From positions 1 through 43,534 of the forward strand of contig JBDRLL010000040.1 in the NCBI GenBank assembly GCA_043813075.1: 43,534 nt of DNA, given 5' to 3'. This DNA comes from Candidatus Altiarchaeota archaeon (GTDB taxonomy: Archaea; Altiarchaeota; Altiarchaeia; IMC4; SCGC-AAA252-I15). Below are positions 1 to 43,534 of this stretch, one piece after another. A program made the position numbers and the translations under genes. Under the pieces are notes generated by a model, which searched no databases, was not told the DNA's origin, and saw only the letters and a program-made list of their open reading frames with translations. How positions within the stretch are numbered: position 1 is the stretch's first letter; each line of letters starts with the position of its first letter.

Positions 1-180
1 GGGCAAGTGTCAAGCCTAAATTATGCGAGGCGGGAGATAGAGAAAAAACTGGGCGAACCTGGTTGCGAGCTGTTCGACCGTTTCTGCACTATGATGCTGG
101 TTGGCGGCAGAGCGGAAAGAGAATACTTGCGGGACAGTGCCATCGCGATGGAGCAGAGGGCAGGCCAGAAACGCAGATAG
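1..180 (+). CDS. 3' end of a hypothetical protein (partial, runs off the left edge)
   Basis: Frame 1 is open from base 1 to TAG at 178-180 (GQVSSLNYARREIEKKLGEPGCELFDRF...EQRAGQKRR*) and converges on the next gene. No family recognised. Confidence 0.5.
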   Translation, partial: GQVSSLNYARREIEKKLGEPGCELFDRFCTMMLVGGRAEREYLRDSAIAMEQRAGQKRR

Positions 181-225
181 ATGATTCACGCGGAAAGGCT
201 GGGCGCGTGTAGTGCCTAACCCCTC

Positions 226-1119
226 TTAATCCTTTTTCTTATCCTCCAGTTTTCTCACTTTTTCCTCAAGCATCTTCTCCCTGCTGACATCCCTGATGAC
301 CGCGACTATGATGTACGGGTCGTTGGCCTCCTGCTTGAGGAGGGAGACGCAGCATTCCGCGTTGAATGAGGTGCCGTCCTTTCTGGCTGCTTTGAATTCG
401 AAGCAGAACCCCCCCTTGTTTTCGACCGCGTAGTCCAGGTTCCTCCTGATGGTCTCGTACGTCTCCTCGTCCTTAACCAGCTCTTTCATGGACTTCCCGG
501 TTATCTCCTCCTGCTTGTATCCGAACATCTCGAGGGTTAGTGGATTGCACCATAGTATCCTGTGGGATTGTATCGTCATCACAGCAGCCTGTATGCTGTT
601 CATCAAGGCGAAAGTGTACTGGTCTATCCCCCTAATCCTCCTGTGGACGTTTGCGTTGTCTATGACCAGTCCGATGGGGCTGCTTATCACGTCAGCTACC
701 TTAACGTCCTCACTGCTGAACGCGTCATACTCCCTGCTGGCGAGTATGAGCAGGCCCTCCACCCTGCCCCTGTACTTCAATGGTATGTGGATGTAAGATT
801 GTATCCCCATACTCCTGGCTTTTCCAGGTATTGAACCCTTCTTGTCCCCCAGCTTCTCGCTGACGACGTGGGTTTCACCGTGTCTATCATCCGCTGAGAT
901 GTGCTTGACGTCCTCTGCAACGTCGCTGCTGATGTTCCTGCTGAACTTCAACTCAAAGCCATCCTTCCCTACGGTGTACACTCCCCCATAATCTGCTTTG
1001 AACAAGACCATGGTCTTGTCCAAGACTGCCTGCAGCACTTCGCCAGTATCCAGCGACTCGTTAGCGGCCATGACCAGCTCATACAATGTCTTGCAAGCCC
1101 CGTCAATCTTGGAGTCCAT
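226..1119 (-). CDS. GAF + PAS/PAC sensor protein with no output domain
   Basis: GAF signature (SLDTGEVLQAVLD...SYIHIPLKYRGRVEGLLILASREYDAFSSEDVKV...IDNA) is followed by PAS/PAC (WCNPLTLEMFGYKQEEITGKS...RKDGTSFNAE...IRDVSREK) and a short coiled coil. ATG 1119 (AGGAG upstream) is preferred over the ORF-track start at 1176, which overlaps the upstream gene. Confidence 0.85.
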   Translation of the reverse strand: MDSKIDGACKTLYELVMAANESLDTGEVLQAVLDKTMVLFKADYGGVYTVGKDGFELKFSRNISSDVAEDVKHISADDRHGETHVVSEKLGDKKGSIPGKARSMGIQSYIHIPLKYRGRVEGLLILASREYDAFSSEDVKVADVISSPIGLVIDNANVHRRIRGIDQYTFALMNSIQAAVMTIQSHRILWCNPLTLEMFGYKQEEITGKSMKELVKDEETYETIRRNLDYAVENKGGFCFEFKAARKDGTSFNAECCVSLLKQEANDPYIIVAVIRDVSREKMLEEKVRKLEDKKKD

Positions 1120-1157
1120 ACAATACCAGTATTCTCCTGCAAGTCTAAAAAATCGTT

Positions 1158-4100
1158 TCACTCGGTGAGAACGCACGTGTCACCGCACACCATCCTAGAA
1201 TTCTTGACGAGCATGTCGACGCTGTCTGCGCCGTCCAGGTCAGAGACCATCCTATAACTATTATACGCGTTCTTAGCGCTAACGCACGCTCTCTCGCAAT
1301 CCTCCAACCCGAACAAATCCTCCGCGGCAGCCATGCTCTCGTCAGCCACTATCCTCCCCCTCAAATCCTTCACTTCAGCCAGCAAAAAACCATCCCTTAT
1401 CAGGCTGAATATCATCACCGCATCATCCGCGTGACTCAAGGCATTCCCATACTCCCCAGCATCATACTCCTCAGAAGCCTTCAGATAAATGTTGTACCCC
1501 CTTATCTTGTGGAGGAGGTTGTTGCAGTCGCGCACTCCCTCATCATCCCCCAATGCGGTGAACCGCTGCCGTGCAAGAACCGCAAGATCCTCCGCCTCAA
1601 CAATCTTCCTGGAATCAAACCTCCTCTCAGCGTTCCTAAAGGCCCGCAACGCGTTCATCCTCTTCAATTCAAACCAACTCCCAAAGACAAAAAGCCTCCC
1701 CTCATCATCCCCTATAATTATCTCCAACGTGCCGTCGCCAGTCAAATCCGCCACCGCGGGTGAAGAAGCGATACTGCTGTTCAAATCATAACTCCATCTT
1801 ATTATGCCCGGGTAATCAAGGACATACACGACACCCTCATTGCTGCCGAACACTATGTCTGTCACATTATCGCCGTCAACATCCGCCAACGCAGGAGTCG
1901 AACGTATCGGCCGGCTTAGACTGTACCTCATTATCCTATCGCCACTGTCGTTGACTACTATCAGCTCGTTCCCAGCCCCGAACACAATGTCATGGACGCT
2001 GTCATTGTCTATCCTGCCGAGCGAAACCGAGGTTGTGATATCATGTGTCCCATTGAAAATCCACCTCCTCAATAGCCTTGACACTGGTATGCCCTCCTCG
2101 TCAGTGTACTTGCTGTAGTATATCTTGCTCATAATCCTCCCTGAAGGCACGTAAATACTGTTGCCCTCGTCAACGGCTGCGGTCTGGGTTATGTCGTCGC
2201 TTGCCTGATAACTCCACACCTTGTATGGGGGGGTCTTTAGGGTGTAGACTATGTTGTCGTTGGAGCCTATCATCACCTCCTTCATCCTGTCTGAGTCTAT
2301 ATCCACTATCGCGGGCGAAGACAATACCGCCTCCGAAGTCGAGTAGTCCCAGAGGAGATTGCCGTTAGAGTCAAGGCAGTAAATCTTCTCGTCCATGGAC
2401 CCGAACACCACTTCAGGACTGGGGAGGGCGTCAAGGTTAGCGACCAGGGGTGATGATCGGACCATGCCCTCCGTCTTATAGCTCCACAATAGGCTGCCGC
2501 TGCTGTTCAAGACGTATATCCTGCCGTTGTCTGACCCGAACAATACTTCCGGGTTATTGTCTCCATTGACGTCCATGACGGTGGGCGTCGAATATATCGG
2601 GGACTTCACTGAATACTCCCACAAGACATCGCCCCTAGGGCCTAGCGCATACACTATACCATCGCTCGAGCCTACGACGACCTCCAGGTTCCCGTCGCCG
2701 TCCAAGTCCGCGGCAACGGGAGTCGTCTTGATGCCTCCGCCAGTCTTAAAACTCCACAGTATCTCATAATCCCTGATCCTTATCCTCCTGACAGGCTCTA
2801 TCATCTTGGACTGGGTTGGGTAACCCCTAAGCTCAGCCAACTCTTCGATGGAGTAGTTGCTGTAATGCCTTGTCGAGCAATACCATGCTTCCGCCAGGTC
2901 ATATGGCGTCGCCTCGAACCCGGCTTTAGGCCTGCAACTCCACTCGTGGAACACGTCTTCCACCGGCAGTTCACTGTTCGCCCCCACCCTGCATGAGTAT
3001 GTCACAGTGTATTCCGTGAAGTTGAAGGGGTACTCGACCCTCCCCTGCATGACGGACTTGTTGTATGCCGTCTCGTTGAACGTGTTCAAGTAGTCCCTGA
3101 TTAAAGTGAAATTCCCGTAAGCCTCCCTGCTGACATTCGATACACCGCACTCCCAGACGGAGTACTGTTTGTCTATCGGATATCCCCTGCTGTTGTAGAA
3201 ATAGCACGTGTAGTTGACTTCCGCCGCCATGAATCCCTCATAGTCCCCCGTCCTGTTGACCAGGTCGAGCATAAAGTCTGCGTCACGCATGCTACGGCTG
3301 CTGGAGTTGAGCATACAGGACCAGGACACCCTATCCACCCTCCTACTGTAGTTCTCCTCATGACTGTATGAACCCCCACGCCTGTTATCCCTCTTGAATG
3401 TCGGCCACTCACCCATAACCGAGAAGACCACTCCCCTCCTGTTGTTATCCTCGTCAGACTCTATCACCTTGTTCTCCCTGTCTGCGATGACCTCCAGCAG
3501 GTGCCTGCCGTAAGTCGCGTTGAATCTGAATTCAAGGCTCCTGCTCCTCCCCGGCAGTATGTCTACCACCCTCCCAGACTCCTCGTTCCTGTCCAAGTAG
3601 ACTGTAACATTGACTCCTGATGCTATCGCATCACCCGTATTCGTCAGCTCAACGACAGCATTCAATACCCTCCCGTCGACCGGTATCATCGGGTCTGTCC
3701 TCAAGTCGTCGACCCTCACGTCCGCGACACCGCCGATGGCGTCGACGTAGTATCCTGCAGGAACGTAGAGTATGCCTTCAGAGTAGGCTGGAGTCTTCCT
3801 GATGCTGGTCGAAAGGTTCCTGCTCCAGTGGACTATGCCTGAGTACTCGTTGAGCGCGTGTATGCTGTTGCCTGACCCAACGTATATCATGCCGTCGTAT
3901 ATCGCCGGGTCTGCGTAAGTCCTATCGCCAAGCCTCAGCGTCCATATGTTATTGCCTGACAGCGCGTCGATGGAATACACGTAACCCTCCCTGTCAACGA
4001 CTATTATGTTGTCATTCGACTCTATAGGACTGCCGTAGACCGTGTTGTTGAGGCTGTAATTCCACATGACTTCCCCCGAATACTTGTCTAAGGCATACAA

Positions 4101-4739
4101 CCTCCTGTCTGACGCGGTATAGTATATCACGTCATCAAGCGTAGCGGGATTCGTAGTCACACCACCCTTCAACGAAGTATTCCACAGCACCTCCCCAGTA
4201 ATCCTGCTCAAAGAGTAGGCCTTCCTATCCCCTGAAGCATAGTATATCTTCCACTCCTCCACGACAGGCTTCGACTGGACAGGATACCCCGTCTTATGGC
4301 TCCACACCATCTTTCCAGTCGACTCCTTCAGGCCGTACAGGTGCTTGTCGTCACTGCCGATGAACACGACACCCTCATGCAGGATGGGCGGGCCCCTGAC
4401 CTTGTCTTTAGCCAGGAACGTCCAGACCCGACTGCCTGTGGTCTTGTTGATGGCGTAGACTATCTTGTTGTCGCACCCGAATATCACCAGGCCCCCTGTC
4501 ACAAGCGGCGTCGAGTATATGCCTGCAGTAGAAGTATAATTGATGACCTCGCTGCCCGTAGTCTTGTTGACTCCGTAAAGCATGCCGCTTGAAGTCCCGA
4601 AGTATATCACATCCCCCTCCAAGACAAGGTCTGTCTGGATGGTCCCGCGGGCCTTGAACTCCCACATGACTGGCGGCGCAGCGGAGTCTGCGACAGCAGT
4701 CAACGCTAGTACCATAAACAGGAACAAATGCTTTCTCAT
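1158..4739 (-). CDS. Secreted multidomain surface protein: PQQ-like (BamB-type) beta-propeller, CARDB, Cys-rich insert, FG-GAP/PQQ propeller, TPR-like C-terminus
   Basis: Signal peptide MRKHLFLFMVLALTAVA; repeated 'xxYAxxxxTGxxxW' blades; CARDB (VELTNTGD...EVIADRENKVIESDEDNN); DxDGDGxxE/DVNGDNNPE FG-GAP motifs; Ala-rich helical repeats at the end. GGGTGAG SD upstream. Confidence 0.85.
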   Translation of the reverse strand: MRKHLFLFMVLALTAVADSAAPPVMWEFKARGTIQTDLVLEGDVIYFGTSSGMLYGVNKTTGSEVINYTSTAGIYSTPLVTGGLVIFGCDNKIVYAINKTTGSRVWTFLAKDKVRGPPILHEGVVFIGSDDKHLYGLKESTGKMVWSHKTGYPVQSKPVVEEWKIYYASGDRKAYSLSRITGEVLWNTSLKGGVTTNPATLDDVIYYTASDRRLYALDKYSGEVMWNYSLNNTVYGSPIESNDNIIVVDREGYVYSIDALSGNNIWTLRLGDRTYADPAIYDGMIYVGSGNSIHALNEYSGIVHWSRNLSTSIRKTPAYSEGILYVPAGYYVDAIGGVADVRVDDLRTDPMIPVDGRVLNAVVELTNTGDAIASGVNVTVYLDRNEESGRVVDILPGRSRSLEFRFNATYGRHLLEVIADRENKVIESDEDNNRRGVVFSVMGEWPTFKRDNRRGGSYSHEENYSRRVDRVSWSCMLNSSSRSMRDADFMLDLVNRTGDYEGFMAAEVNYTCYFYNSRGYPIDKQYSVWECGVSNVSREAYGNFTLIRDYLNTFNETAYNKSVMQGRVEYPFNFTEYTVTYSCRVGANSELPVEDVFHEWSCRPKAGFEATPYDLAEAWYCSTRHYSNYSIEELAELRGYPTQSKMIEPVRRIRIRDYEILWSFKTGGGIKTTPVAADLDGDGNLEVVVGSSDGIVYALGPRGDVLWEYSVKSPIYSTPTVMDVNGDNNPEVLFGSDNGRIYVLNSSGSLLWSYKTEGMVRSSPLVANLDALPSPEVVFGSMDEKIYCLDSNGNLLWDYSTSEAVLSSPAIVDIDSDRMKEVMIGSNDNIVYTLKTPPYKVWSYQASDDITQTAAVDEGNSIYVPSGRIMSKIYYSKYTDEEGIPVSRLLRRWIFNGTHDITTSVSLGRIDNDSVHDIVFGAGNELIVVNDSGDRIMRYSLSRPIRSTPALADVDGDNVTDIVFGSNEGVVYVLDYPGIIRWSYDLNSSIASSPAVADLTGDGTLEIIIGDDEGRLFVFGSWFELKRMNALRAFRNAERRFDSRKIVEAEDLAVLARQRFTALGDDEGVRDCNNLLHKIRGYNIYLKASEEYDAGEYGNALSHADDAVMIFSLIRDGFLLAEVKDLRGRIVADESMAAAEDLFGLEDCERACVSAKNAYNSYRMVSDLDGADSVDMLVKNSRMVCGDTCVLTE

Positions 4740-4782
4740 GGACTCACCCCTAAGGGAAGAATATAGGCTCTACAATAATATT

Positions 4783-4834
4783 AAATAAAAAAAAGAAGGG
4801 TGTTGGGGGGAGACGGCTATACCGCACCCCCAAT
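4783..4834 (-). terminator. Hairpin plus oligo-T terminator of the giant surface-protein gene
   Basis: On the minus strand after TAG: TTGGGGG-TG-CGG-TATAG-CCG-TCT-CCCCCCAA stem-loop, then CCCTTCTTTTTTTTATTT. Confidence 0.65.
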
Positions 4835-4840
4835 TCAAGC

Positions 4841-7800
4841 CTATTTCTTACTGGAGTCACTCGCCTTCTTCAGCTGCGTGTCCCTCGCCCACACTACGTA
4901 TCCAGCTATCAGCGACATCAAGAGTATCAGGTTCCTGAAACCGCTGGTGCTTAACGCCGCAAAGTAGTCTGTTATGGGCGCTATCGCGAAGCCGGTTATC
5001 GCCGGCGGCGTGACATCCCTCACAGGCGCTGCCCTAGGCTCCGTACTCGGAGCGTCTGCCCTAGGCTGTGGCTGCGCTGGAGCCTGTTGAGGCCGTGCTA
5101 CTGGCTGTGGCGTCGGAACTACCGCAGGCTGTGGCGCTGGCGCTTCTGGCGCTGGTGCTTCTGGCGCTGGCGCTTCTGGCGCAGGCTCTGAAGGCGTCTC
5201 CACCGGGTTATTGTTCTTCGGCTGCCTGTTTATGGTTATGCTCACCGTGTCTACAGTGCTCTGGCCTCCGACAGCAACAGCATCGCCTGTTATGACGGCC
5301 ATGCCCGCACCGCCTGACCCGCTCTCACTCACGCTTAACGTGACAGTGAACGTACCAAGCAGGTCGTATGCAGTGCTGGCTTCCAGTTCCTCCCCGCCTA
5401 CTGCCGACTCGTCCAGTATTATGGCCCCGGAGTCTTCACCGCAGTTGTTTGACTGTGCCGTGAATCCGTTACCGAAGTCCCATACCGCGTCCACGCAGTC
5501 TTCCTCATCGCCTATCTCGGCGGTGAACGTCAGCTGCACTGGAGCGCTCTGGTGCGTGAACGAGCTGCCCTCAATCGGGCTTGTGATGCTTCCCACGGGC
5601 GGCGCGTTCCAGCAGTTCTGGTTTATCCTGTCATTCAAAGGGTCGTCTGCACCCGGGTATATCGTCGCATCCAGGTCATCGCAGTCGCAGAACGGCAGGC
5701 CTTCAGCCGGCAGCTCCGGATCGTATATCCTACACGTCTCAACAACCTTGATTGAAGCGTCTCCACCGGTCGTGCCTGGTCCCGGGAATCCATCATTGTC
5801 CGCGTCCGCGTCGCACGCGTCTCCACCAAACCATGTTGACGGGTCATTCAAGTCTGTCTGAGGTTGTGTGCCTGGAACTCCGTCACCATCCATGTCCGGC
5901 TGACTGCAGGTCGAGTCCGGGCATCCAGTGTCGTCAACACACTCCTGGCCTTCATTAGCCCCACCGTCACAAACCTTCGGGTCCGCTGTCTCAGGGCATA
6001 TGTCCTGGCCGTTGGGCACTCCGTCACCATCCGCATCGCACGAATTCGTGTTCTGGCATCCTGGGTCATCGCAGTCGACTAGCGTGTCACCGTCATTGTC
6101 GAACGTGTCCGCGCATGAGGCGTCGTCATCCTCAGTGTCACACAAGTCCCCTATACCATCACCGTCAACGTCGCTCTGGTCTGGGTTGAATGTGTTCACG
6201 CAATTATCGCACGCGTCGCCGCGACCATCACCATCGGCGTCTGCCTGGTCGTGGTCGTATATGCCTGGGCAGGTGTCGCACATGCCGTTTATGTTGTGTC
6301 TCTCACCGTATACTCCTTCTGGGGTGGCCTCAACCGGCTCGCACTGGTAGTCGCAGTATCCGTCACCGGACTCCAATGTAATCTGGGTTCCGCCATCTCC
6401 ATCTGGTATTGCGCCACCGTTCTCCTCGTCCGGGCAGCTGACGCACTCATAAATGTCTATCGTAACACTACCGCTGTTGTCGCCGTAACCCGAGTCAATC
6501 ATCTTGAACGCTGACTGGACTCCGGTTCCTGGCATTATCAGGTCGTACGTGTTGGTATCACTGTTGCACGTTAGGCCCCAACTATGGTCTATGTCGTTCA
6601 CGAGAACGTCCAGGTAGGTCTTCCATACTGCTGGGAACACGTCCTCACCCTTCTTCCAGCCTGGGCCGTATACCACGCCAGTCCTCTCGCTGCATTCCGC
6701 GTCAGCTATGCTCGGGCCGTAATCATATGTCCCACTGGCCTGTAGCAGGTATTTCTTCCCCGCCTCGAGTGTCACTGAATTCACTGTTGAACCGTCTGAA
6801 GGCACGCTTACCGTGTCCAGCTGGTATATCTGCTCGCACGCGCAGTCGTCTCCAGCCGCCGGACAGGCGTCACAGTCGTCTGGCACGCCATCCTGGTCAT
6901 AATCCATGTAGTCCGGGAATCCGGGACATTGGTCTACGTCTCCGCATACCCCGTCTTCGTCGGCATCGTTTTCAGGATCGTTCGGGCATGCGTCGCATCC
7001 GTCTGGTATCCCGTCTCCGTCTGCGTCAGCCCAGTCATCGTGTCCGGGGCATATGTCGCACGCGTCTCCCACACCATCCTGGTCGTCGTCTTCTTGACCT
7101 GGATTATCCGTGGTCGGGCAGTTGTCGCACACGTCTCCTAGACCATCCTTGTCAGTGTCCAGGTATCTGACGCATACTCCTCCAGCGGGTTCGTCTGCAA
7201 GTCCTGCGTCTGAGGGTGCTGCTTGTCCGCCGCAGTCACTGTCGTCTTCACACCTTGTAGTGTACCTACCGTTTATCAGGCATGTCCCTGCCTTCCAGTG
7301 GTCTGGCGTGTCCGGGCACGTGTCGCAAACGTCTCCCGCACCATCATCATCCCTGTCAGCCTGGTCGTCGTTGTCGGCTTTCTTGCAGTTGTCGCAGAGG
7401 TCTCCCAGCGAGTCTGTGTCCGAGTTCTTCTGGTCTGGGTTGTAGTTGTCTACGCAGTTGTCGCAGACGTCTCCCACACCGTCACTGCACGGACTGTTCG
7501 CATATCCTCCTGGGCAGTTCCACTTGTCGATGTCCTGTTGGTCCTCGTTGTCTATGTTCGGGCAGTTGTCGCACGCGTCTCCTAGAGAGTCGCCGTCACT
7601 GTTGGTCTGTAGTTTCAGGCAGGTGCCTGTCCCACATTCATCATCGTTATTACATTGCACTCCCCTGTATTCCCAGTCTCCCATACAGGTTCCAGTCTTC
7701 CAGGCGTTCCCATGGTTCACGCAGTTGTCGCACGCGTCTCCGCGCCCGTCATCATCAACATCCAACTGGTCGTTGTTCTGAACTTGCTTGCAGTTGTCGC

Positions 7801-10800
7801 ACAGGTCTCCGCGAGCGTCACCGTCAGCATTTTCCTGGTTCGGGTTGTAGTTGTCTACACAGTTGTCGCACGCGTCTCCCACTCCGTCACTGCATGGGCT
7901 TTGTGAATATCCTCCTGGACAATTCCACTTGTCAACGTCCTCCTGACCTGCATTAGCTACGGTCGGGCAGTTGTCGCCGCACTCCGTGTCGATGTCATCA
8001 GCATCCGGGTCTGTCCCATCGTGTGAAATGTCCGCGTCAGTGGTCTGACTGCACTCGTATGTGCCGCCCACGTTACACTGGCTGTCAAACAAGGCCCTGT
8101 AGTCCCATGTATCAGGGTTTCCGTCGGGGGTCCACTCGCACGTGGCTATCTCGGGCGCATCATGGTCGTTGCAGTCTTCATTATCCTGGCAGCAGGTGCT
8201 GCCTAACGGGCCTGTTTGTGTGGCGCAGTCCGGGTCAGCGCAGTCCACGAGCCCGTCACAATCGTTGTCGTTGCCGTCAACGCATGACGTCTCGGTTCCG
8301 CCGCAGTCAGAGTCCACTCCGTCAATACAGGTGTCTCCGTCGTTGTCGAAACTGTCATCGCAAGAGTCACCACACTGGCCGGTATTCTCAGTGGCCGCGC
8401 AGTATGGTTCGTTCAGGAAGTTGCTGCACCATGGGTCCGCGCAGTCTATCTGCTGGTTGCCCATCTGGTTCTGACCGTCCCTGCAGACGCATCCGAAGTC
8501 TCCTCCAAGTAGGTTGAAGGAGTCATCTGCCGCATCGGCCTTTCCGTCGCAGTCGTTGTCTACCTCATCGAAGCACATGCAGTCCTGTTCCTTAACGCCC
8601 GGGTTTACCGCCGGCTCGTCGTCGTCGCAGTCGTCTCCACCGTTCTTCGGTGAATTGAATCTTGCGCTCTGGCAGTAGCCGTCGCCGTCAACATCTCCTG
8701 GATTATCGTCAGGGCACGTGTCGCACACGTCACCCATATCGTCGCCGTCAGCATCAGCCTGGTCTTTAACGCAGTTGCCCTGGTTGATTAATCCACAGTC
8801 GTTGTTCGAGTTGCAGGGAGCTCCCTTCTTCCAGTCTCCGATTCCGCCGCCGTCGCAGGTCCCCTTGCTGGGGCCGTTGGGCGTGTTAACGCAGTTGTCG
8901 CATACGTCTCCTATCCCGTCTCCGTCTGCGTCAGCCTGGTCATTGTTTGCATCGTCTGGGCAGTTGTCGCATACGTCTCCTATCCCGTCTCCGTCTGCGT
9001 CAGCCTGGTCTTCGTTATCGGTTGTCGGGCAGTTGTCGCACGCGTCTCCGTGTGAGTCGCTGTCTGAATTGGGTTGCTCGCTAGTCATCTGGCATGTGCC
9101 GCAGTGCGTGTGCCATTGCCAGTTGCTGCCGCAACAGTGTCTGTGCCTTATGCAACAGTCGCTGTCCTCGTCGCACGCATCACCCACCTTGTATCCCGTG
9201 CATGTTCCTGACGTCACCAGCGGGTTGTAGATGTCTGGGCAGTTGTCGCCGCAGTCTGTTGCCACACCGTCTGCGTCAGGGTCGTTGCCGTCATGCGAGA
9301 TTGCTCCCGCTGTAGTACAATCGTAGACTCCACCACCCACGTCGACACACTGGCTGTTGAATTCCGCCCTGTAATCCCATGTTAACGGGTTGTCGTCAGG
9401 GCTGTTATCGCAGGTTGCTATCTCGTCCTCGTCGTTGCCGTCACAGTTGTCGTCGTTTGGCGTGCTCAGGCACTCGTTGTTCGCATCGCACGTGTCGTCG
9501 GTACAGTCGTAGCCGTCGTCGCATAATCCGTCGTCTCCGTTGCAGCATACGCCACTATCTGGGCCTATCTCGCCTTCGCAGTCTTCGTCGGCGCAGTCTA
9601 TGTCGCCATCGCAGTCGTTGTCGATGCCGTCAGTGCATACCTCGTCTATGCACGGGTCGTCTCCTACCACGCAGCCGTCGAAGAAGTTGGCGTTCGGTAT
9701 CAGGTCGCCGTTAGCCAGCCTCCTGTCTCTTACCTGGCAGACAAGCGTGTTTTCCGAATCCCTTAGTGGGCTTATGGCGACGCCCAACTCGTCTCTGGGG
9801 TCTGGAAGAGCGCAGCCTTCATTAGCCTGCTCCACAGTCCCAGGAATCTGATTTCCATTCAGAGTACACCCGATTATGTCATTGTCTACCGAAAGATATA
9901 ACATGTAGTTGTGGTACTCGTCACCATCGAAGGTACATGTCACAGTGCTATCTGTCGCAAGCGGCCAGAAGGTGCTGTACTGGTAGTTGCAGCCCCACAT
10001 GTCGTAGTACTCGTTTCCTAATGGGAGTTCAGTGTCCCACTCGCACAGGTCGGCTTCAACACACGGACCCACGACATCACCGGACTGGTCTTCACTTAGG
10101 CAGTCTGGCGTGCAGCCGTCGCCTGGGTCGTTGTTGCCGTCGTCGCACTCTTCATCGCCTTCCTGCACTCCGTCGCCGCAAATAATGCAAGCGTCATCTC
10201 CATCGCAGTCACTGTCATCACAGTCGACATACGTATCACAGTCGTTGTCTGTGCCGTCATCGCAGACTTCGTCTGTCGCACAACAGTATATGTCTACTGA
10301 TAGGCTGCCTGAGTTGTCGTGAATACATGCATTGTTGTCGCAAGCATTGCCCCATGTCCCATACCAGTCGCTTAATAAAACGTTTACATTTCCTGTCGTA
10401 GTTGCATCATACACAAATCCATACTCGTGATTATCGTTATAGCATCCCCAGTCATAATCCTGGCCATTCAGGTGTATGTCCAGTATGGACCCATCCAGGT
10501 CTGTCCTGAGCGTGCCCCAACTATCTCTAGTGCAGTATTCCGCGTCCGCAATCTTGCTGCTCTGAGAGCTATCGTACCTGTATGTGCCTGTGGCTTTCAG
10601 CAGGTAGCTCATGCCTGAGTATAGTATGCTTGTGCTGTCCTCGCCGTCGGCGTCTGATGCGCCGAGCGATATAGTCTCCATAAGCGTTTCAGTCTTTCCG
10701 TCAGGGCAGACAGGCATCTCACATAAAGAGTCTGCGTCGCACTCGTCGTCTGAGCAGTCTATGAGCCCGTCGCAGTCGTTGTCTACCGTGTCGCAGCATG

Positions 10801-12394
10801 TTGCCTCACCGTCTTCGTATCCGCTAACGCCGGAATAATCATCTATCCATGATCCTGCGTCGCAGGTCTGATGTGAGTCAGCACATATCCCCTCCTGCTT
10901 GCTGTTCAAAGGCCTGGTCATGTCGTCCATCTCGTCTTCCGTGCCGTCACAGTCGTTGTCGTATCCATCGCATGTTGTTTCAGGGGTCTCGTATTCTTGG
11001 ATTCCGCTGTAATCGTCAACCCATGTGCCGCCAGCGCACGTTTGCTCAGAATCCACGCACACACCATCTTGCATGCTGTTTAATGGTGGTGATTCCCCTG
11101 AACCGTCGGCAGTACCCACATTGCAGTCGTCGTCTATTCCATTGCATATCTCTGTTGCTCCCGGGTTTACGTTCGGGTCGTTGTCGTCGCAGTCGTCGTC
11201 AGTATATCCGTCCTGGTCCTGATCCTCATCACATATAAGTCCTGGTGGTGTCTCGTCTCCTCCCCCAAGGCAGTTCCCATATTCTGTGCCGCCTGTCGTG
11301 TGGCTTGATCCCCCGCCGAAATTACATTTTGCAGCTGATTCAGCGTTCATGGTGAAGTCGCCGTCCACCACCGTGTCTGCGTTGGCGCCGAGTGTCGCCT
11401 CGTTAGAACCGAACATCCCAAAATCTCCGTCAACGTCGGCTAGTCCACCCCCGCCTATTATGACGTCGCTTCCAGTGTATCCTCCATACGAGTACATTAT
11501 CGCGTTTCCGGATACTACTAAGTCAACATTCTGTCCTAGTGACACTTCTCTTGAAGCCTCCATATATGAGCTAGTGCATCCTATATAACTGCCTCCCCCA
11601 ACAATCACCTTGCTTGTTGTCAGATCACCTGTGGACACCATTGTCACCGGACCGCTTAGCGTCAAATCCACATTCTGGCCTAGCGAAACCGTTTTCGGGG
11701 CCTTCATGAAAACTTCGTTCGAGATTACGTTGCTTCCCCCACCTATTGTTACACCCTCTTCATCAGAGAGCATTGTGAGTGGGCCGTTCAGGTTCAAGTC
11801 GACGTTCTGTCCTAGTGAAGCTGATTTCAATGACTTCATGTATGTGTCGTCCGCGTCTACGTCGGTTCCACCACCTATTGTGGTTTCTTGTTCTTCAGAG
11901 AGCATGGAGAATTTGTCTGCCTCGATTTTCGTGTTTTGCCCGAGGCTCACTCCACGTCTTCCATCCAGGCAGATGTTGTTTCCAGTCAACCGCTTACCGC
12001 CAGCCAAGGTTATGTCGCATGGAGAGTGCATTATCAGGTCATTTCCTGCCTCAAGCATGTCGTCGTTTATCGCCAGGTTCTTGTAGTTGGCTCCGTTAAA
12101 TCCGTAATCGCTTGCCACGTACGCGTTATAGTCTGCCAGTGAGTCGATGTTCACGGTTCCGCTACAGCCTGCGCCTGGCGTGTAGTCCGTCTTCATGCTG
12201 CAGGCTGGTGTGGCGGATGGTGAGCAGGTATGGGTGGGTCCGGCTTGAGCGCTTACGCTATTGGCTATTGTGGTGATGAGGAGTAGTGTGAGTAGTGTTA
12301 TCGTGATTTTGCGCCAGATTCCGTTGTTTGTGCCCGTCAGGGTTTTCAGTCGTCTACACTCGCATTCTCCGTTGTTTCCGTTTTTTGTTTTCAT
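4841..12394 (-). CDS. Giant (~2517 aa) Cys/Asp-rich cell-surface/adhesin-like protein: beta-helix head, MopE-like and myxococcal Cys-rich repeats, two lectin-like domains, thrombospondin type-3 repeats, PKD domain, Pro-rich stalk, C-terminal TM anchor
   Basis: Signal peptide (KITITLLTLLLITTIANSVSA); DCDDNDPNVNPGATEICNGIDDDC (putative metal-binding/MopE-type); CGDGVQEGDEECDDGNNDPGDGC (myxococcal Cys-rich repeat); many DxDGDGxGDxCDNCP TSP3 repeats; WDFGNG...GTFTVTLSVS PKD; APEAP stalk; hydrophobic helix plus basic tail. ATG 12394 follows a GAGGTGA SD (the ORF-track start is 12436). Confidence 0.88.
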   Translation of the reverse strand: MKTKNGNNGECECRRLKTLTGTNNGIWRKITITLLTLLLITTIANSVSAQAGPTHTCSPSATPACSMKTDYTPGAGCSGTVNIDSLADYNAYVASDYGFNGANYKNLAINDDMLEAGNDLIMHSPCDITLAGGKRLTGNNICLDGRRGVSLGQNTKIEADKFSMLSEEQETTIGGGTDVDADDTYMKSLKSASLGQNVDLNLNGPLTMLSDEEGVTIGGGSNVISNEVFMKAPKTVSLGQNVDLTLSGPVTMVSTGDLTTSKVIVGGGSYIGCTSSYMEASREVSLGQNVDLVVSGNAIMYSYGGYTGSDVIIGGGGLADVDGDFGMFGSNEATLGANADTVVDGDFTMNAESAAKCNFGGGSSHTTGGTEYGNCLGGGDETPPGLICDEDQDQDGYTDDDCDDNDPNVNPGATEICNGIDDDCNVGTADGSGESPPLNSMQDGVCVDSEQTCAGGTWVDDYSGIQEYETPETTCDGYDNDCDGTEDEMDDMTRPLNSKQEGICADSHQTCDAGSWIDDYSGVSGYEDGEATCCDTVDNDCDGLIDCSDDECDADSLCEMPVCPDGKTETLMETISLGASDADGEDSTSILYSGMSYLLKATGTYRYDSSQSSKIADAEYCTRDSWGTLRTDLDGSILDIHLNGQDYDWGCYNDNHEYGFVYDATTTGNVNVLLSDWYGTWGNACDNNACIHDNSGSLSVDIYCCATDEVCDDGTDNDCDTYVDCDDSDCDGDDACIICGDGVQEGDEECDDGNNDPGDGCTPDCLSEDQSGDVVGPCVEADLCEWDTELPLGNEYYDMWGCNYQYSTFWPLATDSTVTCTFDGDEYHNYMLYLSVDNDIIGCTLNGNQIPGTVEQANEGCALPDPRDELGVAISPLRDSENTLVCQVRDRRLANGDLIPNANFFDGCVVGDDPCIDEVCTDGIDNDCDGDIDCADEDCEGEIGPDSGVCCNGDDGLCDDGYDCTDDTCDANNECLSTPNDDNCDGNDEDEIATCDNSPDDNPLTWDYRAEFNSQCVDVGGGVYDCTTAGAISHDGNDPDADGVATDCGDNCPDIYNPLVTSGTCTGYKVGDACDEDSDCCIRHRHCCGSNWQWHTHCGTCQMTSEQPNSDSDSHGDACDNCPTTDNEDQADADGDGIGDVCDNCPDDANNDQADADGDGIGDVCDNCVNTPNGPSKGTCDGGGIGDWKKGAPCNSNNDCGLINQGNCVKDQADADGDDMGDVCDTCPDDNPGDVDGDGYCQSARFNSPKNGGDDCDDDEPAVNPGVKEQDCMCFDEVDNDCDGKADAADDSFNLLGGDFGCVCRDGQNQMGNQQIDCADPWCSNFLNEPYCAATENTGQCGDSCDDSFDNDGDTCIDGVDSDCGGTETSCVDGNDNDCDGLVDCADPDCATQTGPLGSTCCQDNEDCNDHDAPEIATCEWTPDGNPDTWDYRALFDSQCNVGGTYECSQTTDADISHDGTDPDADDIDTECGDNCPTVANAGQEDVDKWNCPGGYSQSPCSDGVGDACDNCVDNYNPNQENADGDARGDLCDNCKQVQNNDQLDVDDDGRGDACDNCVNHGNAWKTGTCMGDWEYRGVQCNNDDECGTGTCLKLQTNSDGDSLGDACDNCPNIDNEDQQDIDKWNCPGGYANSPCSDGVGDVCDNCVDNYNPDQKNSDTDSLGDLCDNCKKADNDDQADRDDDGAGDVCDTCPDTPDHWKAGTCLINGRYTTRCEDDSDCGGQAAPSDAGLADEPAGGVCVRYLDTDKDGLGDVCDNCPTTDNPGQEDDDQDGVGDACDICPGHDDWADADGDGIPDGCDACPNDPENDADEDGVCGDVDQCPGFPDYMDYDQDGVPDDCDACPAAGDDCACEQIYQLDTVSVPSDGSTVNSVTLEAGKKYLLQASGTYDYGPSIADAECSERTGVVYGPGWKKGEDVFPAVWKTYLDVLVNDIDHSWGLTCNSDTNTYDLIMPGTGVQSAFKMIDSGYGDNSGSVTIDIYECVSCPDEENGGAIPDGDGGTQITLESGDGYCDYQCEPVEATPEGVYGERHNINGMCDTCPGIYDHDQADADGDGRGDACDNCVNTFNPDQSDVDGDGIGDLCDTEDDDASCADTFDNDGDTLVDCDDPGCQNTNSCDADGDGVPNGQDICPETADPKVCDGGANEGQECVDDTGCPDSTCSQPDMDGDGVPGTQPQTDLNDPSTWFGGDACDADADNDGFPGPGTTGGDASIKVVETCRIYDPELPAEGLPFCDCDDLDATIYPGADDPLNDRINQNCWNAPPVGSITSPIEGSSFTHQSAPVQLTFTAEIGDEEDCVDAVWDFGNGFTAQSNNCGEDSGAIILDESAVGGEELEASTAYDLLGTFTVTLSVSESGSGGAGMAVITGDAVAVGGQSTVDTVSITINRQPKNNNPVETPSEPAPEAPAPEAPAPEAPAPQPAVVPTPQPVARPQQAPAQPQPRADAPSTEPRAAPVRDVTPPAITGFAIAPITDYFAALSTSGFRNLILLMSLIAGYVVWARDTQLKKASDSSKK
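5132..5182 (-). repeat. 15-bp tandem repeat (~3.4 copies) encoding (APEAP)n
   Basis: TGGCGCTGG(C/T)GCTTC x3 plus a partial copy on the + strand. Confidence 0.9.
8891..9010. repeat. 51-bp identical direct repeat with 69-bp period (recent TSP3 unit duplication)
   Basis: GCAGTTGTCGCATACGTCTCCTATCCCGTCTCCGTCTGCGTCAGCCTGGTC at 8891-8941 and 8960-9010, encoding DQADADGDGIGDVCDNC twice. Confidence 0.9.
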
Positions 12395-12649
12395 TTTTGT
12401 TTTACTCACCTCTCCGCCAATAACGCTAATAGTCACCTTTAAAGACTGGTTGGATGGAAGGAACAGGTTCGGCCAGGCAGAGCCTAACGTATCTGATAGC
12501 AGAAAGAAAATCTATATAGTGCCCCACCCTTGGTTTACTCATCTCCTCCAACCACCACACAAGCATATGGGAATAAGATATGCTTCAATAGTAAATATAA
12601 ACCAAGATTAATATAAAAAGACATACATTGTACATTAAACGTGTTTTTT

Positions 12650-12725
12650 GCGTGAAAACCATGGTTTACGCCATTTTCCATCCCATTTCACGCGCAAATA
12701 CCTACTACTAAAATACCTACTACTA
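12650..12725. promoter_or_regulatory. Palindrome/inverted repeat plus a 15-bp tandem direct repeat in the divergent intergenic region
   Basis: AAACCATGGTTT perfect palindrome (12656-12667); GCGTGAAA (12650-12657) and TTTCACGC (12686-12693) inverted pair; AAATACCTACTACTA x2 (12696-12725) just upstream of AT-rich TATA-like elements. Confidence 0.5.
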
Positions 12726-12784
12726 ATATTAAATACTATATACGTGATTATTTATTTTTACCCTAGCAAACTAATGAAGATACT

Positions 12785-13618
12785 ATGATGAAGATACTCT
12801 CCGCATTAGCTGTATTGCTCTTAATCGCGGGCATGGTCCAGGCGGATGCCGCATCCACGCCCGGCAAGGGCAACACAATCCAGGCCGCATCGCAAGCGTG
12901 CCCTCAGACGTCACCCCAGAACACTCTTAACGCGGCCGGAACCGCTGCATCATCCCGGACAAACCCCACGTTGAAGGCTGCTTCCACGCCAAGTAAGGTT
13001 ATGGCCGCCCCAATGAAGGCTGCTCCCGCTCCTAGTAAGGTTATGGTTGTTCCACTGAAGGCTGTCAAGAAGAACGCTCCTATGAAGGTTGTTAAGCCGC
13101 GTTTCAGGAATCTGGAGCTTAAGAATTCCGTCCTCAACTCCCGTCTAAAGCGCATACAGGAGGTTAAGAAGAACATCATTCAGGATACCGGCAATTTTAC
13201 TGACTCTTCCAGGCAGTTCAGGAGGCAGGGCATAATGATGGAGCGGGCGAAGGCGCTCAACGAGTTAGGCGGCTTCCTGGCGGACCGGAATACCGGCATG
13301 CAGGTGTCCAGCATAGGTTTAGCCATCGGGAATTCCATAAACCTGACCATGGCTGCTGAGAAGAGGATCAACGAGCGGGACTCGGTTTCAAGACTACTGT
13401 TCGGCGGAGACCATGATTCAGCAGACGCAATAGCCGCTGAAGTGAGCCAGAACAAGGCCCGGCTCTACAGGCTAAGGAAAATGAATGCTGCCGCCGGCGG
13501 CCTAGGGCCGTTCTTCAAAGCGCAGTTAATGGCGCTTGAGTTGGAGCAGAATAGGCTGGAGAACATCTCCAAGACTGAGAAGCAGAGCAAGGGAATGTTC
13601 GGCTGGATATATAAGTAG
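12785..13618 (+). CDS. Secreted protein with Ala/Pro/Lys low-complexity N-region and a helical/coiled-coil C-domain of unknown function
   Basis: Signal peptide MMKILSALAVLLLIAGMVQA. The C-terminal ~120 aa (LADRNTGMQVSSI...RLLFGGDHDSA...KSKGMFGWIYK) resembles, from my recollection, an uncharacterised family in methanogens, DPANN and CPR. Confidence 0.75.
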   Translation: MMKILSALAVLLLIAGMVQADAASTPGKGNTIQAASQACPQTSPQNTLNAAGTAASSRTNPTLKAASTPSKVMAAPMKAAPAPSKVMVVPLKAVKKNAPMKVVKPRFRNLELKNSVLNSRLKRIQEVKKNIIQDTGNFTDSSRQFRRQGIMMERAKALNELGGFLADRNTGMQVSSIGLAIGNSINLTMAAEKRINERDSVSRLLFGGDHDSADAIAAEVSQNKARLYRLRKMNAAAGGLGPFFKAQLMALELEQNRLENISKTEKQSKGMFGWIYK

Positions 13619-13621
13619 GGT

Positions 13622-14122
13622 TTAATTCAATACCACAACCTTCTCGACGCCCTCCACATTCAGCATCCTGTCTATCAAGTCCCTGGGGATCGGCTTCTCG
13701 GTTATCACAGTAAGCTCCGGGTTGTCGAACATCGGGTCGTCCGCGATAACCTGCCGTATCCCAATACCCTCCTCGCTTATCAGCCCAGTGACCCCCGCTA
13801 TGATTCCCTCCTTCCCCGCGTTGGACGGTATTATCTCGATGACCCCGTACCCTAAGACGGGCGCAAGATCCCTCAAGTATGGTGTGACATTAAGCCTACT
13901 GAATATCTTCATCATCCTCTCGTCGCCGGCTATCGACTCTATGGTGGACTTCACAACCCTCCTGTCCACACCCAATAATAATGCGATAGAAGACCTTTTG
14001 ACTTCCACGTCGCCCGCGTAAACCAGGCCACCGCTTGAAACCCTCAAACCCCTCCTGACGAGGAACTCGGCAACCCTCCTCTGCGCCCCCCTGCCCGCGA
14101 AAAAACCCTCCAAATCAAGCAT
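13622..14122 (-). CDS. ACT-domain regulator of amino-acid metabolism (COG2150-like)
   Basis: N-terminal HTH-like IALLLGVDRRVVKSTI and C-terminal ACT (GIIAGVTGLISEEGIGIRQVIADDP...LTVITEKPIP). Confidence 0.85.
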   Translation of the reverse strand: MLDLEGFFAGRGAQRRVAEFLVRRGLRVSSGGLVYAGDVEVKRSSIALLLGVDRRVVKSTIESIAGDERMMKIFSRLNVTPYLRDLAPVLGYGVIEIIPSNAGKEGIIAGVTGLISEEGIGIRQVIADDPMFDNPELTVITEKPIPRDLIDRMLNVEGVEKVVVLN

Positions 14123-14175
14123 TTTTTAACTACCCAACTATAATAATAAATCCCATCGTTAAATAGGTTGTCAGC

Positions 14176-14934
14176 ATGATAGGCAAGAAGATACGGATTG
14201 AGAGGATCATAGACCGGAAGTCCCGGAAGACAGTGATAGTCCCCATGGACCATGGGGTTACTGTAGGCCCCATACCCGGCCTAGAGGACCTCCAGAAGGC
14301 TGTTAACGAGGTTGCTGACGGGGGCGCGGACGCGGTGCTCATGCACAAGGGCATGGTGCAGTGGGGTCACAGGGGATACGGGAAGGATGTTGGGTTGATA
14401 ATCCACTTGAACGGCGGAAGCTCGGTCGCACCAGACCCCAACAACAAGACGCTGGTCACCACAGTCAAGGAGGCTGTGAGGATCGGCGCGGACGCGGTGT
14501 CCATACACGTTAACGTTGGCGCAGACAAGGAGCACCACATGCTCCGGGACCTCGGGATGATTGCTGAGGAATGCTCGGCATACGGCATGCCCCTGCTGGC
14601 GATGATGTACCCGCGGGGAAAGGAGATACAGAACAGTGCGGACGCCAAGTACGTCAAGCACGTCGCAAGGCTGGGTGCGGAATTAGGGGCAGACTTGATC
14701 AAGACCCTCTACACGGGAGACAAGAAGACGTTCAAGGAAGTCGTTGAGGGGTGTCCGGCGCCCATAGTCATAGCAGGCGGCCCCAAGATGGACACGGAGG
14801 CGGAGCTGCTCAAGATGATTGAGGACGCGATGGACTGCGGTGCGATGGGAGTCTCGATAGGCCGCAACGTGTTTCAGGCTGAAGACAGGGTTGGCTTAAC
14901 CAAGAAAATCTGTAAGATAGTCCACGGTGAATAA
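14176..14934 (+). CDS. aroA': 2-amino-3,7-dideoxy-D-threo-hept-6-ulosonate (ADH) synthase, DhnA/class I aldolase family
   Basis: GKKIRIERI...[22 protein letters not shown] (Schiff-base Lys), AGGPK and IGRNVFQ match the MJ0400-type subfamily. FBP aldolase activity is not excluded. Confidence 0.8.
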
Positions 14935-14997
14935 AATACTGAACTATAGGCAGGACCACTCACTCTACAATAACATCTACTATAGAGGATATACTGT

Positions 14998-15924
14998 TTG
15001 GTGTATGATATGACACGCGACGTAGGTAAGCATTCGGACATAAAAAAATCCGGGGACAGGGGCCCCAGAGAGTTTAAAACCCATGTTGTTGACAGTGAAG
15101 GCGATTTGATGATGGTTGCTTCAGGCAATGTCATAGCAACCCATCCGATGAACACCATCAAGAATGTCGCCGAACTTATGGTCGACAACGACGTCCGCAG
15201 GGTTCCGGTCCTGGATGCGGGCACAGACCGGCTCATCGGCCTCGCAGCGGCGATAGACATAATGGACTTCCTCGCTGGCGGTGAAAAATACAACATCATG
15301 CTGAAGGATTACAACGGCAATTTCCTTGCTGCAGTCAACTGTCCCATAAGCAAGATAATGGTGGGCGCATCATACCTCGGCAAGAAGGCTTCGATAGATG
15401 ATGCGGTGAACATCATGATAGACAAGAGGACGAGCTGCATACCCATAGTCGAGGACAGCGACTCGATGAAGGTTGTCGCTTTGGTCACGGAGAGGGATGT
15501 AATGCCTGTGGTGGACGATATTGGGGTGGCTGTCGGCGACGTTATGACTTCAAAACCGCTGACCTCCAGCCTGGGCATGATGGTGTCTGACGTGTCCAAG
15601 ATAATGGTCAGGAACCGTATAAGGAGGCTTCCGGTAATACGGGAAGACCATCTTATAGGTGTTGTCACAGTGTTCGACATACTCCGGATGCTGGCTGAAG
15701 GAGACTTCAAGGGCGCTGGCGCGGAGGAGAACCTCAGCACAAGGGTTGATGAGATAATGGAGAAGGAGGTTGTGACAGTAAAGCCTGAAGACGATTTGTC
15801 TGAAGTCGGCCGGCTGGTCAAGGAAACCGGTATCGGAGGCTTCCCTGTGGCTGAGGACGGCGTGTTAAAGGGTATAGTGACTACGACGGACGTGTTGAGG
15901 TGGGTCTACCGTGAATCCGGGTAA
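14998..15924 (+). CDS. Archaeal tandem CBS-domain protein (4 CBS, MJ1225-like)
   Basis: CBS motifs VRRVPVLD, SCIPIVE, IRRLPVI, IGGFPVAE...GIVTTTDVL. Start may be ATG 15010. Confidence 0.88.
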   Translation: MVYDMTRDVGKHSDIKKSGDRGPREFKTHVVDSEGDLMMVASGNVIATHPMNTIKNVAELMVDNDVRRVPVLDAGTDRLIGLAAAIDIMDFLAGGEKYNIMLKDYNGNFLAAVNCPISKIMVGASYLGKKASIDDAVNIMIDKRTSCIPIVEDSDSMKVVALVTERDVMPVVDDIGVAVGDVMTSKPLTSSLGMMVSDVSKIMVRNRIRRLPVIREDHLIGVVTVFDILRMLAEGDFKGAGAEENLSTRVDEIMEKEVVTVKPEDDLSEVGRLVKETGIGGFPVAEDGVLKGIVTTTDVLRWVYRESG

Positions 15925-16016
15925 ACCATCGCATTTATATATGAGAATGGTTCAATATCTTAGTCACATCTGTTTCTCCGTGGGGTCTAATCATAACCTT
16001 ATCGGGGGGTGCTATA

Positions 16017-16241
16017 TTGATTCCAAACAAATTAGTCCCTAAACACGAGCTTTTAAGCGATGAGGAAGCTGAAAAAGTTCTGGAAAAATATTCCATAACA
16101 AAACTCGAATTACCCCGGATAAAACTCAAGGATCCTGCGCTGGATGGTTTCGGCCATAAGCTCGGGGATGTCATCCGGATAACGCGGGAGAACGCTGTTA
16201 CCGGCACATCATACTACTACAGGGTTGTTATAGATGGTTGA
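16017..16241 (+). CDS. rpoH: RNA polymerase subunit H (Rpo5)
   Basis: LVPKHELL...LPRIKLKDP...GDVIRITR...YYRVV; first gene of the rpo operon. Confidence 0.96.
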   Translation: MIPNKLVPKHELLSDEEAEKVLEKYSITKLELPRIKLKDPALDGFGHKLGDVIRITRENAVTGTSYYYRVVIDG

Positions 16242-17718
16242 CAAGAGAGATGATGACGTAGAGGAGAGCAAGATTCCTCTGATAAACATACAGGACTTCG
16301 TTACTAGGGAAGACTTGACGAGGTTCCAGCTGGAGTCCTACAATAACCTGATAGACATCGGCCTGCAGGAGGTTATCGACGAGAAAGGATCACTAGAGAT
16401 AGAGATACCTGAATACAGCCTCGAGCTGGGTAAGATAAGCGTCGGAAAGCCCGTCGTCAACGAGTCCGGGCAGGGCACGGAGCCCAGGTACCCGTTCGAA
16501 TGCAGGCTCAGGAACCTAACCTACTCGGCCCCCATAAACCTGGAGTTCATAGAGCGCGGGGAGCCGGTGGTCGTGGAGATAGGCCACCTGCCTGTGATGC
16601 TCAAGTCTAAGATATGCCTTCTTAACGGGCTTAGCGAAGACGAGATAATACACCACGGTGAAGACCCGTTGGACATGGGCGGATACTTCATAATCAACGG
16701 GACCGAGAGGACGCTCATAATCGTTGAAGACCTCGCACCCAACCGGATAGTCACCACTGAGGAGACTGTGATGGGCAAGGACGTTATAATCGCGAAGGTA
16801 TTCTCAGTGAGGCAGGGCTTCCGTTCTAGGGTGACTGTCGAAAAGAGGGATGGGAACACCGGCGGAACACTCTTCGCATCCTTCCCGGGGATACCCAACA
16901 GGATACCTTTAACACTACTCATGAAGGCTCTTGGCTTAGATGACCAGGAGATTCTCGGCATGTTCGAGGGCGAATCCCAGCTTGAAGTCAAGATAAACAT
17001 GGAGATGAAGAACATGACCGGTGAAGAGGCCTTCGACTATCTGGGCAAGCGGGCTGGCGCAGGCCACGCTAAACAGTACCAGGCCACCCGGGCGAACCAG
17101 GTGATAAACAACTTCCTGCTGCCCCACCTGGGCAACACGGAGGATGACCGGAGGAGGAAGGCCATATACCTGGGTATCATGGCCCAGAAGGTTCTTGAAC
17201 TTGACTTGGGCTTAAGGCAGCCTGACGACAAGGACCATTACAGCAACAAGAGGCTTAGGCTGTCGGGAGACCTCATGCAGGAGCTCTTCAGAGTGAGCTT
17301 CAACAAGATCGCGCGGGACATCAAATACCAGCTGGAGAAGCAGAACGCCAGGCACCGTGTCGTCAACGTCAAGACCGCGGTCAGGAGCAGCAACCTGACT
17401 GAAAGCATATGCTATGCGCTTGCGACAGGAAACTGGACTGGCGGCAGGAGCGGGGTAAGCCAGGTCTTGGATAGGACAAACTACCTTTCATACGTGACCC
17501 ACCAGAGGAGGGTCTCATCGCTTTTGAGCAGGAGCCACCCCCACTTCGAGGCCCGTGACCTTCACGCCACACAGTGGGGTAGGATATGCCCCAACGAGAC
17601 GCCTGAAGGGCAGAACTGCGGTCTAGTGAAGAATCTTGCCATCGGCGCCATAATCTCTTCAGACACTGATGAGGAAGTGGTTGAGAAATACTTGAACGAC
17701 TTCGGGGTAAAACTATGA
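16234..17718 (+). CDS. rpoB2: RNA polymerase subunit B'' (Rpo2N)
   Basis: [54 protein letters not shown]. Confidence 0.97.
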
Positions 17719-19526
17719 CTTCCACCGCAGTATACTTGAACGGCAGGCTTATCGGCGAGCACAAGCAGCCTGAAGTCCTAGTCAACAAGCTGAGGGACTT
17801 GAGGCGCAAGGGCAAGCTGCATCCCGCCACTTCAATAAGCTACCGTCATGAGAACAATGAAGTACAAGTCTACTGCGACAAAGGCAGGGTACTGCGCCCG
17901 ATATCAATAGTCGACAAGGGCACCCCCCTCCTGAAGAGGGAGATGATCCAGGATATCAGGGACGGCAAGAAGAAGTGGGATGACCTGGTTTCAGAGGGCA
18001 TCATAGAATACATTGACGCTGAGGAGGAGGAGAGCGCTTACGTGGCTGTCAGACAGTACAAGCTGAAGCCTGAGCACACGCACCTGGAGCTTTCACCGGC
18101 ACTGCTGCTGGGCGTGAGCGCGGGATTCGCGCCTTTCCCGGAGCACAACTCCTCTCCGAGGGTCACCATGGCTGCCGCAATGGCGAAGCAGAGCCTAGGC
18201 TTCTACGCATCCAACTACTTTTCAAGATTTGATTCACGGTCAAACATACTCCACTACGCCCAGACACCGATGGTCCAGACCGACATAACCACGACACTCA
18301 ACTACCGGAAGAGGCCTGCAGGACAGAACTTCGTTGTGGCCATCATGAGCTATGAAGGCTACAACATGGAGGATGCGATCATCCTGAACAGGAGTTCGGT
18401 GGAACGCGGCCTAGGGAGGTCCACATTCTACAGGACTTATGTCGCAGAGGAGCGGGATTATCCGAGCGGCCAGAGGGATCGCTTCGAGATACCTGCGACC
18501 GACGTTGAGGGCGCCCAGTCAGAGGACACTTACACGAAGCTTGGCGAGGACGGCGTCATCTTCCCGGAATACGATGTGGGCTCAGGCGAAGTATTGATAG
18601 GTAAGACTTCCCCCCCCAGGTTCCTTGAGGAGATAGGACCCTACGGTATAGTCGAGGAGCGGAGGAGGGAGACGTCCACAACCGTCCGCCACATGGAGTC
18701 CGGCATAGTCGACTGTGTGGTTCTGACGGAGACGATAGAGAAGAACAAGCTTGCTAAAGTCAGGATAAGAAGCCTAAGGGTCCCGGAGTTGGGCGACAAG
18801 TTCGCTTCAAGGCACGGGCAGAAGGGTGTTGTAGGACTGCTAGTCCCCCATGAGGACATGCCCTTCACGAAGGACGGTATAGTTCCTGACCTGATAATCA
18901 ATCCGCACGCGATACCATCGAGGATGACCATCGGTCACGTGCTCGAGATGGTCGGCGGCAAGAGCGGTTCCCTGGATGGCCGCCTAGTCAACGGCACGGC
19001 GTTCTCCAACGAGGAGGAGGATGATCTGAGGGGCATACTCAAGAAGCACGGCTTCAACCACAATGGTAAGGAGAAGATGTACCACGGAACCAGCGGGGAG
19101 GCGTTCGAGTCGGACATATTCATCGGCGTAATATACTACCAGAAGCTGCACCACATGGTAGCCAACAAGGTGCACGCAAGGTCTCGCGGACCGGTCCAGA
19201 TGCTCACAAGGCAGCCTACTGAAGGAAGAGCCCGTGAAGGAGGATTAAGGTTCGGGGAGATGGAGCGTGACTGCCTGATAGGCCATGGCGTATCCATGGT
19301 GCTTAAAGACCGTCTGTTGGACGAGTCCGACAAGGTTGTCGTGCCCGTCTGCAGCAAGTGCGGTCTCGTGGCGATCAACGATGTTGAGCGCAGGCAGGTG
19401 TACTGCCCGCTATGCGGTGAAGTACCCACCTACCCTGTCGAGATGGCTTACGCCTTCAAGCTCCTTTTGAACGAGCTTCAGGGAATGTGCATACATCCAA
19501 AATTGAGGTTAAGCGATAAGGCATAA
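17715..19526 (+). CDS. rpoB1: RNA polymerase subunit B' (Rpo2C)
   Basis: [45 protein letters not shown]-terminal Zn ribbon; ATGA overlap with B''. Confidence 0.97.
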
Positions 19527-19533
19527 AGGCAAA

Positions 19534-23299
<3,766 letters not shown>

Positions 23300-23300
<1 letters not shown>

Positions 23301-23578
23301 TGGTTGAAGTGAAAGAACTAGTTGACGCATTGAAGAACGGGAATGTGGTGTTCGGGACGAAGAGCACGGTTGAGCTACTGTTGACTTCAGAGCCTGACAT
23401 GATAATACTGTCCAGCAACTGCCCTAAAGACGAGAAGGAGTCGCTCCTATACTACTCTAAGCTTGCGGGAGTGCCTGTCAAAGTCGCTGAGGAAAAGAGC
23501 ATTGAACTCGGTTCTATGTGCGGGAAACCCTACAGAATATCTGCTGCAGCAATAGTCGCGAAAGGCGGTAAAAGGTAG
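23300..23578 (+). CDS. rpl30e: 50S ribosomal protein L30e
   Basis: GNVVFGTK...SSNCP...ELGSMCGKPY, in its canonical position after rpoA''. Confidence 0.92.
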
Positions 23579-23588
23579 AGGTAATGCC

Positions 23589-24020
23589 GTGAACAAGATA
23601 CGCTTGGGCAAAGACGAGATCAAGTGCATTACATTCTTCGAGTCACTCACCGGGGCCAAGGTCCAGGACTGCGTTGATGAGGAGGGTTTCATGGGCTTCA
23701 TAGTGCGTGCCGGAGACATGGGCCTCGCCATCGGCAAGAAGGGCTCTAACATAGAGCGCGTCCGGAAGGCGTTCGGCAAGAGCGTCTGGATCATAGAATA
23801 CTCTGAAAAGCCGGAGGACTTCATCAAAAACATGTTCCACCAGGCGAACGTGAAGAAGGTGAGCCTTAACGGCGGCAACGACGAGAGAAAAGCAGTGATT
23901 GAGGTCTCCCGCGCCGACAGAACCAAGATAATCGGCCCTGAAGGCCGTAAGATACGGATGGCAAAGAAGCTTGCTAAAAGGCATTTCGACATAGTCGACG
24001 TGTCGGTGAAGACGGTGTGA
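23589..24020 (+). CDS. nusA: Archaeal NusA (KH domains)
   Basis: FESLTGAKVQDC, MGLAIGKKGSNI, IIGPEGRKIRMAKKLAKRHFDI. Confidence 0.95.
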   Translation: MNKIRLGKDEIKCITFFESLTGAKVQDCVDEEGFMGFIVRAGDMGLAIGKKGSNIERVRKAFGKSVWIIEYSEKPEDFIKNMFHQANVKKVSLNGGNDERKAVIEVSRADRTKIIGPEGRKIRMAKKLAKRHFDIVDVSVKTV

Positions 24021-24090
24021 TATTACTTTTATTACCCTACGCATATATTTTTCTTATAACAATGGCCCCTATTAGCCTGCTTTTAAATTA

Positions 24091-24966
24091 ATGGACCCTT
24101 CTCTACTAGATTGCCTTGAAAAGTCGGTAAGATATGCTAATTCAGTTCCTATTCGCCAATTATTCATGGATCCTGAGAGGTTTACACACTCTATCCTGTA
24201 TCATACGCACCAGCTGTTCTCGGATAAGCCATTTAAGACAACGGTCAAGACGTTCTGGGGTGAGCCGATGGATGTTGTCTTTCCAGAGGTTGTTTCAGTT
24301 GGCATATCCTACTGCGGATACAATGATGTCGGGCTCACCCACATGATACTGGATTACTTGAAGTCTGGCATGACATTCCTCGATGTTGGCGCCCACTTTG
24401 GCTTCTACACCCTACTGGCGTCTAGGATGGTCGGCGACGGAGGTCATGTGCACTCGTTCGAGCCAACTCCCAGCTCATTCGAGATTCTCGAGTCGAACGT
24501 CAAAGACCACTCTAATGTTGTCGCACTCAATCTCGCACTCTACTCTCATACGGGAAAACTTTCTTTCAAGGACTATGGGATAACCTATTCAGCCTTTAAC
24601 TCGCATTACTATCCAAGGGTATTATACAATCCCCCGCCACCAGTCACTGAGTATGAAGTCCAGGCGGTTAGATTAGACGAGTATCTATGTGAAAAAGCGA
24701 TTAGGCCCGACTTCATCAAAATCGATGCAGAATCATCGGAATATGATATACTCAAAGGTGGGTGTGATACAATCGAGGAGCATAGGCCAATAATCACTCT
24801 AGAAACCGGGGACCTCGATTATGGAGAAGCATCGAAAAGCGGGCAGTCCATCAAATACCTGTTGGATCGGGGCTACGGGGCGTATGAATACTACGACGGG
24901 AGGATAATCGAGCACCAGCTACTAGACCATTATGCATACGATAACCTATTATTCCTCCCAGAATGA
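24091..24966 (+). CDS. FkbM-family SAM-dependent methyltransferase
   Basis: FLDVGAHFGFYT, VHSFEP, LNLALYS, PDFIKIDAESSEYDILKG. More AT-rich than its neighbours. Confidence 0.9.
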   Translation: MDPSLLDCLEKSVRYANSVPIRQLFMDPERFTHSILYHTHQLFSDKPFKTTVKTFWGEPMDVVFPEVVSVGISYCGYNDVGLTHMILDYLKSGMTFLDVGAHFGFYTLLASRMVGDGGHVHSFEPTPSSFEILESNVKDHSNVVALNLALYSHTGKLSFKDYGITYSAFNSHYYPRVLYNPPPPVTEYEVQAVRLDEYLCEKAIRPDFIKIDAESSEYDILKGGCDTIEEHRPIITLETGDLDYGEASKSGQSIKYLLDRGYGAYEYYDGRIIEHQLLDHYAYDNLLFLPE

Positions 24967-25028
24967 GAAACACTTCCTTTTTATATACTGCTTACCTTAT
25001 ATGTAAAACCTTTTTTACAGGAGATTAA

Positions 25029-25095
25029 TTGCCTGCCGCCCTGTTGAGGGAAATATTGTTGAAGGCGGCTTGGTAACACTATCCTCCTGTTGGAG
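25029..25095 (+). promoter_or_regulatory. Candidate structured 5' leader of rps12
   Basis: TTGCC-T-GCCGCC (25029-40) pairs with GGCGGC-TT-GGTAA (25064-76); inner hairpin CCT-GTTG-AGG; second hairpin CTCC-TGTT-GGAG (25084-95). Lies downstream of TATA-like elements at ~24978-25003. Confidence 0.45.
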
Positions 25096-25110
25096 TAAAG
25101 CTGATATAAG

Positions 25111-25539
25111 ATGGGTAAGGGAGAATTCGCAGCTAAGAAGCTGGAAGGCAAGAGGAAGCATTTTCAATGGAAGAAGTCCGAGTACAGTCGTAGAGTGCTT
25201 AAGCTCAAGGAGAAGCACGACCCCCTGGAGGGTGCCCCGCAGGCTAAGGGGATTGTCCTCGAGAAGGTGGGGATTGAGGCTAAGCAGCCTAACTCCGCCA
25301 TCCGTAAGTGTGTTAGGGTCCAGTTGATAAAGAACGGTAGGCAGCTGACTGCTTTCGCGCCCAGGAACCGTGCCATAACCTTCATAGAGGAGCACGATCA
25401 GGTGACCATAGAGGGTTTGGGCGGTAGGAAGGGGCGTTCTATGGGGGACTTGTCTGGAGTCAGATACAAGGTCATAAAAGTCAACAACATCTCGCTGAAC
25501 GAGCTGGTTCGCGGGAGAAAGGAGAAGCCACAGAGGTAG
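25111..25539 (+). CDS. rps12: 30S ribosomal protein S12 (uS12)
   Basis: [30 protein letters not shown]. Confidence 0.98.
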
Positions 25540-25549
25540 TTAGCATAAA

Positions 25550-25939
25550 ATGAAACACGATCCATTAAACGATTCTATTTCCATGCTGAAGCAGTATGAG
25601 CGGTTAGGCAGAAGTGAATGCGTCCTAAAGCCCACATCCAAGATCCTCATCAACGTCCTGCAGGTCTTCCAGAAGGCTGGTTACATAAACGAGTTCGAAG
25701 TGGAGGACAACGAGCAGGGAGGGTATGTGCGCGTCAGACTCATAAAAAACATAAACGACTGCGGGGTCATAAAGCCTCGTTTCCCTGTTAAAAACAGGGA
25801 ATTCATCAAGTGGGAGAAGCGTTACCTGCCCTCAAGAGGATTCGGCGTCATAGTCGTGTCAACACCGCAGGGCGTCATGAGCCACAGTGACGCGAAGGAG
25901 AAAGGCCTTGGCGGAAGGCTTATAGCATACGTTTACTAA
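25550..25939 (+). CDS. rps8: 30S ribosomal protein S8 (uS8)
   Basis: HDPLND...GYINEFE...INDCGVIKPRFPV...STPQGVMSH...GGRLIAYVY. Confidence 0.97.
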   Translation: MKHDPLNDSISMLKQYERLGRSECVLKPTSKILINVLQVFQKAGYINEFEVEDNEQGGYVRVRLIKNINDCGVIKPRFPVKNREFIKWEKRYLPSRGFGVIVVSTPQGVMSHSDAKEKGLGGRLIAYVY

Positions 25940-25940
25940 G

Positions 25941-26504
25941 ATGGATTCGGATAAACACCACGGGGAGGTCGAGCTTGATGTGTTGGATAAAGTCGAGCTT
26001 AGCGTGGACAACCATAACATAAAAGTCAAGGGTCCTGGGGGGGAGCTTTCAAGGACATTCAACGAGAACTTCATAAAATTCACCCTGAAGGACGGTAACT
26101 TCAGGATAATAGCGGAGTCTAAGAGGCTGCCGTTGAAAAAACAGATGGCTATAATGGGCACAATAAGGTCTCACGTAAAGAATATGATGGAGGGCGTCAC
26201 AGACGGTTTCACATACCGTATGAAGATAGTCTACTCCCATTTCCCGATGAAGGCTATGGTGCAGGGCAATTCATTCGTGGTCGACAACTTCCTAGGTGAA
26301 AAGTATCCCAGGAGGACTAGCATACTCGGGGGAGTGAAGGTTGAGGTTAAGGGGGCTGACGTGACGCTGACCGGAATAGACAAGGAGAAGGTGTCTCAGA
26401 CTGCCGCCAACATAGAGCAGTTGACGAAGATAAAGAACCTGGACCCCAGGGTATTCCAGGATGGCATATACATAACAGAGAAGGCAGGCAAACCAATAAA
26501 ATAA
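25941..26504 (+). CDS. rpl6: 50S ribosomal protein L6 (uL6)
   Basis: VKGPGGEL, IVYSHFPM, NFLGEKYPR, DPRVFQDGIYI. Confidence 0.97.
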   Translation: MDSDKHHGEVELDVLDKVELSVDNHNIKVKGPGGELSRTFNENFIKFTLKDGNFRIIAESKRLPLKKQMAIMGTIRSHVKNMMEGVTDGFTYRMKIVYSHFPMKAMVQGNSFVVDNFLGEKYPRRTSILGGVKVEVKGADVTLTGIDKEKVSQTAANIEQLTKIKNLDPRVFQDGIYITEKAGKPIK

Positions 26505-26505
26505 A

Positions 26506-27216
26506 ATGACTGAATCAAAGGCGAAGAAGAAGGTTGCGGCGGAGAAGCCGGTGAAGAAGGCTGCTGAGCCTAAGGCGAAGAAGAAGGCTGCCGTCAAGAA
26601 GCCGGTGAAGAAGGCTGCTGAGCCTAAGGCGAAGAAGAAGGCTGCCGTCAAGAAGCCGGTGAAGAAGGCTGCCGAATCAAAGGCTAAGAAGGCTGCAGAG
26701 AAGCCGGCCAAGAAGGATGTCAAGCCTGTCAAGGAGCCTGATCTGGAGGTTGTCAAGGCGGATGCTGTTCCGGCGACAGTGCCTGAAGTGAAGGTCAAGA
26801 AGCCTAAGGCCAGAAAGCCGAAGCCTGTAGTCAAGATCAAGTATTCCGGTGACGGGAGCCTGGAGAAATCCGGTAAGTCAAAGCCATGCTTCAACAAGCA
26901 GGAGTACGGTAAGATATTCCGCGTCAAGTCCAGGTGGCGTTCGTCCCGTGGGACAGACAGCAAGAAGGCTGAGGGAAAGCGCGGCAGGGGCAAGTCACCG
27001 TGCATCGGCTACGGGAACCCGTCAAGCATGTCCGGCATAGTGAGGGGCTTCAAGCCTCTTAACGTGGAGAAGATAATGGACCTGGAGGGTGTTGACCCTA
27101 AGACGCAGGCGATAATCATATCAGCCCGTCTGGGCAGGAGAAAACGCAACCAGATCATCGAGGAAGCGAACAAGTTGAAGCTAACGGTTTTAAACCCTCG
27201 TAAGGGGGAAATCTAG
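26506..27216 (+). CDS. rpl32e: 50S ribosomal protein L32e with a ~120-aa Lys/Ala/Pro-rich N-terminal extension
   Basis: C-terminal KPCFNKQEY...WRSSRGTDSK...PCIGYGNP...RRKRNQIIEEA...VLNP, located between L6 and L19e. Confidence 0.92.
   Translation: MTESKAKKKVAAEKPVKKAAEPKAKKKAAVKKPVKKAAEPKAKKKAAVKKPVKKAAESKAKKAAEKPAKKDVKPVKEPDLEVVKADAVPATVPEVKVKKPKARKPKPVVKIKYSGDGSLEKSGKSKPCFNKQEYGKIFRVKSRWRSSRGTDSKKAEGKRGRGKSPCIGYGNPSSMSGIVRGFKPLNVEKIMDLEGVDPKTQAIIISARLGRRKRNQIIEEANKLKLTVLNPRKGEI
26518..26679 (+). repeat. 54-bp tandem repeat (3 copies plus a partial) encoding KAKKKAAVKKPVKKAAEP
   Basis: AAGGCGAAGAAGAAGGCTGCCGTCAAGAAGCCGGTGAAGAAGGCTGCTGAGCCT-type units in tandem. Confidence 0.9.
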
Positions 27217-27219
27217 AAA

Positions 27220-27663
27220 ATGAACCTAACAAGCCAGAAGAAGATAGCGGCGAAGCTTATGAAGGTTGGGGAGACGAGGGTCCAGTTCAATCCAGACCGG
27301 ATTGATGAGGTATCCGACGCCCTTACGCGTGAAGACGTGCGCTACCTGATAAGCAGTGGCGCCATCACTTCTCGGCAGGTCAGGGGAGTGAGCCGGGGCA
27401 GGGCGAGGGACAAGGATGAGCGCAAGTCCAAGGGGAGGAGCAAGGGCCAGGGCAACAGGTCAGGCAAGAAATACGCTCGAGAGTCCAGGAAGGCGAAGTG
27501 GGTTAGTAAGATACGTGCCATACGGGACGAGCTGTGCAAGCTTAGGGACGACGGCAAGCTGGACAAGACGCTCTACCGGAAGCTATACCGTCAGGCTAAC
27601 GGAAATTATTTTCAAAGCAGGAGGCACCTGCGCGAACACATAGAGAGGATAACAAAGAAGTAA
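27220..27663 (+). CDS. rpl19e: 50S ribosomal protein L19e
   Basis: MNLTSQKKIAA...TREDVRYLI...KGQGNRSGKKYAR...YRKLYRQANG. Confidence 0.96.
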   Translation: MNLTSQKKIAAKLMKVGETRVQFNPDRIDEVSDALTREDVRYLISSGAITSRQVRGVSRGRARDKDERKSKGRSKGQGNRSGKKYARESRKAKWVSKIRAIRDELCKLRDDGKLDKTLYRKLYRQANGNYFQSRRHLREHIERITKK

Positions 27664-27664
27664 G

Positions 27665-28198
27665 ATGGCGTCCGGGGCAAAATACGTTGTGCAATACAGG
27701 AGGAAGAGGAAGTCAAAGACAGACTACCACAAGAGGCTGGACCTTCTAAAGTCCGGGCTGCCAAGGCTAGTCGTGAGGCCGTCCAACAAGGGCGTGCTAC
27801 TCCAGCTGGTCGAATACAGTCCAGACGGGGATAAGGTACTCTTCTCGGCGGTCTCGAAGGAGCTTGTCAAGATGGGTTGGAGCCATAGCACGTCAAACAT
27901 TCCAGCCGCATATCTGACGGGCCTGCTGCTGGCGTCAAAGGCAAGGGAGAGTGTTTCAAGTGAAGTCATAGTCGACGATGGCTTCTTCGTCTCCAAGAAG
28001 GGTTCGCGGATATACTCTTCAGTGAAAGGCGTGTTGGATGGTGGTTTAAAGATCAAGGTCGGGGAGGAGATGCTCCCTGATGATTCACTGGTTAATGGGG
28101 AAGCCATAGCGTCATACGTTGAGAAGTCGAAGAACATCCGTCAGGACGTTGAAAAACTAAGGAAGGTCATATCCTCCAAGGAGATGAAAAATGGCTGA
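27665..28198 (+). CDS. rpl18: 50S ribosomal protein L18 (uL18)
   Basis: YRRKRKSKTDYHKRL...PRLVVR...NIPAAYLTG. Confidence 0.96.
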   Translation: MASGAKYVVQYRRKRKSKTDYHKRLDLLKSGLPRLVVRPSNKGVLLQLVEYSPDGDKVLFSAVSKELVKMGWSHSTSNIPAAYLTGLLLASKARESVSSEVIVDDGFFVSKKGSRIYSSVKGVLDGGLKIKVGEEMLPDDSLVNGEAIASYVEKSKNIRQDVEKLRKVISSKEMKNG

Positions 28199-29042
28199 TA
28201 AAAAGAAGGAAAAAGTAGAGGAGGAAGAGGTCTCCGTCTTGGAAGAGGAGGACAAGAAGATAGCTGGCGAAGAGATAGTGGAGGTTGAGGAGTCCGAAAA
28301 CGAGAAGATCATCGAGAAAACCATCAAAAAGAGTGAGAAAGAACTATTCGAAGAGGATAATTCACTCGTCAACTGGAAGCCAAGGACCAGCATCGGCCAG
28401 AAGGTGTACGATGAGGAGATAACCTCGATAGGCGACGTCCTCCGTTTGTCCAGCATGATAAAGGAGGTCGAGATAGTCGAGAAGCTTGTCCCTGAAATCG
28501 AGGAAGAAGTCTTGTGCGTTGACAGGGTTCAGCGTACCACTGACTCCGGCAGGAGGATGCGCTTCAGGGTAGTTGCGGCCGTAGGCAACCGGAACGGGCT
28601 AGTGGGCATCGGGGTTGCGAAAGGCAAGGAGGCGGGTCCGACCATACGAAAGGCCATAGACCGGGCGAAAGTCAGCATAATAGAGATTAAACGCGGTTGC
28701 GGGAGCTGGGAGTGTGGTTGCGGAAACCCGCATACGGTGCCATTCACTGTCAGCGGCAAGAGCGGTAGCGTGGAGGTCGTATTACGGCCTGCGCCCCGTG
28801 GTGTGGGTCTGGTTAGCGGGGAACTTGCAAACAGCATACTCTCACTGGCCGGCATATCTGATGTCTGGGTTAACACGAAGGGTCACACTCGCACAGGAGT
28901 TAACTTCGCGAGGGCGGTGTTCGACGCGTTGACTAACACCAATAGGGTAAAGCTCAAGGAGAATGACATAAACTGTCTGAACGTGAAGTCTGGCGTAGTG
29001 TTGCCTGACCGGAAGCCTGAGGAAGATGTTGAGGTTGAATAG
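28191..29042 (+). CDS. rps5: 30S ribosomal protein S5 (uS5) with an acidic N-terminal extension
   Basis: WKPRTSIG, VQRTTDSGRR, RGCGSWECGCG, PAPRGVGLV. Confidence 0.97.
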   Translation: MADKKKEKVEEEEVSVLEEEDKKIAGEEIVEVEESENEKIIEKTIKKSEKELFEEDNSLVNWKPRTSIGQKVYDEEITSIGDVLRLSSMIKEVEIVEKLVPEIEEEVLCVDRVQRTTDSGRRMRFRVVAAVGNRNGLVGIGVAKGKEAGPTIRKAIDRAKVSIIEIKRGCGSWECGCGNPHTVPFTVSGKSGSVEVVLRPAPRGVGLVSGELANSILSLAGISDVWVNTKGHTRTGVNFARAVFDALTNTNRVKLKENDINCLNVKSGVVLPDRKPEEDVEVE

Positions 29043-29045
29043 ACT

Positions 29046-29537
29046 ATGACTGTCGGAGACAAGGGAAAGGGTGTTGTTGCGGTGCTTCGCGTTAGAGGCA
29101 GCGTCCACTTGCGGAAGAGTATAGGCGATACTCTGAATCTGATGAACCTCAACAAGATAAATCACTGCGTAATCACCAATGCGGGTGTCATAAAGCCGAT
29201 GCTGACGATCGTGAACGACTATGTCACGTGGGGTGAAGTCACTGAGAAAACCCTGGCAGACTTGATACGGAAGCGTGGCAGGGTCATTGGAGACAAGCCT
29301 GTGGACGATGAGTACGTGAAGAAAAACAGTGACTATGACTCGATAGCCTCGCTCTCAAAGGCGATACTTGAAGGTAGTGCAAAGCTCAGGGACGTTAAGG
29401 GCCTTAAGCCGGTTTTCAGGCTGACACCCCCGTTAAAGGGTTTTGAACGCGGCGGGATAAAGAAGAATGTTAAGATAGGCGGCGCACTGGGATACCGTGG
29501 GGAAGAAATGAACAAGCTAATCGAGAGGATGATCTAA
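29046..29537 (+). CDS. rpl30: 50S ribosomal protein L30 (archaeal uL30)
   Basis: AVLRVRG, DYVTWGE, KPVFRLTPPLKG, GALGYRG. Confidence 0.96.
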   Translation: MTVGDKGKGVVAVLRVRGSVHLRKSIGDTLNLMNLNKINHCVITNAGVIKPMLTIVNDYVTWGEVTEKTLADLIRKRGRVIGDKPVDDEYVKKNSDYDSIASLSKAILEGSAKLRDVKGLKPVFRLTPPLKGFERGGIKKNVKIGGALGYRGEEMNKLIERMI

Positions 29538-30043
29538 TGGCTCAGAGGAACCGTAAGACGCAGAAGAGGCGTGGTAGCGTGACGCACGGTTACGGTAACC
29601 GCCAGAAGCATCGTGGCGCAGGAAGCCGCGGTGGGGTGGGAATGGCTGGCAGCAAGAAGCACAAGTGGAATCGTATCTCAAAGGAGATGCCGGGATACTT
29701 CGGCAGGACCGGCTTCACACGTCATAAATCCATCTCAAAGGATGCTAATACCATAAACATCTGCTTCATACAAGACCATCTGGGGCAGTTCATAGAGAAG
29801 GGTGTGGCATCGAAAAAGGGCGACACCTACATGGTGGATCTCACCAAGACGAAGTACGATAAACTGTTAGGCACAGGTAAAGTATCAGCCAAACTAAAGG
29901 TGACTGTGAAATCATGCTCCGCGAAAGCCAGGGATAAGATAACGGCTGCCGGCGGCAGCGTGGAATCACTAGTCCCGTCGACAGCAGGCGAACCCGCATC
30001 AGAGGCTGTTGAAGGAGAGGACTCCGAAGAATTAGAAGACTAG
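29537..30043 (+). CDS. rpl15: 50S ribosomal protein L15 (uL15)
   Basis: RGSVTHGYG, RGAGSRGGVGMAG, YFGRTGF, KLLGTG, AKARDKITAAGG. Confidence 0.96.
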   Translation: MAQRNRKTQKRRGSVTHGYGNRQKHRGAGSRGGVGMAGSKKHKWNRISKEMPGYFGRTGFTRHKSISKDANTINICFIQDHLGQFIEKGVASKKGDTYMVDLTKTKYDKLLGTGKVSAKLKVTVKSCSAKARDKITAAGGSVESLVPSTAGEPASEAVEGEDSEELED

Positions 30044-30052
30044 GCTCTAAAA

Positions 30053-31444
30053 ATGAAGCTAGATTTTATAAGGCCTGTTATAAAATACCTGCCTGAGGTT
30101 AAGCTCCCTGAGAGGAAGATACCCTTCAAGGAGAAGCTAATGTGGACTGGAGTCATACTCCTCTTGTTCTTCATGATGGGCGTCATCTACCCGTACGGCG
30201 TCTCCAGGGAGAGCCTCTCGGAGCACATACGCGGTTTCGAGCAGATGACGATGATCTTCGCGAGCAGCATAGGCTCCCTGACTTCCGTAGGTATCGGCCC
30301 GATAGTCACGTCATCCATCATACTCCAGCTCCTGCAGGGTGCTGACATGATACAGGTCGACTTGAAGACCAAGGAAGGCAAGGCATTGTTCCAGGCTACA
30401 CAGAAGGTTTTGACCATAATACTCGCCTTCTTCGAGGCGGGAGCATTGGTTGTCGCAACCAACATGGTTGAGGGCACAGGCCTGATAGCATTCACTATAC
30501 TCCAGATTGCGATGGGCTCGATAATACTCATGTACATGGACGAGGTGACGTCAAAGTGGGGCATAGGCTCTGGAATCAGCCTGTTCATCGCCGCAGGAGT
30601 CTCGCAGACAATATTGCTCGGCTCCCTCAACCCGTTGAAGAGCGCTGCCGGCCAATACGCGGGATACATCCCGAACTTCATAAGCCAGATGATGTCCGGA
30701 AACCCCAACTACATGCTTTTATGGCCTCTCACCGCCACGGCAATCGTTTTCCTGATGGCCACTCTGGGAGAGTCGATGAAGCTTGAGATACCATTGTCTT
30801 ACGGGGGCATACGCGGTATAGGCGGGCGTTTCCCAATCAAATTCTTCTACGTGTCCAACATCCCGGTCATCCTGGCGGCGGCATTGCTGATGAACGTCAC
30901 GATGTGGGCAGGCTTCGCTGGAGTCGACACTACCGGGGCTGTCTCATTGTCTGAGATGACCGCGTTCCAGCGCATCATATACACAATCACTGATTACCTC
31001 ACACTAGGGAACCTGTATGGAGTCCTCGCTCCTGGGAACTTGGGCATGCTGACAGACACGTCAGTCATAATCCACATGATCATCTACCTGATCGTATTCT
31101 GCGGCCTATGCGTGTTGTTCGGATCCTTCTGGGTTCAGACGACGGGCATGGACAGCGAGTCTGTGGCCAAGCAGATACAGGAGGGCGGCATGCAGATTCC
31201 AGGCTTCAGGAGGGATAAGAGGGTTGTGAAACGGGTCCTCGACAAATACATACCCCAGATAACCATAATCAGCAGCATAGCGGTCGGTCTTGTTGCCGCG
31301 ATAGCCGACATGATGGGTGCGTTGGGGAGCGGCACTGGAATACTATTGACTATAGGGATCCTCTACCGGTTCTACGAGGAGATTCAGAAGGAGCAGATGG
31401 CTGACATGCCGGCTGCGTTCAGGCACTTTATGGGAGTGGACTAA
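30053..31444 (+). CDS. secY: Preprotein translocase SecY (Sec61-alpha)
   Basis: LPEV...KEKLMWT, GIGPIVTSSIILQLL, SKWGIGSGISLFI, YVSNIPVIL, QIPGFRRD, GSGTGILL. Confidence 0.98.
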   Translation: MKLDFIRPVIKYLPEVKLPERKIPFKEKLMWTGVILLLFFMMGVIYPYGVSRESLSEHIRGFEQMTMIFASSIGSLTSVGIGPIVTSSIILQLLQGADMIQVDLKTKEGKALFQATQKVLTIILAFFEAGALVVATNMVEGTGLIAFTILQIAMGSIILMYMDEVTSKWGIGSGISLFIAAGVSQTILLGSLNPLKSAAGQYAGYIPNFISQMMSGNPNYMLLWPLTATAIVFLMATLGESMKLEIPLSYGGIRGIGGRFPIKFFYVSNIPVILAAALLMNVTMWAGFAGVDTTGAVSLSEMTAFQRIIYTITDYLTLGNLYGVLAPGNLGMLTDTSVIIHMIIYLIVFCGLCVLFGSFWVQTTGMDSESVAKQIQEGGMQIPGFRRDKRVVKRVLDKYIPQITIISSIAVGLVAAIADMMGALGSGTGILLTIGILYRFYEEIQKEQMADMPAAFRHFMGVD

Positions 31445-31481
31445 AAACTATTTTTATCTTCTCTCAATCCCTATTCATCTT

Positions 31482-32666
31482 ATGTTCTTAGGGAGGAAGC
31501 CACTACTCGCCTTGATAACACTATCACTTACTGTGCTGGTCATATCATTCCTCCTATACTTTCCGTTCGGATTTTTCGCAGGCCTGATGCCGTCACACCC
31601 TAGGGTGGATCGAAATGATGATGGTGAGACTCATTCCCCCCAGATAATCCTTCCCGACGGGTTTGAGATACACGTCTACGCTGAGAACGTGACTGGCGCC
31701 AGGTCGATGACCCTAAGCCCCTCCGGAATATTATATGTCGGGACGAGGGGTGAGGGTAAAGTATACGCAATCATCGACGACGACAAGGACAATAAGGCCG
31801 ATCAAGTATTTACTGTCGCTGAGGGATTGAACTCCCCCAACGGCCTCGCTTTCCTGGACGGCTCACTCTACGTGGCTGAGATAAGCAGGATAATCGCATA
31901 CGAGGATTTGGAATCCGATCTGGCCAATCCGCCGGAGCCTGTTGCCGTCCGCGACGACTTCCCGGATGACGAGAGCCACGGCTGGAAGTTCATGCGGTTG
32001 GGGCCTGATGGGTTGCTCTACATTCCGGTGGGCGCTCCCTGCAACATTTGCGAGATGCCTGATGAGAGATACTCGACGATAATGCGCATGTCTCCTGGTG
32101 GGGTTGGGCTGGAGGTGTATGCATCCGGAGTCAGGAATACTGTGGGATTCGACTGGCATCCTGGGACCAGTGAATTATGGTTCACAGACAACGGCCGCGA
32201 CTGGCTTGGCGATGACATGCCTCCAGACGAGTTGAATCACGCTCCAGAGATGGGACTGCATTTTGGCTTCCCCTACTGTCATGGGGGGAACATAACTGAC
32301 TTGGACTTCGGTTCTGGGGTTAACTGTAGCGAATACAGGAAGCCTGCGCAAGAGTTGGGGGCTCACGTAGCCTCCCTGGGCATGCGCTTCTACACCGGCG
32401 GCATGTTCCCTGAACGCTACAGGAGGGGGATTTTCATAGCTGAACACGGCTCCTGGAACAGCAGGACTCCCGTCGGATACAGGGTGACGTTCGTGGAGCT
32501 TGACGGCAGCACTCCCGTATCCTACGAGCCCTTCGCTGAAGGCTGGCTTAACGGCGGCACAGCATGGGGCAGGCCGGTCGACGTCGAGGTCATGCCGGAT
32601 GGCTCACTGCTCGTTTCCGACGACAAGGCCGGCATGATATACAGGATAACATATGCTGGCGGATAA
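31482..32666 (+). CDS. Membrane-anchored PQQ-dependent glucose/sorbosone dehydrogenase family protein
   Basis: N-terminal TM; LPDGFEI, HGWK...GPDG.LY..VGAPCN, GVRNTVGFDWHP, DNGRD, AEHGSWN, GRPVDV...DGSLLVSDD. Confidence 0.9.
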   Translation: MFLGRKPLLALITLSLTVLVISFLLYFPFGFFAGLMPSHPRVDRNDDGETHSPQIILPDGFEIHVYAENVTGARSMTLSPSGILYVGTRGEGKVYAIIDDDKDNKADQVFTVAEGLNSPNGLAFLDGSLYVAEISRIIAYEDLESDLANPPEPVAVRDDFPDDESHGWKFMRLGPDGLLYIPVGAPCNICEMPDERYSTIMRMSPGGVGLEVYASGVRNTVGFDWHPGTSELWFTDNGRDWLGDDMPPDELNHAPEMGLHFGFPYCHGGNITDLDFGSGVNCSEYRKPAQELGAHVASLGMRFYTGGMFPERYRRGIFIAEHGSWNSRTPVGYRVTFVELDGSTPVSYEPFAEGWLNGGTAWGRPVDVEVMPDGSLLVSDDKAGMIYRITYAGG

Positions 32667-32671
32667 GTGCC

Positions 32672-32721
32672 TGTTTCAGTTAATGCAACAGGTGTTTCAC
32701 TAAAAATTATACCCTGTTTCA
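32672..32721 (+). promoter_or_regulatory. Four-box operator/promoter, copy 1 (TGTTTCA-N5-TGCAACA-GG-TGTTTCA-N15-TGTTTCA)
   Basis: Boxes at 32672, 32684 (inverted), 32693 and 32715. A BRE/TATA-like AAAAATTATA lies in the 15-nt spacer. SD GAGGTGA at 32737-43. Confidence 0.8.
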
Positions 32722-32749
32722 GTCATTGATTTACCCGAGGTGATATGAA

Positions 32750-33238
32750 ATGAATGCCAGAAGACTATTCGTCTTTGGTTTAGCGGGCCTTCTTTTGGTC
32801 GGCATGGTTGCTTCAGCCAACGCTTTCTTCGGGAGCCAGTCTCAGGGTAAGCGGGGGATGTTCAGGAATCAGCTGTCTGAAAAGTACGGTCTGCCGGAGA
32901 ACGGTGAGGGATGCGACTTCAAGACCACTGTCATGGAAGACCTTGGTCTTGGGGAGGACGCCACTCAAGAGGAGGTGAGGGAGGCATTGTTCGCCAGGAG
33001 ACTGGATCAGCTCGGCCTGACCGAGGACTCCACGATACGCGAGTTAAGGGATGCTCTGGATGCTGAGCGTGAAGAAAGGCTTCAGGAGAAGATGTCTGCG
33101 TTAAGGGAGAAGTGCGGTCTTCCAGAGGACGCTTCAGAGGATGAAGTAAAGGAATGCATGAAAGAGCGCGTTAGGCGTGGTCCTGGATTCCGCGGCGGAA
33201 AGGCGGGTTTCATGGGCAATGGACTGGGCATCATCTGA
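32750..33238 (+). CDS. Secreted acidic protein with four (L)GLxExA[ST]xxEh helical repeats
   Basis: Signal peptide (MNARRLFVFGLAGLLLVGMVASANA); repeats YGLPENGE, LGLGEDATQEEV, LGLTEDSTIREL, CGLPEDASEDEV; Gly/Arg/Met/Phe-rich ends. Confidence 0.8.
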   Translation: MNARRLFVFGLAGLLLVGMVASANAFFGSQSQGKRGMFRNQLSEKYGLPENGEGCDFKTTVMEDLGLGEDATQEEVREALFARRLDQLGLTEDSTIRELRDALDAEREERLQEKMSALREKCGLPEDASEDEVKECMKERVRRGPGFRGGKAGFMGNGLGII

Positions 33239-33270
33239 TGCCTGCTCCGGTGGGAGATCATCCTCCCACC
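33227..33270 (+). terminator. Tandem hairpins at the 3' end of the secreted-protein gene (terminator, attenuator or processing site)
   Basis: GGCATC-ATCT-GATGCC over the stop codon, then GGTGGGAG-ATCATC-CTCCCACC (8-bp stem). Only a short CTCTT tail follows. Confidence 0.5.
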
Positions 33271-33295
33271 CTCTTACATTAAACGGGGTGTTGAA

Positions 33296-33403
33296 ATGAA
33301 TCCGGAAACGCTGGTTATGTGGGCTCTAACAGGCTTTGGATTATGGATAATATCAGACTACAAGGCGCGTAAGAGGGTTGCAGCAGGCTTCCAGGAGGCT
33401 TAA
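33296..33403 (+). CDS. Unannotated 35-aa single-pass membrane peptide
   Basis: MNPETLVMWALTGFGLWIISDYKARKRVAAGFQEA*. GGGGTG SD 5 nt upstream; hydrophobic helix followed by KARKR. Below the ORF-track size cut-off. Confidence 0.65.
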   Translation: MNPETLVMWALTGFGLWIISDYKARKRVAAGFQEA

Positions 33404-33455
33404 ACGCCTTATAAGCTATTAAACGATATAGAGTCAATACATTGAGGTGAATCAA

Positions 33456-33731
33456 ATGGTTGTGAATGCGACGTTGAAGGGGACGATGGCTGCCGCAAAG
33501 TTTGCAGGCCGCGGCGACCTAATGTTCAAGAAGAGCCTTTTCCTGGGGTTCATACCCCCACACATACTCTGGAATATAGGTGTTATAATCGTTGTAGCCC
33601 TCATATTCTACTGGCTTACGAGAGGTTCCAAGTCACATGACAGTTCGCTCGAAATGCTTAAGAAAAGATATGTCAGCGGCGAGATAGACAAGGACACGTT
33701 CCTCAAGATGAAGGAAGACATAGCCGATTGA
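33456..33731 (+). CDS. Small membrane protein with a C-terminal SHOCT domain
   Basis: One TM (ILWNIGVIIVVALIFYWL) followed by SLEMLKKRYVSGEIDKDTFLKMKEDI (SHOCT consensus). ATG 33456 follows GAGGTGA; TATA-like CTTATAAG at ~33408. Confidence 0.85.
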   Translation: MVVNATLKGTMAAAKFAGRGDLMFKKSLFLGFIPPHILWNIGVIIVVALIFYWLTRGSKSHDSSLEMLKKRYVSGEIDKDTFLKMKEDIAD

Positions 33732-34144
33732 TCATGGAAGTATCTGAGACACGCCTTGGAATCGCCTTTCTGGCGGTATTCGCCTTGGGCATAATGCTGT
33801 CCATACTAAACGGATACTACATAGAGGATACTGGCTCCTCAATACCCCTTATGGTCTACGCGGTCACAGCAGCGGCCATGGCGGTCGGAGCCTTGGTGAT
33901 ACTCCTCTTCCAGTGGCGTGTCAGCAAACAGCAGCTCCATAGGATACTAAAAGTACTGCCAGAGGAAGAGAGGGTGATAATAGGCCTTCTCGTTGACGAG
34001 AAGAAGATGGAGCAGACATATCTGGTGGCTGAGAGCGGGCTCTCGAAGGTTAAGGTATCCCGTGTGCTCTCAAAGCTGGAGCAGAGGGGTATAATAGAGA
34101 AGAAACCGCTTGGAAACACGAATCTAGTCAAGCTAAAGATATAA
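33728..34144 (+). CDS. Membrane-tethered winged-HTH transcriptional regulator (COG2512-like)
   Basis: Two TM helices, then LPEEERVIIGLL...EQTYLVAESGLSKVKVSRVLSKLEQRGIIEKKPLGNTNLVKL (MarR-like wHTH). Overlaps the SHOCT gene stop. Confidence 0.85.
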   Translation: MIMEVSETRLGIAFLAVFALGIMLSILNGYYIEDTGSSIPLMVYAVTAAAMAVGALVILLFQWRVSKQQLHRILKVLPEEERVIIGLLVDEKKMEQTYLVAESGLSKVKVSRVLSKLEQRGIIEKKPLGNTNLVKLKI

Positions 34145-34153
34145 AAAACAAGG

Positions 34154-34203
34154 AGTTTCAATATCTGCAACAGGTGTTTCACTCAAAGATATAGGGTGTT
34201 TCA
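34154..34203 (+). promoter_or_regulatory. Four-box operator/promoter, copy 2 (AGTTTCA-N5-TGCAACA-GG-TGTTTCA-N15-TGTTTCA)
   Basis: Boxes at 34154, 34166 (inverted), 34175 and 34197, with the same spacing as copy 1 and an identical 18-nt core TGCAACAGGTGTTTCACT. TATA-like AAAGATATA in the spacer. Confidence 0.8.
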
Positions 34204-34233
34204 ATAAATCAATATGGTAAGGTGAATTCGATT

Positions 34234-35880
34234 ATGGAATGGAAAACAATGAATTTCGGGATAATGCTTTTGGTTATAGTTTGTTTAACGACTGTGGTGG
34301 GTGCGCAGTCCAGTAGCGACCTGGCGCCAACCAACATGATAGTGGACTTCGACTCCACGACAACCGACTCAAGCCTGGGTGCTGGAGACAGCGGGATAAT
34401 GAACCTGGTGATAGAGAACACTGGCGGCAGGCGGGCTGAGAACGTGCAGATATACATCCCCAGCACTGCCAGGATAAACATGGACAAGCGGTTCTACATC
34501 GGCAGGCTTGACGCTAGCGAGTCAAAGACCCTCCCCCTCATGATAAGAGTGAATAAGGATGCTACGACCGGTTTGACTGCAGTGAACGTGAGGATAAGCT
34601 TTGACGGATACAAGTCTGACGGCACTTTAGAGCGGAACCAGCTGACTACATGGGACGTCCCACTTAGGATATACGGGAAACCCTCCTTCCAGATAGTCCC
34701 CTCCAAGACCACCTACTTCAAGGACACTCTGGACGACCTTACGCTGAAGGGCACGCTACTGGATCCTGTCAAAGACCTGGAGGCAACACTATCCTCATCA
34801 TGCATCACAGTCATCGGATCATCAAGAACGCATGTCGGAGACCTCAATAAGGGCCAGGACTTCGAGTTGAAATACCCTGTGAAGCCGGTATCATCAGGCG
34901 CATGCACTGCAAGCATAATACTAGAGTACACTGACGAGTCAGGGACCTCTACCACAGACAACATGTCCATCGGACTAAACATAGAGGATGCTGGAGTCGA
35001 CTTCAAGGTAGTCAACATAAGCTACAACCCCACAGGCCCTGGAGAGACGGTACTGGTCAAATTGGGGCTTAAGAACGTGGGTAAGGCGGATTCACGGGAT
35101 ACTACGGTAAGCCTCTCGCTTTCAGAACCGTTTGTTCCCGTCGACACGCCGGAGAAATACCTTGGCACAGTGCCAGCAAGCCAGTACGTTGAAGCGGATT
35201 TCGCCATCTCAGTAGGATGGGATGCTGAGATAAAGGCATACGCGATACCCATGACCATAACATATAAGGTCGGCGGTGCCGTATACAATGTGAGTAAGAG
35301 CATCGGCATAGACGTTGGCGGGTCCGTGATACTGGAGATAATAAGCATAGACACGAGCAGGGGGAACGTCCGCATCGAGGTTGCCAACATCGGCACCAGA
35401 ACCGCAGACGGCGTCAAGGCAACCCTCGATATACCCCAGACGGCCTCCAACCGGACTGGCATGCGTCCAGGCAGGAACGACTCAAACAGGAGCATGGGCG
35501 GCTCAGCCACAGACTCACCAAATGATTCTACAATGCCTTTCGCGCGTGGGAACTTAACCCGCACGGGCGGTGACACCCAGAGTTTCGTGTCCTACAAGTC
35601 AGACATCAAGTCAAACAAGCAGACCACATTCACATTCGAGACCACTTACACGGGGCCTGCCACACTAACCCTCGAGTACACTGGATTGAACAACAATCGT
35701 GTCACAGAGACCGAGCGCCTCAATCTGGGCGGCTCTGGGGGAGCATCCTCAGGCTTCAGGATGTCAAGGACAACCGATACCACTGGAACCAGCACCACAA
35801 CCTACCTGATATATGCTCTGGTAGTGGTCGTGCTCTTGTTTGTCGCACGCAAGTTCTACCACGGCATAAAATCCGGCTAG
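34234..35880 (+). CDS. COG1361 S-layer-domain (tandem Ig/CARDB-like) protein with a C-terminal TM anchor
   Basis: Signal peptide; repeated beta-sandwich units (IENTGGRRAENV, LKNVGKADSRDT, VANIGTRTADGV); Thr/Gly linker, TM and basic tail; next to ABC genes as is typical for COG1361. ATG 34234 follows AGGTGA (ORF-track start is 34222). Confidence 0.8.
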   Translation: MEWKTMNFGIMLLVIVCLTTVVGAQSSSDLAPTNMIVDFDSTTTDSSLGAGDSGIMNLVIENTGGRRAENVQIYIPSTARINMDKRFYIGRLDASESKTLPLMIRVNKDATTGLTAVNVRISFDGYKSDGTLERNQLTTWDVPLRIYGKPSFQIVPSKTTYFKDTLDDLTLKGTLLDPVKDLEATLSSSCITVIGSSRTHVGDLNKGQDFELKYPVKPVSSGACTASIILEYTDESGTSTTDNMSIGLNIEDAGVDFKVVNISYNPTGPGETVLVKLGLKNVGKADSRDTTVSLSLSEPFVPVDTPEKYLGTVPASQYVEADFAISVGWDAEIKAYAIPMTITYKVGGAVYNVSKSIGIDVGGSVILEIISIDTSRGNVRIEVANIGTRTADGVKATLDIPQTASNRTGMRPGRNDSNRSMGGSATDSPNDSTMPFARGNLTRTGGDTQSFVSYKSDIKSNKQTTFTFETTYTGPATLTLEYTGLNNNRVTETERLNLGGSGGASSGFRMSRTTDTTGTSTTTYLIYALVVVVLLFVARKFYHGIKSG

Positions 35881-35884
35881 CAAA

Positions 35885-37072
35885 ATGCTTGACATAGCGT
35901 TTAAGAACGTGTTCCGCCAGAAGGTGAGGAGCCTCCTAACGGTACTTGGGATAGCGATGGGCATAGGCCTCATACTCGCCCTAGGATCGATTGGGGCTGG
36001 GTTGAACAAGCAGCTTGACGACACGTTCGGCCAGATGGGCGCGGTAGTGGACGTGAGGGCGCAAGACAATGACGAGGGCATAAGCGACGACGTTATAAAC
36101 GGCATAGCAGACATGCCTAACGTGGAGAGTGTCGTCCCAGTGCGCACATACCGCATCACCCGTGGAGGCGGCTTCGGCGGGCCAGGCCGGATGATGAGGG
36201 GCTTCATGCCGTCTGGCAGCGGGAGTTCCGCAGTCCAGATAATGTTCACGGCAGTGAATCCTGAGGACCTGGATTACCTGGTTGGCGAGGAGATAATCGC
36301 TGAGGAAGGCCGTAAGCTGGACGGCTCCGACGACGGCGGCAACGTGGTGTTGATGGGTTTTAACGCCGCTGAATCAAACATCCTGAACCTCGGCGACGAG
36401 ATAGAGTACAAGCGCGAGGAGGACAACGTATCTGAAAGCTACTATTTCGAGGTGGTCGGCATACTGGAGGAGACAGGGGACTCGAGCATAGACGACTCCA
36501 CATACGTTCCTTTGAAGACGATGCAGGAGATAGAGGAGGACTATACGATAACCAGCCTGAAGGTGCAGGTCACCAACATAGACCTGGTGGAGGAGGTCAC
36601 TAACGACATAAACGACCAGTACGACGACGAAGTGCGGGCACAGTCTTTCGTGACCATTGTCAGGCAGATAGAGTCCACGCTATCCACAGTCCAGATGGCA
36701 GTCTACGGCATAGGCGCTATATCAGTCATCGTTGGGGGCATAGGCATAATGAACACGATGATAATGAGCGTCATGGAACGCAGGCGTGAGATAGGCGTCA
36801 TGAAGGCTATAGGCGCCACGACGACCACAGTACTAACACAGGTCCTCGAGGAGTCGGCGATACTGAGCATGATCGGCGGCCTGGCTGGGCTTGGGCTAGG
36901 CTACATGTCAATGACCCTGATAAACTCCTACACATCGTTCGTGACCATAATGACTGGCGACCTGATAGCCATCGGACTGGGCTTCTCCCTAATCCTGGGC
37001 ATGGGCGCTGGCATATACCCTGCATGGTCCGCATCACAGCTGGACCCGATAGAGGTGTTGCGCTATGAGTAA
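35885..37072 (+). CDS. ABC transporter permease, MacB/FtsX/LolE family
   Basis: RSLLTVLGIAMGI, large extracytoplasmic domain, GGIGIMNTMIMSVMERRREIGVMKAIGA, YPAWSASQLDPIEVLRYE. Confidence 0.95.
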   Translation: MLDIAFKNVFRQKVRSLLTVLGIAMGIGLILALGSIGAGLNKQLDDTFGQMGAVVDVRAQDNDEGISDDVINGIADMPNVESVVPVRTYRITRGGGFGGPGRMMRGFMPSGSGSSAVQIMFTAVNPEDLDYLVGEEIIAEEGRKLDGSDDGGNVVLMGFNAAESNILNLGDEIEYKREEDNVSESYYFEVVGILEETGDSSIDDSTYVPLKTMQEIEEDYTITSLKVQVTNIDLVEEVTNDINDQYDDEVRAQSFVTIVRQIESTLSTVQMAVYGIGAISVIVGGIGIMNTMIMSVMERRREIGVMKAIGATTTTVLTQVLEESAILSMIGGLAGLGLGYMSMTLINSYTSFVTIMTGDLIAIGLGFSLILGMGAGIYPAWSASQLDPIEVLRYE

Positions 37073-37742
37073 GGGAGAGATACGGTGCGTGGACCTGGTG
37101 AAGACGTACAATCCTGGCAAGCCGAACCAGTGCCATGCGTTGAACGGCGTGAACCTGACGATAAGCATCGGCAACTACGTCAGCATCATCGGACCATCAG
37201 GTTCAGGGAAGTCGACGCTCCTCAACATGATAAGCTGCCTAGACACGCCCACAAAAGGCGAAGTATACATCGAGGACGTCGGCATAAGCAAGCTGAACGG
37301 GCTCCAGAAGGCCAGGCTGAGGCGTGAGAAGCTGGGCTTCATATTCCAGCAGTTCAACCTCATACCCACGATGAGCGCGTTCGAGAACGTGGAACTGCCC
37401 ATGAGGTTCAAGGGAATACCCTACAACGAAAGGAAGAAGAGGGTGGCTGACATACTCGAACTAGTCGAACTCTCCGACAAAAAGCACAACCGGCCGTCAC
37501 AGATGAGCGGCGGCCAGCAGCAGCGGGTTGCGGTAGCCAGGAGTCTGGCCAACGACCCGCAGATAATAATGGCTGACGAGCCGACCGGCAACCTGGACCA
37601 GAAGACGGGCAACCTCATAATGGACCTGCTGAAGAGGCTTAACAAGGAAGAGGGCAAGACGCTCGTCGTAGTCACCCACGACCAGAAGATAGCGAAGAAC
37701 GCCCCCCGGACCATCAAGATGGTGGACGGCAAGATAGTGTAG
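37065..37742 (+). CDS. ABC transporter ATP-binding protein, LolD/MacB-NBD family
   Basis: Walker A GPSGSGKST, GFIFQQFNL, MSGGQQQRVAVAR, ADEPTGNLD, VTHD. Confidence 0.96.
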   Translation: MSKGEIRCVDLVKTYNPGKPNQCHALNGVNLTISIGNYVSIIGPSGSGKSTLLNMISCLDTPTKGEVYIEDVGISKLNGLQKARLRREKLGFIFQQFNLIPTMSAFENVELPMRFKGIPYNERKKRVADILELVELSDKKHNRPSQMSGGQQQRVAVARSLANDPQIIMADEPTGNLDQKTGNLIMDLLKRLNKEEGKTLVVVTHDQKIAKNAPRTIKMVDGKIV

Positions 37743-37955
37743 GCTAGACTGCGTCACCCAGACTGCATTCATGCTGGCTAACGAAACCTACAATCTGGCG
37801 TGCCAGGAAACCGGCGAAGACCCTGAAGAGTGCGTAAAATGTACGCTGAGAAGCACTCACAGTGGCTTGTTAGGCACCTCAAAGACCTTCCGAAACCACC
37901 GGATTAACGTGTTTTTAAGTGCAATTGCAGAATATTCTTCTTAGAGGTATCTAAC

Positions 37956-38432
37956 ATGAAGTCAATGAAATACTTCCTGGCTTTGACGGTGGTTTTAATG
38001 CTAGTATCGAGTGCACTAGCATTGTCAGTCGAAGCCAAGAAAAAGAAGGGCGGTAAGGCGACTGTCATGAACAAATCCAGTAAAGCAGCCAAGAATGCGG
38101 CAGCCAAGAAGGTGGCAGCCAAGAAGGCAGCGGCCAAGAAGGGCGTGAAGTTCTCTAGCACCGAGCTAAAGTCGATAAAGGCAAGCCTCGGCCTGTCTGC
38201 CAGGGCTTCCCAGGGTGATGTGAACAAGGCTGTTAAGAGTTGGGCTGGCAAGAGGAAGGAGCTCATATCCTTTGCCAACAACAAGAAAAAGAAGATCGAC
38301 AACACAAACATCGGCAGAATAAGGAACGAGCTGGGCCTACCATCAAGCGCCTCACGAGAATGGGCTAAGCAGTCGCTGGACAGGTGGAAGTCCACCAACA
38401 AGCTGATGGTGAAATACGCCAACAACATGTAG
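37956..38432 (+). CDS. Secreted, very basic Lys/Ala-rich protein with two LGLxxxASxxx helical repeats
   Basis: Signal peptide; AAKK repeats; SLGLSARASQGDVNKAV and ELGLPSSASREWAKQSL. GAGGT SD and TTTTTAAG TATA-like element upstream. Confidence 0.75.
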   Translation: MKSMKYFLALTVVLMLVSSALALSVEAKKKKGGKATVMNKSSKAAKNAAAKKVAAKKAAAKKGVKFSSTELKSIKASLGLSARASQGDVNKAVKSWAGKRKELISFANNKKKKIDNTNIGRIRNELGLPSSASREWAKQSLDRWKSTNKLMVKYANNM

Positions 38433-38456
38433 GCCGTATTTCACTCTTTCTTTTCT

Positions 38457-39635
38457 TTAACTCAAGTGCTTCTCCTCCACCCTACCGACTATCGCGAAGA
38501 ATACCGTCAGCAAGCCAAGGAACAATAGCGCATGGTCTATGCTCAAGTCAGCGAGCAAACCAACCACCGGATACAATATGAATATACTGGCCCTCTCCAT
38601 GAGCGAGACTGAAGACAGTACCGTGGCCCGCTGCCTGCTTTCAATATGCTTGTTCATATAGTCCGACAGTATGGGCGCCCGCAGCAGCTTGAATCCTGCC
38701 ACCAGGAATATGCTCGGCAACACAAATAATGCGTTCTTTGAGAACACCAGGCTGACGTATAATACGCCCGGTATGATGCCAGTCAGGAAGAGTATCCTCC
38801 TCACACTTATTATACTCTCAATCCTCTTCAAATTCATGAGTAGAACTACCGCAAACAGGTTGAATCCAGCACCCACAAACCCGTAATACTTTATGCTGAA
38901 TCCAGCCAGACCAGTCAGCGGCTGGTACAGCCAGAACATGAAGAATGTTAGGGACGATATTATGACAGAGTTTAAAGCGATAGCCCTCAGCTTAGCATGC
39001 TCCCGCAGCTTTTTCAACCCAGCCAGACCCATCTCCACGAAATTATCTGACGTCACATGCCTCTCCGGCTCCCTCATCCACGCGTAAAGCAAAAGCGCGA
39101 TTATCGACGCCGCTCCTGAAAGCACGAACGTGAACGCCAGCGACCGCGGGTACCCGACTATCCCCGACTCGACTATGAGAGAGCCGAGGGGTAGTGACAG
39201 CACTATCCCCACAGTGCCTACAGCATCGTATCTCGACAGGTAGTGTCTCGCGTCCGCCTCCCTCCCCAACTCTATCAGCGAATCGTATACGAACGCCTTG
39301 TCTATCCCAGATATCATGGCCACGCCTATCGCACCCAGGAACTCTGCGAGATAAAGTATGTGGTAGTTCCTCGTGAGGCCGAATATCATTATGTCCGCGA
39401 CGAACAGCATGCTTCCCAGCAGAAGCGAGGTTCTCCTACCGTACTTGTCAGCGATTATCCCCGTGGGTATCTCGAAGAACGCGACCCAGAGGCTGAACCA
39501 AGCCTGCAGCAGGAATATCCTCAGATAGTCGACCTGCAGCCAGTCAACAGTGTAAGGTATCACTATGCCGCCGAAAAAATGGAGGCTCGTGAAAAACCTG
39601 GCGAGATAACACTTGTGGATGTTGTTGAAAACCAT
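38457..39635 (-). CDS. MFS transporter
   Basis: FEIPTGIIADKYGRRTSL (motif A), SGIDKAFVYDSL, RQRATVLS, ~12 TM segments. ATG 39635 (ORF-track start is 39647). Confidence 0.92.
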   Translation of the reverse strand: MVFNNIHKCYLARFFTSLHFFGGIVIPYTVDWLQVDYLRIFLLQAWFSLWVAFFEIPTGIIADKYGRRTSLLLGSMLFVADIMIFGLTRNYHILYLAEFLGAIGVAMISGIDKAFVYDSLIELGREADARHYLSRYDAVGTVGIVLSLPLGSLIVESGIVGYPRSLAFTFVLSGAASIIALLLYAWMREPERHVTSDNFVEMGLAGLKKLREHAKLRAIALNSVIISSLTFFMFWLYQPLTGLAGFSIKYYGFVGAGFNLFAVVLLMNLKRIESIISVRRILFLTGIIPGVLYVSLVFSKNALFVLPSIFLVAGFKLLRAPILSDYMNKHIESRQRATVLSSVSLMERASIFILYPVVGLLADLSIDHALLFLGLLTVFFAIVGRVEEKHLS

Positions 39636-39640
39636 GATGA

Positions 39641-40567
39641 TTACCACTCAGCATAAACGCATTTACTAGAAACGCATTTTGCTTCAGGAGCTGGAGAGCA
39701 ATCGTTAATAATGTTGCTGCACTTCTGTTTGTACGCATCCATCTTAGCGTAGAACTGCTCCTTATCCACCTCCCTGCTGATGAAATGGTAGCAGCCAAAA
39801 TCCACGTACCAGCCGCCCAGCATAATCACACCGCAGTCTGAATCAACTTGACAATAGTTTGCATTATCTAAATCACCTTCAATCTCCCCATGTAATTCCT
39901 CGCAATCAAAATCACCGGACGGCTGATTAATCACTGGGGGTATCACAAGTATTGATGCGGGTGGTATAGTCCCGTCTCCAGCGAACGAGTTTTTTAGTAT
40001 ATAATCGTCTGGGAGCATTTCCGCCTTATCCTCATCGAACCAGAAGCACTTCTTCTGCCTACTGTATACTGGGCTGTTGATGTTGCAGCAGACGTTGCAG
40101 CAGATGTATGAATGACCTGGGACGTCTGTGACATAGAATTTCCTGAACTCGTCGTATCCATCACTTACAGAGCCGTTGAAGAATCCGGTCACAGCGAATG
40201 GTTTGGCGCCGTAATATGTCAATTGACTGGTTCCTCTTGGCAGGCAATCATCCTGTTCTATGTCCCACAGGATTATGTTGTTGTTTGCGAACGTGCAGTA
40301 ATTAAACTCTGATTTCATCATCACAACAGTCCTATCCCCCTCTCCAGAGTAGATTGTCGTGGTGTTAAACGTTGTTTTCACCGGATAATCGTCGCTTGAC
40401 TCGCAGTTGAAGACATAGAGTCCATGGTAGTCCATGACCCTGGGGATTGTGGTTGTGGGCGTGTGCACGGACGTTTCCATCGTAGTCACGCCCGCTTGAT
40501 TAACGTTTGTCCCAACACACCCGCAGAATAACGCTAGAATAACCAGGCAGCGAAACACACATCCCAT
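39641..40567 (-). CDS. Putative lipoprotein with a Cys-rich C-terminal domain
   Basis: Lipobox-like LALFCGC, Thr-rich linker, C-terminal NYCQVDSDC...FGC...C...C...C...C. Confidence 0.7.
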   Translation of the reverse strand: MGCVFRCLVILALFCGCVGTNVNQAGVTTMETSVHTPTTTIPRVMDYHGLYVFNCESSDDYPVKTTFNTTTIYSGEGDRTVVMMKSEFNYCTFANNNIILWDIEQDDCLPRGTSQLTYYGAKPFAVTGFFNGSVSDGYDEFRKFYVTDVPGHSYICCNVCCNINSPVYSRQKKCFWFDEDKAEMLPDDYILKNSFAGDGTIPPASILVIPPVINQPSGDFDCEELHGEIEGDLDNANYCQVDSDCGVIMLGGWYVDFGCYHFISREVDKEQFYAKMDAYKQKCSNIINDCSPAPEAKCVSSKCVYAEW

Positions 40568-40676
40568 AATACAGATTTACTAGACAATAATATAAACTCA
40601 GGGTCCGGACTCAACAGAATCATGCAAAACACAGATTCCTTAACCAATTTTAAACATAAACTGGATTATAATACAT

Positions 40677-41789
40677 ATGCCACGGTTACTCAACACTCCC
40701 GGCGGCCCGAAACCATTGAGGTACGACAAGCAGGGTCATGAACTAGCGGGACTGGATGACGCGTTATCCCGGCTTGAGGCGGATTTGAACCTGAAAACCC
40801 CCGAAGTCAAGAAACAGGTGTTGCATGCCGCACTCAAGCATGTTTCCATATCAGACCTCATGGAAACGTCAAAAGCCTTAAGGGCACGCGATGAGACGAA
40901 GCACGTGGGCTTGAGCCTGGAAGCCTATATGGTAGCCCACAGGATGGGCGACCTCGGCGAGTCAGACCACAAGGCCATGAGGGGGAGGGTGATGGTCGAA
41001 GCAGGGAAAGACGCGAGAGTGAGAGACTACTCGACAACACTACAGCAACACATCAAATGGACGGATCATTCTGAACCTGAGTCACTGCGTAGGCCGCCGC
41101 CCCCGCCAGGGAAAGTGCGTTCTAGCGCTCCAACCGCCGAGCCTGAATCACGGCGAACGCCTCCTCCTCCGCCTGGGAAAGTGCGTTCTGACACTCCGAG
41201 GCCGGTAACACCTTCACCTGAAGCAAGGGCAGCGGAGCCATCAGCTGCTGGTGCGGGCCCGCGGTCAAGGCCTCCCCCACCACCTAGTGTGCGTTCCGAA
41301 TCACCAAGGCCCGCAGCCCCGCTGCAGGAATCAAGGCCCACTGCTCCGGCAACGGCTGGGTTGGGACGGCAGTCGTCAAGGCCTGCAGCGCCTGGGAGGA
41401 TACGCTCCGACATCCAACGCCCGGAATTAGAGTACCATGACGAACCTGTTGCATTTAAGGCCAAGCCTCCGAAGGGTGATGATAACGCTAGCCGGGCGCT
41501 CAGACAGTGCATGAGCACTTCAGAGAAGCCTGATCATCTTAGCTCCGGGTATCAGCTGCATGTGGGTGGCGAGGACATTACCGTGAAGTTCGAGGGGAAG
41601 GCCGGGTTATTGGGCGGTAAATCCTACTCCCTTCAAGTCCAGAATCCTGGTGGCGGCGTCCAATACATCGGGTCAGACAAGGATGCGTTAACCTACATGG
41701 GATTCCTCTTCCAGAAGGAGGATGTATTGCTTGGGATAGAACACGAGCGAAGAGCGGCAGTACTAAGTGAAGGGAGAAGAAGAGGATAA
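40677..41789 (+). CDS. Hypothetical protein with central polyproline repeats
   Basis: 370-aa ORF after an AT-rich promoter-like region. Repeats EPESLRRPPPPPGKVRS / EPESRRTPPPPPGKVRS / RSRPPPPPSVRS / RPAAPGRIRS. No signal peptide. Confidence 0.7.
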   Translation: MPRLLNTPGGPKPLRYDKQGHELAGLDDALSRLEADLNLKTPEVKKQVLHAALKHVSISDLMETSKALRARDETKHVGLSLEAYMVAHRMGDLGESDHKAMRGRVMVEAGKDARVRDYSTTLQQHIKWTDHSEPESLRRPPPPPGKVRSSAPTAEPESRRTPPPPPGKVRSDTPRPVTPSPEARAAEPSAAGAGPRSRPPPPPSVRSESPRPAAPLQESRPTAPATAGLGRQSSRPAAPGRIRSDIQRPELEYHDEPVAFKAKPPKGDDNASRALRQCMSTSEKPDHLSSGYQLHVGGEDITVKFEGKAGLLGGKSYSLQVQNPGGGVQYIGSDKDALTYMGFLFQKEDVLLGIEHERRAAVLSEGRRRG

Positions 41790-41833
41790 AATCGCGGTTA
41801 TTGATGCTCTATCTGTTGTGTGGCGGCAGAGTC

Positions 41834-42625
41834 CTACCTCTTTTTCTCCAGTATCACTGCGTTGGCTCTGAATCCGTGGCTCAGCCCAAGCGGGAATGCC
41901 GTGTCGAATCCTGGGAAGTCTTCAGTGCACCAGTACTTTACTTTCGCGATTGAGTCGGCGTCTTCCCTGCTTAAAGCGACCACGGATTCGAAGGGGGTGA
42001 TGAGGGCGAATGATCCTGGCCTATCATTCAAGGAGTCGACGATGGCCTTGCTCATCTTCAGTCCCGGCTTCCATCTTGCCGTAGCCATCATGTCCATGCC
42101 TCCCGGGGATATCGTTGCGTTGCTGAGGATGATGTCGAAGCCCTTCTGCCTCCTTACTCCCTCGAATTCCGGTCTTTCGGCGAGCAGTTTGTCTAACTCC
42201 TCGATGTTTCCCTGAACGTATGTGACTGACGTGATGCCGGGATTCTTTTTGTTCGAGTCGACTGCGTATGCTCTGACGCCTTCTCCTGCGAGTCGTCTGA
42301 CGTATATCATCAGGTTACAGTCAGGCCCGGATCCGGCATCGCAGATGCTTCTCACATCATTCACTTCAAAAAGCTTCCCGCACCTCTCCTCGAATGGGAG
42401 GCCATCATCTTTGGGACTCCAGTTGCCTCTCTCCAAGGCCATGTGCTTCAGGTAGGCGAGCAGTTTTACGACGTGTCGTCTGCCGTTATACGTGAATTTG
42501 GGGATATGTTCCGCGAACCCGTCTTCGGGAAGCACAATGTCTTCAGGCGTAAGCCTGGGGGGCAATCCATGAATCCTTTTCCCCAAATCTTCGTTAAAAC
42601 CTCCGGAAGAACCATGCAACTGCAT
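41834..42625 (-). CDS. Hypothetical protein with a class I SAM-methyltransferase-like fold
   Basis: ICDAGSGP (motif I), AYAVD, VQGNIEE, FDIILSNA. ATG 42625 preferred over 42679. Confidence 0.6.
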   Translation of the reverse strand: MQLHGSSGGFNEDLGKRIHGLPPRLTPEDIVLPEDGFAEHIPKFTYNGRRHVVKLLAYLKHMALERGNWSPKDDGLPFEERCGKLFEVNDVRSICDAGSGPDCNLMIYVRRLAGEGVRAYAVDSNKKNPGITSVTYVQGNIEELDKLLAERPEFEGVRRQKGFDIILSNATISPGGMDMMATARWKPGLKMSKAIVDSLNDRPGSFALITPFESVVALSREDADSIAKVKYWCTEDFPGFDTAFPLGLSHGFRANAVILEKKR

Positions 42626-42714
42626 GGTAATATCTGGGAAAAAATAGGATAATAAGCAGACTATCGGAAAACCTGCCAAAAAACCCTACCTCCTCTAACA
42701 CCAGGGGGGATTCA

Positions 42715-42740
42715 TTTATAAATATTATAATCATTATAAT
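42715..42740 (+). promoter_or_regulatory. TATA box with tandem palindromic operator of the toxin-antitoxin operon
   Basis: TTTATAAA (42715-22), then ATTATAAT twice (42724-31, 42733-40). Confidence 0.55.
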
Positions 42741-42752
42741 TACGGTGGTATT

Positions 42753-42944
42753 ATGTCTGACTACGCTATGATACCCGTCCACAAGGGTACGAGGGAATTG
42801 TTGAAGCAGTTTGGCATGAAAGGCGAGACTTATGATAAGCTAATTCGGAAGCTTCTAGCTGTCGCAGACCATGCGCAGATCATGGAGACTCATTATCAAA
42901 GGCTTAAGGAAAAAGATGAATTTGTCCCTCTTAGTGACTTGTAG
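42753..42944 (+). CDS. Antitoxin (archaeal RHH/RelB-like)
   Basis: IPVHKGTRELLKQFGMKGETYDKLIRKL RHH-like N-terminus and EFVPLSDL tail; directly upstream of the toxin. Confidence 0.8.
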   Translation: MSDYAMIPVHKGTRELLKQFGMKGETYDKLIRKLLAVADHAQIMETHYQRLKEKDEFVPLSDL

Positions 42945-43223
42945 ATGACATACCAAGTACTTATCCACCGAAAAGCCCAGGATTTCTTTAAACGATTACC
43001 CGATAACACAAGGAAAAACATAAAAAAAGCGTTAGAAGAGTTAGAAACAGACCCATTAACCCCCAGACCTAAAGCCGACATCAAAAAACTATCTGGTACT
43101 AGAGGAAGAAAACACGCCCATCGAATCAGGGCAGGGAACTACAGGATAGTCTACTCAATTGAAGGCAAAAAAGTATACGTGACCCTAATCTTCCACCGAG
43201 GCAAAGACTATCAAGAGCTATGA
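42945..43223 (+). CDS. relE: RelE/ParE-family toxin (mRNA interferase)
   Basis: YQVLIHRKAQDFFKRL...DIKKLSG...HRIRAGNYRIVYSI...VTLIFHRGKDY. Confidence 0.9.
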   Translation: MTYQVLIHRKAQDFFKRLPDNTRKNIKKALEELETDPLTPRPKADIKKLSGTRGRKHAHRIRAGNYRIVYSIEGKKVYVTLIFHRGKDYQEL

Positions 43224-43284
43224 CTCCAGTGCAATAATAAGGACAATTCTTATACTATAACAAATATAATTATATTGTACACAA

Positions 43285-43534
43285 TTATTCCATGTATTCG
43301 TTCAGGTATTTTAGCCAGCCATCACTCTTTATGTTCAGCACGTCTTGGCCTGCTACGACTTCCACGTCTTCGAGTTCTCTTAGCGTCTTCCCGAATCCTC
43401 TTCTGGCCTTCACCAGCTCGTCCAGCAGCACGTTCGCGTCCGTGTATCTTCTGGCGGTGTCCACAACCCACCTATCATCCTTCACGTACGGCTCCTGGTC
43501 CTGGTGCTTGTCCTTGAAGCGTTCGATGTGCCTG
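43285..43534 (-). CDS. cca: 3' end of the archaeal CCA-adding tRNA nucleotidyltransferase (partial, runs off the right edge)
   Basis: Frame is open to the edge: RHIERFKDKH...PYVKDDRWVVDTARRYTDANVLL...GFGKTL...WLKYLNEYME, resembling the class I CCA tail domain. Confidence 0.7.
   Translation of the reverse strand, partial: RHIERFKDKHQDQEPYVKDDRWVVDTARRYTDANVLLDELVKARRGFGKTLRELEDVEVVAGQDVLNIKSDGWLKYLNEYME

Follow-up and report, generated by a model that had tools for sequence, protein, structure and literature searches.

What controls a small archaeal gene cluster in which the same multi-box sequence stands ahead of two different genes? The question is raised by a stretch of Candidatus Altiarchaeota DNA (contig JBDRLL010000040.1; the window, 43,534 nt in its entirety) that holds two copies of a 49-bp element on the + strand, at 32673-32721 and 34155-34203. 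All features described below lie on this strand. The consensus common to both sites is GTTTCA-N5-TGCAACAGG-TGTTTCA-[AAA/TATA-like]-TGTTTCA. Candidate operator/promoter 1 (32672..32721) consists of box 1 (TGTTTCA, 32672-32678), box 2 (TGCAACA, a degenerate inverted half-site, 32684-32690), box 3 (TGTTTCA, 32693-32699), the BRE/TATA-like core AAAAATTATA (AAA plus TTATA, 32702-32711) and box 4 (TGTTTCA, 32715-32721); the ATG of a secreted-protein gene follows at 32750. Candidate operator/promoter 2 (34154..34203) has AGTTTCA (34154-34160), TGCAACA (34166-34172), TGTTTCA (34175-34181), an AAA/GATATA core (34185-34193, GATATA itself at 34188-34193) and TGTTTCA (34197-34203), and the ATG of a COG1361-like gene lies downstream at 34234.

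The start-to-start spacing of the boxes is 21 and 22 bp at both sites, so the three co-oriented GTTTCA boxes should all face the same side of the DNA. A degenerate inverted copy (TGyWACRG) accompanies the middle one, and the resulting central quasi-palindrome would suit a dimer. A first-pass annotation had described both copies and this spacing, which were confirmed on the sequence, and also a TATA-like element between the last two boxes. The TATA-like word begins at -43 and -45 relative to the start codons (the genome-wide peak is at -51 to -42). Because this element and the AAA (BRE-like) tract ahead of it are conserved within the motif, the motif can be regarded as a whole regulated promoter.

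A 29-base pattern allowing up to 3 mismatches matched twice in the window, and none of 100 shuffles gave any match. The looser pattern GTTTCA-N14-16-GTTTCA-N14-16-GTTTCA has no match elsewhere in the 1.8-Mb assembly, which consists of 41 contigs and is 89% complete. The genome was also scanned with a weight matrix, as the first-pass annotation had proposed. With the matrix derived from 50 sites of other genomes, site 1 scored 66.8 bits and site 2 scored 56.0 bits; the runner-up among 3.59 million positions reached 0.2. A chance origin of the two sites is excluded.

The motif was then sought in 60 other species genomes of the phylum (61 counting this one), which are related MAGs and not independent samples. 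There were 63 pattern matches in 30 of the 61 genomes; a reversed control pattern gave no match in the same 61. One match with two mismatches (G015:C163) looks like chance. The search pattern itself accounts for part of the conservation at the 20 positions it covers. Outside these, conservation extended to the T-tract that follows box 1, the AC in box 2, the T immediately 5' of boxes 3 and 4 and the TA within the TATA element, and the flanks of the motif carried no information. TGTTTCA was present at box 3 in 41 of 52 distinct sites and at box 4 in the same proportion. The comparison of genomes supports the first proposal that the two sites are under selection rather than locally duplicated. 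With only 1 to 4 sites per genome, they do not behave as the target of a global regulator.

Fifty-three sites were mapped (51 in relatives plus the 2 in the window), and every one is upstream of, and co-oriented with, a gene. On gene maps made with a crude ORF picker and blastp, in which several first ORFs were mis-called, 49 of the 53 precede one of three units: unit A, a SHOCT-wHTH operon; unit B, a secreted LGLxEDAT-repeat protein; and unit C, a [lipobox ORF]-COG1361-MacB-ABC operon. The targets were C at 16 sites, A at 12, B at 11 and B+A at six, with the remainder divided among another secreted protein plus A (two), B+C (one) and a B-like gene plus a SHOCT paralog (one). The other four sites precede small secreted or membrane proteins that could be assigned to none of the units. 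Box 4 mostly ends 27-46 nt ahead of a start codon that is preceded by a Shine-Dalgarno sequence. The motif tracks its genes through changes of order (B-A-C or A-B-C) and is kept where B and C sit on other contigs (G008, G019, G010). When homologs were chosen by protein homology alone, independently of the motif, GTTTCA was enriched in the 150 nt upstream of the secreted-protein gene (sec162, 24-fold), the SHOCT gene (12.6-fold) and the COG1361 gene (11-fold); the internal genes (MacB, ABC, wHTH) never had more than one GTTTCA box ahead of them. Thus the association with the secreted repeat protein and the COG1361-MacB-ABC operon, first noticed in the window, recurs in many genomes, and a third unit, the SHOCT-wHTH operon itself, is added to the two targets originally named. 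From these comparisons we are highly confident that selection maintains the 49-bp element as a cis-regulatory promoter element for a regulon of three units.

The motif also follows a particular protein. All 27 genomes with a close ortholog (at least 61% identity) of a two-TM winged-helix protein (33734-34144) carry the motif, as opposed to only 2 of the 33 genomes that have no close ortholog, and in both exceptions (G047, G048) a contig breaks at the very point that the regulator gene occupies in the congener G037. The predicted co-occurrence with the membrane wHTH gene is thereby borne out. More distant orthologs (44-58% identity) retain the recognition helix and wing, and their loci retain GTTTCA boxes, at 21 and 42 bp in G053 and G054 and at 21/20/22 bp in L088.

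Site 1 precedes unit B, a secreted 162-aa protein (32750..33238) that has a signal peptide, is Gly-rich over one stretch and contains the repeat LGLxEDATxEEVREA three times; its homologs sit 3' of the motif in many relatives. In an AlphaFold (AF2) model, residues 60-145 form a helical core (pLDDT about 88-94). No Pfam family was found for the protein, and its model matched no PDB fold at E≤0.001, which leaves the earlier description as chaperone-like without a basis. Directly 3' of this gene the sequence reads as a hairpin, GGTGGGAG-ATCATC-CTCCCACC (33249..33270), that could attenuate read-through into the regulator genes. In the window the SHOCT-wHTH unit lacks a separate site and would be transcribed from site 1 behind the secreted-protein gene, so that autoregulation here would need read-through past this hairpin. 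Between the hairpin and the SHOCT gene is a 35-aa small ORF (33296..33403) with a hydrophobic core followed by KARKR, and homologs are found in 4 other loci (L031, L038, L035, L044). The ORF is thus conserved; it falls under the 19-residue hydropathy threshold, which qualifies its earlier designation as a membrane peptide, and this small protein is a possible membrane partner.

Site 2 precedes unit C. Its first gene encodes a COG1361-like surface protein (34234..35880; CARDB, NPCBM_assoc) with a signal peptide and a C-terminal TM anchor, and orthologs with 46-61% identity follow the motif in relatives. Next come a MacB/LolC-type (FtsX-fold) ABC permease with an extracytoplasmic MacB_PCD domain (35885..37072; MacB_PCD 88.6 bits, 9e-25; FtsX 71.9 bits, 6e-20) and a LolD/MacB-like ABC ATPase (37065..37742; ABC_tran 126 bits, 2e-36), whose genes overlap by 8 nt. 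The MacB_PCD plus FtsX permease and the LolD/MacB-like ATPase place the transporter in the MacB/LolCDE-type (type VII) group. LolCDE itself was rejected as an equivalog (lolCE 75.6 against a cut-off of 362, LolD 236.6 against 307.75), and all NCBIfam matches of the permease were under equivalog cut-offs. A role in S-layer or lipoprotein handling, as suggested at first, is an unsupported label and remains speculation. The gene content as first described (SHOCT, two-TM wHTH, COG1361, MacB and LolD-like ATPase) agreed with Pfam and hydropathy analysis.

The two proteins of unit A are a TM-SHOCT protein and the winged-helix regulator. The former (33456..33731) is predicted by Pfam and hydropathy to have one TM segment (hydrophobic at residues 27-56) and a putative cytoplasmic C-terminal SHOCT domain; the match to PF09851 was 25.4 bits, just short of the cut-off of 27 (E 1.1e-5), with 25 of 28 profile positions covered, and the C-terminal motif LKKRYxxGEIDxETF was conserved in 18 of 18 aligned homologs. 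Its gene is always immediately 5' of the wHTH gene, a pairing found in 22 loci and also among the distant orthologs. The regulator (33734..34144; 136 residues) has an N-terminal TM hairpin (hydrophobic segments at residues 3-30 and 36-64), whose short outside loop is conserved (NGYYIEDTGSSxP), and a C-terminal winged helix that matches DUF7343 (PF24034) with 53.3 bits (cut-off 27.6, E 2.5e-14) and MarR_2 with 29.4 bits (cut-off 27, E 9e-7). All homologs listed carry PF24034, and databases annotate the family as "hypothetical" or "uncharacterized membrane protein". The AF2 model (pLDDT 86.3) shows helices at 5-33 and 39-74 and a wHTH at 77-134, and in Foldseek it matched MarR-family structures (E 2e-4 to 4e-3).

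Transmembrane transcription regulators (TTRs) are defined by a predicted DNA-binding domain and at least one TM region (PMC10269533). The regulator has the first (DUF7343, MarR_2, AF2 wHTH) and two TM segments, membrane insertion being a prediction. Its wHTH has a MarR/ArsR-like core fold. Membership of the MarR family was rejected: MarR (PF01047) scored 20.6 against a cut-off of 24.6, MarR_2 just passes, no C-terminal helix that could form a MarR-type dimer interface follows the wing, and the N-terminal helices are the TM helices. The ArnR family was rejected as well, as the domain order is reversed and no HAMP match was obtained. The initial comparison to ToxR/CadC stands as an analogy only. 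The protein has no OmpR-type domain (no Trans_reg_C among 16 Pfam families at E≤0.1) and no periplasmic sensor, and the topology is reversed relative to the ToxR/CadC/TcpP type, with two TM helices, a loop of ~5-12 residues and a C-terminal wHTH that ends at the wing.

The best reading of these data, which we hold with reasonable though not strong confidence, is that the element is the promoter-embedded operator of a membrane-tethered one-component regulator with a three-unit regulon, in which occupancy of the boxes represses. The regulator would probably control its own gene, the secreted protein and the cell-envelope transporter. The AAA/TATA-like core would be bracketed by binding boxes for the DUF7343 winged-helix protein, which would be held in the membrane by its two-helix hairpin, probably in complex with the TM-SHOCT protein (and the 35-aa peptide where present), and would oligomerise across the phased boxes. 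With box 3 directly adjoining the BRE-like tract, and box 4 placed after the TATA element but ahead of the presumed start, a fully occupied site would block the entry of TFB or RNA polymerase and so repress. A membrane or envelope cue, read by the conserved hairpin loop or the partners, would shift occupancy and induce all units jointly, with negative autoregulation. That the net effect in the resting state is repression rather than activation is a tentative part of this reading, to which we give a little less than an even chance.

The sign could be the opposite. Boxes 1-3 are located upstream of the BRE-like tract, and the characterised archaeal regulators ArnR/ArnR1 (PMC6396743) and TFB-RF1 (PMC5937170) are described as activators that bind at this position. 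It is somewhat unlikely, though a serious alternative, that the same binder acts on the same regulon as an activator, recruiting TFB/TBP from boxes 1-3 just ahead of a mediocre BRE/TATA, with box 4 only tuning or positioning the complex; autoregulation would then be positive and switched on by the envelope cue. The need of the membrane-bound activators ArnR/ArnR1 for two boxes (PMC6396743) is consistent with such a mechanism, as is the variation of the TATA-like elements (GATATA, ACTTAT, GGTTAT, GAATAA), which is expected if the promoters need help. This model does not readily account for box 4, which is conserved equally with box 3 and placed between the TATA element and the presumed start, nor for the AAA tract ahead of the TATA element, which is fairly well kept. 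A site between the TATA element and the transcription start is typical of archaeal repressors.

Under either sign the wHTH protein is likely to be the binder of the boxes. Binding is predicted from sequence, and co-occurrence alone does not single out the wHTH, because the motif co-occurs with the whole gene cluster; a soluble regulator or specialised TFB/TBP paralog from another locus might bind instead, the wHTH having a different role or targets. We consider this very unlikely. The wHTH is the sole DNA-binding protein in the cluster by Pfam, AF2 and Foldseek and the only protein with such a domain that travels with the motif, its operon carries the motif at 21 of the 53 sites (A, B+A, other secreted protein plus A, and the B-like/SHOCT paralog), and the recognition helix and wing are near-invariant among orthologs, as the boxes are invariant. 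A paralogous tandem 2TM-wHTH subfamily points the same way: its recognition helix is changed, and the box before its own gene is TGTTAC instead, present in three copies (spacing 22 and 31 or 41 bp) at 5 of 6 loci; in three of these no other TGTTAC words occur in 4.5-5.5 kb. This would amount to a natural specificity swap, GTTTCA versus TGTTAC.

That no protein operator is involved, the element being a transcribed RNA structure or a boundary or recombination site of mobile cassettes, is extremely unlikely: the quasi-palindrome and the varying unit order, each unit with the element at its 5' end, would fit, but RNA folding is not stronger than in shuffled sequence (z -0.81 and +0.20), positions 13 and 14 of box 2 vary freely although box 3 is invariant and so leave no compensatory changes, the elements are always co-oriented at a fixed distance from the start codon with the TATA-like word at the usual promoter position, and there are 1-4 copies per genome, with no integrase or terminal repeats in the gene maps.

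Kinase-free membrane one-component regulators are already known in archaea (ArnR/ArnR1, PMC6396743; surveyed in PMC10269533). The category is thus known; this DUF7343 regulator family, its operator and its regulon appear to be undescribed. ArnR/ArnR1 of Sulfolobus acidocaldarius control archaellum and pilus genes and, like the regulator proposed here, combine an HTH anchored by two TM helices with cell-surface gene targets, a need for two cis boxes and multimerisation (PMC6396743). They differ, as described there, in an N-terminal HTH, a HAMP plus sensor domain, C-terminal TM helices and inverted-repeat boxes upstream of the BRE that serve activation. Here the TM hairpin is N-terminal, HAMP and sensor are lacking, the wHTH is DUF7343/MarR-like, a SHOCT partner is conserved and four boxes bracket the TATA element; Pfam and NCBIfam profiles detected no sequence relationship to ArnR. 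TFB-RF1 (PF1088) of Pyrococcus furiosus resembles our system in its small conserved regulon, an autoregulated two-gene operon plus a putative ABC exporter, and in a palindromic site at fixed distance from BRE/TATA (PMC5937170). The same source describes it as an activator of the BRE-recruiting type, whose one 13-nt palindrome, TCTGAANTTCAGA, immediately precedes a weak BRE. In our case the motif and protein family are different, the regulator is anchored in the membrane, phased direct repeats are added, one of them 3' of the TATA element, and a COG1361 surface protein precedes the transporter, which is of MacB type.

Bacterial parallels are partial. ToxR/ToxS, TcpP/TcpH and CadC bind DNA from the membrane without a kinase, and the small membrane accessory proteins ToxS and TcpH recall the SHOCT protein and 35-aa peptide, whereas ToxR, TcpP and CadC are described as carrying a wHTH of OmpR type at the N-terminus, with a single TM helix and a sensor domain in the periplasm (PMC10269533, PMC11323476). 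Neither these nor BcrR are homologous to DUF7343, and the promoter machinery here is archaeal (TBP/TFB). BcrR of Enterococcus, a regulator of an ABC transporter operon, combines an XRE HTH with four TM helices. HAAS-PadR-like wHTH dyads, which have been suggested to stand in for two-component systems in signalling membrane stress, likewise pair a membrane-proximal helical partner with a wHTH, and SHOCT-like domains of PSP/Lia neighbourhoods are proposed to assemble sub-membrane complexes (PMC11237479); there the wHTH is soluble and PadR-type with a HAAS partner, whereas here it is anchored with a TM-SHOCT partner. The cluster contains no PspA, PspC or Toastrack genes. In BceRS-BceAB of Firmicutes, a MacB/FtsX-fold transporter is co-regulated by a sensor with a minimal loop between two TM helices, through a histidine kinase and response regulator. 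The likeness here would lie in a co-regulated transporter and a minimal-loop regulator, and it raises the idea that the transporter itself could be the sensor.

To our knowledge little is known of how archaea sense and respond to envelope damage, and we know of nothing on gene regulation in uncultivated Altiarchaeota. It is a rather unlikely idea that Altiarchaeota, and some Woesearchaeota- and Methanosarcinales-labelled MAGs, possess a kinase-free envelope-stress circuit. If so, the hairpin-wHTH, TM-SHOCT protein and micro-peptide would read the envelope or the MacB-type transporter (a Bce-like flux sensor) and switch from the membrane a promoter in which phased half-sites enclose the TATA box, with a Lol-like machine for surface or lipidated proteins (lipobox protein, COG1361 and MacB/LolD) as its output. 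The lineage has been reported to have a double membrane, so such an output, if true, would be notable, and the circuit would rank as the first envelope-stress regulon to be defined in archaea together with its operator. The locus is a compact and complete test case, with a 136-residue regulator, a conserved partner, a 49-bp promoter/operator and a three-unit regulon that consists only of secreted and membrane proteins and is conserved across relatives in the phylum. It suggests that comparative genomics alone may assign the DUF7343 family a function and a recognition motif.

Two promoters in the window share a four-box arrangement on the forward strand. At site 1, box 1 (TGTTTCA, 32672-32678) is followed by box 2 (TGCAACA, 32684-32690), box 3 (TGTTTCA, 32693-32699), CT, the stretch AAAAATTATA (32702-32711) and box 4 (TGTTTCA, 32715-32721). 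Site 2 has AGTTTCA as box 1 (34154-34160), TGCAACA as box 2 (34166-34172), TGTTTCA as box 3 (34175-34181), the same CT, then CAAAGATATA, which includes GATATA at 34188-34193, and TGTTTCA as box 4 (34197-34203). In this reading of 32400-34400 the boxes lie exactly where the first-pass annotation had placed them, with the direct copies of GTTTCA (boxes 1, 3 and 4) spaced by 21 and 22 bp at both sites. When the window was scanned with the 29-base core at ≤3 mismatches, sites 1 and 2 were the only matches, and 100 shuffles of the sequence gave none. The triple-box arrangement was unique to this locus in the whole assembly (G000, the window's own genome; 1.80 Mb, 41 contigs, 89% complete). A weight matrix built from 50 sites of other genomes scored the two sites at 66.8 and 56.0 bits and the next-best position in the genome at 0.2, so these two promoters appear to make up the whole regulon of G000, as far as that completeness allows. 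One single-mismatch copy of the 16-base core (TGCAACAGGTTTTTCA) occurs on another contig (G000:C17:21302-21317) and scores nothing with the full 51-position matrix.

The 61 species genomes of the phylum were scanned with the pattern GTTTCA-N5-TG-N8-GTTTCA-N16-GTTTCA (≤2 mismatches). Sixty-three matches were found in 30 genomes, and the same pattern read backwards gave no match in the 61. With only one to four sites per genome, a widespread global-regulator site is ruled out. Chance and recent local duplication are ruled out by the shuffles, the genome scans, conservation in 29 other genomes and the differing spacers, which bears out the earlier proposal that selection, rather than simple duplication, accounts for the two copies.

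Full-length orthologs of the membrane-anchored winged-helix protein encoded between the two sites (the wHTH protein, or regulator) were found in many relatives at 61-79% identity. When the motif scan was crossed with a protein search for wHTH orthologs in 60 relatives, the motif was present in 27 of 27 relatives with a close ortholog and in 2 of 33 without one, the co-occurrence expected in the first-pass annotation. Both exceptions (G047, 60% complete, and G048, 75% complete) have a contig break precisely where their congener G037 has the regulator gene: G047:C10 begins at the second ABC gene, which in G037 comes after the wHTH gene, and G048:C135 stops just past the secreted-protein gene in front of SHOCT-wHTH. 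The fixed pattern fails in four genomes whose only full-length orthologs are distant (44-52% identity). GTTTCA boxes at 21 and 42 bp lie 5' of (secreted protein)-SHOCT-wHTH operons in G053 and G054; the contig of G017 starts 14 nt before a GTTTCG box, itself 26 nt ahead of the first gene of the same type of operon; and comparable boxes were not found in G059. A MAG labelled Methanosarcinales (50% identity) has four GTTTCA boxes, spaced 21, 20 and 22 bp, before a SHOCT-wHTH operon, and one labelled Woesearchaeota has GAAAC-TA-GTTTC plus more GTTTC-like words after the gene. Diverged architectures (G053, G054 and locus L088) are missed by the fixed-spacing pattern and were recognised by eye and from lists of box positions. 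The recognition helix (SKVKVSR..SKLE) and the wing (KK.LGNTN) are near-invariant, distant orthologs included. Judged by these genome comparisons, the four-box element and the membrane-anchored wHTH are strictly co-inherited, and the wHTH's own operon is a target.

For 23 relatives, approximately 16 kb was fetched around the regulator and the remote motif matches, and gene maps were drawn with a crude longest-ORF picker and blastp against the window's proteins. The resulting tally for G000 and these relatives holds 53 sites (2 own and 51 foreign). It leaves out a site with two mismatches that was judged a probable chance match (G015:C163, L060), and the sites of G045, G046, G050 and G052 lie outside it. 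All 53 sites are on the coding strand of the next gene, and the end of box 4 is usually 27-46 nt from a start codon preceded by a GAGGTGA-like Shine-Dalgarno sequence. The targets were assigned to unit A (SHOCT-wHTH, with or without the 35-aa peptide gene in front), unit B (homologs of the secreted 162-aa repeat protein) and unit C (COG1361-MacB-ABC, with or without a preceding small ORF). Unit C follows 16 sites, unit A 12 and unit B 11, so that the motif lies 5' of secreted-protein and COG1361-MacB-ABC homologs in relatives, as the first-pass annotation would have it. Six sites precede B then A in one apparent operon, the arrangement of the window, and two precede another small secreted protein and then A. 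B then C, and a B-like gene with a SHOCT paralog, follow one site each, and small secreted or membrane proteins that could not be assigned follow four. The units are ordered B-A-C in the genus of the window and A-B-C in G012, G013, G022, G023 and G027; in G008, G019 and G010, units B and/or C are on separate contigs and the motif is retained. In a pattern-free check of the 150 nt upstream of genes picked by protein homology alone, GTTTCA exceeded background 24-fold for unit B, 12.6-fold for SHOCT genes and 11-fold for COG1361 genes, and no such region upstream of the internal genes (MacB, ABC, wHTH) held two boxes. On this comparative evidence, a three-unit regulon of envelope proteins lies behind a conserved, promoter-embedded four-box element.

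Some relatives carry additional genes at these loci. In five of them the first gene behind the unit-C operator, directly 5' of COG1361-MacB-ABC, encodes a small protein with a lipobox-like N-terminus (such as LVSGC, LVAGC, CCGC or ISGC; L032 1279-1890, L038 11465-11887, L041 8417-8845, L050 8503-8859, L058 6530-6856), which is missing from the operon of the window. Genes for another ABC ATPase (28-34% identity to that of the window) and a ~249-aa protein lie beside the regulator or after unit C in several relatives (L038 8420-9969, L053 8956-10490, L046 13042-14600, L104 42-1576) and are absent from the window locus. Two extra operators with TGTTTCT as box 4 occur at 9373 and 10357 of L048 (G024:C13), one before a second secreted-repeat gene and a SHOCT paralog without wHTH, the other before a Gly-rich secreted protein of 190 aa; at ≤3 mismatches, no site precedes the canonical secreted-protein/SHOCT/wHTH operon in G024. 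Coordinates for these loci are in motif-forward orientation, which for L032 and L041 (lipobox-like genes), L053 and L046 (second ABC pair) and L048 is the reverse complement of the stored locus.

Alignment of the 53 sites gave the consensus t-GTTTCA-yTTTy-TG-yw-AC-rG-n-TGTTTCA-nnn-aaa-n-aTAt-nn-cc-TGTTTCA. Conserved though outside the search pattern are the T-tract past box 1, the T that precedes box 3 and box 4, the TA in the TATA-like word and two positions of box 2 (A in 44 of 52, C in 48 of 52), while the 25 nt upstream of the element and the sequence downstream of box 4 hold no information. Box 2 equals the reverse complement of the box at four of six positions (TGnnAC), and at one site, in G001, the palindrome is perfect (TGAAACAGCTGTTTCA). 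Box 3 hardly varies at all and positions 13 and 14 in box 2 vary freely; this lack of compensatory changes, together with RNA folding no better than that of shuffles (z-scores of -0.81 and +0.20), argues against an RNA hairpin and for protein-DNA recognition. The TATA-like word starts at -43 and -45 relative to the start codons at the two sites, and the genome-wide TATA-like peak lies at -51 to -42 (303 starts defined by Shine-Dalgarno sequences, G000). This usual position and the motif anatomy point to the AAA/TATA stretch as the probable BRE/TATA of the promoter. Box 3 would then abut the BRE, with boxes 1 and 2 upstream of BRE/TATA, and box 4 would fall between the TATA element and a predicted transcription start ~10 nt further on.

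The gene content of the locus, taken from ORFs, domain searches and hydropathy, agrees with the first-pass annotation. On the + strand, site 1 is followed by a secreted 162-aa protein (32750-33238), a 35-aa ORF (33296-33403), a single-TM protein with a terminal SHOCT domain (33456-33731) and the regulator (33734-34144), which is 136 aa long and has a pair of hydrophobic helices at its N-terminus and a DUF7343 winged helix at its C-terminus. The genes 3' of site 2 encode a COG1361-like surface protein (CARDB/NPCBM_assoc), a permease (MacB_PCD+FtsX) and an ATPase that resembles LolD. The 162-aa protein matches no known family: Pfam and NCBIfam yielded sub-threshold matches only (Mu-like_Pro in 9 of 14 homologs, best E 0.0016; DnaJ in 3 of 14), and Foldseek against the PDB gave nothing at E≤0.001. 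These searches neither support nor exclude the earlier description of this protein as chaperone-like (Spy/CpxP-like); the functional labels given to the regulon targets found no support.

Other features border these genes. A hairpin with a perfect 8-bp stem and a 6-nt loop (GGTGGGAG-ATCATC-CTCCCACC, 33249-33270) starts 11 nt past the stop of the secreted-protein gene, ahead of the 35-aa ORF, and might reduce read-through to the regulator genes. Three relatives have hairpin-like sequences, in some cases with T-runs, in the interval from box 4 to the start codon (L046 site 8388, L049 site 912, L056 site 4550). Directly after the ABC operon is a gene for a second small secreted protein (37956-38432, +; 158 aa, Lys/Ala-rich), whose LGLSARAS and LGLPSSAS repeats resemble the LGLxEDAT repeats of the 162-aa protein; the PWM scan of the genome found no operator before it. 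Directly 5' of site 1, the gene for a membrane-anchored beta-propeller of the glucose/sorbosone dehydrogenase type (GSDH, DUF7133; 31482-32666, +) stops 6 nt ahead of box 1 and is not kept beside the motif in relatives.

The AlphaFold2 model of the regulator with 18 orthologs (pLDDT 86.3) has long helices at 5-33 and 39-74 separated by a short loop, followed by a winged helix composed of H77-89, a strand, H94-101, the recognition helix H105-117 and a beta-hairpin wing (121-134). Foldseek aligned the wHTH part with MarR- and ArsR-family structures, some of them DNA-bound (E 2e-4 to 4e-3); a sequence search for solved relatives brought up only SigF region 4 (E 4e-4) and an Lrs14-like protein (E 0.0027). 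All listed regulator homologs have PF24034; in databases they go under 'uncharacterized membrane protein', 'hypothetical' or a generic wHTH/MarR regulator name. Conservation of the TM hairpin and its loop (N26, G27, T33, G34, P38, Y42) equals that of the DNA-binding domain, which suggests that the membrane part does more than anchor. The SHOCT gene is always directly 5' of the wHTH gene, often overlapping its start, and its product conserves the TM segment and a C-terminal LKKRYxxGEIDxETF motif.

We propose that the boxes are bound by the wHTH protein, one dimer occupying the central quasi-palindrome and more copies sitting on boxes 1 and 4; the 21/22-bp phasing would place the bound copies on one face of the helix. 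The complex may assemble at the membrane, where all target-gene products get inserted anyway. With boxes 3 and 4 occupied around the BRE/TATA, initiation would be blocked, and a membrane or envelope cue, acting via the hairpin loop, the SHOCT partner or the transporter, would change that occupancy. The sign of regulation is the least secure step in this mechanism. A dual mode that depends on regulator concentration is possible by analogy with regulators that have several phased sites, such as Ss-LrpB, for which such a mode is known. The regulator may also be an activator, as are TFB-RF1 (PMC5937170) and the characterised membrane-bound regulators ArnR/ArnR1 (PMC6396743), which bind upstream of the BRE.

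Tandem-fused 2TM-wHTH paralogs with altered recognition helices (30-39% identity) occur in several relatives. Upstream of the paralog gene, in five of six loci (L109, L110, L111, L113 and L027, from G004, G012, G003 and G006), are three TGTTAC boxes on the coding strand, spaced by 22 and 31 (or 41) bp; at three of the loci these are the sole TGTTAC words in 4.5-5.5 kb. In this second family branch, a phased direct-repeat element of a different kind stands before the paralog's own gene, the pattern expected if the family autoregulates and the wHTH sets specificity. The paralog data are independent of the main data and, at six loci, anecdotal. Box 2 likewise reads TGTTAC in 14 of 52 main operators.

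Transmembrane transcription regulators, as defined in a survey (PMC10269533), combine a DNA-binding domain with a TM region, and they reportedly number about four per genome and are common in archaea; by this definition the wHTH protein is one. The likeness to ToxR/CadC drawn in the first-pass annotation fails as homology, since the regulator has no OmpR-type domain, no sensor domain and the reversed topology. Nor is it homologous to ArnR, from which it differs in lacking HAMP and in its reversed domain order. The regulon logic is like that of TFB-RF1 from Pyrococcus, which controls its own two-gene operon and an ABC exporter, with a conserved site at a fixed BRE/TATA distance; the regulator-plus-partner logic is like that of ToxS/TcpH or the HAAS-PadR dyads (PMC11237479). 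An unrelated SHOCT membrane protein and a COG1361 protein are reportedly induced in Haloferax under silver stress (PMC10694973), and this carries no weight here. A search of main texts brought up no paper on COG2512, DUF7343 or this locus, and the supplementary lists of the survey (PMC10269533) may include members of the family. Among the papers listed on Altiarchaeota promoters and transcriptional regulators none was relevant; those on Altiarchaeum ABC transporters and transcription had nothing touching this locus, and those on COG1361 did not deal with this operon. The kind of system is already known; this regulator family, its operator and its regulon appear to be new as far as the literature was searched. 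Comparative genomics gives good support to the core of the interpretation, and few systems in uncultivated archaeal phyla can be expected to be defined as well as this one.
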